Assembly (NCBI GenBank): GCA_951406725.2
Contig: OX597818.1
Span: 60,760,001 to 60,824,000, forward strand
DNA: 64,000 nucleotides
From: Octopus vulgaris
Lineage: Eukaryota
Reading direction: 5' to 3'
Each line of letters starts with the position of its first letter. Position 1 is the first letter of the stretch. Below, in pieces: positions 1-64,000 of the stretch. The notes beneath the pieces are model-generated. The model was not told the DNA's origin. It saw only the letters and a list, made by a program, of their open reading frames with translations, and did not search any database. Both the position numbers and the translations under genes were made by a program.

Positions 1-559
1 GCATGAACGGGAAGTATTAGATGCAGATGGTTGAAAGCCTTATACAATAACGTTGCAACTACATCAAAAGGTTTTTGTATGCTTAATGTGTATATTCAAC
101 GATATTTTTTTGTATTTTATCACATATAAAAATATAAAATTATTTCATTTATTTCATTGATTGCTTGAAAATCAGTAAACCATGAAACTAATAGTTGCAA
201 TCGATGTAATTTCAGCTTAAAATATAATTTATAATCCATTCTACATCCTTCTGCCGAGTGTTTTTTTCTATCCATGGATTGTTTGCACTGTTGTGTATCT
301 CCTTCCTACGTTGCTCCTGGATGTTGCGCCCTTTTCATATACGCAGGGATTCTGCTGAACATTGAATCAATATCCGTTGGAATTTTTTAACAAAATCGTT
401 TCAGCAAAATAAAACAATTTATAAAATGACCATTACGAAACGTAAAGAATTTCTGGGAATTGCGTTGAAAAACGTTTTGCTTTGAGAAATATGACCCTTG
501 CCTGCCTACGTGTAACTAGTTCGGTTTTAACCTTGAAAAATGTCTACTAAGACACAAGC

Positions 560-2275
560 GATTATGACCTTTCAAATCGAAGCTTTATATACCTGATTTA
601 AAGGATGAAATTCGAAAATTTAGCCTACAACTTTCAGCAGAATTTAAATGAGAATTTAACGACAAACCAGTAAATATTTATGAAAAATTTTGTCATCTCT
701 GAACAGCGGTAAAATTTATATGAAAATCAGAATAAAAGCTAAGATGTAATGATAATACGGATACTATAAAATTATCATTAGAATGCAAATTCATTAATCT
801 GAAACCAAATAAAACTCTACAGATTTAGATGTACAAGACAGCAAAATTTTAGCTCAACGCAAATGTTATATTCAATCTAAGGACTACAATGAAAACTCTT
901 TAAACCCAACAAAAAGTGGATTAGATAAATTAAGTCAAGTTCTCTTAAATAAGTAAGTGACTAGCCCTTATTAAAAAAAAAAAACATAGTGCGGTGACAA
1001 ACTGGCAAAATTGTCAATGTCGGAAAAATGCGATGCGGTAGTTTTGTGCTCAAATCCCGCCGCGGTCAACTTTGCCTTTCATACTTCTGGAGTTGGCAGA
1101 ATAAAGTACCAGTCAAGTATTGAGGTTAATGGTATCAAATAATCTTTACCCACAAAATTTCAGGTGCAGCGCCTATGTTAGAAGCAATTAGCTACTAGGA
1201 CAACAAGAGAAGGCAACTCACGCAATTGAGTGTTACCCATGGGTTGCCAAATCGCGATTTACAAGAACACTCTATTACACTGGAAACTACATATGAATGA
1301 TGATTCAAAAACAGAGAAATCGAGTGATGGGCGACTTAGATTCTGCCGTAAGCTGTGAACTCGTAGATCTTTATATTTTGCATCTGCTGAATTATGAATT
1401 CCATCATTTGTAATATGGTCTTTATAAAAATGATATAAAAATCATCACGTGGTAATTGTCTACCCAAGAATGAAATGAGTGTCGAGACGTAATGTTTTTT
1501 TAATTAGAGACTTGAACCAAAAACAATACGGTTCAAAGAAATTCGCATATTATTATCATTTGGGATTTAACGTTTGATCTGACTTCATACAAATACCCAG
1601 GTTTTAAGAAGCCAATTAAAAGGTTACAAAGCATATTGTCTTAAATATCCGCTTATTATTGATGAATTTTGTTTGTAAACTGTTACTTAATACATCATTC
1701 GATGAATTTCCCTTCAAGAAAATAAAATAATTCTTTCCTGTAATTAATAAACACGAATCAGGTTTAGAGTCAAAATTAATTATACATGAAAATTAATTTT
1801 ATGTTTCGCAGTATGAGACAACATAAAGGAATTGTTTAGAACTGAATTCAGGAACTACGTAAGAACTCGTATTGGTAACATTTATTTCAGGTAAACGCAT
1901 GGCTGAACAATTTAAATATTTTGAATCTTTTTTACAGGGATTTTCAAATTTAGCTTAGAAATAATTTAGTCTTAGCTTAGAAATAAGAAATATCAATAGT
2001 AAATGTAATTTGGTTCCAAAGATGATATTGTGTTAATCCAAAATTCTTCTAAAAGACAATTCAATCAGAGTCAGCATTCTTTTAGATATCCTGGATTGAT
2101 GTTTGGAAATAAATCTTTATAAAATAACGATGTTAGAAACCTTAAAATTATTTCCAATATATTTGACAGGCCAATCGTTATGATCAGAATAGCAGCGGTT
2201 GTGAATTTAGCCTCTCAGAGAAAATTGATATTTTCTTTCATAAAATCTCTATTTTAATCAGTTGCTCAAGGTTTG
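560..2275 (+). pseudogene. Degenerate Penelope-like element ORF (RT plus GIY-YIG C-terminus), frameshifted and interrupted by a SINE
   Basis: 855-953 translates QRKCYIQSKDYNENSLNPTKSGLDKLSQVLLNK (cf. FITLKDHK..NP.KS.IGKISK). 1327 onward gives MGDLDSAVSCELVDLYILHLL (cf. MGSFDGAEVCELVGLYIL). 1414-1434 gives YGLYKND (cf. GLYRDD). ~1560-1615 gives DLTFDLTSYKYPGFKKP. ~2180-2235 gives YDQNSSGCEFSLSEKIDI (cf. CNLCL.EK..I). Start boundary is approximate. Confidence 0.75.
988..1190 (+). mobile_element. SINE family B (Meta-domain-like core), diverged copy
   Basis: ctggcaaaattgt...caaatcccgccgcggtcaactttgcctttcat...ataaagtaccag matches other family B copies in the window. Confidence 0.7.
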
Positions 2276-2308
2276 TCTTTTAATCGACAGAAAATAACGA
2301 TGTTGAAA

Positions 2309-3611
2309 TATTGATTTGTCAGATAAATTCGTTTGCTCTTTGTTTTCTATTTATTTTACTTTTTATTTTCCATTTTAACAATTCAATCAATAATGTCTTC
2401 TCCTTCGCTATGCCCCACGTCTTGCCGACGTTCCTTTAGCTTAACCATCCAAGCCTTGGTGGTAGAAATTCCTGTCTCGAAGAATTCATCGAACCACATT
2501 TTCAGCTCTACATCGTTGTTGAACGAAACGCCTCGCTGATTACTGGAGAGCGACCAAATAATCTGAAGGTGGTATATCATAAGAATGCGGGTAGTACGGT
2601 TGGTCTTCATGGCCGAAATCTTGAATAATATTTCTAGTTAAATTATCGACTTGGGGGCGTGCGTTGTCGTGCTGAAGAAGCACGCCGTGTAGAGTACTTT
2701 CAGCTCGATTTTCTGTCTAATGGGTAGAAGAGTCGAGTAACGGTATCATGAGATCATCACATCACCTGGGTCAATTTCCGAGTGGATTGCTGCGTATTCT
2801 GGCGGAGGAACTCGTTCGATCAATCCTCATTGAAAAGAATATGTTGACGGGAATGCAGAGTGTCTGTGATGGCGAATTTTCTCTCTTTGAAGCGTGGAAA
2901 CCATTTCTGTGCAATTCTGTCATTAACAGCGCCTTCTACACCCACAGCAAAATAATCTTGAGCGTCTTTGACGGCTTTGGGATCTTTGAATGAAAGCGAA
3001 GCGATGCAGATGTCAAAAATGTTCATTGTATTTTTTCATCTTGGAACTCCATTGTTATAACTGAAAGAAAATATATAAAATTCATGCAAAATTCAAAAGG
3101 CAGGAGAATGGAGCTCCAAAAAGAAATCTTTATATATAAAAGTAAGGTTGTGTGTCTGTCTACTCCGATTTAGATTCCTAACTACTCCCACATTTTGCGG
3201 TGCAGTTTAACCAAAACCGGGTATCTTATAGTCGTGATTCATATCGAGCCCTTCTGGGTATTAGCGCGCGTCTACGATGAGTCTACGATTTAAAAAATAA
3301 TTTACCATCATTTTTTTCCATTTTAATGCATATTTTTTTAAATATAAGGGAAGTAACTCTCCAAAAATGTCTACGATGAGTCAACGATTTAAAAAAAAAT
3401 TTACCATCATATTTTTTCCATTTTTAATGCATTTTTTTGCTATTTTTCGGCTATAACTCTCTAAAAATGCTTTATAGTTATTTCCCTTACAAACTCGAGC
3501 AACGCCGGGCGATACTGCTAGTAAAACATAAAACACTAAGATTAAAATATGTTTTCTGTTATTTCAAACAACCTTGGAATGAGACGAACGAATTTCTTGG
3601 CCAAACTAATA
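2309..3611 (-). mobile_element. Internally deleted mariner transposon relic with degenerate TIRs
   Basis: Minus-strand peptides: HTH-like AVGVEGAVNDRIAQKWFPRFKE (2820-3026), GVLLQHDNARPQ (2651-2686) and C-terminal RGVSFNNDVELKMWFDEFFE...EGEDIID (2383-2610). TIR-like ends at 2309-2336 and 3583-3611 resemble the mariner end at 53630-53662. Confidence 0.85.
3127..3521 (+). mobile_element. Non-autonomous Helitron (copy 1), inserted inside the mariner relic
   Basis: A|TCTTTATATATAAAAG 5' end, subterminal GC-rich hairpin CTCGAGCAACGCCGGG, CTAG|T 3' end, no TSD; near-identical copy at 63296-63694. Confidence 0.9.
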
Positions 3612-3981
3612 TTTTAAATCACCTAAAGCGAGAAAAATATACAGCCTCTAAATAAATTAATCTAAACTCTTAAAACTTTCTTTAGTTAACTTTCGACAAA
3701 CATTTATTTTTAATTATCTATCGAAAGACTTTTGGGTGGACGACTACAAACATTGCACAATATCTCTTTAACTGCACCGAAAGGCTTCCTATCATTAGTT
3801 TACGAATTTAAACGATGTTTAAGAGTATTTTATCCATTTATAAAGATAAGATTCTTTTATTTCTCACAATGATTGCTCGAAAAATCTACAAGTTTTGTAA
3901 AGAAAAGGAGCAATCTATGTGAAATTCCATTATAATATACAGTTTATACGCATACATACATATATATATATATACATGTAC

Positions 3982-4012
<31 letters not shown>

Positions 4013-4020
4013 ATATATGC

Positions 4021-4077
<57 letters not shown>

Positions 4078-4091
4078 CATATACATACATA

Positions 4092-4122
<31 letters not shown>

Positions 4123-4734
4123 TATATTCATATTTTTGGTGATAGACAGGCAGACAAACAGACAGATCGACAGGGGGATTTAGGATTTAAATATCGACCT
4201 AACACTAAAGTGTTTCATGTTCCTTTCAAATCATCTTCAGATTTTCTATTGATATTACAAAAATATTATGCAATATTTATATCAATCGAATTATATAAAA
4301 ATAAAATCCATTGAAGATATCGAAATATGAAAACATAAAAATGTTGCCTTAAGAAGCGCTTATGTGTAACCGGTTTACATACTTTATCAATATACGCGAA
4401 TTCTGATATTCATTTTTATAGTATGGAATAAATAATATCTACTGAGAAAGCAATCGATGGAAGATTATATGAAAGGATAGTATTATGAAAAGATAAGCAA
4501 AGAAGAAGAGGTAAAAGCAAGGTATGAATAGTTAAAGAGAGAGAGAGAGAGAGGGAGTGAGAAAGCCGCCAAGTCACATGACTTAACTTAGAGTATTTAA
4601 ACGATAAATATTTTAATGTTATTTTCGAATATTTAATCAGCAATATTTTTACGACCAATTTTATTTATGCCTCATATTATATATATATATGTGTGTGTGT
4701 ATGTGTGTGTGTGTATGAATATATCTATGTGTGT

Positions 4735-4782
<48 letters not shown>

Positions 4783-4866
4783 GTATTATATATATACATA
4801 TACATATATATTTATGTATATGTATATCAATAAATATGTATGTATATATGTATATATACATACACT

Positions 4867-4906
<40 letters not shown>

Positions 4907-5157
4907 AACTGTATAATAATATAGCATAATAATATATATTCTCCGATTTGAAGGGGCAATTTTTAAATGCAAACAAATGATCTAAAAATTATGAGCTAAC
5001 CCTAGACAGAATTGAGCCCACAAGTTAATGGTTACACGGTTCCTGGCGCATCTGATTGGGCCTAACATCAATATCAGTCATCAATTTCAGCCAAAATTAA
5101 AGAATATCTACTGAAACAAATATTATATATACCATACGTAGAATGTATGTGTAAATA

Positions 5158-5200
<43 letters not shown>

Positions 5201-5203
<3 letters not shown>

Positions 5204-5742
5204 TAATACTAAGTAATTAAGGGTTTAGCAACGAATTGCCTCACCAACACACCGAATTTAGAAATAGCAGTCAAAGAGATATAGCTATTCCTTCTACTAA
5301 AAGGGGGATCTCAGTAAAAACACAGCACTTGAAAGGCAAACACAGACAGGTAAGAAAGAAAGAATGAAATGACGGCAATCTATCATACAATTTTAAGTTA
5401 CCTACGGACGTACGTTTCGAAATCAAGTTTTAGGAAAGCATAAGAATTAGAAAATTCTACCTTACCCAAACTTCTTTTCTCATCGGCGCAGGATACTACA
5501 ATTATGAATAATTGTATATTAAATTTTGAGATACTAGAAGGCATTATCTCAACTCAGTGTCAGAGCGAGCCAAAGCATGACCAGTACCACGAAATTCAAA
5601 GTGTGAATGAAAGTTTGTGTCACCAGCCCCCTTCCACCCGCGTGTAGCCAAGACAAAATGCTGTGGTCGTTTACTGGGATAAAATATGGTTATCAGTAAC
5701 AATAAAGGGTGAAATTAATTAATTTGGAATAATTATCAATTA
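5201..5742 (-). mobile_element. PLE-type tail element abutting (TA)n and carrying an HHR-like motif
   Basis: Starts right after (TA)n at 5160-5200 and contains the HHR motif at 5408-5489. Confidence 0.55.
5408..5489 (-). ncRNA. Type I hammerhead-like motif with long stem II and variant core CCGAUGA
   Basis: Minus strand: GCG CCGAUGA GAAA-AGAAGUUUGGGUAAGGUAGAAUU-UUCU-AAUUCUUAUGCUUUCCUAAAACUUGA-UUUC GAAA CGUA|CGU. Confidence 0.6.
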
Positions 5743-5899
5743 TCCCCGTTACTTAGCGGTTCGGCAAAAGAGACCGATAGAATAAGTACTGGGCTTACAA
5801 AGAATAAGTCCCGGTGTCGATTTGCTCGACTAAAGGCGGTGCTCCAGCATGACCGCAGTCAAAATGACTGAAACAAGTAAAAGAGTAAAAGAGTAAGAG
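5743..5899 (+). mobile_element. SINE family A, 3' half
   Basis: cttagcggttcggcaaaagagaccgatagaataagtact...gtcaaaatgactgaaacaagtaaaagagtaaaagag tail shared with many copies. Confidence 0.9.
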
Positions 5900-5909
5900 T
5901 ATATATATA

Positions 5910-6090
5910 TATATATATAATATAAAATCCGTTCTGTCTGTCTGTGTGTGTGTCTTCTAGGATCTCGGGCGTCCTTCATCCGATTCCGCTCAAATTTGAT
6001 ATGTAGATACTGACGGTATCAGGGCGTGTATAAGTCTTGAAAAAATTACAAAAATCGATTCCAGGTGAGAATGCCATCGATAAAGTCGTG
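5910..6090 (+). mobile_element. Helitron-like 5' end fragment
   Basis: TATAATATAAAA...TGTCTGTCTGTGTGTG...aaatttgatatgtagat, a typical 5' organisation of animal non-autonomous Helitrons; no 3' CTAG identified. Confidence 0.4.
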
Positions 6091-6396
6091 GGACCGTGCA
6101 TTTGTATGCGCAAGTACTTCAGCTGTTGCGATGTACTTACTGGTACTTTAAACTCTTCGGTTGCATATTTGTGTGAATAAAATCGTTTTCCTTTGGAATA
6201 GAAAAAAAAGTCTCTCTTTATTTCTTCCTTTGCTGGTGTCTCAAATTTAGGTTAAATCAGTGTTTCTCAAAGGGGGGGGCCTATGGGACGGTCGGACAAG
6301 TTGTTTTGAGAACATTTGGTCTAAATGTTTGACAACTCAGCACCGTCCATTGGACGTGGGAGGCGTTTTGCTCACCTATATATATATATGTGTGTG

Positions 6397-6429
<33 letters not shown>

Positions 6430-6528
6430 GTATGTATATATATATGTATATATATATGTATATGTATATATATGTATATGTATATATATGTATATGTATA
6501 TATATATATGTATATATATATATGTATA

Positions 6529-7536
6529 TAACGGGAAGCTTTATGAAAATAGACAAAAGACGAAGGCAGGTGGAAAACAAACAAACAATTGTATTAGTAT
6601 GGCGCTCAGGAAATATAAATAAAACAAGTCTTTAACGTTTCGAGCCTACGCTCTTCAACAGAAAGATACACAGAGAGAAAAAAACACAGAAAGAAGAAGA
6701 GAAAAAAATGCGTGCAGTAACTAACGAATCAACATGGCGATCTGATTTCGGCCAGAGGTCAAAGATCAAATATGAGACGCGAGAGCGAAATAAGGGGAGA
6801 TAATAGGGTTGATAATAGGGTTGAATGACCCTAGGATAGGTCTGGACAGGCGTATGTATGGGGTTGGTGTATGTATTAGTATGTATTAGTATGTATTAGT
6901 ACTATTAGTATGTATAAGTGTGTGTGTGTGTGTATGAGAGAGTATAAGTGCGTATGAGGGGTCTGGACGTGTGTATGTATAGGGTTGGTGTATGTATTAG
7001 TATGTATTAGTACGTATTAGTATGTATTAGTTGGTGTATGTATTAGTATGGCACATCATATATGATGTGATGTGTAAAGTCGTGTGGTGTAGTGAGGAGA
7101 AGAGGGGGAGGGGGAGAAGAGGGGGAGAAGAGGGGGAGACGGGGGGAAGAGGAGAGGGGGAAGAGGAGAGGAGGAAGAGGAGAGGAGGGGGAGATAGAGG
7201 GGGGAGAATGAAGGGGAGGAAGAGGGGGAGGAAGGAGGAAAGAGAGGGAGGGGAGAGAGAAGGGGAGAGGGGGGAAGAGGGAAGAAGGAGGGAGGGGGAG
7301 GAAGGAGGAAAGAGGGGGAGGGGGAGAGAGAAGGGGAGTGAGGGGGAGTGAGGGAAGGAGGGAGGGAGAAAGAGGGAAGAAGGGAAGGGGAGTAGGGGTG
7401 AAAGGATGAAGGACTGAAGAAGTAGGGGTCGGGGGGATAGGTGAGGAGGGGGGAGAGGGGGTTAGATGAGGAGGGGGGAGAGTTGAGACCAAATGGCGTA
7501 TAAGAGCGAAGAGAGAAGATTAATTCCTGTTCACGG
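6529..7536 (-). mobile_element. 5'-truncated Penelope-like element 3' end (copy B) with HHR-bearing terminus, in TA-rich microsatellite
   Basis: Direct repeat of 7623-8656; encodes the last GIY-YIG residues (REQELIFSLRSYTPFGLN), then a polypyrimidine tract and the HHR at 6629-6666. Confidence 0.85.
6629..6666 (-). ncRNA. Minimal type I hammerhead motif, A6U core variant
   Basis: UCUUU CUGUUGA A GAGC GUAG GCUC GAAA CGUU|AAAGA; stem I UCUUU/AAAGA, stem II GAGC/GCUC, palindromic ACGU in place of stem III. Confidence 0.75.
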
Positions 7537-7622
7537 AATATATGTATATATGTATATATATATATATATGTATATATATGTATATATATATATATATGTA
7601 TATATATATGTATATATATATG

Positions 7623-8744
7623 TAACGGGAAGCTTTATGAAAATAAACAAAAGACGAAGGCAGGTGGAAAACAAACGAACAATTGTATTAGTATGGCGCT
7701 CAGGAAATATAAATAAAACAAGTCTTTAACGTTTCGAGCCTACGCTCTTCAACAGAAAGATACACAGAGAGAGAAAAACACAGAAAGAAGGAGAGAAAAA
7801 AATGCGTGCAGTAGCTAACGAATCAACATGGCGATCTGATTTCGGCCAGAGGTCAAAGATCAAACATGAGACGCGAGAGCGAAATAAGGGGAGATAATAG
7901 GGTTGATAAAAGGTTGAGGGACCAGCTAATAGTGCGTAGGAGGGGTCTGGATGTGTGTATGTATAGGGTTGGTGTATGTATTAGTATGTATAAGGGTGTA
8001 TAAGGGTGTGTGTGTGTGTGTGTATGAGAGAGTATTAGTGCGTAGGATTGGTCTGGACGTGCGTATGTATGGGGTTGGTGTATGTATTAGTATGTATTAG
8101 TACGTATTGGTATGTATAAGTGTGTGTGTGTGTGTATGAGAGAGTATAAGTGCGTATGCGGGGTCTGGACGTGTGTATGTATAGGGTTGGTGTATGTATT
8201 AGTATGTACTAGTATGTATTAGTACGTATTAGTATGTATTAGTTGGTGTGTGTATTAGTATGGCACATCATATGTGATGTGATGTGTAAAGTCATGTGGT
8301 GTAGTGAGGAGAAGAGGGGGAGGGGAAGAAGAGGGGGGAGAGAAGGGGAGGGGAAGAAGAGGGGAGGAGAGGGGGAAGAGGAGAGGATGGGGGAGGAGGG
8401 GGATGAAGGAGGAAAGAGGGAGAGGGGGAGAGAGAAGGGGAGAGAGGGAGTGAGGGAGCAGAGGGAAGGGGAAGAGGGAGGGAGAAAGAGGGAAGAAGGG
8501 AAGGGGAGTAGGGGTGAAAGGATGAAGGACTGAAGAAGTAGGGGTCGGGGGGAAAGGATAGGTGAGGAGGGGGGAGAGGGGGGTTAGATGAGGAGGGGGG
8601 AGAGTTGAGACCAAATGGCGTATAAGAGCGAAGAGAGAAGATTAATTCCTGTTCACGGCGCAAACGGGAATCCGGATGGCCTCTGTGTAAGGACAAACCG
8701 AACACAGATAGGTGTTGCAATGAGTGACCGGTGGAGCGGAAATG
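7623..8744 (-). mobile_element. 5'-truncated Penelope-like element 3' end (copy A) encoding the GIY-YIG endonuclease C-terminus
   Basis: HFRSTGHSLQHLSVFGLSLHRGHPDSRLRREQELIFSLRSYTPFGLN at ~8604-8744 matches the PLE endonuclease pattern HF...H...L.V....R...E...I..L....P.GLN; flanked by (TA)n. Confidence 0.88.
7723..7760 (-). ncRNA. Minimal type I hammerhead motif, A6U core variant
   Basis: Identical to 6629-6666. Confidence 0.75.
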
Positions 8745-8762
8745 TATATATATACATATATG

Positions 8763-8841
<79 letters not shown>

Positions 8842-8845
<4 letters not shown>

Positions 8846-9829
8846 GGTATGTAGAAAAATACAACATGGACAAGAACGTATAACTCTTAGAAGACGATAC
8901 AATAAACACGGACAGGACATTCGAAACCCTCAGTCTTCAGTCAAGAACCGGATCATCGTAGTAATTTCGGCTGATTAATCTTGAGATTACTAGATCACGG
9001 CCAGCCCTCCAAGAAAAACTAAGCAACGAGCATTAGAAAAACTAAGCTGGAAGCGTAGATTTCCTGGAAGAAGGATCGAATGCATACGAACACCAGGACA
9101 GCAAAAGGGACAGATATAAAAAAACAAAAAACAATAATGGAATACAGAAACATGAAATACAGAAGCATTAACGGTGAAAACAACAGTGTCTTACGACTGA
9201 TAACAAGCAAACAAATTTTTTCTCTGGCGCAATGGAAAAAGCCTTTATAGTGGCGGACGAAAACAGCGATGTTAACACGACGAGGGTCAGAAGCTGAAAG
9301 GCAGATTTCGGCCAACAGTCACGTGACAGAGAAGAGGGAAAAGAAAAGAAAGAGAAGCAAAGGAAGAGAGAGAGAGGAGAGAGAGAGAGGAGGGACAAAC
9401 GCAACAAAGAGAGAGAAGAGAGAGAAAGAAGGAATCAGAGAGGAGAAGGGATGGGTGTCGAAGAATGACCTGTGAGTGCAGAGCGAGACAAAGAAATAGG
9501 AGGGTAGTGGAAGACTAGACCAAAGAATCAGAGGAAAGAGAAGAGAAAAAGAGGATGAGTAGAGAGAAAAGAGAGAGAGGGGGACAGATCAAGTAAAAAT
9601 GAGAGAGAGAGAGAGAGACAAACAGAGAGTCGTACCAATTATTAAGAATATGTGCTCACATTAATGTTAAGGGGGGTACGGGGCGCCTGGAATATATGTT
9701 AAGGTATGTAGAAAAATACAACATGGACAAGAACGTATAGCTCTTAGAAGACGATACAATAAACACGGACAGGACATTCGAAACCCTCAGTCTTCAGTCA
9801 AGAACCGGATCATCGTAGTAATTTCGGCT
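8842..9829. mobile_element. Non-coding element in (TA)n with ~131-bp terminal direct repeats (PLE pseudo-LTR-like)
   Basis: 8842-8972 is near-identical to 9699-9829 (ttaaggtatgtagaaaaatacaac...gtaatttcggct); TA tracts on both sides. Confidence 0.75.
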
Positions 9830-9852
9830 ATGTATGTATATATATATATATG

Positions 9853-9910
<58 letters not shown>

Positions 9911-9911
<1 letters not shown>

Positions 9912-10043
9912 CGAGTATCAGAACAAAAACCCCTGGACACATTTTGCACACAAATATCAACTAATAATTATCTTAAATTTTATATCCCAGGGTATATTGC
10001 CTGTCGGGGTATTTGTCCGGGGCGGGATTCTGTCCTAATACCG
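9911..10043. mobile_element. Small MITE-like element with imperfect terminal inverted repeats
   Basis: 5' cgagtatcagaacaaaaacccc versus reverse complement of the 3' end, cggtattaggacagaatccc. Confidence 0.5.
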
Positions 10044-10589
10044 TTTGATTCCAACATGAATTGCATTGTAATGACATTTTTCAAAAACAAAAAAAGATCC
10101 ATAGAAAAATCACGTAAGTGCCACCGGTTTTAATTAGTATGCGTTAATTTAATTATAACAGATTCAGTAACATAGAATAAAGCTCAATGAATTCGGTCGG
10201 CTTTTATGGCTAACGATTCTGCCAGCTTGCTACCTTCGTGCTGTATCAGATAATAATATTTATCTATATACTATGCTAATAATGTTAAGTACTTCGTATT
10301 TTTATTGATATAAATATGGAAAATTATATATTTAATGATTTCTAATAAGTATTATGTTAAGTCTAATTAAATAATAATTCCTTAATAAGTCTGTATTTAA
10401 TTTATAAACAATAATATAAATGGATAATTAGTAAAGTGTTGTACATTAAACATTATGATATGATTATCTCAAGGTCTTTAACTAACGGTTAAATATTCCA
10501 ACCATGAATGACGTCTGATGACATATCGGAACTCTGTTATTCTTTTTATTCTTCCTTGCGCTCATTCTGTCTCGTTTACAACTTTCTTG

Positions 10590-10805
10590 TTTTTAACTTC
10601 CATCTGTCGCTGAATTCTGGTCATGCTGGGGCACCACATTAAAGGATATTAATCGAACAGATCGATCCCACTAATATTTTAAGTCGATATTTACTCTATC
10701 GGTTGCTGCTTTTGTTTTTCTTGTTTGCGAAACCGTGAAGTTTTGGGGACGTAAACAAACGAACTCTTGTTGCGAAGCCGTGGTAGCTAAGAAACACAGA
10801 TACAA

Positions 10806-10848
<43 letters not shown>

Positions 10849-11010
10849 TACAGCGGGTTCCAGTACAGTTTCCGACTACCAAATTCCCAGACAAAGCCTT
10901 TGTCGACCTGGAACTGTTGTAGAAGAGACTGGACCAAAGAGCTACGCAATGGGCCTGAACCTGAAACCATTGGGCTGCAAAGCGGATGTCTTATCCACAC
11001 ACCTATGTCC
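10590..11010 (-). mobile_element. SINE family A, old diverged copy
   Basis: catgctggggcaccac...(CA)n...cagtttccgactaccaaattc...ccacacacctatg is collinear with minus-strand family A copies. Confidence 0.65.
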
Positions 11011-11075
11011 ATTCCTATCCTTTCTTAATTTTTCATAAATACTTCTTTCGATTTCTTTCTTATTAGATATTTATT

Positions 11076-11678
11076 TCTATTTCTTTACTACCCACAAGGG
11101 GATAAACACGGAGAGGACAAACAAGGACAGACAAACGGATCAAGTCTATTATATCGACCCCAGTGCGTAACTGGTCCTTAATTTATCGACCCCGAAAGTA
11201 TGAAAGGCAAAGTCGACCTCGGCGGAATTTGAACTCAGAACGTAGCGGCAGACGAAATACCTATTTCTTTACTACCCACAAGGGGCTAGACACACAGAGG
11301 ACAAACAAGGACAGACAAACGGATTAAGTCGATTACTTCAACCCCAATACGCAACTGGTACTTAATTTATCGACCTCGAAAGGATGAAAGGCAAAATCAA
11401 CCTCGGCGGAATTTGAACTCAGAATGTAGCGGCAGACGAAATACCTATTTCTTTACTACCCACAAGGGGCTAAACACAGAGAGGACAAACAAGGAAAGAA
11501 AAAGGGATTAAGTCGATTACATCGGCCCCAGTGCGTAACTGGTACTTAATTTAATCGACCCCGAAAGGATGAAAGGCAAAGTCGACGTCGGCGGAATTTG
11601 AACTCAGAACGTAACGTCAGACGAAATATGGGTAAGCATTTCGTCGAGCGTGCTAACGTTTCTGCCAGCACGCCGCCT
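11076..11678 (-). mobile_element. SINE family B: one head plus three tandem ~184-bp 3' units
   Basis: Units start near 11076, 11261 and 11444 (ctatttctttactacccacaagggg...gaaaggcaaagtcgacctcggcggaatttgaactcagaac); head ctgccagcacgccgcc ends near 11677. Confidence 0.9.
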
Positions 11679-12172
11679 TTCTGGATTTTAATTGGAGTCG
11701 CCATATTGTGCACAATTTTCTATATTATTATGGATATCTTACATCTGCGTTTGTTACTTTATGCGTCTGTGTGTTTCTGTCGCTGTGCCTCTGTATGTGT
11801 GTGCATGTCTGTTTGTGTGTGTGAATTTCCGTTGTCTTTTTGCATTCGTGACCATTTTCAATTGTATGCGCATGCTCACATGTATGCGAATCTACTTTCC
11901 TTAGTGTTGTTGTTGTTGTTGTTGTTGTTGCTTTTATCATTTTTACTCTTCTGTCAAGTGGTTTGTGCCAGAAGACGTCGTCATTTGCCATTTTCTATAA
12001 AAAAATTTTTCTTTATCTTATTATTCTTTCTTTCCTGTTTTTTTTTTCTTCCTTTCGTTCGTAGATGCCATGAAACCATCAGTCGGTCTGGTCAGCGCCA
12101 GATAGCTCGCTATCTATTTCTGTCAAACCAGTTACATTCGAAGTCTATATTCCTCATATTCATATATGTATG

Positions 12173-12204
<32 letters not shown>

Positions 12205-12298
12205 TACACACGCATGCATATGGATACATAGACAGTTTGATTGATTGCCGGATAGATACACACATATACATATCCGTATATATGTATGTATCCATATC

Positions 12299-12335
<37 letters not shown>

Positions 12336-12413
12336 TAATCCATCTATCTCTCCCTATCTTTCTATCTATATGTATGTATATATATACACACACATATATA
12401 TATATATAATATA

Positions 12414-12447
<34 letters not shown>

Positions 12448-13069
12448 AATGAATGTATATATATATATATATATATACATGCATACACATATATATATGT
12501 ATTTATATATATATGTACATATATATACATATACGTATATACACACACACATAAATATATGAGTGAGTGTGTCTCCGCATGTACCTATAGATACGTATGT
12601 AGATATATATATATGTGTATATAGAACTCTAGATTGAATACACAGAAAATAACATACAACAATATAAAAGTGTGTATAAATATGAATATGTATTTCATGT
12701 ATGTACATAAATGAAGTCTCTAATTCACAAAGGAACATTTATAGAAAACTATTTCAATATACACATACATGTTCCCCTATGTGCAATTACATAGATATAC
12801 GGACATGTTTGTGAGAGTATACACGCGCATGCGTGTGTAGGTAAGTGTGTATGTTACAATACATACGATATAGATATCGCTGTTTAACATATATTTACAT
12901 CCATGTTTTAGAAACTTATGTATATATGAATAAGTTTATGAAATCCACTCACAGATAAATAACAAATGGGCATGTAAGCAAATAAATGTGCTACACATAC
13001 GTGTGCGTGTTGCTCTCTCTCTCTCTCTCTCTCTCTCTTCTTCATATATATATATATATGTATATATAT

Positions 13070-13119
<50 letters not shown>

Positions 13120-13257
13120 GTGTATATATATACATATATATATATATATGTATATATATACACATATATATATATATATATATGCATGTAAGTATGCATG
13201 TATACATATATGTAAGTATGTATGCATATATATATATATATGTGTGTGTGCGTGTAT

Positions 13258-13495
13258 TCTTTTATTTTATATTGCTTCAGTCATTTGATTGCGGCCATGC
13301 TGGAACATCGTACTTTAGTCGAACGAATCGACCCCAGGACTTATTCTTTGTAAGCCTAGTACATATTCTATCGGTGACTTTTGCTGAACCACTAAGTTAT
13401 GAGGACGTAAACACACCAGTATCGGTTGTCAAGCGGTAGTGAGGGACAGACACAGACACACAGGCACACAAACACACACACATACACAGACAAAC

Positions 13496-13544
<49 letters not shown>

Positions 13545-13700
13545 CGACAGGCTTCTTTCAGTTTCCGTCTACCAAATCCACTCACAAGGCTTTGGTCGGC
13601 CCGAGGCTATAGTAGAAGACACTTGCTCCAAGGTGCCATGCAGTGGGACTGAATCCGGAACCATACAGTTGTTAAGCAAGCCACTTACCACGCAGCCACT
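13258..13700 (-). mobile_element. SINE family A (tRNA-derived head, central microsatellite), near full length
   Basis: Minus-strand head gagtggctgcgtggtaag...ggttccggattcagtccc with A/B box-like motifs; conserved tail. Confidence 0.9.
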
Positions 13701-13704
13701 CTAG

Positions 13705-13741
<37 letters not shown>

Positions 13742-13745
13742 CGAG

Positions 13746-14021
13746 ATGTAAACAATAGCAACACGGAATCATAACATATAATTGACAACCTAGTGTGGCG
13801 TCCCAAATATGATAGTGCTACTGACTTTTATAGCCCCAGGAAGACATCTCCTCCCCCTGGCTAATGACACACAAATACTAATCAGACGCAGAATGTGTGT
13901 CGTTAGCCAGCTGTAGGAGATGTCTTCCTTGACCTATAAAAGTCAGTAGCACAATCCTTTGTGAGACGCCATACTTGGTTGACAATTCTATGTTATGATT
14001 CCGTATTGCTACTGTTTACAT
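13746..14021. repeat. Long imperfect inverted repeat (foldback): ~128-bp arms, ~20-nt spacer, between (TA)n tracts
   Basis: atgtaaacaatagcaacacggaatcataacat...ctggctaatgacacac pairs with gtgtgtcgttagccag...atgttatgattccgtattgctactgtttacat. Confidence 0.92.
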
Positions 14022-14053
14022 TTAGCTCAGAGATTTAATATATGAATATATGA

Positions 14054-14088
<35 letters not shown>

Positions 14089-14090
14089 CT

Positions 14091-14310
14091 AGGCAGAATT
14101 TACCAGAAAAAAACAAAAGATGAAGACAGGTGGTGTAGACAAAAAACAGATGTATTAGTATAACGTTCAGGAAGTGAAAAAATCTTTAACGTTTCGAGCC
14201 TACGCTCTTCTACAGAAAGGAACACAGAAAGAAACAAGGAGAAAAAACATAAAGAATGTGTAGAGGCTAGCGTTCTATCATGGCGAATACCGGACAGAAG
14301 GGTGGGCTCC
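14091..14310 (-). mobile_element. PLE pseudo-LTR-like tail with HHR (core CUGUAGA, 14184-14219)
   Basis: Homologous to 6529-6745; minus strand CUUU CUGUAGA A GAGC GUAG GCUC GAAA CGUU|AAAG; abuts (TA)n. Confidence 0.8.
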
Positions 14311-14325
14311 TCTGTTAATGTATAT

Positions 14326-14560
14326 ACAATTTAGGTTAGTTGAAATGTGTTCTTCACATATTTCAACTGCTAAAGGCAAACACACTGCGGTTACCGTGTA
14401 GAAGAAATCTCTCTTAATGGTAAAAAGATGTGTAAAGAACGAACGGGGTGTTTTCACATCTTTTTACCATAAGAGAGATTTCTTCAACACGGTAACCGCA
14501 GTGTGTTTGCCTTTAGCAGTTGACATATGTGACAAACATATTTCAACTAACATAGATTGT
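14326..14560. repeat. Second long inverted repeat: ~110-bp arms, ~14-nt loop
   Basis: acaatttaggttagttgaaat...tggtaaaaagatgtgtaaa pairs with ttttcacatctttttacca...atttcaactaacatagattgt; includes a perfectly paired run tcaactgctaaaggcaaacacactgcggttaccgtgt. Confidence 0.95.
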
Positions 14561-14620
14561 GATTATACGTAAACACTGCTTAGCGCATTTACTCCGATAT
14601 ATATATATATATATATATAC

Positions 14621-14890
14621 ATCATCCTCATCATCATCGTTTAACGTCCGCTTTCCGTGCTAGCACGGGTTGGACGGTTCAACCGGGGTCTGGGAAACCC
14701 GGAGGCTGCACCAGGCACCAGTCTGATCTGGCGGTGTTTCTACAGCTGGGTGCCCTTCCTAAAGCCAACCACTCCGTGAGTGTAGTGGGTCCTTTTTACG
14801 TGCCAGCGGCACAGGTATCACGACTACAATTTCCATTTGATATTTATTTTGATGTTGATGTTGATGTACTTGACTCAATAGGTCTCCTCA

Positions 14891-14892
<2 letters not shown>
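14621..14892 (-). mobile_element. SINE family E with (ATG)n tail
   Basis: catcatcatcgtttaacgtccgctttcc...tacagctgggtgcccttcctaaagccaacc; second copy at 48708-48872. Confidence 0.75.
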
Positions 14893-14971
<79 letters not shown>

Positions 14972-15196
14972 ATATATACACATACAAACATATATACACA
15001 CACGCATGCGCACATATATATTTCTATATATATTCCACTAAATATCCAATACTTCAGTCAGTATTTTTCATTTGCTTATTGAGTTCTTATTTGGTCTTTA
15101 TTCTTTTGATTATTTCAAAGTAAACATCTTTATTGGTCAGCAACTAAAACAAGATCGAAAACCCCCAACGCCATTACCGACCGCTACCATGATATT

Positions 15197-15577
15197 TATC
15201 TATTCCTTTACTACCCACAAGGGGCTAAACACAGAGGGGACAAACAAGGACAGATAAACGGATTAAGTCAACTGGTACTTATATAATCGACTCCGAAAGG
15301 TTGAAAGGCAAAGTCAACCTCGGCGGATTTTGAACTCAGAACGTAGTGACAGACGAAATACCTATTTCTTTACTACCCACAAGGGGCTAAACATAGATGG
15401 GACAAACAAGGACAGACATAGGTATTAAGTCAATTACATCAACTGGTACTTAATTTATCGACCCCGAAAGGATGAAAGGCAAAGTCGACCTTGTCGGATT
15501 TTGAACTCAGAACGTAGCGGCAGACGAAATACCGCTAAGCATTTCGCCCGGCGTGCTAACGTTTCTGCCAGCTCGCC
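15197..15577 (-). mobile_element. SINE family B with tandem-duplicated 3' unit
   Basis: Two units joined at gacgaaatacctatttc; head tctgccagctcgcc at ~15564-15577. Confidence 0.9.
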
Positions 15578-16754
15578 ATGATATTTACCAACATCGCCAA
15601 CAACAACGATGAAGGCAATGCCATCATTCGCTTCCACCATGGAATTTACCATTACTATGACAACCGACTAAGGCCAAGGCATTCATCACCACTGCCGCCA
15701 GCAAACTGTCAGTCCATGTCCACCTTCCCAGTGTGAGATCCTTGGTACCAGCAACACCAACATTTGGGTAATTACTGCTCTTAGCACAAGCACTGGAGTA
15801 AACGGGGTCACTGCCCATTTGGCTATCCAAATAGCAGGATCTACGTTGATATATATTTCTTTGTCTGTACACTTCTGAATATGAGCCTTGCGCTCGAAAT
15901 ATTTAACGGTTTTACGACTTTCATTACTGCATTGCTAGAAAATTTACTCATTTCATTTTTATTATTTCTGTACAACAATGATTCCAGCGAAACTGTAAAA
16001 CTTTGTGAGTGTGTGTGTTTGTGTGTGCGTGTGTGTGTGTGTGCGTGCGCGTGTGCGTGTGTGCGTGTCTGTGTGTCAGTGTGTGTATGAATGCATGCGT
16101 GAATACATACATACATATATACATACATAATACATAATACATACATACATACATACAAACATACATACATACAAAATACATACATACATGCATACATCCA
16201 TCCATCCATCCATACATACATACAAACATACATACATACATACAAAATACGTACATACATCCATACATACATACATACATCCATCCATCAATACATACAT
16301 ACATACATACATACATACATACATACATACATACATACATACATACATACATACATACATGCATAAGAGTTACATTTCTGAAGAAATATACTATATCGCC
16401 CACATTCTTAAACCCGAGGAATAAATATAATCCGCCATCCATCTCAAAACACTCTTTTATAGTCTCATATTTTTAACTTTATATTGATTAACCAATCCTG
16501 CTGTCGGACCAGAATTTCTCTGTCAAAAAATGTCCGCTTCAATCTTTAGCATTCAATTTAAAATTGCCCCGTTTAATCTTGCAGAGTGTCCGCTTACTTG
16601 AACTGATAATTCTATAAATGTAATAACCAACCAACTTACTGACCTACTCACTGAGACTGTACCAATCTCAACTTCTCCCTCTCACTCTCTCTCTCTCTCC
16701 CTGTCACTTACCCTCCATATATATATATATATATATCCACATATATATATATAC

Positions 16755-16803
<49 letters not shown>

Positions 16804-16999
16804 TAAATCCACATATATATATATATATACATATATATTTATATGCATATGTATATATATATATGAGTGTGTATGTGCATGTGCATGTATATATGTGTGT
16901 GTGTATCCATATATATGTGTAAACATATATTCATATATATGTATATATGCACATATATATGTATATTTGTATGTTTGTATGTACATATGTAAAAATACA

Positions 17000-17067
<68 letters not shown>

Positions 17068-17214
17068 GCATGTATAAATATACATGTATATATGCATATC
17101 AATATATATATATATACTCATACATGAGAGTAAACATCTTTGTGAACCCACATATGTATCTATGCATATATATACATGTATGTATATACGTGTATAAATA
17201 GGTATATATATATA

Positions 17215-17262
<48 letters not shown>

Positions 17263-17744
17263 CATATATATATAAACATATATACGTACACACATTCATA
17301 TATATCAACGTATGTATGTATGTATATATATATATATATATACTTGGGATGTAAGTATCATAAGCTAAAAGTTGGAATCTAGTTAAAATTTAGTATTCTT
17401 TATCGTAAATGTTATGGCCTTATGAATGATAGGAATATATTTTATTAATCATAAGTGAGATGTTATTTCGAGTCAGGAAATAAAAGCATGGCGATGTTTT
17501 ACTGACCATAAACAACCTTTTACCGGAGGTCGAAGCGGAAATCTAATCTTACGACCAAGAATAAGTCTTTAGTGCAAATCGTACTGGTATCATACTTACA
17601 TACGAAACCAGACATTACCGCGGTGAATAGACGAATACACACGCACATAGATACATACACAAACACACATACACACATCGCACACGCACACAGATACATA
17701 CACAAACACACATACACACACACACACACTCGCATGAAATTTTT

Positions 17745-18251
17745 GCTTTTATCATTTACTTGTTTCAGTGATTGGATTGCGGCCATGCTGTGGCACAGCC
17801 TTCACGTATTTAGTCGAATAAGTTGTCCCCAGTACTTATTCGTCTTATGTTTGGCATTTAGTGAGTTTGTCTCTTTTGCCGAACAGCTAAATTACGAGGA
17901 CGTAAACAAACCAGCACCGGTTGTCAAGTGAACGCGGTGGGAGACGACAAACTCTGTTGATTATGACCACAAGCGTTCCAATTGACCCGATCGTGAATTT
18001 AATGTGGAAGTGGCTGAGCACTCCACAGACACGCATACCCTTAACGTAGTTCTCGGGGAAATTTAGCACGACACTGGATGTGACAAGGCTGGCCTTTTTC
18101 AATTACAGGTACTACTCATCTTTGCCAGTTGAGTGGACTGGAGCAACGTGGAATAAAGTGACTTGCTCAAGAACACAACGCACCACAAGGAATCGAACTC
18201 ACAAACTAACGATCGTGATCCGAATACCTTAACCCATGAGTCACACACGAA

Positions 18252-18312
<61 letters not shown>

Positions 18313-18445
18313 GATGTCACACAGTTTCCGTCGGCCTAATTCCCTTGCAAGGCATTGGTCACCCTTGGAATATACTAGAAGACACTTGCCGCACAGTGGT
18401 ACATGAACTGGTATTCATGTGTTTGCAATATCAAATTTCTCACCC
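17745..18445 (-). mobile_element. Diverged SINE A split by an inserted tRNA-derived SINE (17955-18250, family C/D-like)
   Basis: Family A tail at 17745-17930 and head remnant at 18313-18445; insert carries aagtggctgagcactccacagacacg and ggaatcgaactcac (B box on minus strand). Confidence 0.7.
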
Positions 18446-18939
18446 TCATTTTAAATTTAAATTTAAATTAATACGTTCTCTAACCGGCAAAGGCCGTTGC
18501 AGTAATGTATTATCTACAGCATCAGTTTTTCCGGTAATTTAGCGCGCCAAAACGAGGCATTTGAAATAGTAACCACGAACATATTGAGTAGAACTGTTTA
18601 CAAGTCTGACTTTGTGCGGCCGTCCTAGTATGCAGTCCTGCAAATTATATTCATCTGGACGGTCGCACCGATGATCTACGAGCATTTATGTAAGTAAAAT
18701 TACGTAATATGTTAATAGTGAAGCATGTATGCGAATAATCCATATTTTTATTGTTTTTTTCTTTTGTCTTGCTTGATTACGTTTTGGTTGTTTTGCTAAA
18801 TTTTTCTTGAGAACATTTCTTGGTGGTAAGACCATAGCAAATCTATTTCTAGCATAAGGGTGTCCACATAGTGGCTTCCCTCTAATATGTATATATTCAA
18901 AATGTGATCGCGTATGTACCGTTGACAATTTTTTTCCCT

Positions 18940-19108
18940 CTGTCTTCCCTTCTCCGAATCTTTCCTTCTCCTATGTTTCCGACGAAGAGCTCCGCTCGAA
19001 ACTTTAAACCCTCCTTCTTTCCTTCTTTCCTGAGCGTCCAATAATACTATATTTGTTCCACGTCCTCGCGTTGTTGTGTTTTTTTGTGCTTTCTTGTTTG
19101 AATTAACT
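18940..19108 (+). mobile_element. PLE-type tail element (family H2) with HHR at 18975-19009 (core CCGACGA), ending in (TA)n
   Basis: GUUU CCGACGA A GAGC UCC GCUC GAAA CUUU|AAAC; homologous to 22881-23052 and 59626-59766. Confidence 0.8.
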
Positions 19109-19791
19109 ATATATATATATATATTGATCAGACAGGAAACTATTGTCACTCAAACCTAATTTAACACTGGACTTGAGGAACATATGGTGAGTATATGCAA
19201 CGGACGAAACTTTCGGTCCTTGAGTCACACATGATACTTTATAACCGAATAAAAATTGTATATAAAACTCATGTATTGAGTTCTATTCTTCTGTGCATGT
19301 GTGTGTATGTGTGTGCCTGCGCGTGTGTCTATAATATATTTTAAAAGAATTATGTCTCTATGTATATATCTATATATCTGAGATTTACATACATCTACGA
19401 AAGCAGACACGCTCGCACACACACGCACACGCTCAAACACACGCACTGACACACGTGCGAGCATAAGGGATGCCCCGAGAGTAATATAAAAGTGGGAATA
19501 GTTATTTTTTTTTTAACTGACAAAAGATTGTTCAATTTCTTCGTACGATTTGAATAACCAATGTCAGGTAGTAAAAAGTTACGCCCACTTTAGCATTATT
19601 TTCTGGACAAAACACACACGCGCTCTCAAATACACATACATGCCCATATATAAATTTTTTAACATATATACATACATACAGTACACATACGCATGCATAA
19701 ATACATACTTACATACATACATACATACATACTGATTCATGGTAGCATTTTTATTTAGAAATTTTACATATTTGTTTCTAAGTATATGTTG

Positions 19792-19834
<43 letters not shown>

Positions 19835-19835
19835 A

Positions 19836-19874
<39 letters not shown>

Positions 19875-19948
19875 TATATATATATGCATATACATGTATA
19901 TATACATATCTATAGCTATATATATACATGCATATATACGTATTTATA

Positions 19949-20001
<53 letters not shown>

Positions 20002-20045
20002 TATTTATATATATATATGTGTGTATGTGTGTGTGTCTTTGCATG

Positions 20046-20086
<41 letters not shown>

Positions 20087-20599
20087 ATGTACGTATGTAT
20101 GTATGTATGTATGTATGCATATATGTATATGTGTGTGTATATATGTGAACAAATATACGTACATACGTACATACATACGTAGATGCGTGTTTATGTAGAA
20201 ATTTGTCAATATGCGATTGTACGAATGAATGTGTATATTTTTTTCTGCATATGTAACTACATGTAAGTGTGTGTGTATATGTGTCCATCCATGTATGTGT
20301 GAGTGTGTGTGTATGTCTGTGCGCGCGCGTGCGCGATTGTATATATGTAGATTTAATTCATTTTCGATTTCCACATCTTTCATCCCTGTGGGTAGCTTTC
20401 TATTTAAATTTCCAAACCGCAAATATATGTCCGTCTGTCTCTCTCCCAAGTCCTGGAATTTTTTCCAAATATATCCTGACTTTTTACTTTGCCATTCCTC
20501 TAAATTTGAAACGAAGCAATTTCTGCTGGTATTCTTACATTATATGTTTTAATATATTTTACATTCTAAAGGTAAACCATTTTTCCTTAGGTAGTTATC

Positions 20600-20638
<39 letters not shown>

Positions 20639-20713
20639 TAAATAAAACATATGCATATATATATAAACATATATGTACGTACCTACCTCTACATGTACAT
20701 ATACACACATATA

Positions 20714-20880
20714 TGAGTACAGGACACCAAAAAGACGTCGAATACAATGAGAAACGAAAACATAGACACAAACACAAGGAACTGGACATTTTTTAAACAA
20801 CAAAAAAATAGAGTACAGGACAATTAACACAAAGAAAAAACCCCTTCTTCAGTCGCCAAGGTTTCATCTACTCTACGTTA
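20714..20880. mobile_element. Short TA-embedded repeat fragment, probably a PLE tail
   Basis: gagtacaggac occurs twice; minus strand has a partial CUGAAGA core; flanked by TA-rich microsatellite. Confidence 0.35.
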
Positions 20881-21215
20881 TATATATATAAGGCGAAATA
20901 AATTTCATATCCCGTGCCTTTCAGGAAATGCTGCCGCATTAAAACATGAGTACAAGAGTAGGATATTTTGCAAAATTTCATTTCATTCTGTCTATTCGTG
21001 TTAAATACCTTAGAAATCGTCTGGGAAGTAAGCGGTGATTTGTTACTCAGACATTCATATATATGAATAAAAATACAAGCGCACACCTAGGCGCGTGTGC
21101 ATACACGCAGCCACCCACACACGTACGAATGTATATGCATAACTTCAAACTGTCGCTTATTTTTCAATCTATTACTAGACAGGGCGAACGACTACCAGGG
21201 CGAACGACGGGCGTC

Positions 21216-21275
21216 CAGTACTGAAGAAGGGCAAATACCTTGAAACAAGGCTGGCCTTCTGATCCTGTCAAATTG
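21216..21275 (+). ncRNA. Candidate hammerhead with canonical core and imperfect stems I and III
   Basis: CAGUA CUGAAGA AGGG CAAAUA CCUU GAAA CAAGG...CCUGUC|AAAUUG. Confidence 0.4.
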
Positions 21276-21530
21276 CTAAATGGTAAGTGTTTGCTCCCCT
21301 GCGCGCAATGTATCGGAGACAGGTTGTGTCGTTGACCATCTGGAGGTAGTGTTCTCCTGGTGTTAAAAAGAGTAGTAACGTTGTTTCGTACGGAAAAGCT
21401 ATGTTGAAATATCAACAAATATTTACTTAATACAGTTCTATATTTAAGAGATGAGAAATTATGTACATTATTTACATTCTTTATATTATTTACATTTGAC
21501 GGATATTTGTCCTCATCTTATTTGTTGTTA

Positions 21531-21574
21531 ACACAACGTTTTGGCTGATATACCCTTCAGCCTTCATCAGGTGT
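21531..21574 (-). ncRNA. Minimal type I hammerhead motif (this copy has G12A)
   Basis: ACAC CUGAUGA A GGCUGA AGGGUAUA UCAGCC AAAA CGUU|GUGU; the sister copy at ~25184-25222 keeps GAAA but has lost CUG. Confidence 0.7.
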
Positions 21575-21622
21575 CTTGGGGAAATTTCGAACCTGGGTTC
21601 TCATTCCTAAGATATTTTTCAA

Positions 21623-22285
<663 letters not shown>

Positions 22286-22405
22286 TCAGGTCACTGCCTG
22301 GAATCGAACTCGGAATCTTGGGGTTAATATCCCGCGCTCTTAACCACTTCGGGCATATGGCGTAGATATTTGAGAACTAGCTACTTCCCTTATATATACA
22401 AGCAT

Positions 22406-22853
22406 AGGCGCAGGCGTGGCTGTGTGGTAAGAAGCTTGCTTCCCAACCACATGATTTCAGGTTCAGTCCCACTGTGCAGCATTTTGGGCAAGTGTTTTCT
22501 ACTATAGCCTCGGGCCGACCAAAACCTTGTGAGTAAATTTGGTAGATGGAAACTGAAAGTAGCCCGTCGTATATATATTTATATATATATATGCATGTAT
22601 GTATTTGTGTGTCTATCTTTCCACACACACACACACACACACACACACAGCACTCACACATACACCACCATCACCATCGTCTAAAAACCAATGCTAGTGT
22701 GTTTACGTCACCCGAAACGTAGTGGTTTGGTATAAATGAGCGATAAAATAAGTACTAGACTTACAAAGAATAGGTCCTGGGCGGGGTGTCGATTTATTTG
22801 ACTAAAAACGGTGCTCCAGCATAGCCTCAGTCAAATGACTGAAAAAATAAAAG
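22406..22853 (+). mobile_element. SINE family A, full length
   Basis: ggcgcaggcgtggctgtgtggtaag...caggttcagtccc...gtcaaatgactgaaaaaataaaag. Confidence 0.9.
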
Positions 22854-22880
22854 AATATATATATATATATACATACATAT

Positions 22881-23047
22881 CGTCTTCCCTTCTTTGGATC
22901 TTTCCTTTTTCCTATGTTTCTGACGAAGAGCTCCGCTCGAAACGTTAAACCCTCCTTCTTTCCTTCTTTCCTGAGCGTCCAATAACACTATACTTGTTCC
23001 ACGTCCTCACGTTGTTGTGTTTTCTCTTTATGTTTTCATATTTGGAT

Positions 23048-23052
<5 letters not shown>
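22881..23052 (+). mobile_element. PLE-type tail element (family H2) between (TA)n tracts
   Basis: Homologous to 18940-19108; contains the HHR at 22916-22950. Confidence 0.85.
22916..22950 (+). ncRNA. Minimal type I hammerhead ribozyme, canonical core
   Basis: GUUU CUGACGA A GAGC UCC GCUC GAAA CGUU|AAAC; predicted cleavage after 22946. Confidence 0.8.
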
Positions 23053-23105
<53 letters not shown>

Positions 23106-23119
23106 GGAGTAAACACATA

Positions 23120-23184
23120 AATTCTAGCAAAAACTGTCTGATGAACTGCAACGTGAAACTTAGAGTAACAGGTTTTGTTGAATT
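23120..23184 (+). ncRNA. Complete type I hammerhead ribozyme in a ~100-bp insert (23104-23203) within (TA)n
   Basis: Extended stem I AAUUC-U-AGCAAAA-A-CUGU / ACAG-G-UUUUGUU-GAAUU; core CUGAUGA at 23138-23144; stem II AC-UGCAAC-GU; GAAA at 23155-23158; stem III ACU-UAG-AGU; GUA cleavage triplet ending at 23167. Confidence 0.88.
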
Positions 23185-23203
23185 TTCTGCTGCTTTAAAT
23201 AAA

Positions 23204-23294
<91 letters not shown>

Positions 23295-23461
23295 AATCTA
23301 TGTACATATATTGTAGAAACTGTGGTAGAATGCTTCACTTACGACTCCAATTTCACGCCATTGCGATCTTCGGTCACGTGATACTCGAGTCACGATTTTC
23401 AGTTTGAATAAAAAAGAAAGGAAAAGAAACATATATACATTTGACAGAAGTTTTGATGGGA

Positions 23462-23492
<31 letters not shown>

Positions 23493-23683
23493 TGTATGTA
23501 TGTATGCATTATGTATGTATGTATGTATGTATTTATGTATGTAAGCATGTATGTATGTTTGTAGGTATGTATGTATGTATGTATGTATGTATGTATGTAT
23601 GTATGCATGTATGTATGTATGTATGTATGCATATATGCATGTATGTATGTATGTATATCGCAATGTTGATATGAAACACAGTG

Positions 23684-23820
23684 GTTTCAAACATTGGCGC
23701 AAGGCCAGCAATTTGTGGTGAGGTGCTAAGTCGGTTACATCGCCCCCATTGCTTAGCTGGTATTTATTTTAAGGGCCCCGAAAGAATAAAAGGCGAAGTC
23801 GACCTCGACGGAATTTAGTT
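23684..23820 (-). mobile_element. SINE family B, 3' fragment
   Basis: ccccgaaagaataaaaggcgaagtcgacctcgacggaattt. Confidence 0.7.
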
Positions 23821-24419
23821 TTATGAAATATAGTAAGAATATTTTTAATCCGTTCAAACTATATCTGATGTAGAACTCAATATGCTGGGTAGAGTGAATA
23901 AATAAGTTTATCATTTCAAAACTTACAGTTACGCCCGAGACGAATAAGTGGGCTGGCAACGTGTGTATGCACATTTGTGTATGTGTGTATGTTTTTGTGT
24001 ATGTGTGTGTGTTTTTGTGTATGTGCGTGTGTTTTTGTGTATGTGTGTGTGTGTTTTTGTGTATGTGTGTGTGTGTGTTTTTCTACGTGGAACATGCTAT
24101 GGCCTTTCATTCCCAATAATTTTCCCGTAAACCTCTTTATTTTTTCGTTTTAAAATATTCCACATTCTACTCTCCTCTCTCTCTTTCTGCCTTTCCCCTC
24201 CTTTCCCTTTTGCCCCCTTCTATCACTCTCTCTCTCTCTCTCTCTGACCCCTTTTCTCTTTCTCTCTCTCCTTCTTCCCTCTCTTTCTCCTTTAGTTACT
24301 ATCAATTTCTCTTCTTTGCCATTCCCGAGTTGTCTGAATCTTTCAAGGATTTCCCATTCGAAACGGTAATTAGATGTTTTGTCTTTTAAAGATCAGGTAT
24401 AATTGGAACTCTTAGTCAT

Positions 24420-24600
24420 ATTGCCCCTTTCAAAACTTCTGGATTAATTCGGTGGTTGGAATATCAGGTCTTCAACTTTCTCTGTGTTTATACATTGATT
24501 TTTCTCCAAGATCAGCTTTCTTCGGGTGTAATTGTGGCTTAGCATGATATGATGTCTGTCAAACTGGCGGGACAACTATAATTTAATTTATGAGAGGCCT
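24420..24600 (-). pseudogene. Possible PLE ORF fragment (RT-endonuclease linker)
   Basis: HKLNYSCPASLTDIIS / SHN resembles the K.SYSC.PN...IIS.HN motif; frameshifted and short. Confidence 0.3.
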
Positions 24601-25136
24601 TCTGAATTATTTATACGTTACTGACGATGAAGTATGTATACAACTAAGAAATGAATACCTCCCCGTAAGCCTTAATCCATGAATTTTTCAAGATGAATGA
24701 TTCTGTTTTCGAATTATAGTAGTAATACCCGGGCATGTGCTGTAACAGTGCGCCCCTGCATCCACCATTTGTGGATGATTTCCTACTCCAAATGCATGAC
24801 ACTTTTCCACGACACAGGTGACAACCCTCCAGCATATGAGTCTGTTTGGGTAGTTGTCCTTAATGAAGGTTTTACGAGGTCGGAGGGCAAATCCTATCTC
24901 CACCTCTTTCAGTCGTCTTTTACAAAATCCAGAAGAAACGTTGGGTCTACTCTTTCACGCGCTGGCGTTCTCAAAGCTCTATTCCTGAATAGTCTCTAAT
25001 ATGATAGTTATCCTGGTGGGGGAGTCAGTTATGTCCAGGAAGGAAATAGCCTGTAGAATAAAACAAACGACTAGAAACAGATCAGCCAGAATTCGAGTGT
25101 TTGCTACAAGTTTTCTCTCTCTGTTTTTATTTAATT

Positions 25137-25289
25137 ATATTATTTACATTTGACGGATATTTGTCCTCATCTTGTTTGTTGTTAACACAACATTTCGGCT
25201 GATATACCCTCTAGCCTTCATCTTGGGGAAATTTCGAACCTGGGTTCTCATTCCTAAGAAATTTTTCGATGTTGTTATCATTATTATCA

Positions 25290-25357
<68 letters not shown>

Positions 25358-25460
25358 ATCACTGCCTTGAAATGAACTTGGAATCTTGCCCGTACATATG
25401 CCATATGTAAATAATGTAAATAATGTACATATTTCTTCACCTCTTAAATATAGAACTGAA
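25137..25460 (-). mobile_element. Second copy of the tRNA-head/(AAT)n/HHR-tail element, partly deleted, with an inverted terminal piece
   Basis: 25137-25272 matches 21483-21625; 25413-25458 is the reverse complement of 21433-21478. Confidence 0.8.
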
Positions 25461-25481
25461 TTATATTATCGTTTTAGTTTA

Positions 25482-25692
25482 AGGCGGTGAGCTGGCAGAA
25501 TCGTTAACATGCTGAGCAAAATGTTAAGCGGCTTTTCGTCCGTCTTTATGTTCTGAGTTCAAATGCTTCCGGGGTCGACTTTACCTTTCATCCCTTTCGG
25601 GATTATTAAATAAAATAAGTACCAGTCAAACACTGGGGGTCGATGTACTCAGCTTAATTCCTCTCTTGAACTTGAGACCAAAATTTGATATA
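25482..25692 (+). mobile_element. SINE family B
   Basis: aggcggtgagctggcagaatcgtt...gagttcaaat...gtcgactttacctttcatccctttcggg. Confidence 0.85.
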
Positions 25693-27145
25693 TTATTATT
25701 AATGGTTTGACTTGGCAAAAGAGACTGTAACCATGGTCTTGGAAGCTGGGAAATTATAGAGAATTCCTGAAAGAAGGCATTGGGGGGGGGGGGGAGAATT
25801 AAAGACAAAGATTGGTACGATGCTTTGAAGTGGTAATATGAATAAGGAGAGGAGGCGTTGCGAACAAATAGGTCGAGATTTCTTGTATGTAGATTGCAAA
25901 GATCAGTGGAACAGTATTAGCAGAAAAGATAGAGAGGGGAAACGAGCAGGGGTTGGAGTGTGTCGGTAAGACAACCGCAATATTTTTATTGGATACATTT
26001 TGTAAAATAGAATGTTTTTTCATTTGAAGGAGAGTGAATGAGATTGTATGCGGTCCCCCGTTTTGTGATGCTCAGGTCTTCTAAAAAAGATTAAAAAAAA
26101 CATATTTGAAATGTTTGTTGTAAAGAGAAATAGCTTTAATCGGAAATCGAAACTGGATTCAAACTTCTGGTGCTTATCTATAGAGTTCACCCTCAATCAA
26201 CTAATTAACTTAAACGTACATGTTAAGTAAAAGGACTACTGGCGCTGTCCAGGTGACCTGTGAAGTTTTGCTTCAGGTCATCACGATCTGGCGTCAATGT
26301 TTCAACGCTTGCTGGGAAGCACGTAAGGCTGTATTAGGCGTTCGTGATGTGTCATATAGAGTTAGTTATTCTTCGGTTGCTAAGTGCTTTTCTGTCTAAA
26401 ATGCTAACAGGAATTCTATACACCTATACACAGAATTATGTGACACTCGTTATTTAGTTATGATCGAAATAATGCTTACTCCAATACCTTTCACGTGTAA
26501 ATGCTATTTACTAGTTGTATCTTGTCTATCATTATCACAATGGCCTTTGTTCCTCAGAAATGCGTGATCTAGTTCTCTCCCTACCCCCACCTCTCTCTCT
26601 CTCTCTCTTTCTCTCTCTTTCTCTGTTTAAACATCTCTATTAGCTTTCTTGAGTGGGAGGCCAAATCCATCAGCCTGTTTAGCACCATTTCATTACTCTG
26701 TTGCCAGCACTCTTATCAAGGTGTCTGTCTGAAAATATCTGTGTTGATCCCTGAGTCAAATTTTCACCACCACCACCACCACGATCACCACTAATAACAA
26801 CAACAACATGATCGCCCTTAATCTAAAAAGCCAAATGAAATTCTCTGGATTTTCTCTTCCTTTTTATTTACCCATAAAAACATCGCGCGCCAAACTTCAT
26901 TACACTAATCGCATTTCTTCCGTTCTCCCGTAATTCCTTTCTTACAATAAATTGCCATAATATACTTTTAGGTCCGCAGCCAGCGACAACGATCTCTACA
27001 CGGCTGATCAACGTGTTAGAATAAGCACCCAAATCTGCCTCAAACTACTTTCTGCTCTCTTTATAAATAAAAAAAATACATTGGTTGGCATAGTTCGGGG
27101 GACAGTTCCTGAAAAACAAAATGACAAGCGAGATGGTCGTTTGCA

Positions 27146-27337
27146 TACCTATTTCTTTACTACCCACAAGGGGCTAAACACAGAGAGGACAAACAAGGAC
27201 AGACAAACGGATTAAGTCGATTATATCGACCCCAGTGCGTAACTGGTACTTATTTAATCGACCCCAAAAGGATGAAAGGCAAAGTCGACCTCGGTGGAAT
27301 TTGAACTCAGAACGTAACGGCAGACGAAATACGGCTA
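27146..27337 (-). mobile_element. SINE family B, 5'-truncated
   Basis: Matches the 11261-11443 unit. Confidence 0.9.
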
Positions 27338-27933
27338 CGTCCTTTCGTAGTAGGGGCAACCGATTTAACACAAAGCAATACCAACAACAACTGCAACAAC
27401 AGCAACTATAAATCAGAGTTTTATTCTTCTTTATTAATTCTTCATCTTTTCAGATTTCTCTCCACTCGCATCCATTTCCGTAAAATATTTCTTTGCTACG
27501 ACTAAATAGAATCTGAGAGCTGCAATACCGTTCACACCGCTCTCAACGACGTGTGATTTAATTCCGTTGAGTGTCGAAACTATGTCCAACATTGCGTTGC
27601 TAAAATAGTACTATTTCACAGTATTTGGTTTTAATTTAGACACAGAGCTAACCATTTTGAGACGAGAGGATTTATCGGTACCATCGATTCCACTGCTTGA
27701 CAACTACTTTATTTTAACGACCGCGATGGAAGGTAATGTCTTCGATATTCACCGTCGGTTTTCTTTATTTAATCTCTTTTAACATGGCTTCCCATGCATT
27801 CTGCTAGCACTAAGGTTTTATTAAACTTACAAAATTTATTCATAAGATAAAGAAATCGTGTTTACCATCGATAAGATATCCATTGACAGCCTGTTGCATT
27901 TTATCATTGTCATAGAACTGCACATTAAACACA

Positions 27934-29474
27934 CTAGCAAATCTACCCATCTACGATGGAGGCTTAAAATGATGGAGGGAAGTCATAACAGCTGTATGTA
28001 TTGAGCAATGTGGAAATGGATTTGATGGATTACTGGGTGATGTCTTAGAGAGATCACATTGTTGTTGGTGATACAGCTTTCTATTACAGCTATATGACGT
28101 GTTTGCTACTAAGTGACATGGGATGACGATTCACTCCCGAACTGAAATAGGTTCCCAGCATCTGTATCATGAATGGTTATGAGGACCACTCCTAACGAAA
28201 GCCAAAGCTTCCTTCGACCGTTACATAAAAAGTATTAAGAAAAAAATGTTATTTAGATATACTTTTATTTTAGTTGTTTACACTATTTTACGCTTGTTTA
28301 TACTCTTATACATTCAATGTTCCTTATTTAAATTATGAATCGTATTCCCTTCGATAATATCAATATGATTACAAAACTCCTTTGTAGACGACATTTTCTG
28401 TTTGGTCGACACTAAATTTCAAATTACTGGAGTCCGTTGCTCTACACATAGCGACGTATAAATGGCCGTGTGTAAACTTCGGAGTGGGTAAAAATACACG
28501 TACGCGATCTAAATTCTGGCCCTGTGCCTTCTTTGCTGTGAATGCGCGAGCGGAATCTTCAGGGTTGCAAAAAAAAAAAATCAAACTAAGACTTACCTCT
28601 CACTGTTCTATGCGAATAATGTCTGGATGTTCTGGTACCATGAGTTACTTTGATTGACAAAACTGAGTTGTAAACAACGCCGCTTCGATTAGCCGTTTCG
28701 AATCCTGCTCGAGACTGACACACTTCAATAACCACTAAGTAATCACACACACTGTATACTGACACACTTTTCCATTTTATTTTCGCTATTAACCGTCCTC
28801 GCGACTCCCTTCCTATCTACGATGGGGCCACGTGGTATACGATTAAAATCCAGAGTTAAGCGTGGTCGGTGAATTTTTAATAAAAATGCGAAGGTGGTTT
28901 ATCAATTCAAAATTTGATATCCATGAAATAATCATACTTTCTGATTTTTTTTATGCTAAAAACCTTCCTGACGACCGTCTATGTAATTCCGAAAAATATC
29001 GTAGCTATTGGTCCGGCCGTTGGCAGCGAAGAGGGAACAGACAAAGAGACGGACAGACAAACGGACATAACGGCCATTATGGTAAGGTAGCAAATCTGCC
29101 CATCTACCATGGGAAATAAAGGGACAGTATCGCAAATCTAAATCCTCTAAATTCACGAACTATACGGCGGGCGGGGGGGGGATCCAGAGTTAATCCTCGT
29201 CAACGGAATTTTAACAAAAAAAAAATAAAAGTGATTTATTAATACAAAATTCAATATCCATTAAATAATCATATTTTTTCACATTTTATTTATTTATTAT
29301 TATTATTATTCGCTAAAAGCATTCCTGATCACCTCCTTCGTAATCCTGAAAAAATATCGTAACCATTTGTCCAGCCGTTTGACCATGAAGATGGAACAGA
29401 CAGGCAGACAGACAAACAGATGGGCAGACGGACAGACGGTCAGACAGACGGACATGACGACCGTTATAGTAAGA
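27934..29474 (-). mobile_element. Composite Helitron: tandem mini-units plus a PIF1-family helicase C-terminal fragment
   Basis: Minus-strand 5' end A|TCTTACTATAACGG...TGTCCGTCTGTCTG at 29474; 3' hairpin CCATC-GTA-GATGG (27947-27959) followed by CTAG|T at 27934-27937. Confidence 0.8.
28369..28550 (-). pseudogene. Helitron RepHel helicase C-terminal fragment
   Basis: AFTAKKAQGQNLDRVRVFLPTPKFTHGHLYVAMCRA...TENVVYKGVL matches SF1/PIF1 motifs V-VI (T..KSQGQ.L..V...L..P.F.HGQLYVA.SR) and the Helitron N.VY.EVL terminus. Confidence 0.88.
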
Positions 29475-29560
29475 TTAAATCAAGTGACCTTACTCGATCG
29501 TGGAAAGAACGAGAAAATTCTAAATCAAGTATGTGACAGCAGAGAGAGAATGAGAGAGAG

Positions 29561-29619
<59 letters not shown>

Positions 29620-30307
29620 GAGAAAGAGAGAGTGAGAGAGAGAGAGAAAGAAAGAGAGAAAGAGAGAGAACTGCACCGGTATTATGTTGGCACTCATTTT
29701 AGGCTAAGTAGACAGAATAACATGAAGTGAAGTGCAATTAGTTAATTTTTGCCTAATTTGTCCATCCTACCCACCGTGAAAGGCTTGGTGCACCCTTCAG
29801 TTATTCCAATTCTGCAGCATCATCTTTCGTTTGTTTTCGAAGTCGAATATATGATTCTATGAGGTGATTTTAAGACTGGCACCAACTGCACGTACCAGTG
29901 AGGGACTAAGGCTGTGACTATCTGAAGAGAGGTAGATTGCTACATACCAGCTAATTCTGTGTTCACTAATGATTTTATTAATTGCAGAAAAGGTCTCTCT
30001 ATCCTAGGAGGACGGATGAACCAGGATTTGTCTAGATTATGATTTGAGAGCTGTTACTTATACACGTATGAACTAGGGAAAAGACCATTTTCCCAACATG
30101 GACTTTGGAAAATATCTCACTGTCAGAAATTAGTTCAACACATTTTTCAGTGCCAAAGTCTGTGTCGATGAATACACACTGCTTATAGAACAATTGGTGA
30201 GATTGTGTTTATGGTTAGATTCATCAATCCTGTTGCCGAGGTCTTCTATAACACGTTGGCTCCCACACGTCCTACCGGTGGGTTGTGGTGGTACATTAGT
30301 GAGTCCA

Positions 30308-30545
30308 AGGCGGCGAGCTGGCAGAAACGTTAGCACGCCGGGCGAAATGCTTAGCGGTATTTCGTCTGCCGCTACGTTCTGAGTTCAAATTTCGCCAAGG
30401 TCGACTTTGCTTTTCATCCTTTCGGGGTTGATAAATTAAGTACCAGTTACGCACTGGGGTCGATGTAATCGACTTAATCCGTTTGCCTGTCCTTGTTTGT
30501 CCCTTCTATGTTTAGCCCCTTGTGGGTAGTAAAGAAATTGGTATA
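30308..30545 (+). mobile_element. SINE family B, full length with TSD
   Basis: TSD ggtacattagtgagtcc (30290-30306) / ggtatattagtgaatcc (30540-30556). Confidence 0.92.
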
Positions 30546-31227
30546 TTAGTGAATCCCGCACGACCCAAGAGTGAGTCGTTTTTTTTATTTATTTCCTAAG
30601 GGCTTTCTGAGAGCTGGAATACTCTGACTGTTTTGATTTGTGCTTTTGCTACACTAAGAGAGCAACTTTTTTATAGATATTTTATATCCTTTTTCGTTTT
30701 TCTTCTGATTTCACCATGTAATGAGGTGAAATACAAGATTGAGTATAGAGAAAATTTTATTTACCATTGAAACGAAAATAGCTAGTTCTTTTCGAAAAAA
30801 TTGGTAGATTTTCCAATAGACATAGAAGGGAAGGGAAAATATTTTACTTGCCATGGAAACCAAAATAGTTCTTTTTGAAAAGGTTTCGAGATCTTCCAAT
30901 AGAAAATACTCCAAATTTTTACCTGACCACGGGTAGTACCTGTGGTATCTAGGATGTGATATGAACTAGGGTGCCACACAACCTTCTGGTGGGAAGTGGG
31001 TATCTAACACCACCTGTGTGATCCTTGCCTCACATATGGTATACAGTAAAAATATTACGACGCTCATGGGAAAATTAATTCAGATATTGGGACCCTGGGA
31101 TAAAAAGTCAAATGAGGCTCGCGGCCAACGTGTTAGAATCGTATTCATGATATTCTGCTGTTGTTTACATTCCATGCACTACGGGCAGGACGAGTCAGTA
31201 TCCCAGAAGAATGGTTAGTGTGAGTTT

Positions 31228-31375
31228 GAAGACGCGTGGCATAGTGGTTAAAAATATACCAAAGATCGCATGGTCGTAAGTTCTAGTCCTAAAATGGGTG
31301 GCAGGTTGTGACCTTGAGCAAGTTATTTCATTTGAAAATGCTCCAATCTACTCAACAGAGAATGAGTACCAGCTT
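31228..31375 (+). mobile_element. Old tRNA-derived SINE head
   Basis: gcgtggcatagtggtta...gttctagtcc...gtgaccttgagcaagttattt. Confidence 0.55.
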
Positions 31376-31796
31376 CTCTTTCTCCCCCCTCGCCTTTTCC
31401 CGCCCTTTTTCTCTCCTGCTGTCACGTGCTCGATGTTTCGCTTAGTCAAGTGTAGAAAGTCCAAGAGGGTGTCTTTATCTACTCGCGGCTACATACGCAC
31501 ATTTAGGACTTCCTCTTTCTTCTAATAATTGAATAAAGTCACTCCATTTATACCTGTAATGTACCATTATTGGTATTGACATAATTTGAATAGGAAGAAA
31601 GCAAGGCTTTTACAGGTGAGTCATAATTTAATTTTTATCTACAGCTGTTTCAACAAATAAAGCAAAAACCATCATTTATATAATTATGTAACTGATATAC
31701 ATAAACAATAGGACTGTTAGTGCTAGGAATACGAGATAAATAAGACAGAAAGTAGTAAAAAGATAGAGAGAAATAAGAATGCTTCAGAGAGAAAAC

Positions 31797-32010
31797 GACA
31801 GTGAGGGTGGGGGAAGAAAAGTGACAGAGAAAAAGTGATAGTGAGGGAGAGGAAAAGTGACGGGGAGAAAGTGATAGTGAGGGAGAGGAAAAGCGACAGA
31901 GAGAAAATGACAGTGAGGGAGAGGAAAAGCGACAGAGAGAAAATGACAGTGAGGGAGAGGAAAAGCGACAGAGAGAAAATGACAGTGAGGGAGAGGAAAA
32001 GCGACAGAGA
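31797..32010. repeat. 36-bp minisatellite, ~6 copies
   Basis: Unit gacagtgagggagaggaaaagcgacagagagaaaat. Confidence 0.92.
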
Positions 32011-32308
32011 GCTGTTTTGACACAATTCAACGGGTTGTCGTCGGATATCCGACCGGACTTGTCGGTAGGGAAACAGGATTTCTTTATCTTTAATATGTTT
32101 TGCTAGTTTAATCAAATCCTAATAACTGGGGAATGCAAAGGAAGTAGTTGTGTTAATGCAGGTGAAATAAAGAGAGTCAATAGGGAATTTCTGTGTTTTT
32201 GCCCGTTACGATCCTGAGTTATTATGTCACTAGCAAAGTTTTCTTAAATTTTTTATTGAAATATAATTTGTCTCCACTCCTGAGATACACCAGTAGTTCG
32301 AACACAAG

Positions 32309-32344
<36 letters not shown>

Positions 32345-32518
32345 ACATACACACATACACCTTCCCTTTGATAGATGCTTGTGTTCGGTGGTATTTTGGG
32401 AGTGTGGTGCTATCCCTAATTGGTTTAAAATTTGTGGCCACTTTTCCGTTTCTGATTCTGTGGTTGTCATTGGATCAATGAGCATTTGATGCAAACAGTG
32501 CCAAGAATCTTGGTCTTG

Positions 32519-32910
32519 AAGGAGTGGCTGTGTGGTAAGTAGCTTGCTTACCAACCACATGGTTCCGAGTTCAGTCCCACTGAGTGGCACTTTGGGCAAG
32601 TATCTTCTACTATAGCCTCGGGCCGACCAAAGCCTTGTGAGTGGATTTGGTAGACGGAAACTGAAAGAAGCCCGTCTTATATATGTATATGTATATATAT
32701 GTGTGTGTGTGTGTGTGCGTTTGTGTGTCTGTGTCCCCCACCCCCACCAACATCACTTCACAACCGATGCTGGTGTGTTTACGTCCCCAAAAAAGACCGA
32801 TAGAATAAGTACTAGGCTTACAAAGAATAAATCCTGGGGTCGATTTGCTCGACTAAAGCTCCAGCATGGCTGCAGTCAAATGTTTGAAGCAACTAAAAGA
32901 GTAAAAGATT
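32519..32910 (+). mobile_element. SINE family A
   Basis: ggagtggctgtgtggtaagtagcttgc...gagttcagtccc...gcagtcaaatg. Confidence 0.9.
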
Positions 32911-32999
32911 AAACAGGAAAGGTCCTTAATTACCAAGAAACCTCTGAACCATTTGAGCAAATTTCTAAGAGATATGGCAAATCAACACTCGTCATCAGA

Positions 33000-35300
33000 G
33001 ACAGTACTGATAGATGATTTAGTATCCTAGAATACCATTTCCCTGTTTTGTAGCCTAGACTCTTTTATGAATCTCTTTTCTTGGCAATGCCTTGATTTCC
33101 AGGTTTTCCTTGGACAAAGGATCAAAACGTATACATTTTCAGTGTTCCTGGAATTGTATTTGTCTCATGGAATCGTTCTTTTATGTCCCATTCTGTGATT
33201 TTTTCATCGTTTATTGAATACAGGAATTTAATCTTTGGACTGTGATATCTTCCATATAAAAAAAAATGTCTCGGTGCCTTGATTTGGTTATTATAAGTCC
33301 ACAGTAGGCTGGCTCTTACAGCTCGTCTCTTCACAGTACCTCCTACGCTGTTATATGTGAGATGGCCGAAAAATTCCTCTACGCTTTCATCTTAATAGTC
33401 AGCTGTGAGATTGCATAAATTGAAAAAGTTCTTATAATATTGTATTGATCAATGGCTTCGTCTAAAAATAGGTCGATGTCTAATCTCCTTTTACAAAGTC
33501 TATCAAGTTCCTTTGATACAAATAAACAGCCACAACGTCATGACGGCAATATACTTCAGGTCCTTCCCTTCACTGTAGAGCACACAAAAACGATTATTGT
33601 GGCTTGAGTTTTATTTCAGTTATACATTTGGATTCCATCTTATACAATAAATTAATAATTTTCAGCAATATCTCCTGCAACTAATGCTTTTATTTTCTTC
33701 AACGATTCTTTCATTTGGGAACAGGATGTAGGATGTTCCTAGAACAAAAAGAATTGTGCGTGTTACGTTTTGTTTTAGTTTTTATAATTTGTTCAGAATG
33801 TCTCAAAGTCTCAATGAGTTCAGGTGCTGTTTCTATGATTGTTCCAAAAATGGTTTTATCTTTTGCTGGTTCCTATCTATACTGTATATGTCGTTATGAA
33901 ATAGAACTTCAGCCAAAATTTGCTCACATTTTGTTACAAAACGGCTGCAGAAAACTGCTGAGGGTGGATGGTACATAATTGCCGACAAATGTTGATGTAA
34001 TCCATCAAATGATTTTATTCTCTTCTGTAATGGCAGTTAGCCTTTCTGCAACGATTATAAGTATCCTATTTTGCTGAGTTGGGCAAACATAGTGTCTGTT
34101 CTATTGGCACAAGACACAACATACACTTTGGAAATAAAATCAGCATACTTTTAGAAACCGAGCTTAACTCCAACATTGATAGACTTTTACATTAAATGTT
34201 ATCATGCACTTCTGCTTTTAATCTCTTCGGTCACGATTCAAGAGTCTATTATGATCCTTTCAAAATATCAACCGATATATTAAGGCGGCGAGCTGGCAGA
34301 AACGTTAGCTCGCCGCGCGAAATGCTTAACGGTATTTCGTCTGTCATTACGTTCTGAGTTCAAATTTCGCCGAGGTCGACTTTGCCTTTCATCCTTTCGG
34401 GGTTGATAAATTAAGTACCAGTTACGCACTGGGGTCGATGTAATCGACTTAATACCTATGTCTGTCCTTGTTTGTCCGCTCTGTGTTTAGCCCCTTGTGG
34501 GTAGTAAAGAAATAGAAATAGGTATTTCGTCTGCCATAATGTTCTGAGTTCAAATTCCGCCGAGGTCGACATTGCTTTTCATCCTTTTGGGGTCGATAAA
34601 TTAAATACTAGTTGCGTACCAGTACGATCTAATCGATTAGCCCCTCCCCCAAAATTTCAGGCTTTGTTCCTAGAGCAGAAAAGTATATTAACCGATATGT
34701 TTTTTTTATTTCTAAACTTTGACAATGTCGTCCCCTATCTCATGCAAAAATTTGATTCCGCTTTTGTTCGACAATGACAAGATATCTTTTGTTTAAACGA
34801 GCATTTTAACAAGAATTGCTATTTAATTAATGACACCACATTCTTCCGCATGTCTACTATTTCAACTTTTGGAGAGAATTCTCAGGATTTGAACTTACTC
34901 GCATTTTCACCGTTTCATTGTACGTTCATTTTTTAAAAACTGTTTAATAATCTCTGAATTTTTATGCTTTATTCAAGTAGAATCGACTTCAGTTTTATAA
35001 CAGGGAATGATTTGTTTAGGTTCCCTTAAAATTCTTTTCTGGATTTTCTTTGCTTCCTTTTGTCCATCTTCTTCATGCTTCTTCACAAGTGTTGATGAAC
35101 TCTCATTCAGTGACTGGAATTCACTTGTTGACGAAATAAAAATATCTTCGAGACATTCTGTAGTTTATTCAGTTTCAAATGCAAGCACTGGATGATGATG
35201 ATGATGATGATGATAATGAACTGACATCTAGTAATTTCTCGTGACGTATGGCACGGGAATTATTTTTCAGTTTTAGGCGAATTTTGCAGCAAATGATTTG
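33000..35300 (-). pseudogene. Degraded DDE-type DNA transposase ORF (superfamily uncertain), interrupted by SINE B
   Basis: Collinear minus-strand motifs GDIAENY (33655-33675, cf. DFAENY), YKNFFNL (~33415-33436), VGGTVKRRAVRASL (33305-33346) and IPGT; many stops; boundaries approximate. Confidence 0.6.
34283..34685 (+). mobile_element. SINE family B dimer flanked by one TSD
   Basis: Junction gaaataggtatttcgtctg at ~34516-34534; TSD-like tatcaaccgatatatt / tattaaccgatatgtt. Confidence 0.88.
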
Positions 35301-36112
35301 GAAATTTATAAAATTTTTTTGTATTGTTTGACAAGCTTTTCCTGAAGGTTGAAAGGGTTGCAGCGTGAGCTTTGACTCACTCTAAACTGTGCAACAAGAT
35401 GCATCAATTGCATCCTGAAACAGAAAAACTGATAAATTCTAAAAATGCATAAACTCTTTTGAAATTTGAACATTGACTTAAAAGCTACTTAAAGCTGGAT
35501 TTCCTTTCAATGCCATTATCACTAGCGAGCAATTTATGGATGAGCCTTCAGCATTGACATTCAATTAGGTATAATTAAAAATTGAGAAAATTAAAATAAT
35601 CAAATTTCACCACTGGTGAAACTTCCGGTCTTCGAATCCTGTTTATTTTAACTGCTTTAACTAGGCTTCACATGTTTTTCACAAAATAAAATTTTAAACG
35701 CAGAACGTCAATAGTCCATAAAAACAATAAACAAAATTTAACCGAATTTCAAGGCTTCTTTTTTTTTATAAACACTATTTCAATATTTAAAACGTTCTCT
35801 CATATTGCCAGCGCTCTATTAAATATAACGCAGAAGAGGGACAAAAAACTTTTCAATGACCTAATGATCAAGACAATAGGTCAAATATGCAATGAGTTAT
35901 GACTATTTCTTCGGACAACGTGAGGCCAAAACTAGTCCAAATTTTCAACATTCCAAGGCCAAACATTACAAATCAGAATGCCTAGAATTCAGAAGTTTTG
36001 CATGCTTTAATAATCGTAAAGATGGTGAAGGCACTATAACAGTCAGGTTTAAGGAAAATGTGAGGTACTAACCATTTTTTATGTTTATTTCGTGCGGAAT
36101 GAACCGAATATA

Positions 36113-36530
36113 TACTCTTTTACTCTTTTACTTGTTTCAGTCATTTGACTGTGGCCATGCTGAAGTACCGCCTTTTAGTCGAGCAAATCGACCCCAGGAC
36201 TTATTCTTTATAAGCCTAGTACTTATTCTATCGGTCTCTTTCACGGAACCGCTAGCTTACGGGGACGTAAACACACCAGCATCGGTTGTCAAGCGATGTT
36301 GAGGCGACAAACACAGACACACAAACATATACACACATACATATATATACATATGTACATATATACGACGGGCTTCTTTCAGTTTCCGTCTATCAAATCC
36401 ACTCACAAGGGTTTGGTCGGCCCGAGGCTATAGTAGAAGACACTTGCCCAAGGTGCCATGCAGTGGGACTGAACCTGGAATCATGTGGCTGGTAAGCAAG
36501 CTACTTACCACACAGCCACTCCTGCGCCTA
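36113..36530 (-). mobile_element. SINE family A, full length
   Basis: Tail tactcttttactcttttacttgtttcag; head ccacacagccactcctgcgcc. Confidence 0.92.
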
Positions 36531-36599
36531 TACATATAATTGTATGTATGCGTGTATGTGCATGACAATTAAGATTACGAAGCAAAGAGAAGATCAACG

Positions 36600-36997
36600 A
36601 ACAAATAATACACAGAATCAGACAAGGTGAAAAGTGTCAAAGTACAAAGCGAAACAACAACATTCAAAGAAGTATACAATGAAGATAACTTCACCAACTG
36701 CCGATAACAGATGAATATGTGTGTCTGCTGTCCTACATGGTGTATAAAATCACGTGCAGCAAAGGAATTGAATTCTATATCGGAAGAACCATCAGGTAAG
36801 TTCACATACGGATTAAAGAACACACGTTTGCTAATGGTTCCTCCGCCAAAAAAAAATATATCATCGACTGAAATGCCACACTCATGACATCCGAGTTTTC
36901 ATTGAAGTTACATGTATAGGCCGGGAATGAATAGCAGATGAGAACAACACAGAGCCGATAGGCTACTACAACAATACAATACAACCTTTCACACATA

Positions 36998-37066
<69 letters not shown>

Positions 37067-37175
37067 ACACACACGCACGCACGCTCTTCAGAACAGAGAA
37101 GTCAGCTTTCAACAACTTTTCCCCGTAGATTTCCTGAAGAAGGGCTCTTAGCCCTGAAATATTGAAATATTGTAA
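36600..37175 (+). mobile_element. Penelope-like element 3' end: GIY-YIG remnant, (CA)n and HHR
   Basis: 36737-36823 translates MVYKITCSKGIEFYIGRTIR*VHIRIKEH (VY..YIG.T.R....R..EH); PGMNSR at ~36921-36938; HHR at 37129-37168. Confidence 0.8.
37129..37168 (+). ncRNA. Minimal type I hammerhead ribozyme, canonical core
   Basis: AUUUC CUGAAGA AGGGCU CUU AGCCCU GAAA UAUU|GAAAU; perfect 5-bp stem I, 6-bp stem II, palindromic AUAU. Confidence 0.85.
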
Positions 37176-37186
37176 TATTACTAACC

Positions 37187-37525
37187 AGACGCATGGCTCG
37201 GTGGTTAGAGCGTCGAGCTTACGATCGTGGAGTTGTGAGTTCGAATCCCAGACCAGGCTGCGTGTTGTGTTCTTGAGCAAGACACTTTATTTCACGTTGC
37301 TCCTTTTCTTTCAGCTGTAGAAATGAGTTGCGACGTCACAGGTACCAAGCTCTATCGACCCCCTTTGCCTCTCCTTTGGATAACACTGGTGGCATGGAGA
37401 GGGGAGGCCGGTATGCATGGGCGACTGTTGGTCTTCCATAAAACAACCTTGCTCGGACTTGTGCCTGGGAGGGTAACTTTCTAGGTGTAATTCCACGGTC
37501 AGTCATGACCGAAGGGGGTCTCAAC
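37187..37525 (+). mobile_element. tRNA-derived SINE (family D)
   Basis: gcatggctcggtggttagagcg...gagttcgaatccc (A and B boxes) followed by gttcttgagcaagacacttt. Confidence 0.8.
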
Positions 37526-37537
37526 TAACCATCGATT

Positions 37538-37925
37538 TACTCTTTACTCTTTTACTCTTTTACTTGTTTCAGTCATTTGATTGCGGCCATGCTGGAGCAC
37601 CGCCTTTAGTCGAGCAAATCGACCCCGGGACTTATTCTTTGTAAGCCCAGTGCTTATTCTATCGGTCTCTTTTGCCGAACCGCTAAGTGACGGGGACGTA
37701 AACACACCAGCATCGGTTGTCAAGCAATGCTAGGGGGACAAACACATACACTTATATATATATACATATATACGACAGGCTTCTTTCAGTTTCCGTCTAC
37801 CAAATCCACTCACAAGGCATTGGTCGGCCCGGGGCTATAGCAGAAGACACTTACCCAAGGTGCTACGCAGTGGTACTGAACCCGGAACCATGTGGTTGGT
37901 TAGCAAGCTACTTACCACACAGCCT
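37538..37925 (-). mobile_element. SINE family A
   Basis: Near-identical to the 38816-39650 host copy. Confidence 0.92.
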
Positions 37926-38216
37926 CGTCTAGACTCGGAAAAATATTTATATTTGAAACATATTTATTGCTTTCAAGTTGAGATGATTTTATTTTGTCAA
38001 AAAAGGAATCCAGTCACTGACTGAGTCTTTTTCAATTCGTGGCCATCATCAGATGAACACGATTTCACCTACACACGTCAACAAACCCCTATGAATACAA
38101 TGTTTGCCGGCGCAAACACGTCTGGTCTCCTTAGATATCGATTTTTGAACTCTCCCACTTTCTCTCTCTCTCTCTCTTTCCCTTACTCACACACTTATAC
38201 ACACATGTACACACAT

Positions 38217-38600
38217 ATGGAAGCACTCCGTCGGTTACGAAGACGAGGGTTCCGGTTGATCCGATCAACGGAACAGCCTGCTCGTGAAATTAACGTGTAA
38301 GTGGCTGAGCACTCCACAGACACGTGTACCCTTAACGCAGTTCTCGGGGATATTCAGCGTGACACAGAGAGTGACAAGGCCGGCCCTTTGAAATACAGGC
38401 ACAACAGAAACAGGAAGTAAGAGTGAGAGAAAGTTGTGGTGAAAGAGTACAGCAGGGATCACCACCATCCCCTACCGGAGCGTCGTGGAGCGTTAGGTGT
38501 TTTCGCTCAATAAACACTCCCAACGCCCGGTCTGGGAATCGAAACCGCGATCCTACGACCGCGAGTTCGCTGCCCTAACCACTGAACCATTGCGCCTCCG
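38217..38600 (-). mobile_element. tRNA-derived SINE (family C), full length
   Basis: Minus-strand head ggaggcgcaatggttcagtggttagggcagcg...gtttcgattccc; homologous to 47159-47546. Confidence 0.9.
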
Positions 38601-38815
38601 CACACATATACATATATATACACACAAAATGCCTTAAACGGAATCACACTTAGACCATATAATAAATATACATTTTTTCAAGACATTGAACTATGGAATA
38701 TATTTCTTGCGGAGATGTGTTAATTATAGATACAGACAACATCATCATCAGCAAGCTTAGAGGAGGCTGTAGAAAAGGGTTTTCGACTTATACACTCTGT
38801 ATGATGAAATATTAA

Positions 38816-39650
38816 TACTCTTTTTACTCTTTTTACTCTTTTTACTTGTTTCAGTCATTTAACTGCGGCCATGCTGGAGCACCGCCTTTAGTCGAGCAAA
38901 TCGACCCCGGGACTTATTCTTTGTAAGCCCAGTACTTATTCTATCGGTCTCTTTTGCCGAACCGCTAAGTTACGGGGACGTAGACACACCAGCATCGGTT
39001 GTCAAGCAATGCTAGGGGAACAAACACAGACACACAAACATATTCACACACACTTATATATATAGGCGCAGGAGTGGCTGTGTGGTAAGTAGTTTGCTAA
39101 CCAACCACATGGTTCCGGGTTCAGTCCCACTGCGTGGCATCTTGGGTAAGTGTCTTCTGCTATAGCCTCGGGCCGACCAATGCCTTGTGAGTGGATTTGG
39201 TAGACGGAAACTGAAAGAAGCCTGTCGTATATATGTATATATGTATGTGTGTTTGTTTGTGTTTCTGTGTTTGTCCCCCTAGCATTGCTTGACAACCAAT
39301 GCTGGTGTGTTTATGTCCCCGTCACTTAGCGGTTCGGCAAAAGAGACCTATAGAATAAGTACTGGGCTTACAAAAAGAATAAGTCCCGGGGTCGAGTTGC
39401 TCGATTAAAGGCGGTGCTCCAGCATGGCCGCAGTCAAATGACTGAAACAAGTAAAAGAGAGTAAAGAGTATATACATATATACACTATGGGCTTCTTTCA
39501 GTTTCCGTCTACCAAATCCACTCACAAGGCATTGGTCGGCCCGGGGCTATAGCAGAAGACACGTGCCCAAGATGCCACGCAGTGGGACTGAACCCGGAAC
39601 CATGTGGTTGGTTAGCAAGCTACTTACCAAACAGCCACTCCTGCGCCTAT
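38816..39650 (-). mobile_element. SINE A (minus) with an opposite-orientation SINE A (39064-39468, plus) nested in its central microsatellite
   Basis: Host tail at 38816-39050 and host head at 39484-39650; complete plus-strand copy between them. Confidence 0.92.
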
Positions 39651-40180
39651 GTTCAATTTACGAAATATTTAGCCTTATTAAAAATAGAATAGTCCTTTTC
39701 TAAATATTAGCGTTAAATTTCGAGGCTTCGGTTTTTATATTGAAGAAAATTGCATAGAAAACATTACAGTTTTTACCAATTCTCAGCTGATTCCATCAGT
39801 TACTGGTTCCAAATTTTAGCAACAACCAGTGACTGTTAGACATTCTACCTCCACCAGTTCATTGGTACCGCCACCTCCGCAATTGCAGGCGACTAGTTTC
39901 TCTGCGTATCGTTGCTACAAAACTGCAAACAGATCCGACGGAAATACAAGAAAGCTATATCAACACACATCTATTACACATACACACACACACACACACA
40001 TACACACACACAATTTCTGTTATTCTTATTATGATCACGTGTATAATTGTATGGGAGAATGTATGTGTATAAGTATAGGTACATACATTATATGTGTGTA
40101 TAATATGTGATAACATACATATAGCTATGTATCTATATACGCATATATATGTGTGTGTGTGTGTGTCTGTTAGTACATAC

Positions 40181-40251
40181 TATTACTGCTGCTACTATTA
40201 CTGCTGCTGCTGCTGCTGCTTCTAATAATAATAATAATTTTAATAATAATG

Positions 40252-40333
<82 letters not shown>

Positions 40334-40341
40334 TAATAATG

Positions 40342-40409
<68 letters not shown>

Positions 40410-40509
40410 TTTAATAATAATGATAATAATAATAATAATAATACTGCTGCTACTGTAACTACTGCTGCTGCTGCTGCTTCTAATAATAATAATAATTTAA
40501 ATAATAATG

Positions 40510-40569
<60 letters not shown>

Positions 40570-40606
40570 GCTATCATAATGCTATTATTATTATTATTAT
40601 TATTAA

Positions 40607-40642
<36 letters not shown>
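40181..40642. repeat. (AAT)n/(CTG)n/(ATT)n compound microsatellite with internal duplication
   Basis: actgctgctgctgctgcttctaataataat block occurs at ~40200 and ~40460. Confidence 0.9.
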
Positions 40643-40918
40643 TCACAAGAATGATTATGCATATACATTTACTCATACACTAACACGTAACTACCTACCT
40701 ACATACCTACATTCATACATACATACATATATACATACACACACACATACATGCGTACGCAGTATGAAATATGAAGCGAGTTTTATTTATCACGTGTGAA
40801 TACGTTTAAGTCATTTTCTATATAATTATATTATCACTGTGAAATTGAAATATTCTGTTTCGCTGAAATTACACGAAGTATTCTCATTATATTGACGAAA
40901 TATGTTATTTATGTTATG

Positions 40919-40994
<76 letters not shown>

Positions 40995-41037
40995 TACGTG
41001 TGAACATACACACACATACACATACACACACACACAC

Positions 41038-41094
<57 letters not shown>

Positions 41095-41175
41095 ACAGAG
41101 ATACTTATATAAGAACAGTGTGTTTGAATGTAAATATATGTATATATGTGTGTCTGTGTGTCTGTGTATGTGTAT

Positions 41176-41256
<81 letters not shown>

Positions 41257-41662
41257 TATATATACATATGAATGTAAATATCTTTATATATGTATGTATA
41301 ATTTAATGCATAATATATTCATGGATATATTTATGAATATATATAACTATCGATTTACAATTATATACAAAAATCTTTAATACATTTAAATATACACACA
41401 TACATATGTATATGTATATATATATATACATACATGTATAATATGCACAAATACAATTATGTATAAACATTCAATTATATATACATACATGTGTACATAT
41501 GTATACATGTTTACTCAAGCACATACACGCATGTAGTACTATATACGTATACAATTTTGCGTAACATACACACACATATATATATAAAAGCATAAATATG
41601 TATATACACACACAACACACATTTATGCATGCGTATACATGAAACCATGCACACAAACACAC

Positions 41663-41719
<57 letters not shown>

Positions 41720-41781
41720 TATGTGTGTGTGTAAACACACACACTCACACACATATACTCACACAAATATATATATATACA

Positions 41782-41836
<55 letters not shown>

Positions 41837-41839
41837 GTA

Positions 41840-41871
<32 letters not shown>

Positions 41872-43235
41872 CACATACATATACATATATATATATAACT
41901 ACATACATAAATACAAAGAGAGAGAGGAGAGAGAGGGGGAGCACTTAGAGTACTGAACGATCGCTTTAAACAGGTACAAAATAACTAACATGGAATTTCA
42001 CATAAAAATAACATGTACAAAATGTAAACAGACTTATTTTTAAATCTTCATAGCTTAGCTATTTATCAAAACACAGATATCACAGTCGATATTGCTAATT
42101 TTGGCTCCCTGCCCAGATTAATTTGACGTGCGCCCAAATCCCCCGTTAAACTAACAATGACATTAAGTTGCATGCGAGTCTTACTTTAATAGACTCTGCG
42201 AAGCAAATCTACCTTCCTTTATCCATCAACTTTCTAAGTACATCGAGTATTTTCAGAGGATTACTACTCCAGCCGGAGATCGTGTTTGTGATATTTCTCT
42301 CAATAAATTTATAACTGCTCATTTGATTATGTCTTATCAGCGTGAAGAGTATATAGAATTAGTGGCGTTTAAGAAAATCTATAACCATAAATGTTTCTTT
42401 TTACTGGTCGGAGAGAGAAAGAGAGACAGAGAAACGGAGACAGACAGGCAGACGTATAAAGAGATAGAAATGCTGATTAAAAGTAGCTGGGAACTGACTT
42501 CAGCAGCGCCGAGTAGAGTAAAGATGAAATTTCATGTAACTGTTTATTTCGAACGAAACCGCCATTTCAGCAAATGTAAAATATTTACTTCTTACAACTC
42601 AAACAGTAAATATTTTTTTGTGTTTTTAAGGCAACCAGCTCAGAAAGAAACAACATCTTTGTTTTTCTAAAAGGGTACTGGAAGCCCATTATTTAACATC
42701 CGTTATGGAGATGACGATAGTTTTAATGAATACAATATACAGAATTTAAAGTCTATTCAAGCATCACGAAGATGCCATTAGCACACGAATGTGTATTGCT
42801 TGCACTGCCGAGTCATCGAACTCATAGCCTTGGACTCGCTTGAGACGTGTTACATTTCTATCGATAAAGTTTGTTTAGTACATCCCGACAAACTGCCGGT
42901 AACTACAGTTGGCATTTTGTACTTCTATTACACCTAGAATATAAAATAGAATTCATAAATAAGTTGGATACAAGCACAGCAAGATATCAGTGGCGAGTGA
43001 GTGTAGCCTGGTAAAACATGTTATGATTGCATTAATTGTTTTTGGTAACTTACGGAGTCGCGAGCTGCCGTATGCTAGATCAAGATCGATCATATTCACT
43101 TACGGTTTTGTAAGGGAGAAATCAATATACAATATTATGTATTGAGTTATCTTTCAGCTGTGACCCGCCCTCTATAATTTTGTGGCTTGTATCAACGGAA
43201 CAAATCAATAACTATGTATTGGTAAAATCTGTTCA

Positions 43236-44240
43236 ACCGTTCAAATTCCGCCGAGGTCGACTCTACCTTTCATTCTCTCGGGGTCACTAAATTTAGTACT
43301 GGTTGAGCACTAGGATCAGTGTAATCGACTGTTCCCCTGCCCCAAATCTGAGGCCTTGTGCCTATAGTAGAAAGGAATAAGGCGGCGAGCTGGCAGGAAA
43401 GTTAGCACGCCGGGCGAAATGCTTAGCGGTATTTCGTCTACCATTACTTTCTGGGTTCAAATTCCGCCGAAGTCGACTTTGCCATTCATCCTTTCGGGGC
43501 CGATAAATTAAGTACCAGTTACGCACTGGGGTCGATGTAATCGACTTAATCCCTTTGTCTGTCTTTGTTTGTTCATTCTATATTTAGCCCTTTTGTGGGG
43601 AGTAAAGAAATATTTAGTAGAAAGGAATATCCATAGAACCGTCAAGCAGCGAGTTTGAGGCATCGTTGGCACGCCGAGAAAAATGCTAAGCAGCAATTTG
43701 TCCGTCTTTACGTTCTGAGATCAATTTCCACCGTGGTCGACTTTGCCTTTCATCCTTCCTGGGTTCATAAGTAGAGTGCTGGGGTCGTGGGCTTGTTCCA
43801 AAATTTGAAACCAATATCCGTAGAACCGTAAAAGCGACAAGCTGGTAAAATTGTTAGCGACTCGGACAACATACATCACAGTGTTTCTTTCGACTCTTTA
43901 CGTTCTGGGTTCAAATTCCACCATAGTCTCTGCCTTTCATCCTTTTGTGGTCGATAAAACAAAGTACCAGTTGAACACTGGGATCGATGTGATTGATTTA
44001 CTCCGACCTTAAAATTGCTGGCCTTGTGCCAAAATTTGAAACTGATATTAGTTGAGTCGTAGACAAATAACTTTGTGGTATTTAGTTACGTTCCTTTCTG
44101 TCCTGAGATCAAGGCCGACAGAGGCTGGATTTGTTTTCCACCCTCCCAGGGGTCGATGAAATAATACCAATAATCAAGTACTGCAATCGATTAAATTGGC
44201 TATAGCCATCTCCTTCTAAATATTTATTCTTGTGACTATA
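43236..44240 (+). mobile_element. Cluster of ~5 same-orientation SINE B copies of differing ages
   Basis: Repeated caaattcc...gtcgactttgcctttcatcc cores at ~43242, 43458, 43721, 43912 and 44110. Confidence 0.85.
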
Positions 44241-44271
44241 TCAATATCAGACATCAATATTTATATTTTTT

Positions 44272-44736
44272 TTTTTACTTGTTTCAGTCATTTGACTACG
44301 GCCATGCAGGAGCACCGCCTTTAGTCGAGCAATTCGACCCCAGGACTTATTCTTTATAAGCCTAGTACTTATTCTATCGGCCTCTTTCGCCGAACCGCTA
44401 AGTTACAGAGACGTAAACACACCAACTTCGGTTGTCAAGTGATGCTGGGAGGGGGGGGGGGGCAAACACAAACATACAAACATACACACATACACATGCA
44501 TATACACATATATATATATGATAGTAGGGAATATAATTGCAAACTTACAGGGAAAAATTCAATTTAGCAATTCTAAATCAAATTTCACAATATATAATAA
44601 ATGTATAAAATTTAGAGAAAAACCACTATTAAATAATTCGATAGTGAGAGACTTTATTCACACCATATAGAAAAAATTGAATATACTATAGAAAACATTA
44701 TTCTAAAAATCAATAGAGTACATAAACAATAAATAG

Positions 44737-44785
<49 letters not shown>

Positions 44786-44888
44786 GACGGGCTTCTTTCA
44801 GTTTCCGTCTACTAAATCCACTCACAAGGCTTTGGTCGGCCCGAGGCTATAGTAGAAAACACTTGCCCAAGGTGCCAAGCAGTGGGAC
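44272..44888 (-). mobile_element. SINE family A split by a ~220-bp AT-rich insert (44520-44740) in its TA tract
   Basis: Tail at 44272-44500; head part at 44784-44888. Confidence 0.85.
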
Positions 44889-45000
44889 GATGTTTTTAAT
44901 ATAAAAAATAATTACACAATACGAATAACAAGAAGAATATATAGCTTTCTTTAAAAATCACTCCTGTAATGCGTGGAAGACAACAAAAAATAATTTATGC

Positions 45001-45262
45001 TACAGGGTGTTCTAAAAGTCTCTCCACAGCGAATGTTTTTCATCCTGCGCATGTGCAACTTGATTATTTCTGCGTGGGCGGCCGGCCGGCTGTCAGCCTT
45101 TGTCCTTCAGTCATTGTGTACCCTTCAGCGTGTTGACATGCTAACCATTGAAAAACGTATGTTTTTAGCTGAATGGGTGTTTCGAGCTGGAAACAAATAC
45201 ACAGATACTGTGAAACAGAAATTCAGTGAAACTTTTGCAAATACTGTTGTTCCATACTGTTC
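45001..45262 (+). mobile_element. Tc1/mariner-superfamily 5' end with HTH-type transposase N-terminus
   Basis: TA|CAGGGTGTTCTAAAAGTCTC terminus typical of maT/rosa-like TIRs; peptide MLTIEKRMFLAEWVFRAGNKYTDTVKQKFSETFANTVVP. Confidence 0.6.
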
Positions 45263-45424
45263 ATACTCTGATTCGTGTTCATACACCTTTCCTGTTATTC
45301 CGAATGCCTTTTTTTTACCAATACAACCATGCCTGCACTTATACTCCTTTTAAGCTAGCTTACTGCACTCATTCAAGAGATGGATAATACTTTTGTTGCC
45401 TTTCCTGCAGATTCTACATTACTG

Positions 45425-45955
45425 AGGTACAAACACACGAGGTCCAGTATATTGATTATCACTACCCATGTGATAAGGGTACACCAGATACATGCATCAC
45501 AACCTTGTGTATGCGAGACAGTGGACCGCATATCAAGATAAACTGCACATGACCTTGCAGGTGGGGGCCCAGTTAGAATTTTCGTCAGATCGAGTAGCCC
45601 ATCCCGCTCGAAACATCTGTGAATGATGGTTATTTAAGAATGATGAATGAAACACCCATGTTTCCAGAGGTGAAATATTCAAACACGAAGAATTCCTCTC
45701 AACACATGGCTATGATGCCTCACACCACTGCACTTGCTCGTGATCAAAGATGCACATATCGTCAGCCACAAAGGGACATGCTCAACTAGTTAAGGTCAAG
45801 CAACTGACAAGTAAATCTCTGGTATTGAGCAGAATATTTGCTGTAGCCCATATTTTATACCAAGACAAAACAATGTACATGATAACACTTCCAATCAGTT
45901 AAGATCAGAAGCCATGAGAGTCACTGTCTGATACTGCATCAAGGCATTTATTAGT

Positions 45956-46020
<65 letters not shown>

Positions 46021-46035
46021 TATTATTATTATTAC
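45425..46035 (+). mobile_element. Probable LINE 3' UTR fragment ending in (ATC)n(ATT)n
   Basis: More GC-rich block terminating in a trinucleotide tail; family not identifiable here. Confidence 0.4.
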
Positions 46036-46660
46036 TGTTGTTGCCTATTTGCCTATCCCGAAATAGCTGGCCTAGTGCCAAATTTTGAAATAAATTGTTA
46101 TTGATATTATTGTTGTTGTTGCTATTATTATTATTATTCATTATGTGAAGCTGCAAGGATAGCGATGGTTATTATGCAAACTTTTCATAGATAACTACTA
46201 ACTTCCTTCTTCCTAACTTCATTTTCCAAAATAAAATGCAGTATCACAAATCTCTTTTAAAAAGAAAATTCTAGACAAACAATGACACATCTTTTGGCTC
46301 TCAAGTTTAAATAATATATGCAAATATAAACCTGAATCCAACTAAACTAGCGCTGGTCAGCGTCAAGTAGTAATTATTTAGGAAAGTCCATAAATTTGGA
46401 TAAGTTCGTATGCCGTGGGGAGACAATAATTCTTATGTCAAGAGCAAAGGTCTTCGTCGAAGAGAGAAAAATTTCATGTAATTTAAATGTTGTCTCTCCA
46501 ACAAAGAGCACTGCTCGAAATGTCAGCATCGTTGTCTCCCGACGGCATAGAAACTTCTCGAAATTTGCAACTACTTCGCTAATATATTCAAACGTCACAT
46601 CAATTACTTGTTACTCTGTGATATTTGCTTCTCTGCTTCAAGAAGAATTCCTATCGTTCA

Positions 46661-46716
<56 letters not shown>

Positions 46717-47158
46717 CATATCGAACTCTTAATATACTGGGTCCCCGTTTATACGACTATCAATCCATTTTCTCTTTAAAAGTTGAAGAAATCTAAAAAA
46801 AGAATTTTCTTCTTATTCATTCGCTCGTTCATTGGTTCACGCTCTCGGTGTAGGTAGATGATCCAATTTTGATTCCCAGCTGGAATTAATTCAATTATGT
46901 TACAAATAGTATTGTGAAAGGCTTGGATGTCTCTGTTGAAAAAAAAAATTATCACGTTTCATGTGAATTTAAAATTAGATATATTTATTAATTTCCGACA
47001 CAACCACAAGGTCTCGGATATATAAAGGTAAGTAGTTGAAATTCCTTAGTACTCATGTCTTTCTCATGAACGCCTTAGTAAAATAAATGAAGGGTAATAG
47101 TTACGGCTATCAATTAAGACCTAGTTGCAGGTTCTGTTAATAACCATTTCGTACTTGT

Positions 47159-47546
47159 GGAGGCGCAATAGCCCAGTGGTTAGGACAGCGGACATACGGT
47201 CATGCGGTCATAGGATCGCGATTTCGATTTCCAGAACGGGTGTTGTGAGTGTTTATTGAGCGAAAACACCTAAAGCTCCATGAGACTCCGGCAGGGGGTC
47301 GTGGCGAATTCTGCTGTACTCTTTTACCACAACTTTCTCTCACTCTTTCTTCCTGTTTCTGGTGTACCTGTATTTCAAAGGGCCAGCCTTGTCATACTCT
47401 GTGTCATGCTGAATCTCCCCGAGAACTACGTTAAGGGTACACGTGTCTGTGCAGTGCTCAGCCACTTGTACGTTAATTTCACGAGCAGGCTGTTCCGTTG
47501 ATTAGGATCAACTGGAACCCTCGTCGTCGTAACCGACGGAGTGCCA
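47159..47546 (+). mobile_element. tRNA-derived SINE (family C)
   Basis: ggaggcgcaatagcccagtggttagg...atttcgatttcc...gtaaccgacggagtgcc. Confidence 0.9.
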
Positions 47547-47598
47547 AGTTATTTTGTACTTACTCCCACGTTCTTAACACAATATCAAAGAAAATAAA

Positions 47599-47782
47599 GG
47601 CGACGAACTTGCAGAATCGTAAGAAGACCAGGCAAAATGCTTATTAGCATTTCTGAGTTCAAATGCTACCGAGGTCATCTTTGCCTTTCATTATATCGTG
47701 GTCGTTAAAATAAACACCAGTTGAAAATATGTCTCTATGCAATGTCCTCCGAAACTGCTAACCTTGTGCAAAAATTTGAAAC
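47599..47782 (+). mobile_element. SINE family B, diverged, with perfect 19-bp TSD
   Basis: caatatcaaagaaaataaa at 47580-47598 and 47783-47801. Confidence 0.85.
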
Positions 47783-48177
47783 CAATATCAAAGAAAATAA
47801 ACGGAATATTTTCAACATTTTCTATCTTTTCGTTCGATACGTTGACCATTGAACTAAACATAGGTTAAACTATTTTTAAAGAGGTTACTCTGTTTTAAAT
47901 GCCGGCGAAACAGTAATTACAGCACTGGCTACAATGAAATGGCAGTTAAGTTGAGCTATTGTAAGAAGTAACATATGGTCAATTAAGTTCGAAACAAGTG
48001 CACAAATTACTGCCTTAATCTTTCTTTTGGCTGTCTTGGGCTGTAATTCACTTGATCGATATGTCGGTGTCACTTACAGAGCACCTGACGAAATTAAAGA
48101 AAATGTTTATCCTATAAAAACAACGAGTTAAAACAACAGAACATGAACGAATTGATCATAGTGTAATAAAAATAATG

Positions 48178-48450
48178 ATTTATTTTATTGGCCACAGGAG
48201 CTCATGATGCTGGAGACGGAACAAGGACGAAATGCAGAGCGGCGGATATTTCTCTCTGTCTAACCTCTCAATCATCTTCTTGTTGTACTTGAAAATGTCG
48301 ATGAGCGCTTGGCCAGAAGGAATGGTTTGGTCTCAGTTCCTTCAACTGCATCTACCAAACAATCTCCTTCGCTGGAGCCACCAAAAAGAGATAAAGTTGA
48401 GTGAGCCCTACGAAGCTCTAAATGAGCCAATTTCGATTATGTGATTGTAA
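48178..48450 (-). pseudogene. L1/Tx1-like LINE ORF2 C-terminus and 3' end
   Basis: Minus strand FLVAPAKEIVW*MQLKEL / SGQALIDIFKYNKK, followed by aataaaataaa. Confidence 0.5.
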
Positions 48451-48707
48451 ACAGGAAACAAAAACCTGGGAATAGGAAGCGTTACCTATACTGAAGCAAA
48501 ATTATTACCCAACCTTGATAGACAATGGAAGTGTGGGCCTCGGGTTCTTCATCGACGCTTTCATCGGATTCCTCGTCGACGCTGTGGATGAGGCAAGGTT
48601 ATCAGTAACGCCGGTGATTTGGAAACAAGGGTTTCTATGACCTGTTGTTACTATTGTTAGTTCTTCTCTTCTATTTCCCTATTTCCTAATCCTTTCGAAC
48701 AGGAAAC

Positions 48708-48872
48708 ATCATCATCATCATCGTCGTCGTTTAACGTTCGCTTTCCATGCTAGCATAGGTTGGACGATTTGACTGAGGTCTGGCGAACCAGATGGCTGCA
48801 CCAGACTCCAATCTTGATCTGGCAGAGTTTCTACAGCCGGATGCCCTTCCTAACGCCAGAATGCCCTTCCTA
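48708..48872 (-). mobile_element. SINE family E fragment
   Basis: Homologous to 14621-14770. Confidence 0.8.
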
Positions 48873-49629
48873 ACTTTAAAAAAGTTACTACTACCACACT
48901 TATAGCACCTAGGTCAAGCTTTCTAACTGGCACCAGTAGTTTTTTCTTGCGGCACAGCTCTGAAATAGCATCGTGTTTTTCAAGGGTCTTTACCACTTCT
49001 TTGTCCACTGAGCCCCCACTCGGCAACGTTTAGTTTTTGATTTTCATAGAACTGACTACCTCCCCGTAATGTGCCTCAGCCTGTGGCAGCCCAAAGGTCA
49101 AAATCATTTGTGAAATGTTAGCAAAGTAAAATATAATAACTCTATTTTTATCGTTCGACTTCACTTTTTTACTCTTGTCTTCATTTGGCAAGAGACGCGT
49201 GCATGCGTTGTTGGTGTTGTTTGTTGTTAACCATATCATTGGAAATGTTTAAATTAATAACATTATTATCTGTCAAAAAGTCATTATTTTCTAGTATTGA
49301 ATGAGTTCGTCCCGCTGTGTAATTAAGTTTCTTTTTGTTTTATTTGTTTCAACGCGTTTGGGTTCATTTCTTTTGTTTTAATGGATATTTGGTTTTCTGG
49401 CGGGAAGCCATTTTAACCTGATTGTAAACAAAATAAAATTGTGTTCAAAATATATCCGGAATTGAGAGACCTTATGTTTTCCATTGTATGCGAGAGGGGG
49501 GGAGGGGAGGTCCAAGATGTTTCAGAAGAGTTGCCCGAACACCTCACTCAAAGAGAAATATTGATGTTCTTTTGGGCACTTAGTAAAAGAAATTTCAATG
49601 GATGGGCACCCGTACGGATAAAATCATAG

Positions 49630-50290
<661 letters not shown>

Positions 50291-50849
50291 AAAGTTACCA
50301 ACCTCACAAACACTGGTTCCAGTGCCAGAATGTGTGTCAGGTGAGAAGCGGAAACATTGCTTGTTAGACTTGACGTGAGATGTGATAACGATTTCGTGAA
50401 ATGAAGTTTGCTTTTCGTCATCGAACCAACGTTCTTATACATTGGAAGCGATTCAGATTTCTAAAAAAAAAAGACAGGACAGAAACAAGATGTTCTTCAG
50501 AGAGCCATTAGATAGAAGCAATTGATCTTGTTGTAAGATTTGGCCTGATTCAAATTGATTAGCGCCCTATTGAAACCAGATTATTACCCAGCCTTGATAG
50601 ACAATGGAAGTGCGGACCTCAGATTCCTCATCGCCGCTGTCTAAAACTGGACGAGGCAAAGTTGTTAGTCCTTCACAGTTCTGTAACTCAGGTAATTTGG
50701 AAACAACGGCTTCTATGGCCTGATATTGCTAATGTTAGTTCTTCTCTTCTATTTTCCTCTTTCCAGATCCTTTCGAACAGGAATTTTCTTTTAGAAAGTC
50801 ATTATTACCACACTTATAGCACCTAGGTCAAGCTTTCTTACTTGAAGGT

Positions 50850-51330
50850 CACAGAAAATGAGAAAACAAACATACTCTGAGATATGCCAATACACACAGA
50901 TGGAAAAATTAATGACTATATGCCGGATATAGTTGTCAGAGATCACCAAGAAAAAAATGATTTCTAATCGATGTATCAATACCAACACATGAAAATGTTT
51001 CTCTTAAAGAAACGGATAAACTTTCAAAATGCAAAGATCTGGAAATAGAGGTAACTCGATTGTGGAGTCTAAAATAAAAACAATTCTTATCATAATTGGC
51101 GCAGTAGGTACGATAAGAAATATTCAGACAAATATATAACAAAAAAACGCCAGGACTAATAAGTATATATAACATACAGAAAATAGCACCACTAGACACT
51201 ACACACATCCTACGCAAAACACTTTCGATACAGTAAAAATAAGAGCATCACATCAAACCACAGCACATATCCAAGGCACACAGAGCTGCGCTCGGTAGTG
51301 CAGCGAAAGCACGAGATAAAAACAAGACTA

Positions 51331-51423
<93 letters not shown>
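50850..51423 (+). pseudogene. 3' end of an RLE-encoding non-LTR retrotransposon (R4/Dong-like) with (TAA)n tail
   Basis: DMPIHTDGKINDYMPDIVVRDHQEK/FLIDVSIP..ENVSLKETDKLSKCKDLEIEVTRLW..IIIGAVG, then 3' UTR and (TAA)n at 51334-51423. Confidence 0.85.
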
Positions 51424-51425
<2 letters not shown>

Positions 51426-51469
51426 TGATGATGATGATGATGATGATAATGATGATGATGATATTAATA

Positions 51470-52508
51470 ATAGAGCAAAAAATTTGCTACTGATCTCTTA
51501 GATACCGACCAGATTGATCAGGTTGAAGGAAATGCGCCAACTGCTGCTGCAAAGAAAATAAAATTAATTGCAAAGACAAAAGCACATGAAAAATTAGCTA
51601 GCAGATGGGAACGGAAACCTCTGCATGGCAAGAATGTGGCCCGTAGCAAACAAGCTGATGTCGACCAGGAACACACACATCAATCGTTACGACGCTCAGA
51701 GCTAAAGGCAGAGAGTAAAGATTTCATATTAGCTGCTCAAGATCAAAGTTTATTAACCCCGAACTACCAAGCCAATGTGATAAAAAATGGAGCTGACCCA
51801 AAATGCAGATTCTGTAACGATGAGATTGAAACTATAGACCACCTAATCTCAGGGTGTAGAGGCTTAGCACCTGCAGAATATAAAGCAAGACATGATAGAG
51901 TCGGCCAGTATTTACATTGGACAATATGTCGGCATTATAAAATCAAAAATGCTGACAAATGGTATAAACACCATCCTGAAGCTGTGACTGAGGGAGAAAA
52001 TGTGTCGATTCTATGGGACTTCCCCGTGCAGACCGACATGACTATAAAAGCTAATAAACCGGATATTATTATAAAAGATCAGACAAAAAAGGTGTGTTTA
52101 TTAATCGATGTGAGTATTCCTTGCGATGACAATATAGCGGCGAAAGAATTTGACAAGATTAGTAAATATAAAGACCTGCTAATAGAAATTGAAAAATTGT
52201 GGCATCTCAAGGCGACTACAGTACCAGTGATAGTAGGATCTCTAGGAATGATAAAAAAAGGTACTGAAACCTATTTGAAAATGATTCCAGGCTTACCATC
52301 CCTGCAGGGAGTGCAAAACATCGTGTTAACTGGAACGACTCGTACTGAGAAGAGCATTATCGCTGTGAAAACAACATCCATTCAGGAATTTATTTATTTA
52401 TTAATTTTTTTAAATACATATTTTACCTGTGAATTTGCGCATGTAATCTGGGAATGCATACAATGAGCTTCTCTGCCCTAGGTGTACGGAAAACACCCAG
52501 CGGGAAAT

Positions 52509-52511
<3 letters not shown>
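51470..52511 (+). pseudogene. 5'-truncated R4/Dong-like non-LTR retrotransposon: CCHC zinc knuckle plus restriction-like endonuclease
   Basis: ORF 51636-52466 contains KPLHG (just upstream), AAQDQSL, CRFC...HLISGC, RHD, KPDI..D and K..KY..L; frameshift near 52340; 3' UTR ctctgccctaggtgt then (TA)n. Confidence 0.92.
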
Positions 52512-52548
<37 letters not shown>

Positions 52549-53519
52549 CTGGTGCTTATTCCAGGGACCGCTTTAGTAAACTTTGACATGATGAGCCAAC
52601 GACGACAGAAGTAATAGAATCAAGAGGGTATAGAAGACAAACTATGTCTCTGTGAACGCCATCTTCCTTCACATATCCCAACACACAATAACTTCAGTCA
52701 TAACAAGAACAACAAAAATGGCAACATCAATCGCTGCCGCTTCATCGATATCAATTACGTCCGTCCTTCTCGCTCTAACTGCAAACCGAAGATCATTGGG
52801 TTACGATTTGTTATAGAATCTTAAACTAATTTGTTGTATTTCGTTTATTTTTCTATACTGGCAACAAAACTACCAAATCTGTGTTGGAACTGTTCCGTGG
52901 AAAAAGCTATAAAATATGTAACTATGATATATATGCTTTCTTTTCTCTGGCAAAGTGCCAGGTTTTTTTTCCCCGATTATATTAAACACAGTCGGTTGGT
53001 CGAGATGGTTGACACCTTTCGCTTTCAAGATCTTCATGTTCCATAGGAAACAGAAAGGCGAAAAGAAAAGGAAGAGAAGACATCACGAGATGACTTTAAA
53101 GAAAATTAACAGATGTTATTGCCAAGGAATCCAAAGGCCCAGTTTTCGTTGAATTCGATAATACTAATAACGATTTATAATGTTGGCACAGAGCTAAAGA
53201 AAATTGTGGTAGGGAGTAAACAGTCGGCAGAATTAACCCCAACTGTATTACTGGTATATATTTTCTCAACCTCTGCACCAGAGAAAGAAAATGAAATTAA
53301 CTCCATAAGGTTTTAAATATAAACACGAGTGCGTGTAAATTTATTAAACGCTTTAGGTTGGCACACTTTCTGAAATTCAAGCGAGTAAAGATACATATAT
53401 AACATGTATACATACATACATATATATAACATATATACATACATACATACATACATACATACATACATACATACATACATACATACATACATACATACAT
53501 ACATACATTCATACATACT

Positions 53520-53656
53520 GGGAAGTGGGTATTTTGAATTTAAAGGAAAGATTGTGCAACAGAATGGTTCATATTTGGTTAATTAAAAATGTAATGGTAA
53601 GTATTTATTGACCTTTTTTCTTTCCTTTAAAAATCGGCACGAACTTTCCGGACAAC

Positions 53657-53662
<6 letters not shown>
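53520..53662 (+). mobile_element. Mariner 3' end with intact TIR
   Basis: KIVQQNGSYLVN* C-terminus, then aaaaatcggcacgaactttccggacaacccaa|ta. Confidence 0.75.
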
Positions 53663-53694
<32 letters not shown>

Positions 53695-53904
53695 TTCGCC
53701 ATGTTGAATCGCTAGCTTCTGCACGCATTTTTTTCTCTCCTTGTTTCTCTCCGTGTTTCTTTTCTGTGTATCTTTCTGTTGAAGAGCGTAGGCTCGAAAC
53801 GTAAAATACTTGTTTTATTTATATTCCTGAGCGCCATACTAATACAATTGTTTGTTTGTACTCCACCTGCCTTCGTCTTTTGTTTATTTTCATAAAGCTT
53901 CCCG

Positions 53905-53906
<2 letters not shown>
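53695..53906 (+). mobile_element. PLE pseudo-LTR-like tail with HHR at 53771-53808 (CUGUUGA), between (TA)n tracts
   Basis: Reverse complement of 6529-6740; GAAA CGUA cleavage triplet. Confidence 0.85.
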
Positions 53907-53965
<59 letters not shown>

Positions 53966-54834
53966 TATATCAGCTATATATATATATATATATATACATA
54001 TATATATACTATATATATATATATATACATATATCAGTAAAAAGTACTTCGTCCAGTGAGAGATAAATATCATTTAATATACACAATTTACAAAAGATCT
54101 ACTAATAGCACCATGCTTTAGAGATACTTGCAGATTCATATAAATCCAGCAGATTTATATAACGAGAAAAGACTACGAATAAATGGCGAAAAGCAAGACT
54201 TTAGTTCTTTTTGTCTGTCGAAGATTTTGGTTTTCTTAATTTTCTTTTCTTTCTTTTTTTCCACCTTTTGCATCAACATTCTTTGCGTTTTATTCTTCTC
54301 GTTTTTATTTTCTCATGTTTCCTCATCAACCAGGAAGATTCGTAGCATAATATATAAATCCGCCAAATTATTGTGTCTCCAAAGCATGAAACTATTATTT
54401 AAATCGTTTGTAAATTGTGAATATTAAATTTTACAAATATGTGTGTATGTGTGCGTATGTGTGTGTGTGTTTGTGTGTGTTTGTGTGTGTGTAGTAAATT
54501 CCCACTTAATGTCACTTTCCAAGTAAATTTGATAGTGCCCTGAATATAATCACACTAACAGTAAATGCGCAGTTGTCATTTTCGAAAGTACTTCAAAAAA
54601 ATATTTGAGAATATATGAATTTTCGCTTGTGTTTCACTTTCTTTCTCTCTCTCTCTCTCTCCCTCCTTCTTCCCCTCTCTTTCTCTCTCTCTCTATCCCT
54701 CCTTCTTCCCCTCTCTTTTTCTCTCTCTCTCTTTCTCTCTCTGGAGAGACAGATAGTGAGATAGATAGATATAAGTGTAAATATATATAAATATATGTAT
54801 GTTTGTATGTATTTATATATATTTATATATATTC

Positions 54835-55012
54835 GTCATGATTGATCGCTAGCCACTTCATATTATCTATTTTCTCTCCTTTCGTGTTCCTTTCATTGGA
54901 AGAGCGTAGGCTCGAAACGTTAAAGACTTTTTTCAATTCCCGAGCGTTATACTAATACATCTGTTTGTTTTGTACACCACCTGTCTTCTTTTGTTCTTTT
55001 ATGAATTCTCCC
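54835..55012 (+). mobile_element. PLE tail, same family, HHR core decayed (CAUUGGA)
   Basis: agagcgtaggctcgaaacgttaaagac retained; ends at TA tract. Confidence 0.8.
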
Positions 55013-55017
55013 TATAC

Positions 55018-55055
<38 letters not shown>

Positions 55056-55063
55056 GGCAAGTG

Positions 55064-55143
<80 letters not shown>

Positions 55144-55594
55144 GTGTGTGTGTGTGTGTGTACATATATATACACATACATACATACATATATATATGTA
55201 TATACACATATATATGTATGCATGTATGTATGTATGTATGTACTTATGTATGTATACACGTTTGTATAAATACATATGTGTATCTGCACGTATCATATCT
55301 ATATGTATATATGTATGAAAATGTGAGTGTGTGGGAGAAATGTCAGAAAGTAAGTCATAAGCAACATATTTTAGGAGTTGACAGAATGTCGTCTTCATGG
55401 TTTTTTTTTTTTTTTTTGCTTTTTCTTTTGCTTTTCTTCCCATTTTTCTTCTTCAAAAAGCATTATATTTGGCACAACCAACAATCGCCGCCATTTTAAC
55501 TCTTAAAAGCCAAGTGGTAAACCGTTATAGAACGACTCCACACGTTAAAAATAGCAACAATATTTTCGTTATTGTAGACTGATACTCTCGTATT

Positions 55595-55925
55595 GTCTTA
55601 CTTCAGTCGGTAGTCTGTGGCCCTGCTGGAGTTCTGTCTTGTCGAACAAATCGACAGTTTTTATCTTGAGTCTGGGACTAATTCTGTTTGTGCCTTTTTG
55701 TGAGGAAGTAAACGAACTTATACCGGTTTTCAAGCTGTACCGAGACCCACACACGCTCATATACGATACGCTTCAACACAGCTTCCGTCCACCAAATTCA
55801 GTCTACAGGCATTGACCAGCTCGAGACCTTAGTAGAAGACACTTGCCAAATGTGCTGCGGAATCGGACAGAACCCGAAACCACTTCGGTGTACAGCGAGT
55901 GTCTTAACCACACAGCCATGTCTGC
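55595..55925 (-). mobile_element. SINE family A, diverged
   Basis: gtagaagacacttgcc...aacccgaaacc...ccacacagccatg. Confidence 0.65.
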
Positions 55926-56678
55926 CTGAACACAAATGACGAGATCGCTATTGGTGTAATGCCTTTGAAAACCGAAATGATTGGTATGTATTGATCGATG
56001 CAGTAGAGTGTTTGGATATGGTCTAATACATTATCAATTACTGAGATGAGACCAAATTATGCTCAGCCGAGGAAAGAATTTAGCTCGCATAAAATGTTTA
56101 CTATAACTATTTTACTTCCTCGACTATCTCTTCCTGATATTTCCACCCCACTCATTTTTTTTAGCATTAAGGATGGTCAATTCCTGCATCGTAATTGATA
56201 TAAAACAAAATATATTTTTGATGACCATACCAAACAAATATTGTCTAGTATCGGTCTTCCATATAATTTATATATAGACAGAACATTTGGTCTGAATACT
56301 TAGAGCCGAAGCCTTGGCGTAGATATGGTGTTCTGGTGATCTGATGAGCTAGCTTTCTTTATCTGCACTAATTTGTAAATATGCAGCTGTATTGTACAAT
56401 GTGTAGTCTGCATTTTAATGCAGACATGTGAAATAATTTCTCATACGCTGAAATTGATATTATGTGATGAAGGCTGCGAAACGGCTGTAATCCTAAGGAT
56501 TATAAGTGGTTAAATATATTCACTCCTCGCAACTCCTCATGAAATAATCTCATCGATTGGATCTTTTGCATTTAAGTTTACTATGTGGGCTGCTAGCCGA
56601 GTCCGCTAGCGGAGCTTTCTATGATAGTGACACGATGCTGTTGATCCATATATTACAGTACGGGCGCTCACAAGCTCA

Positions 56679-56724
<46 letters not shown>

Positions 56725-56814
56725 AACACACACAAACACACACGTATATATATATATATATATATATAAGGGCTGATAGAAATAAAGAAAGAATAGAGTC
56801 GTATATATATATAT

Positions 56815-57005
56815 AGTTGAAATTAACAGAAAAACAAAAGATGAAGACAGGTGTATGAACAACAAATAGGTTTATTAGTTTAAACTCTCGGGAAAGTGAG
56901 AAAGTCTTTTACATTTCGAGTGTATGCTCCTCAGCAGAAAGGAACACGAGGAAATAAACAGAAAGAGAATGAAAAAACTTTTGGAGCTAGCTGCCAATCA
57001 TGACG
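56815..57005 (-). mobile_element. PLE tail, same family, HHR at 56906-56941 (CUGCUGA)
   Basis: Minus strand CUUU CUGCUGA G GAGC AUAC ACUC GAAA UGUA|AAAG. Confidence 0.7.
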
Positions 57006-57795
57006 TTTATCTTTTATTTGTTTCAGTCATTTGACTGCAGCCATGCTGGAGCATCTGTCGATATACTAGGAGGGAACATTTTAATCATAAATTCATGACC
57101 GATACTTGTTGTGTGTTTATTACGAACGAAAGTCATTTTAGGATCTGAACTCGAGTTCTGCCATTCGGTCGCCATTTTGGTTTTAGTAAATAATTCATGA
57201 TGATTGATAACAACAAGTGGAAAACAGTGGAACCAGCAACAGATTGATAAACAACAACATCAACAATAATAATAACAATAATATAAAAGATTAATTATAA
57301 CAAGGATATGGAGAAAAAACATGCAACAACATTAAAATCAGCAGCAGAAGAGAAAAAATGTCAGCCATGTCATCACAACCACAATCACCGCCATTGATAG
57401 AAAGAAACCAGCAAATAATAAAATGCAAACTAAACAGTGATTAAAGAAAAGAAGCCTAAAAAAATAGCGTCTAACTTGTCAGTTATTTAAAGACTTACAT
57501 TAAGAGATTTCTAAGGTTTTCGAGTAAACTAGCGTTTGTGTTTATTTTGTGATATGTGTGTGTATCTGTGCGTACATGTGCGTATATGTACTTATAAATG
57601 TGTCGTTATATATATATATGTGTGTGTGTGTTTGTGTGTGTGTGTTTGTGCGTGTGTATATATACACATATACATATATATGCATACATACATATGCATG
57701 CATATGTAAATATGTACATCTGTAAGTATATATATATCTGTATATATATATAAATATATATGCATATATATATATATATATACATATATATAGTC

Positions 57796-57855
<60 letters not shown>

Positions 57856-57984
57856 GTATATACATATGTGTGTGCGTGTGCATATATATATATATATATA
57901 TTTAGGTATAGATGTCTATAACAAACGGAAAATAAGTGGATAGACATAAAGAGAGAAAGACAGACAGATAGATAGATAGACACG

Positions 57985-58052
<68 letters not shown>

Positions 58053-58081
58053 TAGATAGATGGATATATATATATATATAT

Positions 58082-58178
<97 letters not shown>

Positions 58179-58580
58179 GTTAGTGAGAGGGCGTCGAGAA
58201 AGACAAACAGAAAGACAGTCATGCAGAGAGACGTACAGACAAACAAGGCAGGCAAAAATAAGGGTAGAGAAAGAGATAAGAAGTAAGAAAAAATAAATTA
58301 AGTTAAGAAAGACCCATTTATTTGATCAATACGTTGGTGCATTTTAGAGAGAATATCTAATTGAATGAATCGTGTCTGTATTATTCTGTCTTCTCGTCTT
58401 ATCGTTTATTAGTGGAAGAGAACATCCCGAAAGTAATAAAAGGTTGATTGGATGAAATCTTCTGTTCAGTTTGATTGACGGAAGAGAAATGAAATGATCT
58501 TCATTTCTTTATTTTTTCTTACGCTAAATAATAATACCTATTACAAAGACCAACATATATTATCTATATTGTATATATGC

Positions 58581-58665
<85 letters not shown>

Positions 58666-58836
58666 CATATACATATGCATATGCATAAACGTATGAACAG
58701 ATATATTTTATATGTGCACAGAAGAATATATGAGTATATGTAGAAATAAGGCATGGTTACATATATATGTATATATACATAATTATACACACACAAATAT
58801 ATATATATATATATATACATATACATATGTTTTATA

Positions 58837-58893
<57 letters not shown>

Positions 58894-59154
58894 ATGTATA
58901 TATATATGCATATATATACTTATATATATATATACATAGACACATGCATATATATGTATATATATGTATGTATATAAAGGATATTGAAATATATATGTGT
59001 GTGTATGTGTTTGGATGTGTCTATAAGTGTATGTGTGTGCGCGTGTGTGTGTGTGATTGTATGTATACGTATAGGCGTGGCTGTGTAGTAAGATGCATGT
59101 TTCCACACCCTATGGTTGCAAGTTCAGTCTCACAATGCGTCATATTGATCAGGA

Positions 59155-59352
59155 CGCCATGATAGATCGTTAGCTCCTACACGCATATTTTTCTCTCCTT
59201 GTTTTTTTCTGTGTATGTTTCTGTCGAAGAGCGTAGGCTCGAAACGTAAAAGACTTGTTCTATTTCTGTTCCTGAGCGCCATATTAATACATTTGTTTGT
59301 TTGTACTCCACCTGCCTTCGTCTTTTGTTTATTTTCGTAAACCTTCCCGTTA
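59155..59352 (+). mobile_element. PLE tail with HHR at 59217-59252 (CUGUCGA)
   Basis: guuu CUGUCGA A GAGC GUAG GCUC GAAA CGUA|AAAG. Confidence 0.85.
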
Positions 59353-59625
59353 CATATATATAAACATACCTAACACACTCAACCCCCACGGACACACACA
59401 TACACACACCTACATACACACACACGCACACACACATATACACACGCACATACATACACATACATGTACACATGCACATCCAGACACACGCACACACATA
59501 TACACACGCACACACATAGACACATACGCACACGCACATGAACGCACACATACCCACACACACACACACAACACACACTCATACATAGACGCACAAAATT
59601 ATACATACATGGGCAGATATACACA

Positions 59626-59862
<237 letters not shown>

Positions 59863-60240
59863 TTCGATTCAGCCTGCAAACACCTCGGCCGAACATATAA
59901 AAATACAAATCATAAACAGTATCATTCAGTTCGTTATAATGAATCCACAAATATATACAAAACATTCAAGAGTATTTTTCCCTCTGAAGATATCCTCAGA
60001 TCATATGAATTTAATATATAATTAGATTCACTGAGTATTAATTGAAACACCTGTAAGGTATGATGATTGATTTGTTGTTAATAAACAATTCTTAACTTCC
60101 TAGTTTCCATTTTCTTTATCTTATATATATATATATATATATACATATGTGTGTATGTGTATGTGTGTATGTGTGTATGTTTCTAAAGACACATATACAT
60201 ATATTTACATATATAAGCATTTATATACATATTTAAACAG

Positions 60241-60327
<87 letters not shown>

Positions 60328-60713
60328 GATAGATATATAGATATATAGATATACATACATATATATACATATACATGCATATTTGGGTATATATATGTAA
60401 TTGCATACATAAATGTGAGTCTATGTGACCGAGTGTGTGTGTGCATGTGCGTGTGTACGTGTGTAGCTAAGTGAATGAAAAAAAAAACGAAAGTGCCACT
60501 TAGCACGTTCGGTGGGAGTTACTCGCAAACAAACAGTTTTAGTGATAAGTTACTGAAAGTCTCATGAGCTAAAGCACATCCACTATATTTTGATGTTCGA
60601 AGACAGAGTAGGGGATGCTTAAAAGAAATCCAAAATATCTTCACGAAATTTCGACCTCCATTGGTCAGCTCGTGTCTAATAAATTCTGAGAAATATGGAG
60701 CCGAGTCAATGTG

Positions 60714-61593
60714 TATATGACTCAGAAGTAAGGTGAGAGAACCCATTCGTTTACAGCTGTTTCATAGTTTTTTTCAGATATATCATAAGCATTACGTCAA
60801 CATTCACACGTTTATAAAATATGCGTATAGATATATATGCATTTGTACGTCTGTAGATACAAGTGTGCTGGCAAACAATCTAACAGACTAATCTTCAGAT
60901 CTATTTATGGTCATCCAAAACATCGACTCTAATACAAAGAGCAAGCTGACCTGATATATTTCTGAAGGCGATAGATGTACTTTGTAGGTTGCCATTTATG
61001 ATTTGTTTTAAGGAAGCAATGGCAATAGATCAATAGAAATTCTGAGAGAGAAGGACTAGATAAATACAATGAAGTAAAAAAAAAAATAATCAATAAATCT
61101 ATAAAATAATAAAATAAATTCAAAGAATCAGAAGAATATAAAAGTAAATAATAAAATAGGTTGTTTATCAAAGAAATTAGCTTCAAAGAAAGATATTGGT
61201 ACGAAGATGAAACTATTTCCTAAAGAAAGATATGTTGACCATTCCAGTATTAATTTACATGAATATAAGAATAAATAATGAAATAAATAATAAATAAATA
61301 ATGAAATAAATAATGAAATAAATAATGAGATAAATAGCAAATAATGCATATGGTCAGAAAAATCAATAAGATAAATAAATAAAACAAAGCAATAAATTTA
61401 GCCTGATCTGGGATTTCATCCCGGGTTGATGAAACCTGTTACTGGTTCCATGTAAAGCAGTATATATGACTCAGAAGTAAGGTAAGAGAACCCATTCGTT
61501 TACAGCTGTTTCATAATTTTTTTCAGCTATATCATAAGCATTACGTCAACATTCGCACGTTTATAAAATTATAAAATATGCGTATAGATATAT
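60714..61593. mobile_element. Element with ~125-bp terminal direct repeats
   Basis: 60714-60838 is near-identical to 61463-61593; each contains the reverse complement of GAAACAGCTGT. Confidence 0.7.
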
Positions 61594-61795
61594 GTGGTCA
61601 GGTTGTGAGTGACTGGACTGGCCTCCCCATTTGAGTAGCTTTCTACTCTTCTGAAGAGAGTGTCTGGACATTCTGATGGACTAAGAGCAAGACCTGTCCA
61701 AGGGTTGAACAGCTCCCTTGTGGGGCCATCCGTTTGGGGAAGGCAGTGGCAATCCACCCTAATATTTTTGCCAAGAAAACCAAAGATACGGGAGC
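61594..61795 (+). mobile_element. RTE/BovB-related fragment
   Basis: ggaaggcagtggcaatccaccctaatatttttgccaagaaaacc resembles the RTE/BovB terminal motif. Confidence 0.5.
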
Positions 61796-61940
61796 TCACG
61801 CTTAATGGGAAAGATTTTCTTGTAGTGTCATTAACGCACTGTAATAGCGTACGATACCTGACGACGATGAAATGAATAAATATAAAGCAAAAGCGACAGA
61901 AACGGTGCACCGAAATCAATGATTTTCATAGGGAGTGGAA

Positions 61941-61978
61941 TATCCAACGTTTCGGAGAGAGAGTCTTTCATCCGGGTA
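61941..61978 (-). ncRNA. Degenerate minimal hammerhead motif
   Basis: UACC CGGAUGA AAGACUCUCUCUCC GAAA CGUU|GGAUA. Confidence 0.45.
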
Positions 61979-62087
61979 AAGGTGACAAGAAGGAAATTAA
62001 AATGAAGACTATGGAGTTTGAGATTGTCTTTAAAATTCAAATAATAATAGAAGTAAACATACAAAATGAGAGAGAAATAATCATAAG

Positions 62088-62458
62088 AGCAGGCGTGGCT
62101 GTGTGGTAAGAAGTTTGCTTCCCAACCACATGGAACTGAGTTCAGTCCTACTGCATGGCTCTTTGGTCAAGTGCCTTCAATAATAACTTTGCACCGAACA
62201 AAGCCTCCGAGGACGAAAACTAATAGAAGCCCGTCGTATATATATAATGTGTGTGCGTGTATTTGTCCCACCAGTATCGCTTGACAATCTGTTTCGGTGT
62301 GTTTACGTCCCTGTAACCTAGCGGTTCAGTAAAAAGACCAATAAAATAAGTACCAGGTTTGAAAACAATCAGTAGTAGGGTCGATTCATTCGACTAAAAC
62401 TTTTTCAAGTAGGTGCCTCAGCATGGCCGCAGTCTAATGACAAAAACAAATATAAAGA
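62088..62458 (+). mobile_element. SINE family A
   Basis: gcaggcgtggctgtgtggtaag...gagttcagtcc...cagcatggccgcagtctaatgac. Confidence 0.85.
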
Positions 62459-62789
62459 TACAAGGCATCTCAACATGGTTCTAATTTGTGCTTGATTTAA
62501 ATAGCGATTGCTATTAAACGCACTTTGTTGGGTGGAAAATGAGCGGCATTTCATCTCAGAATAAGGTAGCCAACTACTGTGCCATTTATATGAATAGACA
62601 CCTTCATTTTTCTTAGTGTGAGAAAGCTAACGAGATAAACAAACATATAGATAGATAAGTATATAAGACAGATAAATAAATACACACACTTATGTATATA
62701 TACTTACATATGTACATATCTGTGTGTGTGTGTACATATATATGTATGTATTATGCGTGTATGTGTACATGCCATATCACACCACATCG

Positions 62790-63224
62790 TGCACATTAGC
62801 ATTGACCACTTCCCAGCACACACGCCAGCGCACACTCTATTACTGACCACTTCCCAGCACCTACACCATCATCCACACACCTACACATGCCCACACGCAC
62901 ACGTCAATGTCACCAGCCACCTTCCACGCACACATACTCGCATGCGCACCTTCATTTTGGGATCACCACTACTTTATTATCTCCCCTTCTTCCCAGCCCT
63001 CCTGTGTGGCACCTCTGTCCGGTATTCGCCATGATAGATCGCTAGTCACTAAACCTTTTTCTATTTTCTCTCCCTGTTTATTTCTGTGTTCCTTTCTGTC
63101 GAAGAGCGTAGACTCGAAACGTAAAAGACTTTCTCACTTCCCAAGCGTTAAACTAATACATCTGTCTGTTGTTTACACACCCTTCTTCGTCTTTTGTTGT
63201 TTGTTTATTTTGTAAATTCTCACC
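62790..63224 (+). mobile_element. PLE 3' UTR and tail with HHR at 63092-63127 (CUGUCGA), ending in (TA)n
   Basis: ctgtccggtattcgccatgataga shared with 14275-14298; CUUU CUGUCGA A GAGC GUAG ACUC GAAA CGUA|AAAG. Confidence 0.8.
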
Positions 63225-63256
63225 ATATATATATATATATATAATTTATATATACA

Positions 63257-63295
<39 letters not shown>

Positions 63296-63298
<3 letters not shown>

Positions 63299-63693
63299 TT
63301 ATATATAAAAGTCAAGTTGTGTGTCTGCCTCCTACGATTTAGATTCCTAACTACTCCCACATTTTGCGGTGCAGTTTAACCAAAACCGGGTATCTTATAG
63401 TCGTGATTCATATCAAGCCCTTCTGGGTATTAGCGCGCGTCTACGATGAGTCTACGATTTAAAAAAAAATTACCATAATTTTTTTTTCCATTTTAATGCA
63501 TTTTTTCGCTATTATATAAGGGAAGTAACTCTCTAAAAATGTCTACGATGAGTCAACGATTTAAAAAAAAAATTACCATCATTTTGTTTCCATTTTTAAT
63601 GCATTTTTTTTTCTATTTTTGGCTATAACTCTCTAAAAATGCTTATATAGTTATTTCCCTTACAAACCCGAGCAACGCCGGGCGATACTGCTA

Positions 63694-63694
<1 letters not shown>
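63296..63694 (+). mobile_element. Non-autonomous Helitron (copy 2) in (TA)n
   Basis: A|TC 5' end, CCCGAGCAACGCCGGG hairpin, CTAG|T; near-identical to 3127-3521. Confidence 0.92.
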
Positions 63695-63731
<37 letters not shown>

Positions 63732-64000
63732 AGCTTTTAAGTATTCTCAGAATAACAAAATCACGAGTCATCAAAATACAGGTATGAACATAAATTTTTA
63801 GAATCTCTTAAAAGATTATGACGTACAGCTCTCCCTTTGTTATTCAAAGACACTGACAAATTTCTACCTCATAAAAAAATTTCACCTACTTTCATGATAT
63901 GATTCAATATTGTTCTCATAAAACAAGGCAACAATGGCAGGTAGCTATCTATGGAGACGATTAACAGTGACATAACTTGGAGACTTCCAGACTTGGAGAA

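Follow-up and report, generated by a model that had tools for sequence, protein, structure and literature searches.

A hammerhead-bearing insert in an octopus (TA)n tract as a probable two-primer insertion of a Hydra-clade Penelope-like element

Introduction

A short insert with the core bases of a type I hammerhead ribozyme interrupts a (TA)n microsatellite of Octopus vulgaris (assembly GCA_951406725.2, contig OX597818.1). The window analysed here is a stretch of 64,000 nucleotides, positions 60,760,001 to 60,824,000 of the forward strand. Is this insert a mobile ribozyme, an active self-cleaving RNA or a fragment of something larger? A sequence-only reading had described a ribozyme-only insert of about 100 nt that should fold as a monomer, and that might be a minimal mobile unit or an internally deleted tail of a Penelope-like element (PLE). 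Our data indicate, with a probability of about 0.8, that it is a short head-to-head insertion of a Hydra-clade PLE with a two-primer origin, carrying a decayed dimer-type hammerhead without a function of its own.

Results

The insert (23104-23204) lies between (TA)26 and (TA)22 (Table 1). Both (TA)n tracts of the sequence-only reading were confirmed, and the length is 101 nt, one base more than stated. The insert is not ribozyme-only: bases 1-19 correspond, in reverse complement, to the end of the parent's tail, and bases 18-101 are sense pseudo-LTR (pLTR) up to a fixed internal end. The sense arm differs from locus L016 at three positions (23139, 23147 and 23161). In element coordinates the two arms do not overlap and are separated by a gap of about 136 nt. 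The ends of the 101-nt unit have no inverted-repeat relation to each other, and the window copy contains no ORF. A genome search with the insert, which had been proposed as a check on copies, boundaries and longer parents, yielded 761 candidates, of which 40 were scored and contained 59 matches, and it led to both the two-arm boundaries and the parent element. Most of the 59 matches span only bases 18-101, and many occur as inverted pairs. Of the proposed internally deleted PLE tail, the Penelope-like link was borne out and the deletion was not, the opposite orientation of the two arms ruling out an internal deletion of the tail.

Table 1. Features of the insert and of its target tract, in window coordinates
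Feature	Position	Strand	Basis or remark
(TA)26 target microsatellite, left flank	23052..23103	.	element ends adjoin (TA)n genome-wide
Inverted arm, terminal 19 nt of the 71-nt element tail (tail-end terminus)	23104..23122	-	exact reverse-complement match to L016 tail end; tail length from L048
2-nt microhomology common to both arms (junction)	23121..23122	.	19 + 84 nt arms in 101 nt
Sense arm, last 84 nt of pLTR, from 5' stop hotspot to internal terminus	23121..23204	+	subfamily B background, diagnostic sites
Stem I, 5' strand	23119..23137	+	outer 2 nt from inverted arm; constrained fold
Core CUGAUGA	23138..23144	+	U4 = 23139, C in most copies of the window copy's subfamily (B)
Stem II / loop II	23145..23154	+	2 bp; the family's GCAA-capped G-C pair lost through private change at 23147
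GAAA, palindromic stem III (23158-23166, centre 23162) and GUA	23155..23167	+	private C-to-T at 23161
Stem I, 3' strand	23168..23185	+	constrained fold
(TA)22 target microsatellite, right flank	23205..23249	.	directly follows the insert

Loci L015 and L016 (G000:C29) carry the same insertion with a LINE-like flank twice, 250 kb apart and inverted, as a segmental or assembly duplicate. In the window, the 3' piece of a different PLE-like repeat (22878-23051, + strand) terminates in the same (TA)n tract as the insert; its hammerhead is minimal, with CUGACGA at 22920, a 4-bp stem II and a two-base palindromic stem III. A weak tblastn match to the parent-element RT at 1327-1635 (+ strand; 30% over 103 aa, E 2e-7) is likely to be the remnant of another PLE.

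The parent was traced upstream from L025 to an RT-endonuclease frame, with 132 genome matches scored. L046 is a complete unit consisting of a hammerhead, the tail, a 727-codon open frame, a 3' UTR of ~1 kb and a second hammerhead; its layout is pLTR-tail-ORF-pLTR, and the hammerheads are 3,355 nt apart. The ORF is 711 aa from the ATG and contains RWK (37), DKT (113), RT motifs, GVVY (580) and YTG (598), a CxxC (CRLC, 667) and a CxH (CRH, 695). No Cys lies between GVVY and YTG, CCHH being absent. As in EN+ PLEs, a single RT and GIY-YIG ORF lies between pLTRs in the parent (L046, L047), and an inverted 5'-truncated copy has the tail at one end. The Atlas neighbours of the ORF are annotated as GIY-YIG/RVT_1 at 0.96-0.99, an annotation held by part of their members; Pfam (two ORF stretches) and a PDB sequence search returned nothing significant for the ORF.

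The Hydra clade is defined, in PMC8557442, by RWK, DKT, the absence of CCHH, CxxC and CxH, and a CxCX5C linker. The octopus parent has RWK and DKT, lacks CCHH, carries CxxC and CxH beside E and N, and prefers (TA)n. The linker is intact in L045; the five further loci read have Phe in place of its second Cys. A comparison by eye with the Hydra proteins in the supplement of PMC8557442 showed the ORF to be colinear with them. Judged by these sequence features, the parent is a Hydra-clade EN+ PLE and the octopus family is a new family of this known type. It is distinct from Hydra-1_Obim as published, from which it differs in both hammerhead and protein.

Hydra-clade EN+ PLEs (Craig et al. 2021, PMC8557442; Hydra-2_Amil, Penelope-3_HM, Hydra-1_Obim), as described there, share several features with the octopus family. 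Their GIY-YIG is C-terminal and has no CCHH in its core, RWK and DKT are present, CxxC and CxH adjoin the conserved E and N, and the targets are (TA)n. The hammerhead sits close to the 3' end, and its palindromic stem III has a 1-nt centre. In these hammerheads stem II frequently has one additional base on either side, as in the octopus family. According to the hammerhead table of that paper, stem III of Penelope-3_HM is identical to that of the octopus family, and Hydra-2_aMil has the same inner stem I and triplet. The octopus unit differs from published members in having 3,355 nt rather than mostly under 3 kb between hammerheads, a tail of 71 nt rather than 30-40, a 2-bp stem II, Phe at the second linker Cys in most ORFs read, and one U4C subfamily. 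Directly upstream of the ORF fragment of L025 there is a different, inverted Hydra-like GIY-YIG frame (L031:5652-6170, - strand).

Genome-wide, tail ends are joined to (TA)n in 5,204 cases and internal ends in 4,506. The two termini are 71 nt apart in the element, and contigs of three sequencing runs display the same two 3' termini. How they pair was read in 98 hammerhead-anchored loci (13 duplicates removed by hand). Both outer ends were resolved in 61 of the 98, and 60 of these had one end of each type (p 5e-17); the exception, L055, had two tail ends. The remaining 37 had no partner arm resolved within 1.5 kb, 35 showing one end only and 2 being unclassified. Eight of the one-end loci make four long pairs, each with one end of each type, and L112, a complex unclassified locus, reads internal/internal. 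When loci were anchored on a terminus instead (n=60), resolved partners were of the opposite type in 36/36, some insertions being counted from both ends.

Insert size varies continuously between 79 and more than 1,000 nt. Of 60 arms, 15 stopped 81-84 nt from the internal end; among 148 core-bearing arms, 56 stopped at 76-84, with 14 at 84 and none at 85. The window arm is 84 nt long. Arms ending at the ribozyme cut site (37 nt) were considered and rejected (0/60 at 35-39 nt, 3/60 at 33-43 nt). At both termini (L046:2540-2620; L014), the next 3-4 element bases resemble the (TA)n target. At internal-end junctions a target base replaces the element's next C in 28/30, as expected from mismatched-primer extension.

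The family has 4,989 motif copies, counted as exact matches to a degenerate 34-place pattern (control 0). The core is CCGAUGA (C4) in 1,237 of them, U4 occurs with a non-A before GAAA in 85, and by subtraction 3,667 belong to subfamily A (U4, A before GAAA), which has intact ORFs. The window copy bears the letters of subfamily B. Conservation of the core in family copies, by which the sequence-only reading had set store, turned out to be partial, one subfamily being without U4: among 35 arms chosen without use of the core, C4 was found in 16/18 B arms and U4 in 17/17 A arms. In every one of these 35 arms the base is G at 23147 and C at 23161 (T in the window); the window's changes at both positions are private. 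They weaken stems II and III.

The U4 of the window copy is, on these letters, most likely a product of CpG decay, because subfamily B arms mostly have C4, C4 lies within a CpG, and the partner arm is C4 in 9/11 readable B pairs having a U4 arm. The opposite-strand change is found in 47 copies, so that the 85 U4 copies exceed the expectation from CpG decay (p 0.001). This excess is explained only partly by subfamily A copies, which made up 5 of the 30 U4/non-A loci read (23 B-type, 2 unreadable). The result is a caution for motif-based ribozyme screens, since CpG decay can create a 'canonical' core in an individual repeat copy. A considerable loss of in vitro activity has been reported for U4C, with a viroid nevertheless staying infectious (PMC3088659).

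A descriptor scan recovered the core elements that the sequence-only reading had named, CUGAUGA, GAAA (23155-23158) and GUA, and the same predicted cut after 23167. The descriptor matched once in the 64-kb window and once in 300 shuffled windows (0.0033 per window), and the motif is therefore not a chance occurrence. Type I membership is indicated by a CUGANGA core, GAAA, UH, three helices and an open stem I. The interrupted stem I of about 16 bp was also reproduced, as 16 bp in a constrained fold; its two outer pairs derive from the arm junction and not from the native hammerhead, and its inner pairs have a probability of 0.99.

Other parts of the described fold did not hold up. The hammerhead had been called canonical; its stem II consists of an A-U and a C-G pair only under a 6-nt loop, whereas a canonical helix II has ~4 bp with G10.1-C11.1, and Rfam found no hammerhead match in the insert at the gathering score and none among 22 matches up to E 10. 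The supposedly real 3-bp stem III comprises two Watson-Crick pairs and A15.1-U16.1 over a 3-nt loop, and as a monomer hairpin it is unstable in the window copy (+2.1 kcal/mol, pair probability 0.01). The expected ability to fold as a monomer was not supported either: stem III is of the palindromic type with a 1-nt centre, and the constrained cleavage-competent monomer fold lies 6.2 kcal/mol above the ensemble, a predicted probability of ~4e-5 from nearest-neighbour energies, which take no account of tertiary contacts. The minimum-energy fold of the 100 nt is no better than that of shuffles (z -0.21). Family copies are nearly identical and offer no covariation for a contact between loop I and loop II.

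As a self-duplex, stem III reaches -7.4 kcal/mol in the family and -4.2 in the window copy. Its palindrome is able to swap between copies and is present in both pLTRs of L046, as in dimer-type PLE hammerheads. The folding model suggests that the window hammerhead is likely of this dimer type; alone it would have little or no cleavage activity, and it would probably work only when paired with a second copy. In the experiments described in PMC4209133 (see also the review PMC6765202), minimal PLE motifs tested singly were inactive and their dimers showed weak cleavage. Hammerheads whose helix III has 2 bp capped by a tetraloop are, on the other hand, capable of monomer cleavage, an axolotl motif reaching 22% in 1 h (PMC7229834). 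The minimal/dimeric PLE hammerheads of Cervera and de la Pena 2014 (PMC4209133), as presented there, share with the octopus motif type I topology, location in the pLTR, a short palindromic helix III and a weak predicted monomer; the octopus motif differs in its longer stem I (14 native pairs) and its very short stem II without G10.1-C11.1. The whole stem II and loop of the family (window 23145-23154) equals the 10-nt loop 2 tabulated for Penelope-2_NV. The short stem II may represent what is left of the end of a longer helix, or the likeness may be coincidental.

Discussion

The two-primer reading draws directly on the two-arm anatomy, the parent, termini 71 nt apart, the near-strict pairing of unlike termini and the hotspot of 5' stops. 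The element endonuclease would nick both strands of the (TA)n tract, and the two target strands would prime reverse transcription of uncleaved element RNA from separate start sites. One cDNA may have aborted after about 19 nt and the other may have run about 84 nt to the probable 5' end of the RNA, after which the two cDNA ends would have annealed via the 2 nt of microhomology. The hammerhead would then be present simply because it is located in the stretch from the probable transcription start to the priming sites. The 84-nt stop base is the centre of an initiator-like motif with the consensus YYANWYY. Together with the internal promoter described in the pLTR of Penelope (PMC2377424), this motif suggests that the stop is probably the 5' end of the RNA.

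Published insertions have much of this form. PLE insertion units (PMC3846280, PMC8557442) and the products of the anole PLE protein PAc (PMC11167929), as described there, have in common with the octopus insert head-to-head arms, a tail on one arm only, which is already known qualitatively from PMC8557442 and PMC3846280, and an AT-rich target. PAc cuts and extends both strands in vitro, starting at two RT sites that flank the tail of an unprocessed RNA template, and its hammerhead mutants still insert, so that hammerhead cleavage is not needed (PMC11167929). The octopus insert differs from these units in its extreme shortness (19 + 84 nt), non-overlapping arms and near-strict one-of-each termini, and the octopus start sites have 3-4 nt like a (TA)n primer, whereas those of PAc are reported as non-homologous. 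The start site of PAc was the same for both strands in vitro, and the strict one-of-each rule is thus unexplained by the PAc results as published.

The same parent could also have produced the inverted arm with only one primer, either through template switching or because the cDNA folded back and primed itself. Many family junctions are located on short palindromes, as described in PMC3846280, where head-to-head junctions are ascribed to self-priming on an antisense template. However, the arms of the window copy, with about 136 nt between them, are not simply produced by fold-back, which would also leave the one-of-each termini in 60/61 unpredicted. Because the window arms do not overlap, two primers are favoured over fold-back self-priming, to which we give little credence. 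Still less probable is a view of the 101 nt as a minimal non-autonomous element that PLE protein copies in one piece, as the mobile unit of the sequence-only reading would be. The same or nearly the same junction does occur at four loci, two of which share C4 and a G before GAAA. Against about 5,000 insertions, however, there are only three junction matches at <=1 mismatch besides the near match L003; the four loci differ at subfamily-diagnostic sites and right-end letters, one has no core, and the unit has no sense tail. An independent MITE- or SINE-like element would show many copies with shared private changes, where we found three junction matches on different haplotypes. The 84-nt arm is the commonest stop, at which recurrence is expected, and from the letters of these loci the junction likely recurs there rather than spreading by descent.

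The window copy might alternatively be active as a monomeric ribozyme and cleave host transcripts that run through it. All core bases are there, stem I is long and stable, and an A-U pair stands at the base of stem II. This reading is improbable given the predicted active fold at 4e-5, the two private changes in stems II and III, and the inactivity of single minimal motifs in PMC4209133. We also considered a non-LTR retrozyme (PMC7229834; bioRxiv 10.64898/2026.07.22.740005). Such elements, as described, are likewise non-coding, PLE-related and equipped with a type I hammerhead, but the octopus insert is not a head-to-tail tandem of 150-400 nt units. With a single hammerhead, no unit RNA could be released and circularised, and the absence of a tandem at the locus excluded this candidate.

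Under the two-primer reading, the locus is likely an ordinary by-product, one of thousands of decayed scraps, and not a new mobile ribozyme. The wider interest lies in the family, which bears on two open questions, the role of the hammerhead in endonuclease-bearing PLEs and the way in which tails and inverted arms arise. The family provides intact ORFs of 711 aa, a pair of subfamilies distinguished by the core base at position 4, a tail mapped precisely to 71 nt, and junctions by the thousand. In the open-access literature, with part of the PMC8557442 supplement, we found no report of the octopus family, of a U4C PLE subfamily or of a one-of-each count. As a tentative proposal, more doubtful than not, PLE integration in vivo might be a strictly asymmetric two-primer reaction on uncleaved RNA, with tiny inserts as 5'-end run-offs. 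Hammerhead catalysis would then be dispensable, and the motif may act in RNA-RNA dimerisation or packaging that brings two templates to an RT dimer. Dispensable catalysis is suggested by the U4C subfamily, which has a mismatched stem II base and yet passed 1,200 copies, with stem I and the palindrome of stem III preserved.

Across the family, arms often overlap in element coordinates, which requires strand displacement or two RNAs. Arms from different subfamilies were sought and not found among 41 distinct pairs, a result compatible with one RNA as well as with two. The base before GAAA differs between arms in 10/41 pairs, in a sample enriched for such variants, and linked sites agree. The position 5' of GAAA (window 23154) is hypervariable in subfamily B, with G 77, T 14 and C 9 among the first 100 of the 1,237 C4 copies. 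This variability may reflect a hairpin-templated change or RT error hotspot, or be a sign of two RNA templates.
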